Source of the DNA: Cladosporium halotolerans
Taxonomy: Eukaryota
DNA: 64,000 nucleotides
Direction of reading: 5' to 3'
NCBI RefSeq assembly: GCF_011745625.1
Contig: NW_027191460.1
Location: 682,001-746,000, forward strand
Shown: positions 1-64,000 of the stretch, in pieces
Layout of the letters: every line of letters begins with the position of its first letter
How positions within the stretch are numbered: the first letter of the stretch is position 1
Translations under genes and position numbers: made by a program
Notes under the pieces: model-generated
Seen by the model: the letters and a program-made list of their open reading frames with translations, nothing else
Told to the model about the DNA's origin: nothing
Database searches by the model: none

Positions 1-480
1 GCAGGAGCAGGCCTTCCAGTTCCTGTCGGCAGTCTCCCAGTCGCCCCCTGTCCGTGGAATCCACGACCCAGATGAGTGTATCGGTCTTTTCGAAGTAGTT
101 CTTCCAGTATGTGCGGAGTGTCTTTTGACCTCCGACGTCCCCTTCGCGCAAGTCAGCAGATTCCGTCGTGCGTTGGTTCACTGGGGCGGCTCACATATGT
201 TCAGTTTGTACCTAGGACTGAATCAGTCTTTCGCTCACTCAGTGTAGGCATGTGAAGGCTCACCCGTCATAATCGATGGTCTTGATAATGAATCCCAGCG
301 TCGGACTGACACTATTCACGTCTTCATTCATGATCTTCTTGACAATCGTGGTCTTTCCGGCATTGTCCAGTCCGCTTTCACGCGTCAGAAGTGACTGTCT
401 GGGGGCATCCAGGACACTCACAGCATCAGGATTCGCATCTCCTTGTCTTTAAGACGGGCCTTCCGGAGTATCGACAACAT
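1..480 (-). CDS. ARL2: ADP-ribosylation factor-like GTPase ARL2/Cin4 (3' end beyond window)
   Basis: Exons 480-422, 374-264, 211-195 and 141-<1, joined by GT-AG introns, give [29 protein letters not shown]...[26 protein letters not shown], with P-loop and WDVGGQ motifs typical of ARL2. Confidence 0.95.
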
Positions 481-1269
481 CCTGGAGGTTTCGATATTTT
501 GGTCGATTCTCGGAGGGAGGAAGAAAGAATCGGAAACAAATCCAGCAAGACCGCGCTGATCACGTGGTCCTTGAAAGTGTGAATATTCCACAAGGCCCCA
601 ACTACTTTCGCAGCGGATAGCCCCTCTCACTGGAGCACAATAGCATTCACGCGCGTCCGGAGGCGTGGGTTGTCATAGCTCACCGGCTGTTCACGCATTG
701 TGTCCAGCCATACTACGGCTTTCGCTGGCATCACAGGCGTCAAGTAATAACTGGAGGGGCATTCGCATGACCGGGCATATGATCCAAGCGATCCAAGGAT
801 CGAAAATCTCTGTCGGGTGGTCAGTTGCTCACTGTGTTTCCGTCACGAGTCGAAAGCGAAGATTGTCAGTCGGAAAGCTGGTGAAGCACAAGGACATCAA
901 ATGGAGCCCCCAATGGAGTCTTTCCTCATCTCACGCAGCGATGAGGACACGGCCCGAGCGCGAGGCTTGACGTCGTTCTTGGGCGAGTTTGGGAAGGAGC
1001 GACCCAGGGGCGGGGCGCACACAAAAACCAGCGCCGCCAGCTTGTTGTTGCTGTCATCAACGCGCTTGAAGACTGCCACTCTGCCAACGCGCGTGAAGTC
1101 AGCCACTCTGCCCACACCAGCGACCAGCACTTCAGCTGTCACTTCGGTTCACACTTCGATTGACGGCTGGACTGCCGCGCTGAAGACCACTTGCGCCACC
1201 GCGTCTGCGCCTGCTTCTGCGCGATACTCGTTGGAACACACACTGACAAGCAGTCATAGACCCGGCAGC

Positions 1270-3562
1270 ATGGCCCCGTTCAAAGCGAAGAGGGCTCCTC
1301 GCGTCAAGTACGTTGTGGAGAACACGTTCGGCGAGCACCCAACCGAACGCGACAAGGGACACTCGGCGACGGCAGCCACAGCCCAGCCCTCTGCCGCTCC
1401 TCCCACGTCCCTCCCACCCACTGACAACAGGAACGCGCCCACCACGCCCCTCGCGGAGATCATCAAGGAAAGAATCCATGCTATCACTCGCTCGGCCGAA
1501 GCTGTCTCCAACCCCGCTGCAGACTCCGACACCAGCGCTGACATGGCCCGCCGCGGAGGCCCCAAGAAAGCCACTCCGGACCAAGTGAAGGAGCTGACGT
1601 CCAAGAGCCACTCATCCGGCAAAGCAAACAGCGATTCCTCCAAGCCGGCTGCGTCCACCGCCAGCTCGAAGGGCAAGTCCAGGGCCGATTCGACGGGCCC
1701 TGCTACAGCGTCCAAGCCGCCGGGATCCGGCACCAGCAGCGGTCGCCAACAGCCTTCCCGCACCGATCAGTCACCCCAGAAGGGCAGGAGCGAGCGTGTC
1801 AGCTCTTTCCGTGGCACCGCTGCTAACAATGAGGCGGGCTTCCCGGCCAAAACCGCAAGCACCATCCCCGCCAACAGCAGCTGGGAGGCTTCGCTCAACG
1901 ATCCGTCTGCCACCCAGGCCACCGGCACTTGGGACCCTGGCCACCCGCCGTACAAGTCTGACTCGTATTTCAGGCGCGAACAGCTTCGCGCGGAGCAGGC
2001 CAAGGCTTCCAAGACATCCGCCGACCTCAAAGGCAAAGGCCGCCAGGAGGTCAACCAAAAGCCCTCTGAGTACCGCAAGTCACCTTGGCTGAAGAACAGT
2101 GAGATTCCGAAAGGCGACCCTAAGCGTCACCAGACCCGCTGGTCATCCTCGAGTGCGAGTTCCATCGACTCCAATCGCGTCAGCAGTGGATGGGGCGATT
2201 GCATGAAATCCGCAGACGCTGTTCGCGGAGACCTTGCCGACTGGGCTGGTGGAATCGGACCCGCTGCAATCGACTGGGATTCCCGCCCGAGATTCCGTGA
2301 CAACCAAAGCGCTGAGAAGATGGAAGTTTGGCTTGATGTCATCTTCTCGGAGCTCGCGGATGTTCACTACACCATGACCTTCTTCCCTTCTCCGGAATCT
2401 CTTGAAGCCAAGGCGTTCGATGCCACAGTTTCAGATCACATTGCCCCTCGCCATTGGGTTCCAGACACTGTCGACCTGCTGCCTGCAGATGCATTCTGGG
2501 CTGAGCACATCCAGTCTAACAAGCCAGAGCCACTTGGTGAATTTGACCTCGCGGACGCCGAGCCGTGGTGGCAGACGTACCACAACAGCGAGTGCAACAA
2601 CATCCCTCTCCTAAGGTTTCCAGCAGTCGTTGGAGTAGACCCAAATGAGGACAAAGAGCAGAAGCTCAAGCGCGAGCTTGACTTTGGCAGCAACCACGCG
2701 ACCACGAACCGCATCAATTTCGAAAAGGCAAAGAAGCAAATGGCGAGAGATCGCGCTCTTGCCAAGCGTAACAATGCTCACAAGTTCTCTGGCGCTTACA
2801 AGGAGGTCATTAACGAGAACGCCATCAAGCCTGGCTTGAACATGTTTCTGCGCTCCGCGAGAAGGGAAGACGTCGTCCAGCTCAGAGATATCTACAACCG
2901 CTACATCGACAACGCGTACGTCGTGCCGGAGACTGACAGACTCACTGACGCCGACATGGCTCAGCGCTTGGTCAAAGGCAAAGACGCAGTGCTGCCATTC
3001 ATCGTCGCTTGTCAGCGCGGCGAAAGGGTCAAAGACGTGGTCATGCCTGACAGAGTCGTTGGGTTTGCGTGCGCAGTTGACTTGAAGGAGAAGCACTCCA
3101 TCTACCGCCCGTCCGTGCTCCTGGAGATCTTCGTACCCATGGAGCACTACATGAAGAACATCGGCAACTGCCTCCTCGACAAGATGATGTGTCTTCTCGA
3201 TCCTGGCTACTTCTCGCGTGGAGGCTACGACTGCTTTGGCGACGAGTTGGACGGGACTGGTGCAATCAGGGACGTGTCTAACGTGCTCATCCGCTACCCT
3301 TATGATGCTGCGAACTCCGACAAGCTCGAATGGGTTTCGAAGTGGCTCAAGAAGCGGGCTGGGTTCGAGAAGGTGGCGGATCTGAAGGGCGTGGCGAAGA
3401 AGTTCGATAAGGAGTGGGTTTCCCGTCGCTTTCCCCCAATATCTTTTTGCAATGCTGACATGAGACAGTCTGAACCTCGCCATCCTGCAGAAGAAGACTG
3501 GGCTCACCTTGGAGTACTTCGACGATCCGCCTGCCCAGGACAATCCGGCTCCCGATGCCTGA
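1270..3562 (+). CDS. Long low-complexity protein with C-terminal GNAT-type acetyltransferase-like domain
   Basis: Long ORF (start uncertain; ATG at 901 or 1270). C-terminal part (LRSARREDVVQLRDIYNRYI...VVGFACA...GFEKVADLKGVAKKFDK) resembles Pat/YncA-type GNAT. Intron 3414-3468 (GTGGGT..CTGAC..ACAG) gives terminal exon DLNLAILQKK..., stop at 3560-3562. Confidence 0.7.
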
Positions 3563-3600
3563 TCGGAAGCTTCGAAAGCCCCTACAGCAAGACATGAACG

Positions 3601-3725
3601 AATCGCGAAATCACGAGCATAGGCATAATGCGAGCATACACTAACGGACAGCATCAAGACATTCTGCAATCACGAAATCACGAGCATCAAATAATGCGAG
3701 CATAAACTACCGAACAGCATCATAC
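3601..3725. repeat. Imperfect tandem duplication, ~67-bp period
   Basis: aatcgcgaaatcacgagcat..ataatgcgagcat..acagcatca occurs at 3601-3660 and again at 3668-3725. Confidence 0.8.
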
Positions 3726-4069
3726 AGGGTCTTTTGGAAAGATGGAACGGTACATGATGGGAAAGGGCGTTCTGGCGAGTTCGGCTACTAATGGAGTCGC
3801 CCCAATATCAGGTCGATGCAGTTAGCCATGTTCGCAGGAAAAGTGAAGTCCTCTACTTTCTTCTTGCGATTGGTTTTCTCTCAGATTGAACAGATACGAG
3901 AAATGCCATTTCCTTCCATCAGTCTCAACTTCCGTCTTCCTCTAGTCCGCCGTCTGCATAGTTCCACCACACAATTCCCTTCCCCCTCGCCGTCCCCGAA
4001 CATATCCACACTCCCCCTCCACACCACAAACCTCCCTCCCTCCTCCCCAATCCTCAGCACGCCCTCAAA

Positions 4070-4623
4070 TCAATGAGCAACCTCTCTCTCCTCCATGCAA
4101 ATAAAACTCTCCGCGTCCTTAATCCAATCGAACCGCGTCAAATCCGCCGAGAGCTCCGAGTCGGATTCGAAGGAGGCGAATTGGTCGTCGGAGTTGCAAC
4201 GGCCCCTGCGCACATCATTGTCAGCACCTATGATTTTGCACAGGCAGCGTGCTTTGGAAGGTGGAGGCAGGAAGGGGGAAGACACGACACACTGCATCAG
4301 AAAACACTCCGTTCCCTCGTCGGGCCGGAAGGAGAGGACTTTCCCTGCGCTGTTGGTTTTCATTTTCTTGTCAGTGAATTCTCCTGTTGGCCTTGACTTC
4401 TGAGAGAGTGTGATCTGGAGTGTGGAGCGTACAAGCTGTTCAACGCAATGCAGTCGTCTAGCGGCATGATGCCGTACCAGCAGTTGCCGGCGTAGTTGGG
4501 TTCGGTGCAGAGGCGGATGCCGCCGAGGTTGGTTGGGAGGGCTGGTGGGAGGGCGGTTGTGAGGGGGGTTGTTGAGAGTAAGGTGAGGAGGGTCGTGAGG
4601 AGGGTGGTTTTGGGGCCGGGCAT
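4070..4623 (-). CDS. Small secreted Cys-rich protein (~127 aa), beta/gamma-crystallin-like motifs
   Basis: Exons 4623-4433, 4349-4293 and 4205-4070 in frame. Hydrophobic signal-like N-terminus, 6 Cys, motifs LCTEPNYAGNC, KVLSFRP and AESFIC. Confidence 0.7.
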
Positions 4624-5002
4624 GTTTGTTGGTGGGTTTGTGGGTTGTTGGAGGGTGCTGTATTTGGTTGGTGTTAATGAAGCAACAGAGAATTGAATGG
4701 GTTACGGTGTCAACGAGTGACTTCGGTCAGCAGATGTGGGAAGCAAAAGACTACTGCTTGCTTCCTGTGATGGCGTAAAGAAAAAAATGGGTGACGAGGG
4801 GCTTGCTGAGATGATGGAATGCTACATGTGAGATTACAAGGGGTGAGTGACGCCTTGCTACGGTGCATCAACAATGCAAGGTTCCAAAAAACACAATGAC
4901 GACTTTGTGAAACTGCCTCGTGTGAGAGTAATCGATTCCGATCAACTCGGTAGTAAAAGTAGACTACCCTACAGCACCTAGTAATAAGTAGAGCCATCGC
5001 GC

Positions 5003-7874
5003 CTAGAACCCGATATCAGCCAAAACCTCACATCCCCTCTCACAAACCGCCCTGACCCTCTCTCCCAAACTGCGGTTTGTACACTCAACGTCCAGTCCCT
5101 CCAGCCAAACCTTCGCCACGGTCTTGTCCACCGTGATCTCCAAGCCCGGCACAGGGATACCCAGCCCGTGCAACCTCGCCAGCTCCGCCGCCTGCGCCTT
5201 CTCCACTGCTACGCTGTCCTCGCCGTCTGCAACGGCCACCTTTGGCTCCGCGATGGGTTGGATGGCGGATTCGCCGAACTGTGCCTCAAGGAACATGAAC
5301 AGCCTGCTCAGCTTCTCCGCTGGGGTGAGCGTGCGCGCTGCGAGCGGGTGGCGCCTCTCAAAGTCGGGCTTGCTCTCCTCCTGTTCATGGTTGTGAGAAT
5401 GACTGTGCGCGCTGCGTTTGATGGCCGCCGGCGAGCTTTCGACGCTGAGCAGTACGGCCATGACGGCGTCGGCGATGGCGTCGTTGGATGCATTGCCTTC
5501 CCACTCTATCTCGAGCTCGCCTTGCTCGCGGCAGATGATGCGCACGGCGTCGTTCATAACGCTGAGGATTGTTTCGGGTCGGGGCTTTTCAGTCATGGTT
5601 TCATCTTCCGTGCCGTCTTCGAGCTTAGGTGTTGCCCCATTTGTAGTGCTGCCGTTGGGTTTCGAGTCGTGCGATTCGGTCACTTCGACACTGCCGAATG
5701 TGCCTTCCAGTGACCATTTGATCAGGTCGATGCCAGCCGCGCCGAGCGTGATGCGCTGCCGGCACGTGATGGCCGTGGTGTTCAGGCCGGCGTACTCTCT
5801 CAGATCTTCAGGCGCCATGAGCGAAAGCTTGAATTCGTTCTGCACCAGCACGCCGCTGATGACTTGCCCTTCGTCTTTCCTTCTCTTGACGTCCGTGCCG
5901 TCCTCGACCTCCTCTTCGCCGCTGGCTGGCGGACTAAGCAATCCGGCAATTGCCTGCGGGTTTACCTCATTCGCCAGCCGGCCCACGACCTTCGCTATCT
6001 TCTCCCTGCGGAATGGAATCCTGACTTCCTCGCAGTTCGCAGGCGAGTACACCTTGAACTTGCCAAGTCCCAGCAGCCTCGACCGCATCCTCATCATGTT
6101 GCCCCTCTCGCCGTGCACAAGCACAACAACAGGCGCGTCAACCTCCTCGATGAATGCCCGATTCTCCGCGCCGTCGACGTGCGCCGCGAAACTGAACTCT
6201 TGCACCGTGCAACGGCGTGGGATCATCACCTTATCTTCGCCTCCGGGCCCAGAGGCTTTCTTGCCCATCATCGGCCCGCCGCCACCCCTCTGCGTCATCA
6301 CCGCCGGGATAGAGTCTGGCTCCTTCATGATCTCCTTCGCCATGGTCCCCTCCACGCTGTATCCCGTAATCACGACGCCGTTCTTGCTCTCCGGCGCCCA
6401 CCGCTCTAGCAGCGTGCGTGACACGCCGTTCTGCAGCATACCAGGGGACGCAAGCATGACACAGCCACCTACATCGTCAAACCGGTCCAAGGACTTCAGC
6501 GAGCGAATGAACTGAAAATCCCATGGTCCTCCGCCACCACCATTCTCGCCCCCGCCCTCCGCACTGCTCAGCCGATTGTGCAGCTTCGACCGGATGTTGT
6601 CGTTCATGCTGTCGATGTACGTCTGGTACACCACCATGCACTTGCGCGCCAGCGCCGACGCGAAGTAGATCGGGTACCGCCGGTAGTCCGGGTGCTTCTG
6701 CCAGTACTCTTCGAGGATGAGCAGGAGCTCCTGCGCCATGCCGATCGCGAAGACGGGGAGCAGGGCGCGGCCGCCGCGGTTCAGGATGCCCGTGATGGAT
6801 TTCATGAGGGCCGTTTCACGCTCGGCGCGCGGGATGTGTGTGCTGATGCCGAAGGTTGATTCGGTAATCAGGCAGTCGACTTTCAGACCTCTGGGGATTG
6901 TGGCAGGGATCAAGTGCCGGTCGTTCTCTCGGCTATAGTCGCCGGTGAAGAGGACGTTGAGGCCGGCGATTTCGATGAGGTACATACATGCGCCCAGGAC
7001 GTGGCCGGCAGGGTATGGCGTGATGCGGATGCCGTTATGAGTGTGTGTCGTATTGAAGGAGATGGTTTGGATCTGCGGGAGAGTGGAGAGGATGTCGTGT
7101 TCGTTGAAGAGCTGGTCGACGCCGCCGCCGTCGTTGGCACCGGCTGACGCTGCGTGAGTATTTTGAACACGAACGGAGTCTTGCATGAGCCATTTGTAGA
7201 TTGCTTTCGTCGGGTGGGTCATGTAGACTCGGCCGGAGAAGTTGGTTTTGGCCAGGACGTATGGTAGAGATGCTGCGTGGTCCATGTGGAAACTGGGTGA
7301 AGTGGTTTGTTAGCTTTTATTCATTTGGTATTCCTCAACAGACATGCTTAGACACCGCGGCAGTAACAGGCTTGGTAAGAAGAAAAGGGATGGTCGCTCT
7401 TCTGAAAGGCTTTCATACAATGGCTATTTACGTGTGCTATTGGTCGGACCTTCAAGGTCAGTAGCACCAGCAGACATTGGGAAAGGAAAGCGAAACAAGT
7501 GGTGTCCAAGCCCGTTACTGCCGATGTGGTATTGACATGTCGAACAGAAGGCCGTGTCCGTGCAATGCGAACAGCTAGAGCTAAGAGCACAAGCATGTCG
7601 TTTTGAATGGGAGTACTTACTGTGTCATGAGCAGGATATCTACAGTCCCCAGATCGAACTCATCGTAGAAAGGGAGTGCTGCCAGACCGTCGAAAGCAGG
7701 GTGTATGCCTGCGTCCAACATGACGGTCTTTCCCTTGTATTGGATGATGTGACAGCTTCGGCCGACCTCGTTGCCGCCGCCCAGCGCGAGGAACATCAGC
7801 TCATCGGAGGGGTCCACCGGCTCTTGTTCCTCAACTGGCGGGTTCATCGCGGCATGTGACCGCTTGGCTGCCAT
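5003..7874 (-). CDS. YSH1: Pre-mRNA 3'-end endonuclease Ysh1/CPSF73 (metallo-beta-lactamase, beta-CASP)
   Basis: Exon 1 7874-7621 ([15 protein letters not shown]) and exon 2 7292-5003. Intron 7620-7293 splits the THFHMDH metal-binding motif. Also AGHVLGA, TGDYS, ASPGML and FAAHVD motifs. Confidence 0.97.
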
Positions 7875-8492
7875 GGTGGGCGAAATGCGGATGTGCTATG
7901 CGAGAGATTGTAGCTGGAAGCGCGTCGCGAGCGCGCGGCAGCTGGACTGTGTGCGCAGTTTCTGTCGCGAAGGAATGTCTTGCGGCTCGGAGCAATACTT
8001 TCGACGACGTTATATGGACACTGATGGGCAGTAGCGAGCGATCGAGTGAGGATGGGTATAGTGGGAGGTGAACAGGGAGAGGTTGTACAAGTCCGCGAAC
8101 TTCATTGGAATGGAGATTCAGGTGTCGAGGCAGAACGCGATGTGCTGCCGTGCTGCCTCAGGCTGCCACGAAGCTCGGCCCCCTCCGCCGCCGGCCCTCC
8201 GCGTTTGTCGCGGTGGATGAACAGCAAGATGCGACTTTCACAGCATCACAAGCAGCAGAAGCGCCAGCAACACCAAATCCACCCAGCACCACGCCGCATC
8301 CACTCACTCGCCATTTGCGCGACCCTTCATACGAATCCTCCTCTGCTCTGGACCGACGCCTAAGGCATGCGACACGCCATATAACCGTTCCCCCGCCTAG
8401 AGTGAAGGCGGCACTGCGCGTGCTCCTCTATACCACGACCACGACTCCCTACCGGCGCTTCATTACGGACGCGCCTTCCATCGACCCTCACC

Positions 8493-10463
8493 ATGTCTTT
8501 CTCCATGTCGCCGCTGCCGCAGAAGCCAGCTCCCTCGCCCGCGCCCTACCAGCAGCAACCGCAACAGCCGCCGCAACAACAACAGCAGCAGCCACCACCA
8601 CAATACCCTCCTCCTGCATACCAACACCCCGCGCAGCAACCGTCACCGGCCAACGCATCACCTTACGCTGTACCGCCACCTGCCAAACGCCAGCGGCTTT
8701 CACCAAACCCTCGATCGCCCCCTCCGCCCTACCAGAATGGCGCCTACCATGCGCCTCCGCCTAATCTCCCCGGCGCCAGCAGCTATGGCAACCCATACGC
8801 GCCATCTCCCGCACCTGCACAATCGCCCTACTCGCCGAATGCCTTTGTTCAATCGCCCCAGAGCTCCTTCAATACGCCCCAGCCATATCCGCCGCAGAAC
8901 ATTCCCTGGCAATCCGCGCCCAATACGCCAGCACCAGCCGTACAGCGCGCACAGCAGCAGAGCACGGGATCACCACAGCCCAACAGTCAGATGATGCCGC
9001 CTCCCCCGAGGCCTAACAAAGAGGAGAAGGAGGAGAAGGGTGTGGACGATGTCACAGATGTCATGCACGGCTCCGGTATCAACTTGAAGGATGAAGAGAA
9101 CTACTTGCACACACTCTACACCAATCAGCACTCAGCGAAAGACAGCTTTGGAACGCAAGTTTCTTCGTTTGGATCAGGTACACTCAGTGGTGGTAACAGC
9201 TTCAACACACTTCAAGGGACCAGCTTCGACGGTCAGAATCAGAACGGAGCGTTTGCGGGAACTTTGGGGCAGGCGGCGTCGCAGGATGATGTGGAGAAGG
9301 AGGCGAAGAGAAAACGGGAGGCGGCGGCGAGAGAGAAGGCGGAGCGCGAACAGCACCATCTGAACAACCCTTTCCTTCTCGGAAACGTACTGCGACTGCG
9401 CTTGGATAAGATTGCTCGGGAAAGCGGCGTCAGACTCGACGTGAATGGTCTGTATCTACTACAGCAGCCGAGTGAGCCGACAAAAGTAATGACGAATGGG
9501 AGCAATTCTGAGGGCATTGTAAGAGCTGGCAGCAAGATTGACCAAGGCGCGCCCTTCTCCGACATCCTCAGTTTGGTCTCTCTGGCCGCTGGCGAGCGTG
9601 CCAGAGGACTCTTGGACGAAGCTCACGCTCTAGCTCGAGCCCGGCGGTACGGCGACCACGGAAGGGTGCCTCCCGATCTCTCCGACCTGGCCATCGCTCC
9701 TGGCAACGAACGCAAAGAGGAAGCCGCTCAACTCGAAAACATCACCGGCACAGAATGGGACCGCCTTCCGGACGCTCCCGGCGGCCCCGAAGACAGTGAC
9801 AACCCCTCGACCAAACCTCAACCCACCGTCTCCTTCCAAGCAAGCATCAACAACCACCTCCGCGACCTCGCAGAAAAGGACAAAGCCGCCGAGCAAGAAC
9901 GTATCCGCAAACGCGAAGCGCGCCGCAAGGCCGCCGAGGCCGCGGCCGAGAACGACGACGGCTCCGGCGCCACCCTGCCGGACGCTTCTGCTGCCGCGGG
10001 CTCTTCAACTCCGGCAAACGAGGGCGCCAATCAACCCAAGATGACCAAGAAGGAGCAGCTCAAGCAGCAGAAGGAGGCTAAGAACGCTTCCGAGTCCCAG
10101 TCTAGCGCCACCACCAACCAAACCGCCGCCATGATGGCCCTCGGCAAGAAGGGCAAGAAGTACAGCTGGATGACGGGCGGCAGCGCGAGTATGCCTACGA
10201 ACCGCTTCGCGAAACCCAGCGCGCCTAGCGGCTCGGGCGGCGCGAGCGGCAGTGCTAGCGGTGGTACGACGACTCCTATCAAGAAGGAAGGCGCCATGAC
10301 GCCTACGGCTGGATCTGCTGCGGAGAACGCGGATGCGGGCATGGTCAAGTGGGGAGAGTGGAAGGAGGATAAGGGCGTGCAGTTGCGTGACTGGGTGCTT
10401 GTGCTGGAGAGGGATGGGAGGGAGAAGAAGGCGCTGCAGAAGGCTATGAACTCGTTGAAGTGA
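8493..10463 (+). CDS. TAF4: TFIID subunit TAF4 family protein
   Basis: 656-aa ORF with P/Q-rich N-terminus, GSGINLKDEE, histone-fold-like LVSLAAGERARGLLDEA, ATTNQTAAMMALGKKGKKYSWMTGG and C-terminal VQLRDWVLVLERD. Confidence 0.88.
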   Translation: MSFSMSPLPQKPAPSPAPYQQQPQQPPQQQQQQPPPQYPPPAYQHPAQQPSPANASPYAVPPPAKRQRLSPNPRSPPPPYQNGAYHAPPPNLPGASSYGNPYAPSPAPAQSPYSPNAFVQSPQSSFNTPQPYPPQNIPWQSAPNTPAPAVQRAQQQSTGSPQPNSQMMPPPPRPNKEEKEEKGVDDVTDVMHGSGINLKDEENYLHTLYTNQHSAKDSFGTQVSSFGSGTLSGGNSFNTLQGTSFDGQNQNGAFAGTLGQAASQDDVEKEAKRKREAAAREKAEREQHHLNNPFLLGNVLRLRLDKIARESGVRLDVNGLYLLQQPSEPTKVMTNGSNSEGIVRAGSKIDQGAPFSDILSLVSLAAGERARGLLDEAHALARARRYGDHGRVPPDLSDLAIAPGNERKEEAAQLENITGTEWDRLPDAPGGPEDSDNPSTKPQPTVSFQASINNHLRDLAEKDKAAEQERIRKREARRKAAEAAAENDDGSGATLPDASAAAGSSTPANEGANQPKMTKKEQLKQQKEAKNASESQSSATTNQTAAMMALGKKGKKYSWMTGGSASMPTNRFAKPSAPSGSGGASGSASGGTTTPIKKEGAMTPTAGSAAENADAGMVKWGEWKEDKGVQLRDWVLVLERDGREKKALQKAMNSLK

Positions 10464-11097
10464 GGCGCGTGAGCACTCCTTCCCTCCGACTTCTACGAGC
10501 AGAAAATCGCAGCTCAGATATGATCTTTCAAATGAGCGGCCAAGGTCGCAACAAGTGAAACATACAGTATCGGATAGCAGAGCAACTCGATATCGAACAA
10601 ATCAAGGATTCGAGAAGGACATCGGCGGTCAAATCGTGCAGCATTATGCGCTATCGACATTTGCCCTACCATTGAAGTCGGTCGGTAGTCAAACACGATT
10701 GATGAACAATAAGACACCCAGCTCGACTCCGAACAGCATCACAAACAGGAAGACACTGGATGGTTCGAGACGTTCATGTAGAAAATACAGTGCTTTAGGT
10801 ATGCTATAAGGCGCTAAACTACCATGTCCAAAAGTTCTCCCGTTCTGTTTCCCTGATCCTACAACTATCCGGGAGCGCCAGCGACTTGATCCAAATTCCA
10901 ATACAGCCAGCCTTTCATGTGATACAACTGTGAACCCAAGTCTGCGCTGAATAGCAGCAGTACATTGCTCGCTCGTCCAATTTTCCAAAGTCCCGCCATC
11001 CAGAAAATCAATCGCAAGCCTGCCGCGAAAAGCAAACATGTCCCTATAGTTTTTCTTTCTCCCCGTTCACACCATCTCAAAGCCCAAGCCAACTCTC

Positions 11098-13809
11098 TTA
11101 GCCAAACATGCCCTTCTTCTTCTTCGTCTTCCCCGTATCGCCCAAAATCGAATCGAACGTCTTGCTCGAGTCAACCACATGCGCGCTCCGCGGTCTCTCG
11201 GCCGAGCCCGACACCGCGCGCTGCCCGTCCGGCGCAACGCCTGCGGGCAGCGGCAGAGCCTCCAAACCGACGCTGATGAACGACGCACGCTTGCTGGCTG
11301 CGGGACTCGAGCTGCGGCTACCCGGCGCGAGAAGGCCTGGGCCCGGCGAGGGTGCACGCAGCGGCGAGCCGGGCGGCGGGATCGAGGTGGGAATCGAAGG
11401 ATCTTGGACGGGCGGCGCCGCGCCGGAGGCGTTCGCTTCGTGCAGCGCCGTGTTGAGGATCGGATTCGCGGCCGTCCATGCCTCCGCCATTTGCCATGCA
11501 TGGCTGCGTCTGTAGACGCCTTCGACGCCGTGCTCTACAACGTCTGACGGCAAGCTCACTACGCCGCCCGCGTCGCCGACAGCGTACCAGTTGCGGCGGG
11601 CTGGCGCGGCTTTCTCGGGATCCGCCCAAGGGACACCGCTGCGCGGCGGCTCGCAGAGGAAGTACTCGACGCCCTGCGTGTGCTTGAGCCCGGGCGCGTC
11701 GCACGCGAGCAGCGGCAGCGCCTGGATGACGGCGTACAGGAAGATCCACTGGCCGATGCGCAGGTCGACGAGCTCGCCGATGGTGCAGCCGTGGCCGGCG
11801 CGGCGCTCCATGTCGCGGAAGGCGTTGACGAAGGGCGTCGCGCGCGCGTCGCCGTTCCAGCATGCCCGGTAGATCTGCACGATCTCGTCGTCTTTGAGCT
11901 TTTTGCCGAGCGCTCTGAGGTCTTTCTTTTTGTCGCCGGTGTTGAAGTCCGGGCGGACGGTTTTGAGGTTGGGGAGGAGGGGGAGGTCGAAGGGGATCGG
12001 GGGTTTGACGGGGGGCTGGGAGCGGTCGTATTCGGAGAGGGCGGAGCGCAGGCCGCGGACCGTCGGCTCTTCTTTGGGGCCGGCGAGGTCGATGCCGTCG
12101 ACTGTTCGTGTGGTGAGGTGGGTCCGGTCGACTAGGAGGTCGTAGATAGAGCACAGGTCGTGGTAGAGATCTCTCAGGACGACTCTTTGCAATCCACTGG
12201 TCTCAAGATTGTTCTTCTTGCTCTTCGCCTTAGGTGGCCAATCGCCGTATCTCTGCTTGAGGGTTGCTAGCATCCACTTCCGCATGCCGAGGAAAGAGTC
12301 TTTCCAAGCGTCAAAGCGCACGCCCTCCTTGCGCTCGCCTGCCATCTTAGAGCTCATGATACCGGAGAAAATCGAGGGGAAGTCGAAGTCGGTGAGGATG
12401 AGGCGGGCGTTGCTTTCTCGTTGTTCCAGGTCCATTGAGGCGCGGGTCAGTCTGGTTTTCGTGATTGCGGACATCAGCTCGAACTTCTGACTCTTCAAAG
12501 CCGTCAGATCAGGAAGCTTGCCAGCAGCGTGTGTGAATGCCTCGTTATACAGGAGCACGCTCTTCATGCGCTCTCCGAGAACAATGCCTTCGATGGTCTT
12601 TTCTCTGCTTCCGCGCACGTCTGCCAACCCAAGCTCTTCTACATAGCCGTCAAAGCTGGTACTGGCGACTTCGCCGTAAGTGGATCCATCGGCATTGGTG
12701 AACTCGTTGCCCTTGAGCAGCGACGCAACGGTCATGAAAATGTGGAAGAAGCTCGCTCTTCTCTCTGTAGCAATCAAAGCTTGACCGCAGAGACAGGCGA
12801 AGAAGTTGCGGAAGTCGATCAAGACTTGGAGGTCGTCCATCTTGGATTTCTCATCAGCTGCTCCCTTGAGCTTAAGAGGGAAGTAAATGTGAGACTCGGG
12901 GGAGGGGTCGGAGATGTTGGAAAGTCGGCCTCTGGAGCCTGCGGAAGACGCCGAGCCATTTGTTGCATGGCGGTGGGGAGTGTCTGATGGTGTGTATGGG
13001 TCGTTGAGGGACAGCTGCTGTGCGCGGGTATCCAACGGCATCTGTCTTCTGTCGCCTGTTTCAACAGCAGCGTCGCTGTAGAGGTTTCCAAACGCCATTT
13101 TCGTCAGGACAGGCGAGGAAGCAAAGATAGCCGAGTCCACTTTGAAGGACGGACCTTTACCGGACTCTTGAGGGAACAAATGTATGTAGCAGTTGCCGTC
13201 CATATCGTCCCAGAGCTCTGGTACCCTGTGACCTTGAAGCAAAGCATCGGAATCGAATGGAAGACGTTGCGGGTGCCCGGCGATCCACGCGACTGGGCCT
13301 CGAGGCTCGTCGCTGCTCTTCTTGCCCTTCCCGCCAAACCAGCTGCTCTTCCTCTTCTCTTGCTTGTTCGGCGAGGACGGTGTCGAGTCCGTTCTGGTTT
13401 GAGGCAGGACCAAAGTTGGTGTGGCAGGCCGACTGCCTCCACCCGAGGAGGCCATCATCGAGCCGGCCGTGCCAGGTCTTGAGCCGTCGCGAGAGGAGGG
13501 GCGAGAGAAGTTCTGGGAGAAAGTAGGCGGTGGGAGAGTCGGCAAGGTGCCCCCATTGTGCTGCGAGGCAACTTGCTCTTGAAGGTCTTGTAGACTAGGC
13601 TGGTTGGGATCCAGCAATTGTCCTGAGGGTGCTCGCGATTGTGCTGGCGCCGCTTTTTGAAGCCTGCTAGGGCCTGGCGAGCGAGAACGTGAGGCTCCGG
13701 CAGGTGATGGCTCGCGCGAGGCGGCCGGTGAAGATGCTTTCCTTGCCATGGGCGGCCGTTCAGAGCGGTCGGGGTTGGAGAAGAGGGAAGACAGCCTCTT
13801 GCCGGCCAT
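11098..13809 (-). CDS. Conserved fungal hypothetical protein (903 aa)
   Basis: Long intronless ORF with biased codons, S/P-rich termini and a globular core (VPELWDD..GPSFKV; YLCEPP-like motif). Function not recognised. Confidence 0.85.
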   Translation of the reverse strand: MAGKRLSSLFSNPDRSERPPMARKASSPAASREPSPAGASRSRSPGPSRLQKAAPAQSRAPSGQLLDPNQPSLQDLQEQVASQHNGGTLPTLPPPTFSQNFSRPSSRDGSRPGTAGSMMASSGGGSRPATPTLVLPQTRTDSTPSSPNKQEKRKSSWFGGKGKKSSDEPRGPVAWIAGHPQRLPFDSDALLQGHRVPELWDDMDGNCYIHLFPQESGKGPSFKVDSAIFASSPVLTKMAFGNLYSDAAVETGDRRQMPLDTRAQQLSLNDPYTPSDTPHRHATNGSASSAGSRGRLSNISDPSPESHIYFPLKLKGAADEKSKMDDLQVLIDFRNFFACLCGQALIATERRASFFHIFMTVASLLKGNEFTNADGSTYGEVASTSFDGYVEELGLADVRGSREKTIEGIVLGERMKSVLLYNEAFTHAAGKLPDLTALKSQKFELMSAITKTRLTRASMDLEQRESNARLILTDFDFPSIFSGIMSSKMAGERKEGVRFDAWKDSFLGMRKWMLATLKQRYGDWPPKAKSKKNNLETSGLQRVVLRDLYHDLCSIYDLLVDRTHLTTRTVDGIDLAGPKEEPTVRGLRSALSEYDRSQPPVKPPIPFDLPLLPNLKTVRPDFNTGDKKKDLRALGKKLKDDEIVQIYRACWNGDARATPFVNAFRDMERRAGHGCTIGELVDLRIGQWIFLYAVIQALPLLACDAPGLKHTQGVEYFLCEPPRSGVPWADPEKAAPARRNWYAVGDAGGVVSLPSDVVEHGVEGVYRRSHAWQMAEAWTAANPILNTALHEANASGAAPPVQDPSIPTSIPPPGSPLRAPSPGPGLLAPGSRSSSPAASKRASFISVGLEALPLPAGVAPDGQRAVSGSAERPRSAHVVDSSKTFDSILGDTGKTKKKKGMFG

Positions 13810-16124
13810 GGTTGCTCGAGATCGGCGTCAAGGTCGGCGGGGTAATTTGTGGGATGCAGACAAAGGGACGGTGGCTAGTGAAGCAGAAGAGAACGGGGAT
13901 ACAAGGAAATCAGGGCACGGGAGAGTAGAGATGCATAGGAGCTGCAGGAGAATGGCGTGTTTCAGGGCCGACGTGGTGGAGGAGTTGTTTTGGCTGGGGC
14001 CCAGGCACGACAACCCTGCAGAGGCAAAGTACCACCTACCTACGTAATGAGGGCAGCGTGATGGCTGGTTGCGTCGCGCAGTCGCCGAGCCAATGGCTGG
14101 GCGCAAACTGGGTACAAAGAGCCGATGGTGCCGAGTGTAAATAATGCGCAGGCCCTGCACTGCGTCGTACGGTGGCACGGATGCCTCGATGGGCCTCGTG
14201 GCCGGCCAAGAATAGCGTGCGCAGTGTGCAAGAAGACGGACGGTGGGACGGATGTGAGGGAAAGACGACGTCGCCCTCCTCCAGCGCTTGACCATCGCGC
14301 CGTTGCACCCGAACGGGCCCTCTCTGCTCCGAGCGCGCTTGGCTCGCCTGAGGAACTCGGCCTTGGGATGCCACAGCCACGCCATAGCGCCGGTGGGTCT
14401 TCTATTTCTATCGCTCCTACGACTTCTAGTGCCATACGAATCATGCACCGGGCCATCTCTTTGACGTGTGACTGCGCGGTGAGCGCGTACAAACGAGACG
14501 ATTCTCGCGTGATGGTCTTGCGCAGGCCCGCAACTTGCACATATGATCTGATCACGCCCCCGGCAAACATCTTCCGATCCCTTAACACAAGCAGCCACAT
14601 GCATTGTTCACCTGTTCAGCGTCCGTACCGAATGTGAGGAAACACGATGACAAGGACCGGATCAAGCTCCCGAGTCGAGATTCCTCGTGGCCCGAAAAAA
14701 CTGGTCCGAAGACCGTGTTTTTGTGCACGTGATTAGAACACGGTACTCCTCACTCACAAACCACTCTTTCCAGGCGACTCAACACGAGGTGGCTGGCAGT
14801 CCAATCCCTCCCCACTTGCCATATTCAGCAACCACACCGGAAGCCTTCTGCTGTGTAGCTGCTTAGACGCGAAGGCAACTCACGGTTCAAGTATCCTGAC
14901 CTGCTCATGCCATGCCATTGGCGGCGAGCGGAAATTCATCCAGGCCATGAGACCGACCCGTCAGCATTTGAAAGCCTGGCGCCTTGTGTTGTTGCCTGGA
15001 CTCCTTATTAGTCTCTGTGGCTCTTTTGTGCTCGCCTGAACTTTCGTCTTTCATGCTCTTGACAGCATTGGCATTATCCTCACACCGGTATGCCTCAAGG
15101 GAATCTCGAGAGTCAGCACGGTTCATACCTGAGGGTCGAATATCTGAATTATATGGACTGATGTAGTTGTTGGCATTCGTCGTTTGCGATATTGCTCTTC
15201 TGGAGTCACACTGGGCAGCATGACATATCATTTGGAATCGTCAGTGGGTAACTTTGCTAACCTGGCAACTACCTCAAGGATGTCTTTCAGTCATCCACAA
15301 CAAATCAAGGGCGGGACAATTTACAACTCCGAGCTCCTCACAGCCATGTCACAGCCATCGAGCACTGCCTTTGTTAGTGCGCAGTCGTCGCAAGACATTC
15401 GTGATGTTGATGGGGCCAATGAAGCATTCTTCATCTGGGGACTGGCACGGCTAAATGCTTTTCCGGCAGTGATGGCGCAGTCGTCTTCCTGCTCGCTTGG
15501 TCGTCGCATAGCCCACCTAAGATCAGCCCCAGGATGTGTGTGTGGTAAGGTAACGTTCGTTGGAAAATGACTGGTTCACGTGGTGGCGGCACTGCCTGCA
15601 GCTGCGCCCGCCACCTTCAGCTGGGGCTCGACGTTGATTGGAGGCTTCCAGCTGTTCTTGATCTGCACTGCCCGTCGTCCTGACTCCTCCAACGCCTGCC
15701 ATTCCAGGAGGCCACCAGCAAGGAGATGCTGCTCGGTAGTCAACATCGTACATGTTTCCCTGCCACACAATATTGTGGAAGTACGATATCACAGCTGCTA
15801 AGCATGCAAGGCGTCCTCGTGGTAATTGGTAACGTAGGCGAAGCCAAGCGGCTCAGGATGGATGAAACCCGAGGGCGCTTGACCCGGCGGCTGAAGAACT
15901 GGGTATAAGTAGGCCTCGAAAACCCCTAAGCTTCGATTCAGCAGGCAATCAATCATAAACTCAACCTTCAACAAATTTAGAGCTCCAGGTGTGATCCCAT
16001 TGATTGTCTTACACAGCCCCAGATCCTCTTCGTTAAATACTTCATTGCCATGAGTGGCATCACCTTTTCGATTTTGGGAGCACCAGAACTCCTCCCACTC
16101 AAGACAAAACAGCGAACTACACAG

Positions 16125-17081
16125 ATGGATCAAGGCGAGCGCGAACGCCCCAAGAGCTTGCTGGGCTCTGTCAGGAATAGCTTGTCGAGAAAGCAGAGCA
16201 ACCCTCGCCAGCAACAACCACACCCTCATTCAACGAACGTCGCTCCCGCGACAAGACGGCCAGTTGGAGTATCTGCCAACCCGTTTCACAGCCCATCTTC
16301 TTTCGACGCGCCGCCGCCGTACTCCCCAGCGTCGCCGCCAACACCTCCGTACTCACCGGCATCGATTCAGGCACCTCAGATCAGCAATGCTTCTCAAAGT
16401 CGCTCAGCACCAGTAGCGGATGATGCATATGCCTTCCTGAACGATTTTGACACCATATTCTTAATTGATGATTCGGGTTCTATGGCTGGTGGACTGTGGC
16501 GCCAGACTGCTGAGGCCATCAAAGCCATCGCGCCGATCTGCACGGAGCATGACGCCGACGGTATCGACATACACTTTCTGAACCACGGTAACAGCTACTG
16601 CAATATCACCTCGGCTAGTGCTATCCAGGAGGTCTTCGAGAAAGTCAGGCCTGGCGGCGCGACCCCGATTGGACGCAGACTAAACGACTTGTTTAGAGAT
16701 TATTTCAAGAAATTTGAACCGCGGCCCGAGACCACGAAGCCTATCAACATTATCTGCATCACGGACGGCGTGCCTGGCGACAATCTTGAAGGCACTTTGA
16801 TTCAAGCTGCGAAGAGGCTTGATAAGCTGGATGCACCTGTATCTCAGGTCGGTGTGCAGTTCTTCCAAGTCGGCAGTGATCCTGAAGCAACTACGTATCT
16901 CAAGGAATTGGACGATGGCCTTGCTGATATTGCTCGCGACCGTGACATGAGGGACATGGTTGACACCATTCCGTTCCTAGGGGAGAACGGGACCACCCTC
17001 AGCGGCGCTGGCATCCTCAAGGTCGTTCTTGGTGCTGTCACGAGGAGATTAGATCGCCGGTCGAAGGAGCTGCATCGGTGA
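16125..17081 (+). CDS. von Willebrand factor type A (VWA) domain protein
   Basis: MIDAS motif IDDSGSM, plus ATPIG, ICITDG and VQFFQVG. P-rich N-terminus with PPPY motifs. Start at 16125 or 16050. Confidence 0.9.
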   Translation: MDQGERERPKSLLGSVRNSLSRKQSNPRQQQPHPHSTNVAPATRRPVGVSANPFHSPSSFDAPPPYSPASPPTPPYSPASIQAPQISNASQSRSAPVADDAYAFLNDFDTIFLIDDSGSMAGGLWRQTAEAIKAIAPICTEHDADGIDIHFLNHGNSYCNITSASAIQEVFEKVRPGGATPIGRRLNDLFRDYFKKFEPRPETTKPINIICITDGVPGDNLEGTLIQAAKRLDKLDAPVSQVGVQFFQVGSDPEATTYLKELDDGLADIARDRDMRDMVDTIPFLGENGTTLSGAGILKVVLGAVTRRLDRRSKELHR

Positions 17082-17367
17082 TACAGCTGTAGCAATTTGG
17101 GTGTCTTCGTAAATTCGTTTGGACCGAATTTTACTTAGGAGCCGCGATAGAGGTAGTATTCTTCTCATCAACTTGAGATCGCCACCGGATGTGATCGCGA
17201 GGGGATTCCGCCGGTTTCCCCAGGTCCAAGCATTAGCCTTGGATACTGATGGTTGGTATTTTGCTTGCAAATAGCCATTTTCTATAACCAGATGAATTTA
17301 CAGGTCAATCTAGAAACAATACCCAAGATGTCATTCGCGAATGTACGGAAAAGCTAAGATGCGGTAT

Positions 17368-18674
17368 TTACCACCGCTGTGCCGACTCCTCCGACATCGA
17401 CGTGTTCCAGAAGTGATTCAACTCTCGCGAGAGTTTCGCATCTTGCACGAACACCCCTGATGGTTGCCAAGTTCTTTCGGAACGCACATCGACGGTCTCT
17501 CCGGTTGCATATGCCAGCTCTTGCGCAAAGATGCAGTCACAAACATCAAGCTCGCTCACCTGCCCGCCCAACAACGTACGACTTTTCAAATCGCGCCTGT
17601 CGCTCGACGAAGTTCGGATCACCCGTCGCCCGTCTGACCCAGGGTTCGTGTGGCCCAATCTATACAAGTAATCTCTCACGGTGTTAGAGCATTTAGTATC
17701 GCCTGGTTCACCAAGACAAATCAAAACCGAGTCCACCTGCCTCGCTGCGCGCTCCTGGCCGGCGAAATGGCGGATGTGTACCAGCGTCACCATCAACACT
17801 TGTCGCAGCGTCAGATCATAGTCCGGAAAGAAGCGCTCCAACGCCTTCCGCTCGTGATCGCAAGTCAGGCTCAGCAGAGTAAAGACTTTGTCTCTCGGAT
17901 CCGTGCTCTTGTGTTTGCCCGCCCAGTCGAGCAGGCGCAAAATCGGTGCCTTGCGCCACGTCGCCCAGTCCAACGCTAAGGACAGGTAGAAGTAGGTGTC
18001 TAAGCCCTCGCTGGAGTTGCCCCGGGCATTGGCCCAATTTACAAGCATCTGCATTGGCACAGAGTAGTCGCCGCAGTATAGGACGATGTTGCGATTCAAG
18101 AAGAGCTCCTGCTGCACCCAGATGCGGCCCCAGTATGGCAGCTCGCCCAGCGCGCAGATAGAAGACTTGAGTCTTTCTCGGCTCGACTTGGGGAGATCGA
18201 CGGCCCTCGTCGTCCGTAGATCGACCTCGAACGCGAGACGGAGCTGCTCACTGCAGAGCCCCAGCCAGGAGGCTACATGGTTCGCATTCGTGTAGGTGAA
18301 GCTCATTTGTCGCACCTGTTCGTTGCGCTCTTTGACATTCGCCTGGTCAATGCACAGAGCGTCTCGGGCAGGGCCTCGCGCATAGAGCAAAGAGCGTTGT
18401 AGAGATTCGGCCAAACCCTTTTGTCTTTGCCGTTAAGCTTGATGCTTTGCTGGGACGTGTTTCGACCCCATACGTAGGACAGAGCGATATATTTCGGTTT
18501 TGTCCTTCGGTCGAATGATTGGACTTCGAGCCGGATGGCATTTGGCGTTGAGTCTGGTGCATATCTGAGCAGCCTGATGTCGTGTGGTGAGACGGGAGGA
18601 TATTGAAATGAATTTTGCCCTCGGACCGCTGGTCTATCGGGCGACTTGTTCTTCTTGAAGAGCGAGAAAGGCAT
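17368..18674 (-). pseudogene. HET-domain (heterokaryon incompatibility-like) gene with frameshift
   Basis: N-terminal HET motifs (IRLL, YIALSYVWG, NLYNAL) are in one frame; DALCIDQ..ERNEQV..M..Y..A..V..WLG, PYWGRIWVQQE and STDPRDKVF are in another. The shift lies at ~18363 with no usable intron. Confidence 0.8.
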
Positions 18675-19842
18675 GTCTGATATATCAATAAGGCAGTGCA
18701 AAGTACCTGCAGATTGTGGTGAAACCACTGGCCATGCGAGGACTCAATTATGACCACGCTTTATATCTCACCTTCGCTTCAACAGAGCGCTTACATTCGC
18801 GCCTTCGCTTACACTCTCAGCATGTTGGTATGCTCGAAGATGCTTGTGAAACACTCTTATGTACTGTTGTGGCACCTCGGCGGCAAAGCAAACGTTCAGC
18901 ATCTAGGCTTTGTTCCGCGTTGACGCTGGGATCAAGACGCCGGAAATACGAATAGCTATCCTTAGAGTATCTCTTCCTTCTCAACTTTGCATTGTGTCGT
19001 TTCATTCTGTTGTCGGGCGCTTAGTGATTCTATCAATGTCTTTCCGTTGAAACGCAAAGAACAATTTTAGAGGAAGTGGCCAGGCATCCTGCAGACCATT
19101 ACGACGAAGCTATGGTTGAATACATCATGATGACTGAGGTCTTTGCGATTCATTAGAGTATTTCCTTCACATACAAACTCCACCCACTTTCGTCTTTCCT
19201 GCACCTCCGCCAGACAGCACTTGGAAAAGAATCCAGATCTTCTCAGCAAGAAGTCGCGGCCAACAGCGGCACACCCACGTGACTCTTCTGGAAGCTTGAT
19301 AAGTTGCGGATGGTGCTTGCTCAAGCCATCGGCAGCTCCGAGATCGCGACAGTTGGATAGAGTTCAAGACCACGTCAAGCATGGAGGGGTTGCAATTCTG
19401 GAGCTCTGTTCACATGATATCGGCTAATCGGGGATGGTACCACCGAGATCTCAGCTCATACAGACTCATCAGCGCGCTCATCAGTGGATAAATGGCATCA
19501 GAATTTAGATTTGACTTGGATGCGGTCGGTACCTGACGCCAGATCGCGGCTCGTTCATCGCTCCAGGCTGAGGATCTCCGGCTTGCTGCGCCCCATCCGG
19601 CACGCCTGACGGCGATCAGCAAGCTTCCAACTCGTGCCCCTCCATTCAAACCTGGTACAGCTCCCCTCTGGTGCACCATGACGTTGCGGGACTGAGCTAT
19701 GTTGCTCCCACTCAAGCATTGAGCCTACGGGTGAGGGTCCAAGTACATATAGAACAGCTTCCCATCCCACCCTGCCCTCCTTAGCTCTCCAGACCCCTCA
19801 AACACCTACACCCCACTTCAAAACTATATCAATTCAAGCAAC

Positions 19843-20157
19843 ATGTCTGGTCTTCTGAACAAGGCTAAGGATGCCCTCGGCAAGGGTGGCAGCAGCGGCG
19901 GCAGCAGCTCCGGCGGCGCTGGCGGACAGTCTGGCGCTGAGAAGTTCGCTTCTGGCCAGGCCCACACCCGTAAGCTCTCATGACACGAGTCTCTCGATCT
20001 ATGACATTATCTCTAACAACGTTCACCAGAAATCGACAATCTCACCGACAAGGCTGGCATGGGTGACAAGTACGACGACAAGATCAACAAGTTCGCCGAC
20101 GGCCAGATCAACAACCAGATCCCTGGTGGCGCTGGCAAGCCTTCCGCTCCGAAGTAG
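19843..20157 (+). CDS. Small glycine-rich hydrophilic protein (84 aa), absent from ORF track
   Basis: Exons 19843-19969 and 20030-20157, intron GTAAGC..CTAAC..CCAG. Good start context (caacATG) and strongly biased codons: MSGLLNKAKDALGKGGSSGG...QIDNLTDKAGMGDKYDDKINKFADGQINNQIPGGAGKPSAPK. Confidence 0.85.
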
Positions 20158-20488
20158 ATTGGGCCTGGAATGGGACACGGCCTCTTTATGATGATATGTA
20201 ATTCGGAGTAATGATGATTTCGATACGATGATATCTTCGGTTCGTGATCTCGTCGTAAGACTCCATTCTTTGCGGCTATGTCTTCGCGTCCCGTGATACC
20301 ACCAAGCTCGTTAGTCGAACAACCATCTGATTACAACAAGTGTACTTTCAAAAACGAGAGGAGAACAAGAACATCACCGACTGCTGGATCCGTCAACATT
20401 ACCAGCGTTTGATGATCAATTTGTGTATATGTTTTACAAGCTCCGCATTTACGTCATCCACTCAGCTAAGACTAGCATAGCTAGTACA

Positions 20489-20595
20489 CTCTCCTTAGCT
20501 CAGCTGGAAGAGCGCAAGACTGTAATTGCAACAGGGGTTCGAGCAATCGAACATCCGAAATCTTGAGGTCCGTGGTTCGATCCCGCGAGGGGAGA
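20489..20595 (+). tRNA. tRNA-Tyr(GTA) with 34-nt intron (20526-20559)
   Basis: Acceptor stem CTCTCCT/AGGGGAG, D-arm TAGCTCAGCTGGAAGAGC, anticodon arm CAAGA-CTGTAA..A-TCTTG, T-loop GGTTCGATCCC and downstream T-run. Confidence 0.96.
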
Positions 20596-20812
20596 CTTTT
20601 TTTACTTTTGCCCTTCAATATACTTAGATGAAGCAACTAGGTTACCCCGTTATGTCGTCGCTTTTTGCAATTGCACGGCAATCGGGTGATCACTATCACT
20701 TCTCATACAATCAGAATACTTGCAATAGGAAAAAAGGTGGACACGGGGAACGCTCCTGTACAGCGATCTATAGTCTCAGGTCTATATAAGCCCTCAAACA
20801 CCCTCCGTACTC

Positions 20813-22330
20813 TCACAAGCCTGGGGGTTTCTCAACTTCTTCGCCCAGCATGGCCGGTGCACCGAGATTGCTGTTGCACTCCTTCTTCCAATCAGCCGGC
20901 GTGAAGCTGTCTGCAGCCTCTTTGAACGCCGCGAGGGTGCAGAAGCTCTCGTCGCCCACGCGGTGACGGCCGGTTACTTTGCAAAAAGGGATCGCCACAG
21001 GCCTGTCATTGTAACGCAGGCGAACGTAGTAGTTTTCCAAGCTGGCTTGCTCAGTGCTCGACATCTCAGCAAGCGGCTTGCGAGTTGATGAGCTGGACTG
21101 GCTCGTCGAAGACGGCGAGAAGAGCAAGTACCACCAAGTCTTCTCTTTACTCGGCCACACGGCGCCGGATGGTGCTGTTGCTGCAGGGGTAGTCGGGGAT
21201 GAGCGAGATTTGAACAACTCCACGGCAATTGAACTGGTGTATGGCGGCCACTTGTCCTTCTCGACGTCGTATGCGCCGAGGGATGCAAGCAGAGCAGCCA
21301 GGGTCGTATCGTGGCAGCCGTTCAAGCTGATTTTGAAGCCCTCGTTCTGGGTGCGCTTCACCATGTTCTGGACAACGTCTCCAACGAGGCCGCCGATACC
21401 CAGCTTGCGGTATTCATTGCTCATCGTGTAGCCTGCGAACCATTCTTCGGTGCACACGCGGTCCACGTTGGCGACTAGCTTCTCATCGTAGAATTCCTTC
21501 GGCAATTTGGTTGCGGCGCCGTGAGCGAGGGTGGCGTTTATCGTGTCCATGATACCAGAGAGTCTAGGGTGGGAATCAACTGCGGCGACCGGCGAATCGG
21601 CAGGCATCCATTTTCCGATCTTCTTATTAACGTAGGCAAGTTCCGGAGAAGGGTTCCAGATCTCAGCTGCTCGGTTCGCAAAAGCCTTTGCGAGCTCAGC
21701 GAAGCGTTTACAAGCTCCTTCATTGGGATACAGGGTTTCATCCTGAAATGCTCGCGCGACGATGACAGGGGTAGGGAAATCTGCAGCGCGCTGGTTCTGA
21801 GGGTAAAGACCGGTGAAAGCTTGCTGCGCGCTTTCCAGCGCTCGAGGGATAGGCGTTGACCGTAGGTACACAGATGAGGCAGCACCAGAATCGATCACCT
21901 CTGGAAGGAAGCCAAGCTGCGAGACGTAGAGGCCCCTGAGCCGCTGCCCCAGGGCAGTAGTCGTCTGGCGCCCTCGGTCTGTCAGCTCACCGGACTGGCA
22001 CACGGTTTGGAACTCTCCCTTTAAGCCCTTCGCCAAGGTCGGATCATCAGTTGCCGAAGCGTCCACCTGGCGCTCAAAAGTTTCAAGCCTCCTTCGCCAC
22101 TGCATCGTATCCCAAGAGCCATCAGCGGACATCACGGCGGATCTCATTTGCTGAGCAGCTGTGCAGTAAGGCCAGTACGCAGGGAGGCCGGCATTTTTAA
22201 AGCGTGCATTGACTGGTGTACGCTCTCCGTGGCGTAAAATGACCTGAACTTGCTGCAACTCAAGGTCGTTTGGGTAGAGTGCGGCCAACTCTTGCGATGT
22301 GTAGGGCGCTCGCGGTACCAGAGTCGTCAT
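20813..22330 (-). CDS. Histidine acid phosphatase family protein
   Basis: RHGERTP catalytic motif, GELTDRG, RSTPIPRALES and CHDTT. Likely start MTTLVPR at 22330. Confidence 0.92.
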   Translation of the reverse strand: MTTLVPRAPYTSQELAALYPNDLELQQVQVILRHGERTPVNARFKNAGLPAYWPYCTAAQQMRSAVMSADGSWDTMQWRRRLETFERQVDASATDDPTLAKGLKGEFQTVCQSGELTDRGRQTTTALGQRLRGLYVSQLGFLPEVIDSGAASSVYLRSTPIPRALESAQQAFTGLYPQNQRAADFPTPVIVARAFQDETLYPNEGACKRFAELAKAFANRAAEIWNPSPELAYVNKKIGKWMPADSPVAAVDSHPRLSGIMDTINATLAHGAATKLPKEFYDEKLVANVDRVCTEEWFAGYTMSNEYRKLGIGGLVGDVVQNMVKRTQNEGFKISLNGCHDTTLAALLASLGAYDVEKDKWPPYTSSIAVELFKSRSSPTTPAATAPSGAVWPSKEKTWWYLLFSPSSTSQSSSSTRKPLAEMSSTEQASLENYYVRLRYNDRPVAIPFCKVTGRHRVGDESFCTLAAFKEAADSFTPADWKKECNSNLGAPAMLGEEVEKPPGL

Positions 22331-22733
22331 GATCACAGGTTGATCGATAGGATTAACGGCCAAACGAGATGCGCAGAACGAGTAACGGTGTATCCTATAG
22401 TGTATTTCCACGCTGGACCAGGAAGAGAAGAAATGAGAAAAAATACACTGCACGCGAGGGCTGAGTGCGTCGCCTCCCTCTGAGTCGACGTGTTGACTCG
22501 ACCGGTCTGCCTGTCCAGCGGGATCAACGCATTCAGGCACGCCGCGACAAGCTTCCCACCCTTGTTCGGCGGCTCAGCCTCACGCCTCGGCTTCTGGCTG
22601 CCGCAAGTCTGTGGGCAGGTCTGCCGACAGATTTCTCGAGCGGACTCGCGCAGCCCCGTCCACGGATAGGTCAGACAGCATTCTACTTCTCACTTCCTTT
22701 GCGCTCTGTCGCTCTACACCACATGTCCATGTG

Positions 22734-25700
22734 ATGAGCGCGCCATACGTGTGCAAAGGATGTCGCTTACGACTCGCGATCCGACCGCGGCAATTGATCG
22801 CACCTGACCGTCGCCTTCCACGACGTAGTTTCTCCAGGACATCTCGCGAAGACCAGGACACAGAATTGCTCGAGGAGTCCATACCTCGTCGCAGCTTTTC
22901 TGCAGCTGGGACACCTTGGAAAGATTCGCCCGAACAAGCAGAGCATGTCCCAATAGGGAGATACTCGCGACAACCATTGAGGCCGCAACATTTGCTCAAA
23001 GAGTTCGATCAGGTCGAGCCTTATGAGGATGTATCTTCACAGACGAGGAGTGGTGGCCGTAAATCCACTGCAACAGGCAAGCAACCTGGACATCAGATGA
23101 CACCCCAACGATTGCGGCAATACAATGAGCGTAGGAAGCCCTCGGAAAAGTCCTCGACACCAGTAGGAGAAGGTGACAGTGAATACATTCCTAGGGGGAG
23201 ATACTCTGGACAGCCGTTAAGGCCGCATCAATTATTGCAAGAATTCGATCGGGGAGAGCCCTCCGTCATCAGGAAACATGTCAGTGCTCCGTCTGGAGAT
23301 CCACAAAATGACCACGAGGGAATCAATCCTCGCCGCCAGACCAGAGAGACTTCACAGCGTCATCAGCTGCGCGAAAAGCAACACCGCAACGCTAGAACGT
23401 TCATGCGCCAAGTCAACACAGTTGAATTTGACAATGCGTGGAACACAATCATCGAGATGAGGAAGATACCGGTCCAGTATTTGAGGGATTTTCCTCGGTA
23501 TCGCGACTTGACTCAAAAGCTTTATCGATTCATGTGTGGGACTGTTGTCTACTTCGTGAATAATCCGGCACGTGCTCCTGAGACCTTCACACCTCTCTCT
23601 TTCATTCAAGTCGTCAATAAGCTTGATCTGCTGTCGCCTACGATGTTATCGGGTCTGCTTTGGCGACTGAGCAACGGGATCGCGGAGAGAGCTCATGCTG
23701 GTGGCTACGAGAGTGCGGGTGAAGAGTTGGCAGCTCTGCATCAACTCGTGGCAGCATGGTACGAGGCTATGGTAATACATCTGCAACGAACCGAGGTACC
23801 GTCTTCGAGCGAGTCTTCGGACAGAGACCTGATCGAATGGTCACTTTTTCCCTCACCGGAAACGATTACCCTCGACAACAACAAAAACCTTTCTCAAACG
23901 CCACTAAATGAAGTCCTGGGGCTCATTCTACCTACGGATGTGGTCACACGAGGCTCTGGATCTGATGGGAGCTATCAAAGTGCTCTGTTCGTGTCCGTCG
24001 ACTTAATGTCAAACTCTGTCTGTGCCCAGGAGGACGACATTTGCAATGCTTTCCTCACGTATTTCAGCACAGTACTCAAGCGGATCGCCAAGCCCGCCAT
24101 CCCTCAACAGATTCGATCAAGACTGGAGTTAAGCCCTGACCCTTCACTGGCATATTACGAGCAATTGGTTCGCCGGCTCGAATTTGCTGATATTCCTGCC
24201 GTCAGGGAAAATAGAGGGAAACCAGAACCCGTTGCACGAGAATCTGCTAAGCCCACCGACATTCCTAAGTCTGTGTCTCAAGGGGACCGTTCTATAAATT
24301 CTCAGGACGATAGTCAAGCCGCCAGCTTCATGGAGCCGGCGCCGGCCAGTGAGAACACTAAGCCAGTCAATGTCTTGGACAAAGCGGCTTTGATCAATGC
24401 TGGCTTCAGTGTTTCAGAAGTCGGCGACATGGATGCAGACGTGCATCGTGAGGTCTCCGGTTGGATCAAGCGGCTGGGGCGTTGTATCGAGAGCAGCAAT
24501 CTCCACTTGGCGGAGAAGTGCTGGGCGGAAGCCTCCTCGTTCATCGCTGGGCAAGAGTCAGGCCCATCCTCGTTGCCGCTTTTTCTATACGAACATTTCA
24601 TGCTAGCGTTCGTGACTCTGCGTCAGCCTAGGCAAGCTGTCCATGTTTGGAACGTCACCATCGAGGCTGGACTCAACCCGACCGTCAAGACCTGGACAGT
24701 CATGATGCGTGGCTGTTCCCGTGCAGACGACGCTGACACAATGGAGAGGTTCTGGACACGCATGCGGTCTGAGGGTGTACAGCCTGACCAACATGCCTGG
24801 AGTGTGCGCGTGTTCTGTCTTTTCAATGCAAAACGAATCAGCGATGCGTTTTCTGCGCTACATGAAATGGGTCAGGAATGGATTGCAAAGGTCCAAGCGA
24901 AACAGAAGACTTTACTGAATAAACTGACTGCAAAGCAGCGGGCAGTCGTAAAGATGCAAGAAATCGATCTCAAACAATGGGACAGCGACGTTGACGGCGT
25001 GCCGCGTCCAAGTTTAGTGGTTGTCAACTCAGCTGTGTCCTCCTTGGCGAACAAGTCTGACGAACACATACCTAAGGTGCTATCTTGGGCGCGCGACTTT
25101 GCCATCGAGTTCGACCTTACAACCTACAATACACTTCTCAACGTGGCTATGCGTCACGGGAGATTTGAAGAGGCTTCTGTCATCCTGCAGCATATGCGAG
25201 ACAAGTCAATCGAGCCTAACAGCACAACCACGACCGTCCTGTTGACCGCCCTTTTTCAGTCCGATTACTTCTCCGAGCTTTCCATGGCTGAGCAGACAAC
25301 CAAGCTTCTCAATATCATGGCAATGACTGAAGCTTCAACATCATCCGCCGGGCTGGACGCAAAGGGATACGCCCTCATCATCGACCGCATGTTGAAGAAG
25401 TACGCGAACCATGAAGCCGCCCGCGCCGTGCTCGAGCACATGTCTAAGACCGGACTGGAACCCACGTCCCACATCTATACCATCCTCATGACCTCCTATT
25501 TCGACGCCGATCCACCCGATCTTGCAGCTGTGGACGCTCTCTGGTCTAGGATCGAAAGCGGCCACAACGGCTTCCGTGTCCCACTCGACACCATCTTCTA
25601 CGAACGCATGGTCGAGGGTTACGCGCGCCACCACTCGCAAGTCGGACTCGGCCCAGTCTTTCGGTTCCTTGAGGTCATGTCGCGCCAGGGCAAACGTCCA

Positions 25701-25952
25701 TCTTGGCAGATGCTGGAGACTGTGGCGAGGGCGTTTGCTGAATGCGGCGAATGGGCCCGTTTGCGTGGTCTGGTAGATGATGTGAGGGAATCAAAGGGAT
25801 TGTTGAGAGTTGGCGTGAGAGGCTTGAGTGGCCAGAATGAGTTTTGGAGGTACATCATCGGCACTGGTGTTTTGGATGATGAGCATATCTTGCATGAGCA
25901 GCAGCTCTACAAGGGTTCTGGTGGGAGCTCGTTCCAAGGCTTATTAGAGTGA
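22734..25952 (+). CDS. Mitochondrial pentatricopeptide-repeat (PPR) protein
   Basis: Arg-rich presequence-like N-terminus (MSAPYVCKGCRLRL). PPR-like repeats include PTVKTWTVMMRGC, PDQHAWS, DLTTYNTLLN and PTSHIYTILMTSY. Confidence 0.88.
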   Translation: MSAPYVCKGCRLRLAIRPRQLIAPDRRLPRRSFSRTSREDQDTELLEESIPRRSFSAAGTPWKDSPEQAEHVPIGRYSRQPLRPQHLLKEFDQVEPYEDVSSQTRSGGRKSTATGKQPGHQMTPQRLRQYNERRKPSEKSSTPVGEGDSEYIPRGRYSGQPLRPHQLLQEFDRGEPSVIRKHVSAPSGDPQNDHEGINPRRQTRETSQRHQLREKQHRNARTFMRQVNTVEFDNAWNTIIEMRKIPVQYLRDFPRYRDLTQKLYRFMCGTVVYFVNNPARAPETFTPLSFIQVVNKLDLLSPTMLSGLLWRLSNGIAERAHAGGYESAGEELAALHQLVAAWYEAMVIHLQRTEVPSSSESSDRDLIEWSLFPSPETITLDNNKNLSQTPLNEVLGLILPTDVVTRGSGSDGSYQSALFVSVDLMSNSVCAQEDDICNAFLTYFSTVLKRIAKPAIPQQIRSRLELSPDPSLAYYEQLVRRLEFADIPAVRENRGKPEPVARESAKPTDIPKSVSQGDRSINSQDDSQAASFMEPAPASENTKPVNVLDKAALINAGFSVSEVGDMDADVHREVSGWIKRLGRCIESSNLHLAEKCWAEASSFIAGQESGPSSLPLFLYEHFMLAFVTLRQPRQAVHVWNVTIEAGLNPTVKTWTVMMRGCSRADDADTMERFWTRMRSEGVQPDQHAWSVRVFCLFNAKRISDAFSALHEMGQEWIAKVQAKQKTLLNKLTAKQRAVVKMQEIDLKQWDSDVDGVPRPSLVVVNSAVSSLANKSDEHIPKVLSWARDFAIEFDLTTYNTLLNVAMRHGRFEEASVILQHMRDKSIEPNSTTTTVLLTALFQSDYFSELSMAEQTTKLLNIMAMTEASTSSAGLDAKGYALIIDRMLKKYANHEAARAVLEHMSKTGLEPTSHIYTILMTSYFDADPPDLAAVDALWSRIESGHNGFRVPLDTIFYERMVEGYARHHSQVGLGPVFRFLEVMSRQGKRPSWQMLETVARAFAECGEWARLRGLVDDVRESKGLLRVGVRGLSGQNEFWRYIIGTGVLDDEHILHEQQLYKGSGGSSFQGLLE

Positions 25953-26208
25953 GCTGTGTCCTTGTTCGACCTCTCCTGGCTCATCTCTCGCGCTGTATTA
26001 GCATGTACACTAGAATCAACTGTACCAAAATTACGTCTGACTCTGTCCCGTCCCACCTGTGTCAATATAGAATCTTGACAATGTCTCGCTCCGTATGAAA
26101 GCGGGTGGCCGACACTCTCTTGGCTTGCCTTTACTGTTAACTCCGTGTACGCAATGAGACGAGTTCAAAAGGATAGGGAATGCCCATAATTGCAAAAAGA
26201 ACCGATCT

Positions 26209-26289
26209 CGACGTTGGCAGGACTCGAACCTACGCCCCCGAAGGGAATTGATTTCTAGTCAATCGCATTAACCACTTTGCTACAACGCC
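26209..26289 (-). tRNA. tRNA-Ser(AGA)
   Basis: Minus strand GGCGTTG...ATTGA-CTAGAAA-TCAAT, long variable arm CCCTTCGGGG, T-loop GGTTCGAGTCC and 3' CAACGTCG. Confidence 0.96.
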
Positions 26290-26926
26290 TTGATGAAGCG
26301 GTTACCAGAAAATTCATATATATACCTCAATCAAATTATGCGAAACACAAACGCCTGGCTAATTCCAGCTTCGTAACGACAACGCGCCTTATATGTCTTA
26401 ATCAGCTGAATGCTGACCTCAGGACGACATAAAGTGTGAAATGTCGAATTGACTCCAATCGTCAGTTGAAGACTTTTGATGCATTGTTTTATTCTTGAGC
26501 TCTGTGGCAAAATCTCTCGTTGGACACCGTGTGCAGCGTTGTTTGTTGCCTCGCTTAACGGTCAACTTTCGTTAGGTTGTCATAACGCACCACCAAGTGT
26601 GACTTTAGGCCCCTGAGAGATAATTGGGATTATTGCGAAAGAGTCTATGATTTTCATTAACTTCCTTTGAGACATACCAAAAGCCAACTCAGACGAGATA
26701 TTGCCAGCAGCCTCACCATAAGGCGGCCACCGTAGGGTTAGGGTTGGGGTAAGCCTTGAATTCTTGGAGCGTAACATCGCAAAACGCTACCCAGGTACCC
26801 ACGTTGGAAGCAGTTTTACGCTCCACAAATGGAAATATGTCAACAATATGGGAGGAAATACACCAGTTGCTCGCAGCCTGGCAAGATTCATTACTAACAC
26901 ATTCCCCGCGGGCAACTCTAATCCCT

Positions 26927-29173
26927 TTAACCCATGTTTCCTCTTTTTCCTCCCCTCTTCATCCTCGAGATGTGACCTCGCTGGATTTTTTGCTCGTCTG
27001 CCAAACTCCTCTTACCCTTCCTCTTGGCCTTGCCGATCGTCATCAAGAAGTTCTTCTTGCGAGCCTTCTCTTTGTTCGTCGTGCTCTTGCCTTCCGCCCG
27101 CTTTTGCTCCTTTCTCTTCGCCGTCGAGCTGCGGTGATCGTTCCTCTCTTCGGGATCGCCCTTGGCTTTGCGGAGCTTCTCTTCTTTAGTCATCTTGTGC
27201 GATAGGCTGGCGAGACCCTCGATTTGGTCTGCGGTAAGAGCATCGTCGTTATGGCGTTCGGCGGCAGCTTGCTGTTGCTGCTGGATGCGGCGACGCTTGT
27301 TGGCGGGGAGGGCGGCTGTGATTGCGGCTGTTTGGCGCAGTTCGTTGAGTTTGGCAAGATCAGCGGGTGTAAGGATGCGAGTGGTGGCGAGCTTCGAGAT
27401 GCGATTCTCTTCCTCCTTGAGTGCTGCCTCGGCCTCTTCCGGTTTGCTCGACTCGTCCTTGTCAGCACCATCTCCAGCTGCTTTAGCCTTTGCCTTTGCC
27501 TTCTTTTCACGCTCGTCCTCGGAGTCTGAGATGTCAATGTCCTCTCCGTCGCTCTCCACGTTGATCCAACCCTCGCCATCGTCACTGTCGTCGGATTCCG
27601 CGTCCCAATTGTCCCAGCCGGCGTCTTCATCTTCGTTTTCACTGTTGATGCCTTGCTCCTCCTTCCATTTCTCCAGAAGGTCAAGGCCCTCAATACCCCC
27701 GGCCGCAACTTCACCGAATCGTGCTGAGCTCTTGTCTCCAGTCCGCAGACCCATGGCGGCCTCCTTGCCACGGTCCTTTCTCTTCAACATTTCAGCTCCA
27801 ACTTCTCGGTAGAGTGAGAGAAGACCACGCGCAGCCATCTGTACGCCTTTGTCCTTCGACTTCCTATACTGAACCAAATCTTGTAAAAGAGTCTCCGTCA
27901 TCGCGAGAGGTTGTCGCACGCAGACTTCTCTGATACCGTTCAAACCGGCACTTGCAACCTCACCTGCAGAGGCTTCCGAAACGAATTCGTTCGCAATCTT
28001 GACGATGAGGGGCTCCAGAACGTCTGGGGGTACCAGACTGTGTGATGCCTGCGCTAATGAGGCCAGGAATGATGTGACCTTGGGCTGCTTTGGTACCAAG
28101 AATTTCAGGAAGTAGGAGTACAAGGAAATGAGAGTGAGCTTGTGCAGACCAACCAGGCGTGACACGAGCTGAAGCACCAAAAGCTTCTGATCTAGGTTCA
28201 GTCGCACCTTAGGCTGCGCCGGTTGCAAGTGCCGTTGGAAAAGCTCCTCAGCGAAACCTTGCGGATCATGCAGCAAGTGCAGTGCGCTGAAATTGAGTTG
28301 TTGTGGCGCGTTCTTCTTCCTCTCCTGTCTCTTGACCTTCTTGGCGGCATCTTTCAGCTCGTTGGCACGCTTTCCGGATTTCTTATTGATTCCAGCAACG
28401 TGCTTAAGCTTCCTGATGTCGACGTGTCCCTCGTCATCTTGATCTTCCTCCGCAGCTGCCTCTTCGCGCTCTTGATCACCGCCCAAGAAGAATCGCACAC
28501 CACCGGTAACGACCTTCGCATCCTGGCTCAGGGCCGCCTCTTTCATCACGGCCACTGCCTTGGCCTCTGTCCATACCTGCCTCTTCCACAGCTCCCTTGT
28601 GATCTTTACCGGCCAAAGACACTTCGGCGATGCGGGATCTGAAGCGATGAGATCGAAAAACTTCGATTGCATGTGGCGGTTGAGTTTGTGGTTGGTCGCT
28701 TTCGCATTCGATGTTCGCAGGTCGGAAATGATCTTTGTGAAAAGCAGTTCACGAAGCGACTTGGAAGGCGTGTTCAGTAGCAGCGGCCAAAGGGTGTCAA
28801 GAAGCGCCGCAGAGTCGATGATGTCCTTCCTCCGAAGCAGAACCAGCGATCCCACCAGTTTATCCCTCAGTTCTGCGTCCAGGCTCGCGTGGTGAAGTTC
28901 AAGTAGGCTGCTGACATCCTTGGGAAATGAGGAAGTCAATGTAGGATAGCAGTCGGCAACATGGCTGACGAAGTCAATCAGATCCTTCAGTCTGACCACG
29001 CCGCTATCGTCTGTTGTAGTCGGCGACTGCAGGAAAAGCTCGCGCAAACTCGCATACTGGTCAAACTGCGCCTGGAAGTCCTGTTGGTAGGACAGTGGGT
29101 CGTTGCGAATTTTATGCTGAAGGTTGGGTAAGTCGGCATCGACCTTCTCCAACGCAGCAACCTTCCGTTTCAT
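26927..29173 (-). CDS. SDA1: Ribosome biogenesis protein Sda1
   Basis: Starts MKRKVAALEKVDADLPNLQHKIRNDP; contains FSALHLLHDPQGFAE, LATTRILTPAD and STTNKEKARKKNFLM. Confidence 0.95.
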   Translation of the reverse strand: MKRKVAALEKVDADLPNLQHKIRNDPLSYQQDFQAQFDQYASLRELFLQSPTTTDDSGVVRLKDLIDFVSHVADCYPTLTSSFPKDVSSLLELHHASLDAELRDKLVGSLVLLRRKDIIDSAALLDTLWPLLLNTPSKSLRELLFTKIISDLRTSNAKATNHKLNRHMQSKFFDLIASDPASPKCLWPVKITRELWKRQVWTEAKAVAVMKEAALSQDAKVVTGGVRFFLGGDQEREEAAAEEDQDDEGHVDIRKLKHVAGINKKSGKRANELKDAAKKVKRQERKKNAPQQLNFSALHLLHDPQGFAEELFQRHLQPAQPKVRLNLDQKLLVLQLVSRLVGLHKLTLISLYSYFLKFLVPKQPKVTSFLASLAQASHSLVPPDVLEPLIVKIANEFVSEASAGEVASAGLNGIREVCVRQPLAMTETLLQDLVQYRKSKDKGVQMAARGLLSLYREVGAEMLKRKDRGKEAAMGLRTGDKSSARFGEVAAGGIEGLDLLEKWKEEQGINSENEDEDAGWDNWDAESDDSDDGEGWINVESDGEDIDISDSEDEREKKAKAKAKAAGDGADKDESSKPEEAEAALKEEENRISKLATTRILTPADLAKLNELRQTAAITAALPANKRRRIQQQQQAAAERHNDDALTADQIEGLASLSHKMTKEEKLRKAKGDPEERNDHRSSTAKRKEQKRAEGKSTTNKEKARKKNFLMTIGKAKRKGKRSLADEQKIQRGHISRMKRGGKRGNMG

Positions 29174-29367
29174 GGTTGCGACAAATCGGGAGGGTAGGGT
29201 AGTGAATGTCTTCGGGGAGGGCAGATCGCCTTTTCAGAACGCTGAAAATGGCAAGGACGCGGCTCGACTTTTTGGCCGGCCCTGAAGCCGCGGATCTAGC
29301 CGCACAAAGCACGGTCCACTAGCCTACTTTGACCGAGGCCATTCAATAGCCGACCCTGAAATAAGTG

Positions 29368-29378
29368 TAGGGTTAGGG
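29368..29378. promoter_or_regulatory. Telo-box (TAGGGTTAGGG) ~200 bp upstream of SDA1
   Basis: Tandem telomere-type hexamers; similar copies at 26733-26749 and 30916-30932. Regulatory role is inferred. Confidence 0.45.
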
Positions 29379-29602
29379 TAAAGGCCGTGGTCCTATAATA
29401 CATTGATAGAGGATATTATTCTCGGTAATGTACACAAGGCGACACATGCGCATAGTCCATCTCACGCGTTTCCTGAATCCACGCGCCAACATGAAGGGCC
29501 ACATGGATGACAAACTGACGATTTCTTCCTGAAATAATGAAGACAGAATAGTTTGAATATCTGAGACTGGTTCTCTTCAGCAAGGTCCGCAGCCAAAGAA
29601 TC

Positions 29603-30745
29603 TCAAGATGGCTTAGGTTTACTAGACATGGGGATAGGCGGCGGTGCAGGGCCATCTCCGCTATCGTTCGTCTGTAAGGTGCTCTTCTTCGGCGGTGGAG
29701 GTGGAGCTGGCTTCTTCTTGGCAGCAGCAGCAGCTCCAGGAGCTGCAGCGGGCGGTATCACACCAGTTTGCTGCCCGGCATATTGCGAAGAAGGCGTAGG
29801 CTGGGGCTGCTGCCTCTGCTGCCAGGAGGGTGTGGGTGCGCTTGGAGGTTGCGCGCCGTGCGGAGATCCGGTACCCAGTCGTGAGAAGCGCTGCTGAAGT
29901 TCATTCAGTTGGTTGGGGTGTCCTTGTGCTGAGGGTGTTTCAGAGGGCGCAGCGTTATTGCCGATTCCAAATCCAGGCACAGAGACACCAGCCTGACCCA
30001 GGCGATTGACCGCGCTCTGATTAAGAGAGGCGGGATTTGACGGAGCAGCAGGCTGCGTTGCCTCCCCGTATGACGGCGGTGGGGGTGGAGTGAATTCGTC
30101 TGGATACTCGTTTTGTCTAGGAGGTAGCATCGGTGGGGGTTTCGCAGCGGCAGCTCTCGGAGGTGGTGTCGCTGCCGCGGGAGCAGGTACTGGTGCGCGA
30201 CCAGGAAGAGCGGGGCTTGGCCTGCTTCTTGGAGGCGGCGCTGGACCAGGGCTTGATGAGCCCGTCCCAGCTCTCCGTACTGGTGGTGGGGGAAGATTGT
30301 CTGTCCGCAGTCCTGTGGTATCCGTGCGATACGGACCAGGCGGTGGCTTCTCTGCCTCCTCTTCCTCGACTTGCTCTTGCTGTGTTATACGCCTAGGCGC
30401 TGGAACTGAAAGCCCCAGTCCTCCTCCGCTCGAGGGTGAGCCAGTGTTCGTGCGACTTGGTGTGGAAGCGCCGGCTCCATAGTAGGCCGAGTGCTTGGGC
30501 GGCGGGCCAAAAGAGTCCGCTGCATATGTTTGTCAGTATACGTTACATAGCTAAGAAGGCTTCAATGACACACGATCTCTCAATGACGCGAGGGGCCGCG
30601 ATTCATGGTTTCGCGATTGCTCGTATGGATCTTTCTTCTGCCCTGTGGCCATTCCTTTTAGATCTGACTTCCACGTTTTGCGCGAGATGGACGGGTCACC
30701 CGGCGGGTGCCATCCCCCCTTTGCTAATCCTTTGAACTTGTCCAT
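29603..30745 (-). CDS. Proline-rich conserved fungal protein (possibly Aim3-like actin-associated)
   Basis: Exons 30745-30574 and 30519-29603 (intron 30573-30520): MDKFKGLAKGGWHP...PLASLRDPDSFGPPPK...PYRTDTTGLRTDNLPPPP...PPPIPMSSKP. Many PxxP motifs. Confidence 0.8.
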
Positions 30746-31180
30746 GCTCCTCTCCTGAGATCACCAGACACCAAGTGCTTCGGACAGTGAGCCGTGCGAT
30801 GAAGGGGGTTAGATTTGGCGGTACGACGGTGCTTAGACATCGGCATGATCGTTTCGCGGCATGCGATGCGCAGCCACAATCGCGCATGACGTCTGGTGGG
30901 GCAAGACGTGGTGGTGGTTAGGGTTAGGGTTAACGTTCCAATGTCTGTCTGCGGTGTCTGTTCGTCTACTTATTGTTCATGAGTATCAAACGCACTCGTT
31001 CCAGACTACGTCGACGATTAGCATCCCATGGAGAAAACGGGGTTCAAAGAAAGCGAGTTCTAACAACAGGGAAACATGTGTGTTATCTTCTACGCTACGT
31101 ACTACCCACTATCACAGCGCATTGGGACAGCATTGGAAATCTGCAGTCAATACGCGAATACCTCACAGATCTCGAAGATG

Positions 31181-31499
31181 AAAAAACAAAAACAAAAAAA
31201 CCGCCACAATATCTCCATAAATGGTTAGACCTGCTCAGAGAAGAGTCACATCTGCTTGTCCACCAAGCCGTAATAAAAGCGAGGCAGAGAAGTTCTGGGC
31301 TCGCTTGCAGCTGTTGCGAAATCCAGTCCGAAAAGCCGGTTGCCCCGCTCGACGGACTGTTTACGCCAGCGCACTCGGTTGGGCTTCACCGCGAACGTTA
31401 ATGGTTTTAGTACACCACGATTTTCTGGGGAACAGTAGGGAGATCCTTGCGAAAAGGTGGGCAAGGCCAAACTCTCGAGTCCTTTCGCAAGTCAGGCCT
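31181..31499 (-). ncRNA. Candidate structured non-coding RNA (~300 nt) ending in oligo-T
   Basis: Multiple nested stems, a GCAA tetraloop and G-U pairs favouring the minus strand, and a 3' T7-G-T5-G-T6 tract. Identity not established (see findings). Confidence 0.5.
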
Positions 31500-31545
31500 C
31501 CGATTAGAGCACCGACACGCCTTGGTCCCCACATCCTACGACCAC

Positions 31546-33651
31546 ATGGCTCGCTTGTCTAAGACAACACCGTTCCATATCTACTCTGACGCCGACGCCT
31601 CGACACTCGAACCGACCGAAGACCTCTCTTCGGAAGGCAACGTGAAGCATGGAGAAGAGTTGGAAAAGACCGCTGGCTGGACTGGTGGGAGAAGGGATGA
31701 TGGTTTTGTGACGGAGAGCGACGATGATGCGAAAGCTGGACTGGACGAGAGAGCACAAGAAGGCGATGACGAGAAAAATTACACGAGGACTTCGATTTCT
31801 TCTCTCCCAGAGTCGAATTACCCAACAGATTTCGAGCGCACGCCTATGCACAAGCCGTACACGCCGACCTATTCCCGCCCGTCAGTTCGTCGTATGCAGA
31901 TGAGCTCTCCTCTCCGCAAGAGCAGATATGGAACCCCACAGTCAGAGCCTCGGGGCAGCCCTCGCGCAAAAATAAGAGGGAACGACAATGATCTGGACGA
32001 AAGGGAATCGAGACAGCTACCGCTCGTCTTATTGCACATAACGGTGCTGCCGGTCAACATACCTTGGAGTGTTCAAGCCATGCGTGAGGTCCTGCCATCG
32101 CATACTCTGGAAAGCATGCAGCTGCTAAGGTCAAAGTTGTCCGGCAATGTTGTAAAACGAGGAATCCTAATTCCCCATCCAAGAGATGACTATGAACTTC
32201 TTGAAGAGAAGCTTCTCGAAGCGCTCGAGCTGCAGCAACCTCTGCTTACCAAGTGTGGGCATTACCGCAACAGGCATTCTACCGACTCGACCATGACTGC
32301 CGGGAGCGGCAGTAATGATTCTGGAATGGGATCCAGTGTGGAAGAGTCCGATGACGAACACTGCTCCACCTGCCACCACCATCTCAAAGCTGCCGGATCC
32401 GGCAAACAGAAATGGTCGATCAGAGTCTTTGCTGCCAACGGGCTCATGCATGCGAGCGCGTGGTCGGCCGCTTGGAGCGAGATGGAGAGAGTTGATGTCG
32501 AGATTATGTCTTACATCAAGGATGATCTGCGGATCAAACTGGATGAGATGGAGTCCCAGGCCCATGCCGTAGTGCACATCGATCGCGAAGAAGAAGAACG
32601 CCGGGTCAACCAGATGGTCGAAGATCGTATGCGCATCCTCGAGGATGACGCTGAGCGAGCGAGGGAAGCTGCAATGGCACGAGAAATTGAGCAGATTGTC
32701 ATGAATGAGCAACGGCAGCAAGCAAATGCTACGCCGGACGCCGGATTGGGACATGCCGAAAAGCCAAAGACGAGTGAGCCCGCGTACACCGATGAAGCAG
32801 CATCAACGGAGTTGCCGGACATCTACCGACATAAGGATATTCCATTGTCGATATTGTTGCGGAACTACACCTTTTTGCTGATGCGGAAGAGAGCAAATTT
32901 GGTCACTCTATTGTTTATCACCGCAATCAGTGGCCTACTGCTCACTCTGGACTCTACAGCACTTTACATGCCGAGTATTGATATCTCTACGCTTTCGATG
33001 CAGACCTCGGAAAGCGTAGGCCCTTTGCTTGGCATACCATCAGCACCCAAACCTCAATCTGGTGGCGGTGGCTCACCCGTGGGTCTACTGGACGCAAAGG
33101 TTGATGACTCTCTCATGGACCCGGAAACTGCCCATACGGTAGCCACTTATCCTGCGGTCATTACAGAGCACAGTGTTGTGCAAGATCTGGCAGCGGCTCG
33201 GACGGTCGCAGGAAGTCTCGAGCCCACTTCTGGCCTTCCGATTGAAAATGGACCGCATGCTGAGGAAAGGCATCCTCAGAATGAAGACGCGATTCCTCAC
33301 GAGCAGTCGAACATCGACGGCTCGCAATCTGTTGAGAACGGCGACAATTTCGAGAAAGTGGAAGAAATGGGTGAACCATTACCGGAGGGGTTGAAACAGG
33401 GGCTGTTCGATCAGTGCCCTCCTGCGTCGTCACTCCCAATCGACCTGACACGGTGTGTCGCAAACGAAGAAGATCTTGAGCATGCGACTGCTCCTGCCTC
33501 TGCCATCGCGGATGATGCTGCAAACCTCCCATCGGACGTCTCACACGCCAGGCGTTACGAAACATGCATGTTTATGCCGTTGACCTTGGAGGAGCTTTCG
33601 CAATGCAGTGTCATGGAAGGCCAAGATGAGGATATACACCCTTTGGTGTGA
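31546..33651 (+). CDS. Conserved fungal hypothetical protein with coiled-coil and one hydrophobic segment
   Basis: ORF core PLVLLHITVLP..GILIPHPRDDYELLEE..KCGHY..VFAANGLM..AAWSEMERVDVEI and a TM-like LVTLLFITAISGLLL segment. Confidence 0.8.
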   Translation: MARLSKTTPFHIYSDADASTLEPTEDLSSEGNVKHGEELEKTAGWTGGRRDDGFVTESDDDAKAGLDERAQEGDDEKNYTRTSISSLPESNYPTDFERTPMHKPYTPTYSRPSVRRMQMSSPLRKSRYGTPQSEPRGSPRAKIRGNDNDLDERESRQLPLVLLHITVLPVNIPWSVQAMREVLPSHTLESMQLLRSKLSGNVVKRGILIPHPRDDYELLEEKLLEALELQQPLLTKCGHYRNRHSTDSTMTAGSGSNDSGMGSSVEESDDEHCSTCHHHLKAAGSGKQKWSIRVFAANGLMHASAWSAAWSEMERVDVEIMSYIKDDLRIKLDEMESQAHAVVHIDREEEERRVNQMVEDRMRILEDDAERAREAAMAREIEQIVMNEQRQQANATPDAGLGHAEKPKTSEPAYTDEAASTELPDIYRHKDIPLSILLRNYTFLLMRKRANLVTLLFITAISGLLLTLDSTALYMPSIDISTLSMQTSESVGPLLGIPSAPKPQSGGGGSPVGLLDAKVDDSLMDPETAHTVATYPAVITEHSVVQDLAAARTVAGSLEPTSGLPIENGPHAEERHPQNEDAIPHEQSNIDGSQSVENGDNFEKVEEMGEPLPEGLKQGLFDQCPPASSLPIDLTRCVANEEDLEHATAPASAIADDAANLPSDVSHARRYETCMFMPLTLEELSQCSVMEGQDEDIHPLV

Positions 33652-33907
33652 GGCGAACGAATGGGTGATTGGCAACGCGGTGCAATGGAGCAACGTCAAT
33701 GCTTTTGACTGGGTCTCTTTTGATAGCGGTTTAGCGGACTTCGAATGGTGCATGTGCATAATGAACAGGGTATTACGAAAGGGACGCATCCTGTGAAAAG
33801 GTCTCAAGAATATCCGAACATGATAGCTTGCACTATGCAGCAGGCCCCATAGGAAGGGGGGTATTCACGAGACTACAGAACATCGCAAACGGAACATCGA
33901 CCTCCCA

Positions 33908-35182
33908 TTACTCGTCAACCATACCATGAATTCCCTTCAGGCCACTAACTCTCCAGATACCGCCAGGCCCGAACAACCACAGCTCTTGCCTGTCCGGACC
34001 CGCGAATTGAAAGTTGTTGATTTCGCCGCCAACCTCAATCCTCAGTATTAACTCTCCCCATTCGCTCAACACATCAATGCCGTCTCCCGAAGCTCCTAGC
34101 ACATAACCCTCGCGACTCACGTGCATGCCATCCACGGCAAACGTTTGCGCGTACCAGATCGGCCTTTTGTTTGTCAAATAATTTCCGGGAGGAGCGAAGT
34201 TGACATCAAAGGCGTAGACCGTGCGGCCGCCGAATTTGTTGAAGGTGTATCGAGGAAGTTTCTCTTCGGGAGCGCCGTCGAAATCGGTGATGCCTGTGTC
34301 GCTGATGTACATGGTCTTGCCGTCCGGGCTGATACCAAGGCCGTTCGGCTGCTCCAGGGAACCTTCTACGACGCTCACGGCGCCGGTCGAAGGCCGGAAG
34401 CGGTAAGTCTGAGGCTTCAAGACTGGGTAGTCTGTGACGTTGATGGCATAGCCGTACCACGAGTCTGAGAAGTAGATGTCGCCTCTGCTGTCTATGACGA
34501 GATCGTTTGGACTGTTAAGCTGCTGGCCGAAGTAGTTGTTGAGCAGTGTACGGACTTCGCGCGTGTATGGATTCAGCTCATAGATGCCCGGAGTCTGATC
34601 GATGGTGCTGCCATTCTCCGGACTTGGAAAGGAAAAGCTGGCTTCGGATGCCCAGTAGATTTTCCCTTTGTAGAGCCTCCCGCCATTTACAGCGTAGATA
34701 GGGGGATCAGTCGTGAAGTTACTAATAGTAGGCTCAGTCCCATTCAGGTTGATAATCTTCTGCTGGTATACACCCTGATGTGGCTGAGAAAAGATGATCG
34801 CATTCAAGCCAGGGACGTATACAGGGCCTTCGTGGATGCTGTCGTTCCTGGTTTCGAAGACTCTTTCCAACCTTGGTGCAGATCCGAGGATGTCGAGACC
34901 TCTCTCCAGATCGAACACGACAAATGTCGTCTCTGCCAGTCGATGAAAAGAGTCGTCGGAAGCTACCGAGGTTGCCACGAAGGTGTCGTTTTCGGGATCG
35001 ACGCCATTGCTAGCCGTCGCCCTCACAAAAGGACATGGCAGGACAGACGCATAGTTATTGACGCAAGCGACCGCGCTGTCATTGGCAAAATGGGGGCATC
35101 GCTCAACAACTTGGGCTGTGATGTTAGATTGCGCGTGTACGGCCGCTGCGATGGCTAATAATACGACGGATCTTCTGGCCAT
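33908..35182 (-). CDS. Secreted SMP-30/gluconolactonase (lactonohydrolase) family protein
   Basis: Signal peptide; HEGPVY, NNYFGQQLNSPNDL, QPNGLGISPDGKTMYISDTG and DGMHV motifs. Confidence 0.92.
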   Translation of the reverse strand: MARRSVVLLAIAAAVHAQSNITAQVVERCPHFANDSAVACVNNYASVLPCPFVRATASNGVDPENDTFVATSVASDDSFHRLAETTFVVFDLERGLDILGSAPRLERVFETRNDSIHEGPVYVPGLNAIIFSQPHQGVYQQKIINLNGTEPTISNFTTDPPIYAVNGGRLYKGKIYWASEASFSFPSPENGSTIDQTPGIYELNPYTREVRTLLNNYFGQQLNSPNDLVIDSRGDIYFSDSWYGYAINVTDYPVLKPQTYRFRPSTGAVSVVEGSLEQPNGLGISPDGKTMYISDTGITDFDGAPEEKLPRYTFNKFGGRTVYAFDVNFAPPGNYLTNKRPIWYAQTFAVDGMHVSREGYVLGASGDGIDVLSEWGELILRIEVGGEINNFQFAGPDRQELWLFGPGGIWRVSGLKGIHGMVDE

Positions 35183-35693
35183 GGTGTAAATACTCATTCG
35201 CGGTGAGACAAAGTGACCTACATTCTCAGTGCTGGCAACTACACGTCTTATAATCGGTGTGCCTTCGGGGCGTTGAACATCGTCAACAGGCAGATTTCGT
35301 TCAGCCGTTGGAAATGGGGATCCGGCATGCCCTGTGCGCGCGAATTGCGGTGGCGCTGAGCGAATCGTGATGGACTATGACCCGCGTAGCAAGATGGAAT
35401 GCAATAGAGCGTTCTTAGGGCCTGCGGCAGATCTACCGGTGGATCTCATTCCGAACGCCAGAACGCAAATGCATATCTACCAAACCTGGCATGATCTACG
35501 CCCGGGAATGACACATCTGTTCCGTGCTTTACACAATCACGTGATGAATGGGGCTGTGAGGTACCACCTCCGTCCGCTTCCGCTATACTCCCTACGAGGC
35601 ACCGGTTCAAATCTTTTTATTAGTCGACTGGACCAATCACCTTTGATGGAGCTTTGATGCTCACGCCAAAGTTTCTCGGGTCTTTGGCCGCCG

Positions 35694-37451
35694 ATGCCAC
35701 GACGTGCGTTGCCCAGCCGAACATGCGATGAGTGCCGCGCAAGGAAGAGAAAATGCGTCCTGCCACCGCCCAATGGAGGCAGGCCATCGTCATGCAATGC
35801 TTGTCGGGAAAACTCTCTCCGATGTACTTTCGACTTGCTGTATAAGAAACGTGGACCTCGTCCTAAGCCGCAAGTGCCTCCAACATGGTTGCATATGGTC
35901 TCCCCTCGCTGACAAGCAAGATAGTCACGATGTTTTGGTGCGCCTTCCGAACGAGAGAACTGTCTACGATCTAGGACGTGCTTTGGATGCCTTTTGCCCG
36001 AAGAAGATCTCCGACTTTTTGATTCAGAACTTTATGGACCATCTTTACCCCTTGACCCCAGTGGTACACAAGCGCACTTTCTTCGCACGCCTCAATGATC
36101 GCACCCACTACCATAATCCCGCCTTCTTTTCGCTGGTGATTTCCGTTCTGGTGACTACCGTGTGCACGATGCCTGGCATGATGCGCTCGTGCAGGAAGCT
36201 CGACCCGTCGTTCACACATGCTGGCCGCAAAGAGATGCTGGAAACCGGAGAAAGACTAATCCTTCGCGTTCGGCCCTCCAACCATTACGACGATCTTTCG
36301 CTTGACAAATGGGCGTGTGCATACCTCCACGTGGTGGCTAATGCTCAATTGAAGCTGATGAACCGCGCTTTGATGCATCAATCGGAAGCTGCTGCGATAG
36401 CGAGGCAGATGGAGCTGCATATTGTTGATGCCTACAAGGGCCTCAATCAAGTCGAACGGCAACTTCGGAAGAAGGCACTCTGGATACATTTCATGTCCGA
36501 ACGGTAGGGTGACGAGCCACTGATCATCCACGTGAGGATAATTGCTTATTCATCTTTCAGTCATATAGCCTTGTTCGACATGAATATGGATCTCACGCGA
36601 ACGTATGTTGTGCAAATGACCCGCGCCATAGAACAACTATTACCTTTGGAAATCGACGACGAGTTCATCACAGATCACGAAGTTCTGGATCAACCTCCAG
36701 GTCGGCTGTCGCTTGTCGCCGGTCTGAATGCCATGACAACAGTCAATGTTAAACTCATGGAAGCCAGCCCCTTAAATCCTGCACATGGACCGCGAAGTCG
36801 ACAATCGACCGAGTCGGACAGCTCGCCGGCAAGCCAAGGAGATCCCCATGCTCACGGCAACGGAGACCAACAATCTCACGCTCTCTCGCTAGCTGAAGAG
36901 CAACTGACGAGCCTGGAGCGCTGTCTGGATGATCTCCCTATGGAAATTTCATCGGTGTCGGTAGATTCTCGATCGTATATACCACCAGCGCGCTCTGACC
37001 CCCTCAGTTCGCAGTACCAGGCGATGCGGGTCAATATACACGTCACACACCTGTGGGCTCAGAATGCCCTAGCGGAGCAGATGCGAGCATCATTGGAGAC
37101 AAATCTACACGGCGAGGCGTTGAGGCTGATGGAGCAACGCTGTTGCAAAACGCAGGAAAGGGCCGCTCGTCAGCTTCTGGACTTACTGCATACTCTGCCC
37201 ACGGTAAATCTGTTACCCAACGGAAACATTCTTGTAAGTTCATCGGTAAGAAGCACAATTCCGGAGCCACGATATTAACGAAGCATTGCACTCAGACCAT
37301 GAAAATTCGCTCGGTCGGTGCAAGCATCTTGGAGCATGCCAATACTCCGCGCTCCGGACGTTCCACGTATTTACAAGACCTGGCAGAAGCATTTGCGGCG
37401 TTTCTCGCTGGCTTGGACTCCGAGCATAACGAAACATCGCCAGAAGATTAA
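35694..37451 (+). CDS. Zn(II)2Cys6 fungal transcription factor
   Basis: Zinc cluster CDECRARKRKC..CNAC..CTF..KKRGP and middle homology region (YPLTPVVHK, ERQLRKKALW). Introns 35870-35924 (GC-AG), 36504-36560 and 37234-37295. Confidence 0.92.
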
Positions 37452-37612
37452 ATGATATATAGGTTGATACATTGGAGCAGCACTTGGAGGGCTTCAGATT
37501 CAGACATGTATACACCCACACCCGTTTTCAAGCCCTCGATAGTCTGAATGGACTTGGAGACAATGATTTCCTTCCTCGCGTTGCGAGGGATGGTGCAAAA
37601 CCACAAAAGAAT

Positions 37613-37705
37613 GGGGTTCAACCCGGACTCGAACCGGGGACCTCTCGCAATCGTGCCTCAGGGTAGACCCTAAGCGAGAATCGTAACCGCTAGACCATTG
37701 AACCC
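37613..37705 (-). tRNA. tRNA-Pro(AGG), intron-containing
   Basis: Acceptor GGGTTCA/TGAACCC, D-arm TGGTCTAGCGG, anticodon arm CTCGC-TTAGGG..T-GCGAG and T-loop GGTTCGAGTCC. Confidence 0.95.
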
Positions 37706-38079
37706 GATCAACTTCTCCAATTGATTAGTGAGAGATGGTTGCGTTGTGAAATTGATATACGCTTTGTCACGACTTCCAACGACCTGGAGTCGAACGAGAT
37801 CTTAAGGGCTTTCAAAATTAACTACAAGCCATGCACCACCGATCGAACAAAGAGATATAGTCCAGAAGTGCGGTAGGGCTGCCCACATGAGAACATTCCC
37901 ATAAACCGATCAAAAGGCTGCTCATGGTGTGTACCTATGCTTCCTAATTGCTCATGTGTCGGAACCTCTTTTCATTTTCGATTACCGATCCCGCCTTCGC
38001 GTCCACACATTGTGCATGACAAGTTGAGCCCATTTTTGTTCTCCAGCCTTCCAACCCAGCATAACCCGCAAGAGCGAAT

Positions 38080-38660
38080 CTACTGCTTGGTGGCAGCCTT
38101 GGCCAGGTCGGCGAGGGCCTCGCGGCGCTTGAACTTGGCGTCCTGGATCACACCTGTGGAGTAGAATGGTAAGTGAAAGCTCACTAAAAAGGTGCAAACG
38201 CGACTTACCAGCATCGGCATCGCTAGAGAAGTTGCCAGTGTACTCGACGAAGGTGGAGCCCTCGAGGTCGCCGCTGGTGACGGCGTAGCAGCGGACGGTG
38301 CTGACGACGGAGGTGTAGGTCAGGGCGGGCTGGGAGGTGATGACGGAGTAGGTGATGTAGTGGTTGATAGACTGGGACGTCATGTTAGCTGTGCTGTAGC
38401 TTTGTGCGGACAGCATTGTCGCAAACGGTAGAAAAACGTACAGAGTGCTCCTCCTGCTTGACCTCAATGACGGAGCCGTCCTTGAAAGTCCACTTGACGA
38501 CGTCGGTCTCCTCGCTGGCGCCCTTGACGAACTCGGAGCTGCTGAGGGCAGTCCAGAACTTGCTGAAGTCCTGGATCTTGATCAGGTGCCAGACGTGGGA
38601 GAGAGGGGCGCGGATGACGGCCGACTCGCTGACGGAGGTGGAGGTAGGGATGGCAGACAT
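38080..38660 (-). CDS. SRPBCC / Bet v1-like (polyketide cyclase-fold) protein
   Basis: Three exons: MSAIPTSTSVSESAVIRAPLSHVWHLIK..EEHS | SINHYITYSVI..FVEYTGNFSSDADA | GVIQDAKFKRREALADLAKAATKQ. Highly biased codons. Confidence 0.85.
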
Positions 38661-40400
38661 TTTGAAGGGGTTGTTGGGGTGTGAATTGGCGTTTGTTCGT
38701 GGACTTTTAACAAGGAAGGAGTGGAATGGCTACAAGGTGTTTTGTCGCTGGATCTGCAATGAGCTTTCTTCCCCGCATCATCGCGGGGCTCTCTGTTTGC
38801 TTGCAGCTTTCAAGGGTCTACCTAGCTCTGATGTCCCTACAATTTCGACGAAGCATGAAACATCGGCATCGGATGACATATAGACTCTCTTCCTCTGGCT
38901 ATAATCTACAGATAGCGAAAAATGATCAGTGTTCGCCCTATCCATTTCCTGAAATCCAAGGGAAGTCGAAACACGGAAGTCCCCAAAGAACATTCCCCAA
39001 AATCCAAACTCAACCGCAAAAGCTTAGCATATCCAAAACAGCGAAGCATTCCTTCCAAGACCAAGCCCGAATCCAAACCAGAGTCCTTCCCCATGAACCA
39101 TCAACCATTCCTCAACCCCTCGCCCTACCCTATTAATCCTGCTCTCCGATCCCCCATTCCCGCGAAAGCGGCGACGAGGATCTCTCAACAACCAACCTCC
39201 CATCGCCCCTCACCCACCTCCCAGCAGCATCCGTACTCAGCACCTCATCGCTCAAGCCCCTTCTGATCCATTCCGCAATGATCAAATCGTACCTTTCGTC
39301 AGGCCTTCGATCCGGAAGGGGCGGCAGAGCAGAGATGATGCGGTCGCGGATCGAGGCGTTGCCGTTGCGGGGGCGGTGGGAAGGCGTTTCTGTCGAGAGG
39401 AGGTCAAGGTTAGCGATTTGCGTGGTCTGATTGTTCTTCGTGGTTTTGGATTCGGTCAGGGAAGCTGTTGGTGCAATCGGATGATGTGGCGTGCGTCGCG
39501 AAGCTGATGCCGGTGTTAGGTAGGATCACTAGTTTGCTACGAGCTGATCGAGTCGTCAGTAGCATGTCCGAGAGACGTAGTTGACTTGAGGCCTGCTCTC
39601 AAGGCAACGAACCACCTGCCAAACAAGAGACCAATAGCGAACATCAACAAAGGTGGAAGACGAGAGATGAGGGTAAGAATATAAAGGTTGCAGGATAGGG
39701 TGTTTGGTGATTACTACGAGAGGGCGAGAACATCGGTGGTTCAGGGAAGTTGAATAAAGGCAGGGAAAAAAAAAGGAATCCGCCGTGATGTAAGTGTATC
39801 ATCCCAAGGGCGCAAAAGACATCCGATCCGGTTTCCTTGGCCGTCAGGTCAAGAAACAAGACGCCTCTCGACCCACGTGGTTCGCGTGAGCTTCGTTCCA
39901 AATTCCGTTCCTTCCCTCCGTCCCCTGAACGCTATGCATTTCGAAGAAAATCAACAGGGAAGATCATTCCAGAACCGAGCCGAAAGCTGGATGGTGGCGG
40001 CGGCGAGGTCGAGCAAGGGTATCGGGCGTTGCGTAGAATATATCTTGGGATGTAGGTGGGAGCCGTGAGGTCATCTCCGGCATTTGTCGTGCAGGAGCAT
40101 GGTCTATGCTGGGGTCGTGCGTTGGGGTATTGAGGGGGTGGATTGTGCGGACGAAAGGGGTGTTCGTGGTGCACGGGACGGGGAGGTCGGGCTGAGGTCG
40201 AGGGCGAGTGCACGAAGCTGTGGGAGGCATGGTGACCACGCTGGTATTTGCCAGCTTGTCCACGGTCTCGATCTGCTTGTGGCAGCGTTGGCTAGCGACC
40301 TTGGCGATGCTGAGGGGTGCTTGTGGAAGCAGGGGTCCAGTCAGGTGGAAAGCCTACGCTGCCCTTGACTGGATGGAACATCTCAAGCCTCGGTGGGTAC

Positions 40401-43338
40401 TTAAGACATCACGTTGCCAGCAGTGGCTACAAGAGTTAGTAAATATAATCAGGTAATGATAGATGGATGATCACGCCAGAAATAACGAAAAGTTTCATGC
40501 CGGGCCGAGACACTTGATAGGGACGGCACGGCACAACAATGAATTCAAAGGAGATAATTTGACTTACCAGACTGGCGCTTGATCTGATCGCGGGCCCAAC
40601 GAGCAGTGTCCTGGGTGCGAGACGAGAAGTCCTTCGTTCCGCGGGTGTCGCGAGCCATCTGGGTGAGCCAGTCGGCACGGAAGAAGTTGGCGAACTCGCC
40701 GTTGGGGAAAGCCTCAGAGATGTCGCTATGAATTGTTAGCTTCATGTTGGTGGAACATTGAAACGAATGGAGGACTTACCCAACAACACCCATGCTGGAG
40801 CGAAGAAGACCCTCAGTGCGGTTGGAGTCCTGATAGACCTGCGACAGCAGCTGAAAGATCGACTCGACGTAGGGCTGGAGAAGCTGAACCTTGTTGCCGG
40901 CGCGCATGGCGATGATGATGCCGTCCCAAGCATCCATGATGCCCTCACGGAGGGAGACAATGTAGTCAAGCATCTCGAAGTTGGTCTCCTCCTGAGCGGA
41001 GATGGTAGCGGCCTGCTGCAGGACCTGACCAACAACGGAAAGGTAGGTCTCGAAGGCACCACCGATGGCCTGGGCGATGTCGCCGAAGCACTGCAGGATA
41101 GCGGGCTTGAACTGGTTGCCAAGAACAGCACTGCGAAGGTTGTTGAGGAGAGAGTTCATGAACTGATCGCAGAAAGGCTGGACCTTCTCCTCAAGGCCGC
41201 GGCTGATGTCGCTAACAAGACCGATGGCGACAGAGCAGAGAGCCGGCTCCTCCTGGTTGTTCAGAGCACTGAGGAGGAAAGGAACGAAAGCCTGCATGTA
41301 CTTCTCGAAGTCGGCCTCGAGGACATTGGCAAGAGCGCTGATCGCGCCCAGGACAGTGTCAGGGACGGAGCTCTTGGCGGGAAGAGACTGCAGAAGAGAG
41401 AGAAGCAGCTGCATGATGCGATCGGCTTGAGGAGCGACCTCGGTCTCCAGACGCTGAATGATAGTCAGAATGACAGAAGTGAGCGAAGTCTGGATCTCCT
41501 CAAGAGTGAGACGGTCCTCCACGGACACGACCTGCTGCTGCATGGGAATGGTCTTCTCAAGGCGCTCGATGACAACGTTGCTGAGGCCAGCCACCATGTG
41601 GACGGAGTCGTTGGCAGCGTTTGTGATGAAGGCGTTGAGAACCTCGTAAGCAGCAGTCCGCAGCTGGTTGTCCTGGGTAGATTCTGTCACCTGCAGGAGG
41701 TGCTGTGCGCTCGCCTGCCAGTGCTGGGAGAGAGCGTTGGACTCACAGCCGGGCTCGCCAGCGAAGCGGTCAGCAAGGTTCATGAGAGCCCAGCAGCAGC
41801 TGCTAGCCATCTTAGGGTGCGAGCTGAGACCACCGAACAGCGCGGTGATGAGCTTAGTGAGATTCTCAGGGTCGATAGACTCGTAGGTGGCTTCGCAGAC
41901 GCGACCGAGTGCAAAGGCGACAGAGTCCTTGACCTGGACAACCTGGTCGTTCATCATCTCGATCAGAACAGGCAGCGCCTGCTTGACGAGCGGGTCCAGA
42001 ACCTTCTCATCAGGACCCTCCATCATGGCACCGAAAGCAGAGACGGCAGCATCACGGTAGTGCCAATCCTCAGCGCGGAGGTGCTTCTCGACGAAGCTGA
42101 GGATGGGCGGCACGACCTGGCTGCCGACAGCCTGGGACCAAAGTTGAACACACTGGTAGGCGGCGCGAGAGACGTTGTACTCGTCGTCAGTGGCATCCTC
42201 GTCCTGCTTGGCCATGAGCTCGAGGAGGACGGGGACAACCTCCATGGTCGCCACACGGGCGAAGTTGAAGTACGGCCTGAGCTCAGTAGAGCCGTCCTGC
42301 TCGGCCTGGGAGTTGTCATCCTCAATGCTGATCTCCTCTTCGCAAACGGTGCACCAGAATTCGACAGCAAGCTTGGCGACGTCCTCCTCATCGCTCTTCA
42401 TTCCCTGGATGGTGAGGCCGAAAAGAGCCTTCTCCATGTAGAACCTCATCTTCTCGTAGTAGAGACCCATGATGCGGTTCAGGCAGCCGTATGCGCCCTC
42501 TTGGATGCGGGACTCATCGGCCTGAGTGGCCTCGCAGACAACCTGCATGATGTAGTTGCGCTCGCCCTCGTTCTCGAAGTTGGTGCGGACGAATTCGAGT
42601 GAGTCACCGAGAGCGGTGATGGCGGCCACACGGATCTCGTTGTTGGGCTCCTCCTTGCGGGCACCCTGGACGACCGCAGTGAGGATGGCGTTGCTGTGCT
42701 GGGCGAGAGCGTCCCTGAGATCGGAGTCATCGGTCTCGCAGACGTAACCAATAGTCTGCAGGCTGCTCCTCTTGGTAGAGTCCTTCCCGGAGCCCACATT
42801 CTCGACCAGGGTCGGCATCAGCTCATCCCACTGGTTACGAGGCAGCTCGATGGCGGCAATGGCGGCAATGAATTGTGCGGCAGAGTTCCCAGCTCTTGTG
42901 TCGTCGCTTGTAAGTGTCTGAAGGGCGAAGCCCTTGACGTCCGCCTTGATCTGCGGAGTAAGTCCCTGAAGCCATCTTGTTTGCACCTCGCGCAGGCGTG
43001 TGAAGTCGCGGGCGGAGAAGGAGTTTTTGAGCGCAAGACCGGCTGCTATACGGACTTGTGACTCGGCTCCTTCGTTTGCAAGCTCGCGGGAAAGGGTGGT
43101 GAGGTAGCCTTGCTGTAAAGGGAGAAAAAGTTAGCAATGCCAATATGCTAGGAATGATGTGCGATGGAAACCTACGAAGTCTGCCTCAGCAGCCTGTGCA
43201 AGCTGCTGCTCGGCGGCGGAACGGATCTGGGCGTCTGGAAATCTATCAGCAATCTGATCCGTTGCCCACTGTCACGGGACATGGCGAGGAGAACGTACCA
43301 GGCGAGAGCGTGCCCGCGAGGACCTGGTTGACGTCCAT
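40401..43338 (-). CDS. KAP95: Importin subunit beta-1
   Basis: Five exons: MDVNQVLAGTLSP | DAQIRSAAEQQL.. | ..AAGLALKNSF..NFENEGERNYIMQVVCEATQ..AVEFWCTVCEEE.. | DISEAFP..WAR.. | last exon 40426-40401 after TACTAAC..GTAG. HEAT-repeat protein. Confidence 0.97.
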
Positions 43339-44667
43339 GTTGGGCGAAATGTAGCGCTTTCAAGTGGAAACGAAGGTTGTGGAAAGGCGCAGGACCATAC
43401 ACCGCCGCAAGGAATGAAGTGGTGGTGTCGGTGCCGGGGGTGCGAGCGGATGTTTGTCTGCCAGCTCGGTATACAGCAGTAGCGCCGGGTGAGAGTGAGA
43501 CAAGGCGAGAGTGCCGAGAGGCGTGTTGCGGGCGGGAGATGTGACGGGGGTGCGTGAGTCTCGGGCGCTGCTGGGATGCAGAGTGCAGCTGCTGGGTGTG
43601 GTGTTGTGTGGTGCAGGCTCTCTCGCTGACGCAGACGCAGGGTCCACCAAGGAGAAGTCGAGCTGGGGAGAGAGTTCGAGTGAACTTTTGTGCTGATCGC
43701 GCGGCGCGGGTGATGTCACTGCGGTGCCGCGGCGGGTAGCGGTGCTGGTGGTGGGTTTTTGACTTGAAAGGAGAGGAGAGGAGAGGTGAAGTGAGGTGGA
43801 AGAGACTGGACGCTGCGGCGGCGGCAAGGAGTCTTTCCAGCGGCTTTCTCTTCTGTTTACGGTTGCTCGGTGACGCCTGCCTGCGGGGCGGAGCGCGCAG
43901 AAATGGGCGGAAGTCGAAAGTGCGGACCAGCTGAAGTGGGCTGTAGGGGGTGCCTCTGCCTGTCCGTCACGTGGTCTTATGCTTTCCCTACCCCGATATA
44001 ACTACTGGCAGATATAAGTGAAGTGACAGGCGATTGATGATCCTTCACGAGCATGGAAACACACCCCAGGAAGGATAGACTGGCGGTGTTGCAGTCAATC
44101 ACCGCAGTCCACATCACGTGCTTCCCCTTTTCTGCCCCTCCGTGCCTGAGGGCGAGATCACACAGGGTCCACCTCACTTTCGTACACGGACCGAAGAGGA
44201 AGCACAGACAACTATCGACCGTTGCCAAAACACGACGACCAAAACAAAACGACAGAGTGGCGAGGAACATCGAGGGCATGGAATCTGTAACCAAATATTG
44301 ACCACGTTGATGCCGTAAACGAAACATTTCTTGATCATCCCTGCGTCCCTTAAGTGAGAGCGGATTTGTTGAGTAATGAAGAACAGAATGGAAAAAGAAG
44401 TTCCTCATACAATGGAGCATAAATTATCTCGAGTGTACCGACGTCTACACGCAACGAGTGAAAAACCCTTTGGACGCACCCCTGATTCCAGCCAAGCTCA
44501 GGTTGCCTGGCAGTTGCATATCCAAACATTCTGGTCAAAAAGGGTGGGAAGAAGAAGTAAAAGACATTACCGCCTAAACCAGAACACGCCAAAATCCGAT
44601 TTCCCAAATCAATTCATTCCCTTTCGCGAAAAGGTGCCATTATTCCTCTTTCTCTAATTTGCTTTCT

Positions 44668-46131
44668 CTACCTGCTCGAGTTCTCCACCCCGAGCACTCC
44701 CGTCCCTTTTCCATGCAGGCTCTCGCCGACTCTATCAGCGAATCCTTTCAAGCCTGAGCTCCGCGAGCGCTTGCGCGGGCTTCGACGCAGTTGCTGCTGT
44801 GCTTGGGCTTCCTCTGCGCTTTCTTCGGCTAGCACGGCTTTGCCACCGCCCTGCTTGTCGTCGAGCACTTGTTGTCGGCTTCCGAGCGCCTGAAGCTTGG
44901 CTTTGCCGGCTGGGATGGATGGCTCAAGAGCAGGCTGAGCGGCGCGGGCTGTCGAGGTGGCTTCCGTAGCTTCGTTTGAGTATGGCTGGGCGGACTGCTT
45001 GCTCTCAGCAGGAGACGAAGCAGTGACCGCGGGGGAGTTGTTGTCGGCATCGACCTTCTTCTGCGCGGCGATACGGGCGCGCTCGTACCTCGCAGAGACG
45101 TCGCCGCCCGTCCACTTGGTGCCTAGAATGCCGTCCCAGAAGGTGAAGAAGGGCTGGCTGAAGTTGGTCTTGATGCCCCAGCTTTGGTGGTGCACATCGT
45201 GGTAACCCGCGTTGTTGCTCGTGACGTGCTGCAACGGGTCCCAGGGGAATGCATAACCGCAGTGGTCGTCAACGGTCTTGACTGTGCTCATGGTGAAGAA
45301 CCACATGCTCTGCCTGCAGGTCATTCCGGTTAGGAGGTATGCAATTCCGGCGCCACAGGTGTCAAGGAGGAAGCCTTCAAACGGGTGGTTGTAGAGAGCC
45401 CCGTAGGCGTAAGGGACGTAGAGACGGTGGTGACGGGAGTGGAAAGTGGTGTACAGCCACTTGTTCATGTGCATGGCGCGATGCAGGAAATATTGCCATG
45501 TGTCGACAATGAGAATGGCGATGACGAACTGCATGGCTGGGATTCCAAGGTGGTAGATGGCTTTCGCAGCGTTGATCTCCCAGCTTGCAAAGGCAGGCGC
45601 CAATGTCTCCTGTCCAGCGAGCAACACGGTCTGAGTGAGCTCGGGATAGATGCCGCCAGCAAGCGCGCCAGAAAGCATTGGCTGCTCTTGTCCAACGCGC
45701 TTAGCGATTCCAACGGCGTCCAATCCAACCAAGCTCAGCAGTCCTGGAATGGCCCTCTGTGCAATCCGAAGTCTTTGTGCCCAGACTGACACGTCGTAGT
45801 CAGCCTTGCCCTGCATGGGCTCCGGGTCCGTCAATGCGAGGCCCAGTCCGACAACCGTCTGTATGCCTTGTTGGATGATCACATCTCGAAAAACGTCCCA
45901 TCTGGAAACATGGTTCCTCTTGAGCACCTCGGCAGGGGTGTGAAGTCGGTATTGTGGGAACATGTCAAGCTCGTCAATGACATGGAAGAGCAAAGACATT
46001 GCCCAGTATGCAAGGACGGGCAATGCCAGCGAAAGGTAGGCATCGGAGATCCATGGGAGGAGAGGCGGCAGCGGTTCAAGGGTGTATTCGGGCAGCGGCG
46101 GAAGCTCGGAAGAGGCCGTCATGTTGGCCAT
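44668..46131 (-). CDS. SUR2: Sphinganine C4-hydroxylase
   Basis: His boxes DTWQYFLHRAMH, HSRHHRLYVPYAYGALYNHP, KTVDDHCGY and HDVHHQSWGIKTNFSQPFF. Start at 46131 or upstream. Confidence 0.95.
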   Translation of the reverse strand: MANMTASSELPPLPEYTLEPLPPLLPWISDAYLSLALPVLAYWAMSLLFHVIDELDMFPQYRLHTPAEVLKRNHVSRWDVFRDVIIQQGIQTVVGLGLALTDPEPMQGKADYDVSVWAQRLRIAQRAIPGLLSLVGLDAVGIAKRVGQEQPMLSGALAGGIYPELTQTVLLAGQETLAPAFASWEINAAKAIYHLGIPAMQFVIAILIVDTWQYFLHRAMHMNKWLYTTFHSRHHRLYVPYAYGALYNHPFEGFLLDTCGAGIAYLLTGMTCRQSMWFFTMSTVKTVDDHCGYAFPWDPLQHVTSNNAGYHDVHHQSWGIKTNFSQPFFTFWDGILGTKWTGGDVSARYERARIAAQKKVDADNNSPAVTASSPAESKQSAQPYSNEATEATSTARAAQPALEPSIPAGKAKLQALGSRQQVLDDKQGGGKAVLAEESAEEAQAQQQLRRSPRKRSRSSGLKGFADRVGESLHGKGTGVLGVENSSR

Positions 46132-46796
46132 TATCGATGCGGATGACGATGGGTATGTGAGGATGTATGCGCGTGATATTATGGACGCGCCGGAGGGCGC
46201 AATGGGTGGTGGATCAATCAGTCCACTTTGTTCCGGTATCGCTTGCTGGGCCACGCGATCAGGAGACGGCTAGTGTTTGGCGAGAGGGCGAGGAAGCGGC
46301 GGGAATAGCAAGTGCTGGCTGGCGGGTGCAAAGGAGCGTATATCGGTCAATGTCGATTATGTAGGAGGTAGAGCGGGAGGTGAGGCGGGTGGTGCAGTGG
46401 TGGTGGTGTGATTGTTGTGAGGAAGAGCGAGCGGGCTCAGGCTGCAATTGAGGGCGGCTGGCGGCGCTCTGCACGTCACGCAGATTTGCCTCTGCGCCCG
46501 CTGGCCCCAGACTTTGCAGACAGCGGGACCCGCAGCTCGCCGCTCATCTCGCGTCGGCCCTCGCGTTTCTGCGATTCCCGCGTGGCAAATCGCATCCGCC
46601 ACCAGCCCTGCAGCGGCTCGCGGGCTCCTCTTTCGTCATCCATACTATCGCTTGATCGTGTGCTGGAGCACTATCAGATCAGATGGAGATACCACATAAT
46701 CACTTTCTTTCTAGTATCCTGGCGCTGCCATTCCGTCTCCCCGCTCCGTATTTCATGTTTTGACACCCATTCTCCTGCCTCTGAACAAGGTACACC

Positions 46797-47662
46797 ATGT
46801 CCTCCGACGCCTGCGCCACCTGCGCCCAAATATATTCAACTCCCTCCGAGAAACCGCTCTTCCCAGGTCGGATGCTCCCTTGCTGTAGTCGCACCATCTG
46901 TGCCCGATGTCTGAACCAGAACAAGCGCTACGAGACATATTGTCCATACTGCCAGATCAGCACAGCGCCCTCGAGCTTGCCGCAAGGACTCCGTGACCCG
47001 CCGGCTTATTCCTCGCTTGACGGATCGAGCACACCGACGTCGAAGGAAACGAGCGGAGATGAGGCTCTACCGCCGTATGAAGCGCGGGGATATACAGGCA
47101 GTAAGGCCGACGACAAAGGTGCTTCAGCGCCGGCAGAGGATGTATTGCATTTTATTGCACCGGCAGATTCTATGAGGTCGCTTGCGCTGGCGTATGACGT
47201 CCCCATAGAGGCGCTAAGGAAGACGAATAATGTCTACTCGGATCACCTGGTGCAAGCAAGGAAGACGCTATTAATTCCTGGAGAGCATTACAAAGGCGGT
47301 GTATCGCTGAGCCCGCAGCCGTTGGAGAGCGAGGAAGAGGAGATCAAGAAGAATAAGCTGAGGAGATGGATGATGGCCTGTAAGGTTGCAGAGTAAGTGT
47401 CGTTCAGCGTGTTATTGCTGTATACTGTTTGGTCATCAGGACTGATGAGCTGACAAGTTTATCTATTTCGCTCAGGTATGATGTAGCTACATTATACATG
47501 CAGCAAGCGGAATGGGACCTCGACGCCGCTGTCGAAGCATACCAAGAGGATGAGAGGTGGGAGAAAGAGCATCCTATGCAAGCGCGAGAAAAGGGCAAGA
47601 GAGCCAAAAGCGTGGGTATGAGGCGTTTTGTTGGCTCCAGTAGTGCTGCAGGCCAGTCATAG
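46797..47662 (+). CDS. Intracellular LysM protein with N-terminal Cys-rich zinc-finger-like and C-terminal UBA-like regions
   Basis: CATC..CC....C..C..CPYC, then LysM (LHFIAPADSMRSLALAYDVPIEALRKTNNV..LLIP). Intron 47393-47475 is followed by YDVATLYMQQAEWDLDAAVEAY. Confidence 0.85.
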
Positions 47663-47909
47663 CAACACCAGAGGGGAGTGTTCAGAGGAAAAGGTGCGAT
47701 ATGAAGAGACGGACACTCAACTTGCGCGGCGGAGCTGCATTGAGCGGCCCGTGGTTCAACAAACGTCCATACAACGAAGACACGAATACAGCCAGCAATG
47801 CCTTGTAGCTCAGCTCCGACTCGCCCTTTTTGATGGTCTTGGGCTCGAGATTACGATTATCATTCTTCTCTTTGCCGCTACAGTCTTGCAGTGATCGTGC
47901 CTGCGGCTA

Positions 47910-48596
47910 ACAATCCGTCGTTCTCGTACCATGGCTTACACCTCGTGTATGCGAAGTGGGATTGGGAAGAGGACCCGGTCATTACAGTCCGTCGGATCGA
48001 TAAGATGCACCTCTCATCTCGAGGAACTTCGTGGCGAAGGTCCGACGGCATTTCGAGTTGGTCCTGGAAAGGGATGGAGGGCCGACCTGCTCACGTTGAG
48101 GTCATCTCGCCACATGAGGAGGTTGAGTTTGTTCAGAACGGAAAATCGCTTGGGAGGAAAGCTGGTGGGTATGAGCGGAGTTTCACGACCAGCTTCCGCG
48201 CTTGCCTACTCGAAGGGCAAGGTTGTTGCTCGGTCCAATCTCAAGGCTGCTGGCAAGACCACGCTGAAAGCTCGCACGGAGAAGCAGGCGCCTCTGGTTG
48301 CTGACGGGCAGAGTCTGGCGTACCTGAACATCGAGCTCTCGGATGCTGAGGGTGTCGTAGAGATGCTTGATGATGATGAGCTGACTATTGAAGTGCAAGG
48401 GCCTGCTTCTCTGATCGGCTTCGGCAGTGCTGCGAAATCGATGGAGGAGAGGTTCGACGACAATGTTCATACAACTCACCAAGGACGAGCTTTGGCGGTG
48501 ATTAGGTCTGGGAAGAGTGCTGGTAAGGTCAATGTTACCGTTGAGAGTAAGCGGCACGGGAAGGCTGTTGTGCAGCTGGATCAGGTTGCCGTATAG
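47910..48596 (+). pseudogene. C-terminal remnant of a GH2 beta-galactosidase-like glycosidase
   Basis: SSWSWKGMEGRPAHVEV..EEVEFVQNGKSLG in one frame; LVADGQSLAYLNIELSD..GPASLIGFGS..QGRALAVIRSG in another. Frameshift at ~48200; no catalytic domain upstream. Confidence 0.8.
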
Positions 48597-49049
48597 ACCT
48601 TTTATCGTGCTGCATCGATTGTTGTGCATTCAGTGCAACGAACGATAAACTTTTCGCGGCTCTAGGCAGGGATCGAGTTGCATGTGTAGGAGCTTACGGA
48701 AGTGACTAAAGTGGACGCATTCCTATTCAGGACTTTTGTTTATATCTCAAACCCCGACAATGCCTCAATGCCGCTTAGGAAACAACCGATCTATCTCAAA
48801 GCAGGCCGAGCACCTGACTGACATCCAGGGTGCATGATCCGCTGATCTTCCCATACAGTGGGTCAGTCAGTGACACCCAATCGCGGCCCGCATGCAAAGA
48901 AACACAAACGCCGGGTATACCCTTTCCGTCGTAGTCGTCATCAAACTATTCCTCTTCGTCGCTCTCTCTTCTCCAAAAGAGAAAAGAAGGAAAGGAAACC
49001 TCCAAAGTCTCACGGTGAGACTGCCTTTCCCAACACTCTCAAGCTCATC

Positions 49050-49910
49050 TCACGAAACACTTCCGCGAAACCTCTTCGGCTCCTCCGTATAACTATACGG
49101 CGCCGTCTCCTTCGACTTGGTCTTCAGGTCCATCCGCTTCCACATTCCAACGTGATCAATTCCTTCCTCGTCCCAGATTCCCATCCCCTCATCGACCTCA
49201 AAACCCCACCGGCTCCAGAATTTCTGCAGCCCGATCTGCGCGTGGATGAGGACGAGGCCCGTCCACTCCGTTCCCATGTCGAGAATGTCGCCGACGGCGT
49301 CGCGGAGTTCTTCCTTCGTGGCGGCTGAGGGCGGGTCGGAGATCACGTGCGGGTAGTCGTGGGCCATGGTCAGCGCGGAGTCGACGAGCAATTTCGAAAC
49401 GCCGACGCCGCGGAATTCCTTGAGGATGGCCAGGCGGCCGAGTTTGATGAAAGGCTCTTTGCCGTTGTGGAAGGAGGGTTTGACAGTGCCCTCATACGGG
49501 GTTCCGTCGAGGTGGCGGTGCTTGTCGAAGTGGTGCAGAGCGGCGTTGGGAGGGGGGACGAGTCTGATCGTGCCGATGGGCAGCTTTGTCGACGTGCTCT
49601 GGCGGCGGTTCGGGTGCAAGGCATTGGTGGACACAGGCTGCATGTGACCTGGAACGGAGGCGTACGCGGTCCAAGTGAAACAGCGACGGTCGTCGAAGTC
49701 GAGCTCGTTCTCGAGCACCACCCCTTGCTCCTTGACGAAGACCTCCTCGCGCACGCTCATGGCGTCGATGAAGCCTTGCGGGACAGATTTCGCAGGGTCG
49801 GTGGCATCATTCTTGGGCTGGTTGGACGGTGGGCTAGTGCGATCGTAGAGAGCCAGGCGCTCTTTCAGAGGGAGGATGAAATCGACGAAGTCGGAGTTGG
49901 TCGAGATCAT
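49050..49910 (-). CDS. GNAT family N-acetyltransferase (ElaA/YjcF-like)
   Basis: AMSVREEVFVKEQGV, PIGTIRL, KLGRLAILKEFRGVG and HAQ..FW..GF..WDEEGIDHVGM. An in-frame acceptor at ~49961 may add an upstream exon. Confidence 0.9.
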   Translation of the reverse strand: MISTNSDFVDFILPLKERLALYDRTSPPSNQPKNDATDPAKSVPQGFIDAMSVREEVFVKEQGVVLENELDFDDRRCFTWTAYASVPGHMQPVSTNALHPNRRQSTSTKLPIGTIRLVPPPNAALHHFDKHRHLDGTPYEGTVKPSFHNGKEPFIKLGRLAILKEFRGVGVSKLLVDSALTMAHDYPHVISDPPSAATKEELRDAVGDILDMGTEWTGLVLIHAQIGLQKFWSRWGFEVDEGMGIWDEEGIDHVGMWKRMDLKTKSKETAPYSYTEEPKRFRGSVS

Positions 49911-51224
49911 GGCGTCGAGGTCGGAGCCGGCGCCGACCGGCTGGGATTCGCGGATTACGTCTGGTGAGGGTTTGTTAGTTTCAATCTTTGTGCATGGATC
50001 CTCCTTTCAGCGCAGCGTGGTTGTGGCATGTGGTTGGTGTGGTGGGCGTGGTGACACGCGGGTCATCAAGGTGCGTGGGCGCGCATATACACGGCCACAT
50101 GCGGTCGTTGCGCGCGCAGGCAGTCACATCGCTGGTGATGGAGGGGTCAGTCGCACCTTCCATGTTTGCTGTTTTTTCTTTGCTTGTGACCGTGCGGTTA
50201 ATGCGAAGGCTGCAGCGTTGCCTTGCTCCCTGAGACAATTTGGCAGCCTGCCTCGAGTTGGTGGTGGGGTTGAAGGTGGCGATGCACTGTAGGGTCTAGT
50301 ATGGGAGTGTGATATTGAGGTGTGGTGGGAGAAATAATCAGATCTGGAAAAACGAAATGGTTCTATCAAAGACTACACTGCCAAGCAAGGGCATCGAGGT
50401 ACCTCACGGGCAGCAGCGAGAGATTAAGTGAGGTGCGGCGGCGGGCGGCGCCCGGAGAGCTCCCCGTGCTGCGTGTGGGGCGAGGCTGTGAGGGCCGCGG
50501 TGCGCTCGCCAGGGATGATGTCAAGCCTGCGCCGCATTGCGCGACTAAAGCCCGAGTTTGTGACTGATAATTATTTGATCAACAAATCTTCCCTCGCCCG
50601 ACCGGCAGCAGTGACTAGTGCGCGCACACTGCCGACCGACTGCCGATAAGTCGCCATACCGTTGTCTGTTGCCCCACCGAGCATAGAACCAGCGGTCATG
50701 CGTACACCATGAAACGCGTAGACGTCTGCACGGCTATCTGTTACAGTAGAACAGCTGCGCCTCCCACCCGACTTATGCATCCAGTCGTCTGGAGGTGGAG
50801 CACTTTTCGCTTCCACCTCGGTAGACACTGCACCCCTCATGCTGGCGCCAGCAATCATACCTATCCTCCCTGCCGAACCACGTCAGGATCTCTGTCCACG
50901 TACACGTAAGAAAGTCTGCACGGCCGAGCGACGCGTGCGATGTGTCTCCTGTCCAAGGTTTGAGGTTGTCGATCTCTTCAGGCAGCAATTGCTGCGTGCG
51001 TGCCTGATTTTAATGACAATCGCTGCAGCTTTGTGCAATACTGACTCGGTAATCCGATGCATGGCTTTTGAAGGACTTTAGGTGCAGTCCATGTTGCGCT
51101 CCGACCCAGACGTCCAAGGGAGGATTTTGTCTTCGTGGGCACATCCCATTGCGATTTCGAAATGCTCTCAATGTCCTTTCCAGTCAAGCGTTATCGGCTG
51201 TGTCGATTCGATCCTCATTTCCCC

Positions 51225-52138
51225 TCATCTCAAATCGGGCTCCAGCATCCAGTCCGCAAGCCTAATATTGTTGCCCTCTTTCTTCTCCTTAGCCGGCCCA
51301 ACTGCCGCCCTGAGCGGTAGCGCATTTGCACTCCTCGCACCAAGCGCCTCCCCTCTCTGCACACCCTGCGCCTCATCGCGCGCAAATATCTGCACGGCCC
51401 TTAAGTGCGTATCCTTTCCGTTCTGGTGATTCTCCAAAATCCGCACCTGCACCACAAACGCCCGCAATACCGGCCTCTTGCTCCAGTCGATCTCGCGCGG
51501 CTCTTGAAGATTCTCTTCGTCCTCGTCCTGCTCGATCGGCCCAACATTGCTGAAGTCGACGTCGATCCATCCCGTCGGCTGTTCGAAGCTCATCTCCGCG
51601 AATTCTTGCACGTCGTGCGCGCCCATGCCCGCCAGGAACTGGATCTTGGTCGGCGTGTAGGATTCGTCAGATTCGAAGTCTAGGAAGATCCGCATGTGCA
51701 CGATGCTGACGAGCTTGAAGAAGTGGATGCTGAGGAGGTGGGGCTGGGGTCCGTCGGATTGCCAGAACTGCGAGAGGTCTGGGTTGCGGAGGGCTGCGAC
51801 TCCGTTGCCTGGTTTAGCGGTGGTTACGGTCCAGGAGGCGAGAGAGGAGATTTCTTTGAGGCCGGGTGGAGGGAAGGGCGCGTCTTCTAGGGGTTCATCT
51901 GCGGTGGCATGTCAGGTACCCTTCGAATGGGCGGTGAATGTGTGAAACAGGCGGAGGCAGCGAGTGCTTGCAACGTACCATTGGCCTCGAACTCTTCCTC
52001 CAGCTCCCCGTCGTCTCCCTGCTCGTACTGCGTGGGAATGTCATCCTCGGCTGCCAAAGCCTCGCTCAAAGCTCCGGCGCTGACTTCGCTGTAGCGCTGG
52101 CTGCGCGAGGCAGCTTGCCGGCGGGTGGAGGTTGGCAT
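51225..52138 (-). CDS. APC10: Anaphase-promoting complex subunit 10 (Doc1)
   Basis: Intron 51978-51899; LKEISSLASWTVTTAKPGNGV, FWQSDGPQPHL, DESYTPTKI and ENHQNGKDTHLR motifs. Confidence 0.95.
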
Positions 52139-53715
52139 GTTGCGGCCTCACTGGTGTTTCGCCAAGTTCGTAGTTCAGCCGGTGGACATGACCACCTCCC
52201 GCCTGGTCAGTGCGGAACTATTGGTCGCGCGGGCGGAGAACTGCAATCGTGCGCAAGACGCGGGAAACGTAGAAGGCGAGACGCAACGGCGATTGCGCTT
52301 CCCTTCCCTGACACTGGCACGGCTGGCTGGCTGGCTGAGGGCCCTCGGGCGTCTGTGCAGGCAGCTGGCGTCGCCGGCCCAACTCAAAACATCACCTGAA
52401 ACGCGAACATGCGCCACCTGCTCCGCTCTATGTTAGTGACACGCGACTTTTTCTTATTTTCGACGCCCGATCCACACGCGGGATGGTCGCTTGAATTGTG
52501 CGTCTTGATGCAGCGCTGCTTGGTGCTGCGTCTTCGCTCGTCTCGTGGCCTCGGACTGCCGAATGCATGCACTCCATCAGTGTATGGCTGCATTAGGAGA
52601 TCCTTCGCTACACAAGAGCCATCAAATCATTTCCTTGATCCATTTAGCCGCATCCTTCCGCAAATTGAGGGCGGCACGTCGGTATGATGTCTACGGCGGC
52701 AGGGCAGGGCAGGCCAGGATGCCTTGCATAAGTCGAGCACTTAGCCCAGACCTCAACGAGCTCAGGCCTACGGCTCCTTCCTGGCCTTGCTGTGACATCT
52801 TCCGCATCGTGAAAGGAGTCCCTGCTTCTCACGATCCTCGCGCCATCTCTCGATTAAACTAGCCTCCGTCACTGGTCAGTGGGGATTGCGCACTGTTATC
52901 GAGGGACAAACGCCACGCGGCTCAAGACGTCGCACCACGGAAGTAAGCAGCCGCTATTTGACAATCACTCCAACAAATTGATTAAAGATCTGCAGATTCC
53001 TTGCAGCCATCCTGCCGTGTCGCGCGGGCGACACAGTCTGGGCGCTTAGAGACTGGTTGAATGACAACGTCGTGAACATACGGCATGGTTCTGGGATCAA
53101 TTGGTAACGAACTGCTGGTAGTACCGTGAACGACGGAGACGTTCCTCCGTCCCAGCAAATAGTTACGACCTGCTCTTCTTCACATGTGTCTTCACAGAAC
53201 TCTAGCAGCGGCATTAGTACCTCTTCTATACCCGGCCCAGGTCAAGATCGACTCGGGAGCCCTAAAAGGTGGGCCCCGCCGCCACGCTACATGCCCTACA
53301 TATGCGAATGATCGACATTGCCAATGCATCTCATCCGCACCATAGATGGTAGGTCAGTAGGGTTTCATGCAACGGAATAACATGGCGGTCGTCGTCGACC
53401 GCCGAGGCTGGCGCTGGCACGCCTGATCTCTTCATCAGTCGGTCCCAGGGAGTCGGTCGGAAAGACCTTTCTTCACGTCACGTCCGCTTGACTTCGTTCC
53501 TTGTGTTTGGGTGACTGCCTCCGACTCGTGACGGTCTGGGACCGTGGTTTGAACACTTTAGGCGAGACTGTTGACTCTGCGAGTTGACCTCCGCCACTGG
53601 AGCCTTTGTTGGCGTAACAGCACTCTCCCTCTTTATCTCTTTCGCTACTTGGCTGGTCACCAGCACCTCTGGTTTCCTGGATCGTCGACCCGGTTGTCGA
53701 CACCTTCCCTTTGCG

Positions 53716-55314
53716 ATGGCCGCACCGACGAGCGACGTCGAGGCGGCGCGCCAACGCGGAACCCACATCACCGCCGTCACAGTGGCTTTTCTTGCCATCG
53801 CTTGGATATCGGTACTTGCGCGGACATGGGTGCGGGCATTCATGATTCGAAATTACGGTTGGGATGATGCAGTCATGCTGCTGGCAGTGGTATTTTGCTC
53901 CCATCCCCGACGCTCGGTTTGATCTTCGTTAACGAGACACAGATGGCGTACACTCTCTATGCTGGCTTCAACCTACTACTTGTATCTTGGGGATTTGGGA
54001 ATCCGGACTTGGCCTTGGATGACTACGCTTTTGTGTCGAAGGTCGCTTCAGTAAGTTCGCTTCTTTTTGCCTGCACTGATACTAATGTTGTGGCTGCTTG
54101 GACACCATCTTGAATAATACCAAGCCCAACTTTCAGTCGTACACCTCACTTGATGCCACGAGCATGAACCAATTGCTGACCGCACGAAGTACATCCTAGC
54201 CACCTTCTCCCTCTACGCCGCAACGATGGTTATTCTCAAGATCTCTCTTGGCATCTTCTATCTCCGCATTGCAGTCGCACGCTGGCAGAAAATCACAGTC
54301 TATGTCACTGTAGGCATCGCCGCGATATTCGGCACATATTACTTCTTCGCCGTCCTCTTCGAATGCGGCACGCCATCCACCTTCCTTTCCCGCGCCCTGC
54401 AAAATAAATGCAACAGCACTCCCGAGACCCGCTTCGCGATCAACATCACCGCCGGCATCATCAACGCCACTTCGGATTTCATCCTCGCGATCCTCCCCGT
54501 CACCCTCCTCCGCCGCGCCGCCATGCCTTTCCCAGCCAAAGTCTCCGCTCTCGCGATGATCCTCCTCGGCTGCACCGGCAGCGCCGTCTCCGTCGTCCGC
54601 CTCGTCTACATCCACGGCCTGACCTACTCCACCGACTTCTTCTCCGCCGGCGTCAACATCACCATCTGGTCGATCGTCGAAGCAGGCTTGTGCATCACCG
54701 CCGCTTCCCTCGCGACTCTGCGCCCGCTTTTCACATGTTTCACCGACGCGGCGCGCAGGACGATCGAGTCCAATCGCTCCGATTCCTTGACCAGCCTGTC
54801 CAATGCCAACCACTCCATCAGCAAACCTTTCCCGCTGAAAGAAGACGAGGAGAGCAAACATCAGCACTCCGACTCCGGCATCAGCATGCCTGCATCCCCA
54901 CCTCCCCGCTCACCAGACTCGGCCAACTGGCCTCTCAAACCCCCCGCCATGACGAAAGTCGAGACCGAGCCCCGCGACCTCGACGACCTCGTCCCGCGCA
55001 CGGGCGTCACGCGGAAAGCGAGCATCAGCCATGGCAAAGTGCAGTGGTTGGATCCGAGGGTCGAGACGCCGTCGCCGGGGCCGGGGCTCGTGCTGGGGGG
55101 TAAGTTGAGGAAGCAGGCGAGTGTTCATCTGCAGCGGAAGCCTTCTAAGCCGAAAAAAGGGAGTGGGATTGTAAGTGGCGCCGAGGGGTCTTCGCTGGGA
55201 ACTACGTGGTTTGATGATGGTGGGGCTAGGATGGAGGAGGTTGGTGTTGGGGCCTGGAGGGTTGTTGATGGGAAGGGTGGTGATAAAGATAAAGAGAAGA
55301 GAACGGGAACATGA
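53716..55314 (+). CDS. PTH11-like integral membrane protein (fungal rhodopsin-domain GPCR-like)
   Basis: Introns 53890-53942 and 54051-54189; motifs R..VR..GWDD, KISLGIFYLRI, SDFILAILP and WSIVEAGLCITAASLATLRPLF; seven hydrophobic segments. Confidence 0.9.
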
Positions 55315-55437
55315 TGTGCTGAGTTGATGTCTCTTTGTTCTGAAGTCATAGTATGGGGGAAGAAAGTCACGTCCTTCTGAACACGCATGCCGATGCTCAA
55401 CCGATGCCGATGCTCAACGCATGTCGCAAGGTCGCTG

Positions 55438-57969
55438 CTATCCATCGTCCGCTTCCGCATCACCAACACGCACCTCCACAGTTCCCCAAAACCTGCCATT
55501 GCCACTCGCCGGTTGCCCGTCAAACTCCGCTTCCATCGCAACACCCACCGGCCCAACCATCATCCCGAAGGCTCGCAGAGCAGCACTCTCCCTGCCTTCC
55601 AACCAGGGCACGATTCGCCCAAGATACTCATCCCTACTGATCATCATGTGTGGCTTAAGCACCGAAGCTCTCGCGCGAAACCAATCCGCAAGTCCGAGAC
55701 CATCTCGCTCCGGCTGCCGGACCATCCCGAACCCTTGATCGATGCGCGATTGGTCCCAGGGGTGTCTATGAGGCAACACAGCGTAGCCACAGGATTCATA
55801 GCGCACCGTTTGCTGATTGCTGAGAGATTGAATCACTGCTGGCCAGGAGCCTTCGCGGAACAGCTCCTGTCTGTCCGGATCGGAGTAGACGTATGCGTCT
55901 AAGCGCTCGGAGCGAGGGAATGGGTGGGCGGTGAGGGAGACCGAGTCGAGGATTAAGGTGCCAGTGACAGGGCGGGAGTGGGCAAGGGAGAGGAGGGCCG
56001 ACGGAGTGAGATAGCAGTTGGTGAGCGTGAGAGTCTGCACGTGCGGGAACGAGAGGGGCGATATTAGGGATGCAAAGAGGTCGTCGAGAGAGGCGAGAGG
56101 GGCGGGCATGAGGTTTGCGTTGCGGGCGAAGATGCCTTGAGCGTGCTCACCACCATCCGTGAAGCCAAGTCTTAGTTGGCTGACACATTCATTGACCGCA
56201 ATACGATGAAGGATGGCGTGGTAGATTGCGATGGCGCTCGAAGGTGGTTGCGGTGACGTTGCAGCGAGGCCGGCCCCATCCTTCCCGATTGTTCGCCAGT
56301 CCGGGCTGACGAGTAATGTCACGTCTGAGAGTTGCGGGAGAGCTTTCCAGAGTCCAGGACTGTCGAGCTTAGGTAGCAATCCGCTCGAGATTTTCGTTAT
56401 GTTTAGCTTTTTGACCTGATGGAAAATTTGCGGATTGTCGCTCAAGGCGAGGATGTACGTGTCCAGGAATGCGTCCTGAGCCCAGTTAGTTTCGAGAATC
56501 CATTGATTCTGCAGATCCGTCAAATTGAAGGGTGACACAGGGACCTTGTCCTCTCGTGGGTCGCTCGTGGTGTAAAGTACACCGACGCATGGTACAGGAA
56601 TCCGGGACCCTAGAGTGCTGCTGGCTTTGAGCTGAGGCCACACGCTAGTGTCGTCGTAATGAATACCCGCGATTGTAGGCAGGTCCTCGATCTGCAATGG
56701 ACAAATGGCCAAAAGTTCATTTTCCATTGGAGATGCCGCACTCAAACTCCGGTGAGATTCCTCCAGGCACGACCAGAAGTCCTCCGCGTCTCTCGAGTGA
56801 GCACGCTGCTCAGATTCCTCCGTTTCGAAAAGACTTGAAGGTCGATTATGAATTATCCCATGATGCGAGCGGTCGGGGCCCAAAAGATAGCCAAGGCCGT
56901 TGTACATTGACAGGCCAACTTCTTTCACATTGTCGAGTGATGATAACGCTGCTGTCATCCGCGGTGTCTCATCGGCAGACTCTTCAAGATTTGCCAAGCG
57001 GTGGAATCGAGAGTAGCCTGGTGGCGGCCACTCATATACCCCGTGGTAGGCCTGAACTCTATTAAAGCTAGGCTTCGTGGGAGCTACCGTCAGGTCGGCT
57101 TCGTTAACGTCGAATCGGATACCAAATCTCCTCATGTGAGGCCCGAAGCTCTTGAACACCCGCAGGCCATGATTCGGTTGACCCGTTGTTCGATGATTTA
57201 TGAGCTCACTGGGCGGGAGCTTGTGATCCATACGAAGGCCGCCCATGCGTGCTGACATGTCCTCTTCGACCATATCATAGAGCTCCGAGGTGAACGGTAC
57301 AACGACCTCCTTGAACAATGTGTTCGAAATCTTCTTATCGAATTCACTGCATGCCAGTCTCATATTTCTGATGTCGCGGCAGGTCAAATAGTCGGTGATC
57401 ATGCCAAACAGCTCAACAGGGACTGTGTCCATTGGCCAGGAGACGGGTACCGATGTATGCGGGTTATTGCTTTCTTGATTGATGGGGTCGATTGGTGACG
57501 ATTGTTGCTGGGTCGATGGTTTAGTAGAAACATTTCTATGCGATCTCGCCGCCGCAACATGTGTTTTCGTCTTCGGAAGCACATCAATCGCGTCAACCGG
57601 AGAGGCGCAATTATGTCCGGCCTTTGCGAGGGGGAGATATCTGACTTCCACTGTAGGTGCAACTGATCCAACAACCTTCGCCTCGAATAGGGTGACAGAG
57701 TGCAGCGGTACATCGTCGGACCCGGTGTGCATCAGAGCTCTCAGGTCGCGAAGGGTGTTCAGATGGATTGGACGTGCGTTCCGGCCATGTGGCACGAAAG
57801 CCGCCGCACGAGGGTTGAGAGTCGCATTGGGCTCGAGCGCTCTGTTAGAGAGCCTTCGCGGAGCTCGATCCGTTCCATTCGTGGGATTGACTGTGAGACC
57901 TTCATTGTTTGTGGCAAGATTGGCTTCCGTCGTTGGCAGGAAAGACAATGGGTTGTACCCTTCCGCCAT
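55438..57969 (-). CDS. F-box domain protein
   Basis: Long ORF with F-box-like VPVELFGMITDYLTCRDIRNMRLACSEF..LFKEVVVPF followed by LRR-like segments. Confidence 0.82.
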   Translation of the reverse strand: MAEGYNPLSFLPTTEANLATNNEGLTVNPTNGTDRAPRRLSNRALEPNATLNPRAAAFVPHGRNARPIHLNTLRDLRALMHTGSDDVPLHSVTLFEAKVVGSVAPTVEVRYLPLAKAGHNCASPVDAIDVLPKTKTHVAAARSHRNVSTKPSTQQQSSPIDPINQESNNPHTSVPVSWPMDTVPVELFGMITDYLTCRDIRNMRLACSEFDKKISNTLFKEVVVPFTSELYDMVEEDMSARMGGLRMDHKLPPSELINHRTTGQPNHGLRVFKSFGPHMRRFGIRFDVNEADLTVAPTKPSFNRVQAYHGVYEWPPPGYSRFHRLANLEESADETPRMTAALSSLDNVKEVGLSMYNGLGYLLGPDRSHHGIIHNRPSSLFETEESEQRAHSRDAEDFWSCLEESHRSLSAASPMENELLAICPLQIEDLPTIAGIHYDDTSVWPQLKASSTLGSRIPVPCVGVLYTTSDPREDKVPVSPFNLTDLQNQWILETNWAQDAFLDTYILALSDNPQIFHQVKKLNITKISSGLLPKLDSPGLWKALPQLSDVTLLVSPDWRTIGKDGAGLAATSPQPPSSAIAIYHAILHRIAVNECVSQLRLGFTDGGEHAQGIFARNANLMPAPLASLDDLFASLISPLSFPHVQTLTLTNCYLTPSALLSLAHSRPVTGTLILDSVSLTAHPFPRSERLDAYVYSDPDRQELFREGSWPAVIQSLSNQQTVRYESCGYAVLPHRHPWDQSRIDQGFGMVRQPERDGLGLADWFRARASVLKPHMMISRDEYLGRIVPWLEGRESAALRAFGMMVGPVGVAMEAEFDGQPASGNGRFWGTVEVRVGDAEADDG

Positions 57970-58018
57970 GGTGCAGATTGCCGAAAACGGGGTACGGTGC
58001 ACAGCTCAAGAAAGTGCT

Positions 58019-58176
58019 GAGACGTAATGATGTGTTTCTCTGCTGAACCTTAGTGAACGGTCGGCTTGATAGTGGCTTCTCAAGCTCGCCGTATGCAGAG
58101 ACGTAATGATGTGTTTCTCTGCTGAATCTTAGTGAACGGTCGGCTTGATAGTGGCCTCTCAAGCTCGCCGTATGCA
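58019..58176. repeat. Near-perfect tandem duplication, 2 x 79 bp
   Basis: Units 58019-58097 and 58098-58176 differ only at two C/T positions. Confidence 0.95.
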
Positions 58177-58952
58177 ACGTGATAATCCCAAGTAGAAGTG
58201 GTTGCGTGCGGGCGCTTTTTGTCGGCGTCACTACTCCGCGGCGCAGATCGCGAGAGCAGTGACTCTTGCAGGTTAGGGAAGTATCGCAAGATCAAGGAGT
58301 GAGATGCTTTTGCAATGCAATGCAATGATCGATTTGCAGAAGGGGGATGACAGCCTGTGGCTTTGGCTTGCGATCAATTGTGGAGCTGACGCCGACTGGT
58401 GAGGGAAGGAAGGAGCCTTGGAGTGTCAGCGGGCGCCAAGCGGCGGTCAAGAACGAGCATCGATGGTGACTGAAGTGTCGCAGGCCCCCGTCGCAGCACC
58501 TGCTTCCACCAAGCACCTGCACGCATGTGACAGCGAGTGAATCTCCTGAGAGCCATTTACTGCCAGTCACAAGTCGCGCGCGGAGACCGTGCCGAGGCGT
58601 GAGCCCCGGCTTGTGATTGAGTTGCGGCATCGCGGCCTCGCACCTCGCAAGGCTGAAGAGTTTCGCAACAATGTACCCTACTTTCAGAACACGTTTGCTG
58701 CCAGGTAAACAGCGTCTTGACAGTCTGTAGCACCCAAAAGTACTAGCCGCGAACTGGATCCTTCAAGGTTGTCGGCTGGGTCAATTCAGCTGGACACGAG
58801 TCACGTGATGCCAGATTTGCTGCTCATTCAAAAGGTATGTACACGGGCATGCAGCGCTGCACTTGCAGTTGCAATTTGCCATGATCAAAGCAGTTCGCCC
58901 CTCAACGCCGTAATCTCACTTCTACCGAGCCATCAATCCGATGCGATAGTGC

Positions 58953-59533
58953 TTAAAACTCCGCGATGGTGTCGCCACGCAGCTTGCCGCGGAGGTTCCA
59001 CTTGCCCTGCAATGTCGTCTTAGCATACGGTCTTTTTTACACAGCAGTATTTTCTCGCAGCTGGGAAGAGTCCACATCGCACCAGTCGCGCTCTTGTATG
59101 CTGAGCGCACTGGCTTCTCCGGGCCCTGGGACCATAAAACGGGAGCTCATACCTCAGTCTTGTAGGCCATGTAGAGGAAGGCCGAAGGAACGGCGATCAC
59201 GTAGGCGAAGGAGATCCAAGCAGTGCGCGGCGTCCAGCGGAAGTACTCGTGCCTCTTGACGTACATGTCTGGCGAGGGTCATCAGCGCAAATTCCACCAC
59301 TCCAAGCCGCTCGTCGCGTCCAATGTCCCATAGCTCTTGCGCAACTCGTCCGACAACTCTGCCGCTTTCGAACAAGAGGTCGCTTCATCCATTGGTATTC
59401 TCGGATCCGGGTTGGGGGAACGTACTCGCATAGCGAACAAGCGCCGGGTCAAGGTTGACGGCTGCAGGCATTGTCAGCTTCCAGGCGAGCGCGCGCATAT
59501 GTCCCAGGCCTCCGTACCGTTGCCACCGGCCAT
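58953..59533 (-). CDS. NDUFB4: NADH:ubiquinone oxidoreductase small accessory subunit (NDUFB4/B15-type, 73 aa); absent from ORF track
   Basis: Exons 59533-59518, 59461-59426, 59268-59153 and 59006-58953 give [73 protein letters not shown], with DPAL..R..YFRWT motif and one TM helix. Confidence 0.88.
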
Positions 59534-59857
59534 CTTTGCGAGCGTAGGCCTCATATCTGCGGTGTGTGAAGTGTATTTGGTGCTTTCTCAAGGCCTGCCT
59601 CGCGACATAGCTGTTGACGTCGCGCAGGGAGCGGCGGTCTCGAGCGGGAGTGGCCGAGGGAAGGTCGGCCGGTGCCTCGGTGCCCGCCGGACGTTTGGAC
59701 GAAGAGGGACAATCCATTGCGCAGCCAGCTCCGGAAGACTGGGAACCCGAGGAGCCTTGCGGCCGTAGTGACATCGTCTTCAGTTGATAAGCGTGCCGTC
59801 GCGTTCTGTGGTCCGCAATCTTAGAATCCGTAGTATCACATCGACATTCCCTGCAAA

Positions 59858-60900
59858 ATGGCGGAAACACAAGAGCAGAAGCCGAAGGTCACCCTCCACT
59901 GGTCAGTTCTCCATGCTTGATTTAGAGACATTGTCTCCTATGTGTGCGCAGACAAGATGGAGAGACGGCGCCACGATTGCAGTGTTCACTACTGCATTCG
60001 ATGGACCTCCCTCAGAAATAAGGCGCCAACCGCCCAGTCTCCAGAAACACACCAGATCCCCACTTATCAGAACACACCAATAATCTAACATCTCGTCGAC
60101 GGTAGGCTTGAAAAGTCTCGCTCCCAGCGTGTCGTCTGGCTGCTTGAAGAATGCTCCAAGAGCGTAGACTACGACATCACAGTCTACAAGCGCCAGTCCA
60201 ACAAGCTCGCTCCGCCTGAGCTCAAAGCCGTGCACCCTCTGGGCAAATCGCCCGCTATCACCGTCACGGCCCCGACCCTTGACAAGCCGCTCGCCATCGC
60301 CGAGAGTGCTGTCATCTTCGAGTATCTGTGTGACCACTTCGCCCAGCACCTCGTTCCCAAGCGCTACCGGGATGGTCTCGAAGGCAAGGTCGGCGGCGAG
60401 ACGGAGCAGTGGCTGCGGTACAGGTTTTACATGCACTATGCCGAGGGCAGCTTGATGTCTTTGCTCATGATTGCCATGTTCATGGACAGTACGTGACGAG
60501 TTCCCGTGACCACTTCAGACGAGTCGAAGGCTGACCATTCTTGAAAGACATCCGCAACTCCCCCGTCCCCTTCTTCATCAAGCCCGTCACCCGCGGCATC
60601 GCCGACAAAGTCGATAGCCTCTACCTGCTCGACAACTACGCCACGCACTTTTCTTTCCTGGAGTCGCAGCTTGCTTCTTCGCCTGACAATGGCGAGTTCC
60701 TCTGCGGTGCCGAGTTGACTGCTGCCGACATTCTGATGTCGTTCCCCCTCATTGCCGCTGGCTCGCGCGTCGACGCAGGCAAGTACCCTAAGCTTAAGGC
60801 TTTTATCGGGAGACTGGAGAAGCATCCGGGTTACGTGGACAGCGTGAAGAAGATTGAGGAGGTTAGCGGCATGCCATTTGAGTTCAGACCCACGCCGTAG
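59858..60900 (+). CDS. Glutathione S-transferase (Gtt1-like)
   Basis: Introns 59902-60105 and 60489-60547; motifs LHWLEKSRSQRVVWLLEE, HPLGKSP, AESAVIFEYL, HYAEGSLM and LTAADILMSFPL. Confidence 0.93.
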
Positions 60901-61242
60901 AGAAGGGCGGAAATTGCTTCATTCGGTTTACAAGGGGTTGGTGAGTACCATTTGGTTGGGTAATTCGGGAACAAGTCAGCACAGCGTTTCCCGCTGGCTT
61001 GGATTGAAGAATATACTTCGTATCATGCTCTCTCATATCATTACATTATAATAGTTTGCCATGGTAGTGGAGAATGCCATAACCTCCAGAATATCCAAAA
61101 CCAAGGTCTGAACACATAGCCATATCTGTACGGTTACCCGCGGAAGTCGTGTGTACACAAAACACCATCCCAATGAACGCCAAGCCATGTCGCATCTAAA
61201 AATGCTTCACAGTATTTTCCTTGAATCGCGATTGCGACACAT

Positions 61243-62534
61243 CTAGGTCGTCTTGAGAACCTTCGGCTGCGGCGGGGGCGGCAGCTCGGTGCCGAAGACA
61301 CGGTCCCAGAAGCGGCTGGTGACACCAAAGCCGTTCTCGTAATCCGCAAAGTGGTGCTGGAGGTGGTACTTCTTGAGCTCGCGGTAGTAAGCGGGGAGGC
61401 TAAAATGAAAAGTCAGTCAAATAATTCAGATTGACACTGCGCAGGAACAAGGTGTACATACCTCTTGTGGTGCAGGAAGTAGTGGGTGCAGTCGTAGCAG
61501 ATGTAGCCGAAGATGCCACCGCAGTAGACCGCCACTGCGGCGTACCAGTTGTAGAAGAAGACGGTGTGCGCGAGCTTCCAGAAGGGCGTCGCAAGCACGA
61601 GGAACAGCGTCGGGGGCATGACGAGGCGCAGGCGGTCCATGGGAAGGTAGTGGTGAATGCCGTGAAGGAGGAAGTGAAGAGTTAGCGCGGCGCGGTTGTC
61701 GGGCAGGTAGTGGTCGACGTGGAACAGACACCTGTGCATGCCGTACTCGACGATGGTCCAGATGCAGAGGCCGACGATCCAATACGCGGCTGTGACCAGC
61801 GGATTGCCGAAATGCTGCGCCGCGAGGTACGTGCCGTAGACGACGGGTGGGAGCCAGAAAGCGGGCACGACGTACCAGGGAGTCTTAGAGAGCGGCTCGA
61901 GAAAGTTGCCGAACAGAGGCGCACTCTCACCACCCTTGTAGTGTCGCGGACGGTGGACCTGCTGCAAGTAAAACTCCTTGCTGAAGCCGCCATTCCAGAC
62001 CTGCATTAAGAGAGGCCTGTCGAGGTCGAGGAACTTGTGCTTCTTGTAATCCGCCTTCGTGTCCGTCTCCTTGCTCAAATCCTCCTCGTTGCTCATGCCT
62101 GTGCTCTCATACACAGGCCTCCCCTCCTCGTCCTGCCCAACCTCGACCTTTGCCCTCGCCTTAACGTCGCTGTCTTTGCCCAGGCGCTCGAGCTCCTTCA
62201 AGCCCTTCTGGTTCGGCTCCATGGGGACGATGGAGAACGGATCTGTGCTCTCCTTGACGCCATCCATCACCTCCTCGGTGGCTACAAAGCCGATTAAATG
62301 GTCGTCCAGGATCTCCCATGCGCTCTCGCTGTGCGCGTGCGACACCTCGTCTTCCATGATCTCCTTAACATCCTTGCCAGCATACTCGAGGACGAGGTCC
62401 GCGCCGCCAGGGTGGTCGTCCAGAAAGGGTGTGATGTCGTAGACCTTCGTGCCAACAGTCACGTAGCAGGACTTAGCGGTGTTGTGCGAGGCCACCTCAG
62501 CCGTGGGAAGGGTTGGGAGGGTTCTGCCTGGCAT
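61243..62534 (-). CDS. SCS7: Sphingolipid fatty acid 2-hydroxylase with N-terminal cytochrome b5 domain
   Basis: HPGG cytochrome b5 motif; EYGMHRCLFH, LHGIHHYLPMD and HYFLHH. Intron 61461-61400; last exon KKYHLQHHF..GFGVTSRFWDRVFGT. Confidence 0.96.
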
Positions 62535-63207
62535 TGTCGCGTACAAGGAGGGGCTGCGGGCGGTACTAGTTGCGGGATGATGCGAATCGATCAGGCGACT
62601 GACTAGTCCGCGGAGAGTGTTAGGCAGTACAACACAGGATGGCGAGCGACAGGGAGCGTGCAGAGCGCAAAAAAGGAGTGAAGGTGCGAGTGGAAGAGCA
62701 GGCAACGTCCAATCTCGGCGTTCAGCGGATCAGTTTTGGGTGGCGAGACTTTCTGGCGGATCATCAAACATCAAACCACGCCGGCGCGCCCCTTCTTTCT
62801 CAGGGTTCTCGGAGCCGCCCGCCACCACTTGGCGATCGATCTGCTCCGCTCATGTCCGTAGGTCCGTCTTTTTCATCTCCACCGCAACCTGTACTGTAGA
62901 CAGACATCGTAGAATTCATTCATTAACCGCCAAGCTTCACAACCTGAAGGTTTGTGCCGTCGTACATCCAATGGCTTTCACAGCCAGAGTCTATTTATAT
63001 AAGCCATCGAGGAAAGTGGCGTAAGCCTGACTAAGGCAAAGAGGCCTCTTCGCGCCTACAACAGTATCTCGAAATTTTATTGAGAGCACGATAATACTAT
63101 CACCTCTGGATCTCTGAAAATGATCTTCAGTCGGCCATTAGTTGCCACAAATGTTCACCTAGATGATGAATCACCGCGGACATCCTGGAGTTCCAGTTCT
63201 ATGTGTT

Positions 63208-64000
63208 CTACAAAAATCCACTTTCATCATTCTTCGCCTTTTCGCACGTGAAAGCTTCGATCTTGACAGCCTGGAGATACAGCTCAGTTGTAGCTTCGCC
63301 ATTGCCGCCCGTGGTTCCCGTTCTCAGCCTCCACTGACTTCTTTTCAGGGTCCACTCTCGATCAGGCCCCAGACAGCCCATAGCGACGTCCTTCTTCCTC
63401 AGACTGTCGCAGATATCTTCGACTCCTTGAAAAAGCCCAGTGGTGCTTCTTGATCCATCAATCACTACGCTAGCCTCAGGAATCACAGACACCGGCAATT
63501 GGTTGTTCCTGTCCAACCAAAGCACGTCGTTGTCGAGGGATAAGTCCAGTCTGCTCCTGATCGCATCGATCAATTCTGTAATCCTCGCCAGCGTCCGTCC
63601 GAAGAATTGGATCTTTCCTTTCGTCCCGTCATGACCTGGTATTCGCGACGCTGGCCGTAACACCGCACCGTCTTCCTCGCGAATTTCCAAAACCAACACA
63701 TGGGCCTCCTCGTCCACGTATGGCCGTGAGTAGTACACCTGCCCAAGCGCCCCCGATTCGCCGTCAGATATGACGTCCCCGGGATTGTCGATTTCGTCCC
63801 CGACGAACGAAACGCCGGACTGCCGAACGTCTTCCAGCCGTAAGCGTATCTCCGACCTTTGCCTGATAGCGTCGTAGCTGATTCGATGCGGGATCAAAGT
63901 CTGCTCAAGCCCTTTCAGGTGGTAGTATCTAGCGTCTCGTAGCAGGGCTGCCCGATGCTCGTCGTTCCTCACCTCTAGCGTATATCCTTTGAGCGCATGC
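63208..64000 (-). CDS. BTB/POZ-domain protein, C-terminal part (5' end beyond window)
   Basis: LKGYTLEVRNDEHRAALLRDARYYHLKGLEQ is typical of the end of a fungal BTB_2-type domain; also Y.RPYVDE and WTLKRSQWRLR. Confidence 0.75.
   Translation of the reverse strand, partial: HALKGYTLEVRNDEHRAALLRDARYYHLKGLEQTLIPHRISYDAIRQRSEIRLRLEDVRQSGVSFVGDEIDNPGDVISDGESGALGQVYYSRPYVDEEAHVLVLEIREEDGAVLRPASRIPGHDGTKGKIQFFGRTLARITELIDAIRSRLDLSLDNDVLWLDRNNQLPVSVIPEASVVIDGSRSTTGLFQGVEDICDSLRKKDVAMGCLGPDREWTLKRSQWRLRTGTTGGNGEATTELYLQAVKIEAFTCEKAKNDESGFL

Follow-up and report, generated by a model that had tools for sequence, protein, structure and literature searches.

Judged from sequence comparison, the single intron of the YSH1/CPSF73 gene in the window, by which we mean the whole 64-kb stretch of DNA analysed here, is the form that an old, unusually long and conserved intron of this gene in the Dothideomycetes takes in Cladosporium. 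Its main parts are an 18-bp long-range helix and, within the loop of this helix, an AU-rich core, which is the most conserved part of the intron and was missed in the original prediction. Our tentative reading, to which we give somewhat less than an even chance, is that the intron contains an autoregulatory poly(A)/termination site that competes with splicing and is looped out by a zipper-like helix. The conserved arrangement suggests, rather than demonstrates, that the site is used by the 3'-end machinery, that a feedback loop exists and that the helix takes part in it.

The gene lies on the minus strand, starts with an ATG at 7874 and encodes a protein of 847 aa. The Pfam matches of exon 2, namely CPSF73-100_C (7.5e-72), Beta-Casp, Lactamase_B_6 (metallo-beta-lactamase) and RMMBL, together with the name 'endoribonuclease ysh1' carried by homologues of the window protein, identify the host gene as that of a core cleavage/polyadenylation factor. 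The intron, which reads GTAAGT...GCTAAC...CAG, interrupts the His codon of the T-H|FHMDH motif (Table 1); its coordinates, its place in the catalytic motif and its branch point had all been predicted correctly. Retention of the intron leads to an immediate stop (CAG TAA).

Table 1. Features of the YSH1/CPSF73 gene and its intron, numbered along the window
Feature	Position in window	Position in intron	Strand	Remark
YSH1/CPSF73 exon 1	7621..7874		-	84 codons + 2 nt; ends ...LLMT + CA
Single spliceosomal intron	7293..7620		-	328 nt, phase 2
5' splice site GTAAGT	7615..7620		-	GTAAGT in 25/26 long orthologous introns
Outer 9-bp stem, 5' arm	7591..7599	22-30	-	strain-specific; alone at chance level
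Conserved long-range helix, 5' arm	7506..7523	98-115	-	
Inner hairpin	7434..7467	154-187	-	small ACC/GGU hairpin alone kept in relatives
Conserved AU-rich core	7410..7436	185-211	-	UAAAUA then UUGUAUGAAAG
Conserved AGAGCGACCA block	7391..7400	221-230	-	ends in CA; predicted cleavage region
U/C-rich tract	7376..7390	231-245	-	immediately 5' of helix 3' arm
Conserved long-range helix, 3' arm	7358..7375	246-263	-	
Outer 9-bp stem, 3' arm	7341..7349	272-280	-	
Branch point GCTAAC	7309..7314	307	-	16 nt upstream of 3' splice site
YSH1/CPSF73 exon 2	5003..7292		-	opens T + FHMDH...; includes stop codon

A tblastn search with the exon 1 peptide gave 27 further loci carrying the orthologous exon. Of the 28 metagenome loci in which the exon junction is present, 26 have a GT..AG intron of 247-400 nt that interrupts the same codon, and in all 26 fungal loci position and phase are identical; the one long intron without GTAAGT at its 5' splice site, that of L020, has GTGAGT. 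The remaining introns of YSH1 in the relatives are all about 50-59 nt long (12/12), against which the intron studied here is oversized, with both its size and its core conserved, and the unusual length first seen in the window holds throughout the fungal loci. A distant eukaryote (L026) has a 42-nt intron at what is probably the same position. Similarity of their proteins, together with taxonomic look-up, placed the relatives in the Cladosporiales, Mycosphaerellales, Dothideales and Myriangiales. As a class, the Dothideomycetes are linked by these look-ups and by the names of homologues to plant pathogens, to black yeasts and to moulds of ubiquitous occurrence.

These comparisons bear on the idea that the inverted repeat is a functionless relic, left by a MITE or introner-like element (ILE) or by a template-switch mutation, or in a variant a target of RNase III/Dicer and nothing more. 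ILEs share with the YSH1 intron their occurrence in Dothideomycetes, a length above that of regular introns and a predicted structure that is stable, as stated in the excerpts of PMC3609843 and PMC4457414, and the window intron indeed folds better than its shuffled versions (-94.5 kcal/mol, z = -3.1, equalled by 0/100 shuffles). However, ILEs number hundreds of copies, occupy new positions and are quick to decay, whereas the YSH1 intron is single-copy and sits at an old position common to its relatives, with its structured parts conserved. The original prediction had named a multi-copy mobile insertion as the finding that would speak against it; BLAST found no second copy in the window, and in each of three related whole assemblies (X1, X10 and X11) only one contig matches the stretch at >=80% likeness. 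A position common to 26 fungal loci, and probably to L026, argues against insertion as the event that created the intron. Conservation of the arms and core matches that of splice signals, whereas the remaining sequence decays, and no target-site duplication was seen by eye beside the arms. Substrates of Rnt1-type RNase III are stems with an AGNN-type tetraloop; no AGNN-capped hairpin is present here, where the helix closes a 130-nt multi-element loop, and the Dicer/RNase III substrate that had been proposed found no specific support. As an explanation of the present-day intron, a neutral relic is largely refuted and we regard it as extremely improbable; an origin by insertion in the Dothideomycete ancestor is conceivable.

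The 18-bp inverted repeat is real. It consists of 17 Watson-Crick pairs and, as predicted, a G-U on the transcribed strand as its sole mismatch, and it is prolonged by three pairs beyond a 2-nt internal loop (23 nt, 87%). Among 2000 dinucleotide-preserving shuffles of the window intron, the longest stem with at most one G-U was 13 bp (5/2000) and none reached 14 bp (0/2000), so that the 18-bp helix is far beyond chance. It encloses a multi-element loop of ~130 nt, and its conserved arms are located ~90 nt past the 5' splice site and ~45 nt ahead of the branch point. The two smaller stems of the original prediction also exist but are not conserved as such. The outer stem is a perfect 9 bp, but its 5' arm sits in a segment that is absent from other Cladosporium-like introns, and of the inner hairpin, in which 8 of 9 positions pair (7434-7442 with 7459-7467), the relatives retain the ACC/GGU part alone. 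Stems of at least 9 bp were found in 914/2000 shuffles, and therefore each of these two, taken alone, is at chance level.

A helix flanking the core recurs in most lineages. In 18 of 23 distinct introns it was reached by <=2/500 dinucleotide shuffles, and in 18/23 its pairing probability in the thermodynamic ensemble is at least 0.59 per nt; no significant helix was detected by the shuffle test in the other five (L011, L012, L013, L014 and L020). The sequences of the arms vary between lineages yet remain complementary. When G-U and A-C were compared between strands, the sense strand scored higher in 18/23, with L021 and L008 clearly opposite. In an alignment of 12 Cladosporium-clade sequences, 91.1% of cells pair compared with 29-53% when the partner is slid, and double changes occur at three helix pairs, one of which is UA in six sequences and CG in five while at the other two a single sequence differs at both sides. 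A covariance model built from these 12 sequences (R1) recovers all 12 of them (E 6.6e-15 to 9.4e-49); with default filters it did not find the distant lineages, and with filters off its intronic matches there were at noise level (L028 E = 0.49, L015 5.8, L022 8.9). MAFFT and RNAalifold applied to eight distant introns gave no consensus structure (0 predicted pairs), and the homology of the helix across lineages therefore rests on its position and on arm themes read by eye. Two near-identical relatives (X10/X11) differ by 12 listed substitutions, seven in the intron and five in exons, and by one intronic insertion; the helix arms and the core carry none of these changes, which given their small number could be chance (~0.09 by rough arithmetic). 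Taken together, the conserved length, the presence of a helix in most lineages, arms that vary between lineages yet stay complementary and, within the Cladosporium clade, arms conserved to the degree of splice signals support the selected pre-mRNA structure that had been postulated, with stems that are not absent from the orthologues.

In 23/23 introns, a distance of 34-59 nt separates the core, which lies within the loop, from the 3' arm of the helix downstream. Among ten Cladosporium-like introns, mean pairwise identity is 0.92 in the core, 0.88 in the arms and 0.92 in the splice signals, compared with 0.42 in the rest. With the splice-site ends excluded, the most widely shared k-mers are TACATA (9/12 lineages), TACATAG (7) and TACATAGC (6), and the UAAAUA of the window core is replaced by UACAUA or UAUAUA in other lineages. 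The general order is UAYAUA, an AAUGAA-like A-rich word, CA and a U/C tract. The words that follow the core are AAUGAA (two loci), the one-offs AAUGCA, AAUGGA, AAUCGA and AAUCAA, or UAUGAA/UAUCAA, and then comes the U/C tract; Cladosporium-type cores, including that of the window, have UAAAUA with UAUGAA/UAUCAA instead of UAYAUA with AAUGAA. The predicted cleavage region follows ~20 nt past the A-rich word. A composite motif of the core occurs 12 times in 195.8 kb, both strands counted, and ten of these occurrences are cores of the YSH1 intron; it was found at no other gene, and at no gene 3' end, of the fungal loci in these 195.8 kb, and it is therefore not established as an ordinary 3'-end form in these fungi. 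The shorter TAYATA has 23 sites on the two strands of the window, several of them downstream of long open frames as judged by eye without gene models. Two other candidate functions were rejected as general explanations. A PUF site (UGUANAUA) suits some lineages, but UGUA is missing in L014, L029, L021 and the Cladosporium clade; a recursive or alternative splice site (ACTGAC, 6-8 nt, AG|GTC) can be read in the window, L005, L006, L008 and L011 but is missing in the L027 subclade.

As a motif match, the core resembles two parts of a fungal poly(A) signal, its efficiency element and its A-rich element. In the excerpt of a study on Aspergillus oryzae (PMC3111234), an A-rich region at -29..-14 with AAUGAA as top hexamer, cleavage at CA and U-rich flanks are described, upstream words include UGUAU/UGUAUAU, and the yeast efficiency element is given as UAUAUA with the variants UAUGUA and UACAUA. 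For Neurospora, the excerpt of PMC5869017 reports an A-rich region at -30..-10, a U-rich surrounding of the site, a cut between C and A, AAUGAA as the most abundant word and an implication of AAUCAA in a premature site. The order and spacing of the core elements agree with these published signals, with the Cladosporium-type core as a weaker match, and the published spacing would put the predicted cleavage in the region of the AGAGCGACCA block with its final CA. Since the poly(A) signals of fungi are AU-rich and degenerate, agreement with their grammar counts as weak evidence, and this grammar leaves unexplained the AUAGCC(A) part, which is strongly conserved.

An AT-rich core followed by a pyrimidine tract might also be a TATA-like box with a fungal CT-box, that is, an internal promoter that would start a transcript within the 3' portion of the intron, with a protein truncated at its N-terminus as the product. 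CT-rich tracts are known near fungal transcription starts, a C/T-rich tract is located 25-40 nt beyond the core, and Aureobasidium-like cores contain TATATAA, with TATATAAT as the core of L019. However, the TACATAG or TAAATAG of most lineages makes a poor TATA box, a promoter has no need for a conserved RNA helix that straddles the core at fixed spacing, and the catalytic motif would be without its first histidines in the product. The contigs from an RNA library lie on exon 1 and in the intron's 5' half, and we consider an internal promoter very improbable.

If the intron does contain a poly(A)/termination site, the cleavage/polyadenylation machinery, of which Ysh1 is the nuclease, would recognise this site and rival splicing. 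At high 3'-end-processing activity, more of the pre-mRNA would be cut or terminated within the intron, giving a short transcript whose frame would end after 85 codons, at the UAA that the 5' splice site creates, and which would lack the catalytic motif; at low activity, the intron would be spliced and full-length Ysh1 made, resulting in negative feedback. The helix would loop the site out and reduce the path from 5' splice site to branch point from ~300 nt to ~134 nt, or to ~41 nt with the outer stem of the window strain, and through this shortened path a long intron could still be spliced in a short-intron fungus. The predicted cleavage region would also come to lie at the foot of the helix, a placement that may hold the site in a weak, tunable state. 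A structure-gated site of this kind would allow the endonuclease gene to read the cleavage activity of the cell, with the helix setting the balance between splicing and cleavage, a proposal we hold a shade more cautiously than that of the competing site as such. The RNA data consist of three low-depth contigs from one library run (X15) with possible DNA carry-over. One of them (7578-7792) spans the exon 1/intron junction unspliced and another (7442-7592) lies inside the intron, in a library that may hold DNA; the X15 contigs are without a spliced joint, a poly(A) end or a cleavage product, and they leave exon 2 and the 3' half of the intron (6900-7441) uncovered, a hole that at low depth and after filtering proves nothing.

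The same parts could act on splicing alone, with the helix as a zipper-type structural enhancer that makes an over-long intron spliceable and the core as the binding site of a regulator, possibly an Hrp1-like 3'-end factor, that tunes splicing against retention; retained transcripts would decay, and no cleavage or polyadenylation would take place at the core. Zipper stems are documented in Saccharomyces (PMC12350175, in part), and a protein-inhibited structural splicing enhancer is described in the excerpt of a preprint on RPL7B (10.1101/2025.03.14.643126), whose zipper-type stem is part of an autoregulatory switch according to the excerpts of both sources. As in RPS17B and RPL7B, the 18-bp helix forms a stem located past the 5' splice site and ahead of the branch point. 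The immediate stop codon in a retained intron and the unspliced junction contig from the RNA library are also in line with control by splicing, as is the lower pairing of the core, compared with the average over the intron, in 21/23 ensembles. The zipper definition, however, as given in the excerpt of PMC12350175 and derived for the S. cerevisiae spliceosome, includes a total linker of 42-85 nt, and the conserved 18-bp helix leaves 91 + 43 = 134 nt, beyond this range; it is the non-conserved outer stem, with 15 + 26 = 41 nt, that comes close to it. In addition, the loop in YSH1 carries a conserved AU-rich core, unlike those of yeast zipper stems. Control by splicing alone does not explain the poly(A)-signal order and spacing of this core, nor the origin of the length of the intron, as a short intron requires no zipper. 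A splicing regulator had been among the functions first proposed, and such a role is plausible; as the whole explanation, we think splicing control unlikely but the most serious of the alternatives.

Where the introns of a fungus are short, a long and conserved one is often the host of a small RNA. The intron might accordingly release, after splicing, a helix-closed piece of ~165 nt whose terminal stem protects it, as a stable RNA of snoRNA-like or other type with the core as its functional or protein-binding part, and a non-coding RNA of some kind had already been suggested in the original prediction. It would share with intron-hosted snoRNAs a conserved, stem-flanked element in an otherwise fast-evolving intron of a housekeeping gene, and a conserved core enclosed by a strong terminal helix fits such a product. 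The YSH1 helix, however, is much longer than a snoRNA terminal stem. The only Rfam match in window positions 7000-7900 at E up to 10 had E = 9.4, far below the gathering score, and the introns of nine loci gave none at E up to 1; C/D and H/ACA boxes were not seen by eye in the intron, including C/D boxes beside the stem. In the Cladosporium clade, AAA replaces the ACA of UACAUAG, and the sequence between the arms is poorly conserved outside the core. The searches thus lent no support to an intron-encoded RNA, which we consider improbable.

The preferred reading, an intronic poly(A)/termination site, has its closest parallels in the feedback through intronic polyadenylation that is known for CstF-77, PCF11 and RBBP6 (PMC7614891, in part). 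YSH1 shares with these genes, CstF-77 being su(f) in Drosophila, that it encodes a core cleavage/polyadenylation factor and that use of the predicted site would give a short transcript without a useful product. In CstF-77, the size of the intron and the strength of its poly(A) site are conserved, as the excerpt of PMC3708835 reports; the YSH1 intron likewise is an early intron far larger than its neighbours and of conserved size, and a poly(A)-signal-like element appears to be present within it. The logic expected by analogy with the CstF-77 system, as far as it is set out in the excerpts of PMC3708835 and PMC7614891, would be negative feedback through splicing versus cleavage. There are also differences. 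The host is the endonuclease gene itself, which goes unnamed in the list within the excerpt of the review (PMC7614891), and the setting is fungal, with introns of 50-60 nt. The 5' splice site of YSH1 is consensus-strong, unlike the weak one of CstF-77, and the candidate site, unlike that of CstF-77, is enclosed by a conserved long-range helix.

In the literature searched, we found no description of a regulatory intron in the CPSF73/Ysh1 gene. Even without the poly(A) reading, an element that is conserved like splice signals across lineages with otherwise unalignable introns needs explaining. If the poly(A) reading is true, the whole element of ~170 nt would offer a compact and genetically tractable fungal system in which the competition between splicing and cleavage, and the role of RNA structure in it, could be studied. 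As part of the structure-gated proposal, and with the same caution, a homeostatic loop at CPSF73/Ysh1 itself would extend over at least four orders of Dothideomycetidae and perhaps further (L009), and the intron may then be a point at which Dothideomycetes control their 3'-end processing.

In this analysis, we re-examined the long intron of the Cladosporium halotolerans YSH1/CPSF73 gene. Pfam places the CPSF73-100_C (7.5e-72), Beta-Casp, metallo-beta-lactamase and RMMBL domains in exon 2, and the exon 1 peptide alone matched no Pfam family. Among named proteins, the nearest belongs to Cladosporium fusiforme (89%), and many homologues bear the name "endoribonuclease ysh1". As originally predicted, the intron splits the T-H|FHMDH motif, interrupting the His codon between its second and third bases; its retention leads to an immediate in-frame stop (CAG TAA).

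Features of the YSH1/CPSF73 gene and its intron in the window
Feature	Position	Strand	Remarks
YSH1/CPSF73 gene	ATG at 7874	minus	847-aa protein, one intron
Exon 1	7621-7874	minus	84-aa peptide
Intron	7293-7620, 328 nt	minus	GTAAGT...GCTAAC...CAG
Exon 2	5003-7292	minus	
18-bp helix (5' arm with 3' arm)	7506-7523 with 7358-7375	minus	17 Watson-Crick pairs + 1 G-U
Core, Cladosporium clade	7410-7436	minus	about 26 nt
A-rich word	7410-7415	minus	
Conserved block with terminal CA	7391-7400	minus	about 20 nt after A-rich word
U/C tract	7376-7390	minus	abuts 3' arm

An alignment of close homologues, used to scan metagenome contigs, gave 29 loci (designated by L numbers), 28 of which contain the exon 1/exon 2 junction, and 26 of these 28 have a GT..AG intron of 247-400 nt at the identical position and phase. 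Once three duplicate loci are set aside, 23 distinct long introns remain, the window's not counted. Judged by taxonomy look-ups and by which named proteins they resemble, ten loci are Cladosporium-like, L011 is a more distant Cladosporiaceae-like locus, L017 is Hortaea-like (Mycosphaerellales), L014 is Myriangiales-like, others are Aureobasidium- and Neodothiora-like (Dothideales), several lie near an unnamed Dothideomycete, and L009 is more distant (about 66% identity to Aplosporella or Sarea proteins). The other YSH1 introns of these relatives measure about 50-59 nt (12 of 12). Extra short introns of this size, absent from the window's gene, occur in exon 1 of L014, L019, L020, L021, L028 and L029, and 43 codons into exon 2 of L015, L016, L019-L022, L028 and L029; the number of YSH1 introns thus varies, the long one being constant. 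At the long-intron position, L025 lacks a clear GT. An apparent 42-nt intron (CA|GT...AG|C before FHLDH) lies at the same codon position in the distant, AT-rich L026 (2956-3000; about 42% protein identity), so the position is probably much older than the expansion of the intron in Dothideomycetes.

The most conserved part of the intron is an AU-rich core between the two helix arms, which the original prediction had overlooked. Among the ten Cladosporium-like introns, mean pairwise identity is 0.92 in the core, 0.88 in the arms, 0.92 in the splice signals and 0.42 elsewhere. The k-mers most widespread over 12 lineages, splice-site ends excluded, are TACATA (nine), TACATAG (seven) and TACATAGC (six). 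Cores of other lineages have UACAUAG(CC) or UAUAUA(A), then an A-rich word and then a U-rich tract; the word is AAUGAA in two loci, with AAUGCA, AAUGGA, AAUCGA or AAUCAA once each elsewhere, and UAUGAA or UAUCAA in the Cladosporium clade and L011. A U/C tract follows the word, and the distance from UAYAUA to the start of the 3' arm is 34-59 nt in all 23 introns. In 21 of 23 ensembles the core is less paired than the average for its intron. Upstream of the core, at 7448-7462 (intron 159-173), AG|GTC comes 6-8 nt after a branch-point-like ACTGAC, an arrangement resembling an alternative 3' splice site or a recursive-splice-like site; this motif also occurs in L005, L006, L008 and L011, one subclade keeping it and the L027/L001/L003 subclade being without it.

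The predicted 18-bp inverted repeat is indeed present, and when the intron was shuffled 2000 times with dinucleotides preserved, the longest comparable stem was 13 bp (five shuffles); whole-intron folding energy is -94.5 kcal/mol (z = -3.1). The outer 9-bp stem and inner hairpin also exist, yet carry no weight alone because stems of at least 9 bp arise in 914 of 2000 shuffles. In an alignment of 12 Cladosporium-clade sequences, RNAalifold finds the helix divided by an internal loop into stretches of 9 and 8 pairs; the window's unbroken 18 bp is that loop zipped up locally. In this alignment 91.1% of cells pair; shifting the partner by 1-3 columns lowers this to 29-53%. Both sides are changed in three pairs, one being UA in six sequences and CG in five, the other two each differing in a single sequence; the covariation score was equalled by 8 of 500 shuffles. 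Comparing G-U with A-C tolerance does not tell which strand matters. Of the alternative accounts of the element, the least credible in our estimation is that it is a neutral relic or is targeted by RNase III; an internal promoter seems very unlikely.

Across all 23 distinct introns, the top-scoring local helix that pairs sequence upstream of the core with sequence on its downstream side was compared with 500 dinucleotide shuffles, and in 18 it was matched by at most two, the exceptions being L013 (9), L011 (18), L020 (164), L012 (242) and L014 (256). Arm-arm helix probability in full-intron ensembles is at least 0.59 per nt, likewise in 18 of 23. By eye, arm sequences vary by lineage around common themes, among them GGTCAC/GTGACC and CGGCAG/CTGCCG. 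An interrupted helix at the corresponding place in L009 (intron 61-117/260-317), matched by 1 of 500 shuffles, hints that helix and core extend together beyond Dothideomycetidae; in this 400-nt intron (1602-2001), which belongs to the fungal locus farthest from the window's among those having a long one, the helix surrounds an AU-rich stretch, UAUACA...UACAUC...A-rich...UUUUC. R1, a covariance model built from the 12 Cladosporium-clade introns, recovers all 12, and distant-lineage introns did not rise above noise in its search; automatic alignment of eight distant introns gave no consensus structure.

A mobile insertion, a possibility raised with the original prediction, is contradicted by a BLAST search of the intron against the window, which returned no match beyond the intron and its inverted arms. 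Three related assemblies each have exactly one contig over 6900-7900 at 80% likeness (X1 identical to the window, X10 and X11 about 1-2% different). An Rfam search of window positions 7000-7900 returned a single match (E = 9.4, far below gathering score), and a further search covering nine related loci gave no match within the introns; release of a non-coding RNA from the intron we consider unlikely. About 2.7 kb downstream of the intron, L021 carries a GC-rich, near-perfect palindromic hairpin (5744-5858), unconnected with the intron element. Two miRNA families match it below threshold (at best E = 1.3e-4 and 37.8 bits, where the gathering score is 90), as does R1, on both strands.

At the sequence level, the core matches the order and spacing of Aspergillus and Neurospora 3'-end signals. 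Published work describes, for Aspergillus oryzae, an A-rich region at -29 to -14 in which AAUGAA ranks first among hexamers, a cut at CA, flanking U-rich sequence and upstream words including UGUAU/UGUAUAU, together with the yeast efficiency elements UAUAUA, UAUGUA and UACAUA (PMC3111234), and, for Neurospora, an A-rich region at -30 to -10, U-rich sequence around a site cut between C and A, AAUGAA as commonest motif and AAUCAA implicated in a premature site (PMC5869017); a preprint reports comparable elements in Fusarium. In 195.8 kb, both strands, there are 12 occurrences of a composite pattern derived from non-Cladosporium cores. It is specific, as ten of them are YSH1-intron cores (two lie in AT-rich distant loci); none falls at the 3' end of another gene, which gives no sign that ordinary 3' ends of these fungi look like it.

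We tentatively suggest, at somewhat less than even confidence, that the element is an intronic poly(A)/termination site. In the one metatranscriptome run with this locus (X15), three contigs (7442-7900) are confined to exon 1 and the intron's 5' half, one of them spanning the 5' splice site unspliced. Their depth is 2-5, and they may stem from DNA carry-over; our caution stems from this possibly DNA-derived junction contig being the sole RNA-level support. Regulation of splicing alone is a somewhat unlikely alternative. Yeast zipper stems and the RPL7B switch are examples of intron helices that promote or gate splicing; the YSH1 helix has the form of a zipper stem and is joined to a core at fixed spacing. 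The linker separating the 5' splice site from the branch point is 91 + 43 nt with the conserved helix; the window strain's outer stem leaves 15 + 26 nt. Searches of open-access papers and bioRxiv (autoregulation, intronic polyadenylation, introns, Pezizomycotina) found no published description of such an element in Ysh1/CPSF73. According to a review, autoregulatory intronic sites are known in CstF-77, PCF11 and RBBP6, and conserved intron size is described as part of the CstF-77 mechanism. The poly(A)-site reading would follow the same logic as the CstF-77 and PCF11 loops, here applied to the endonuclease gene in a fungus whose introns are short: the helix would loop the site out, shortening the path from 5' splice site to branch point, and 3'-end processing at the site would compete with splicing and so may exert negative feedback on the nuclease gene.
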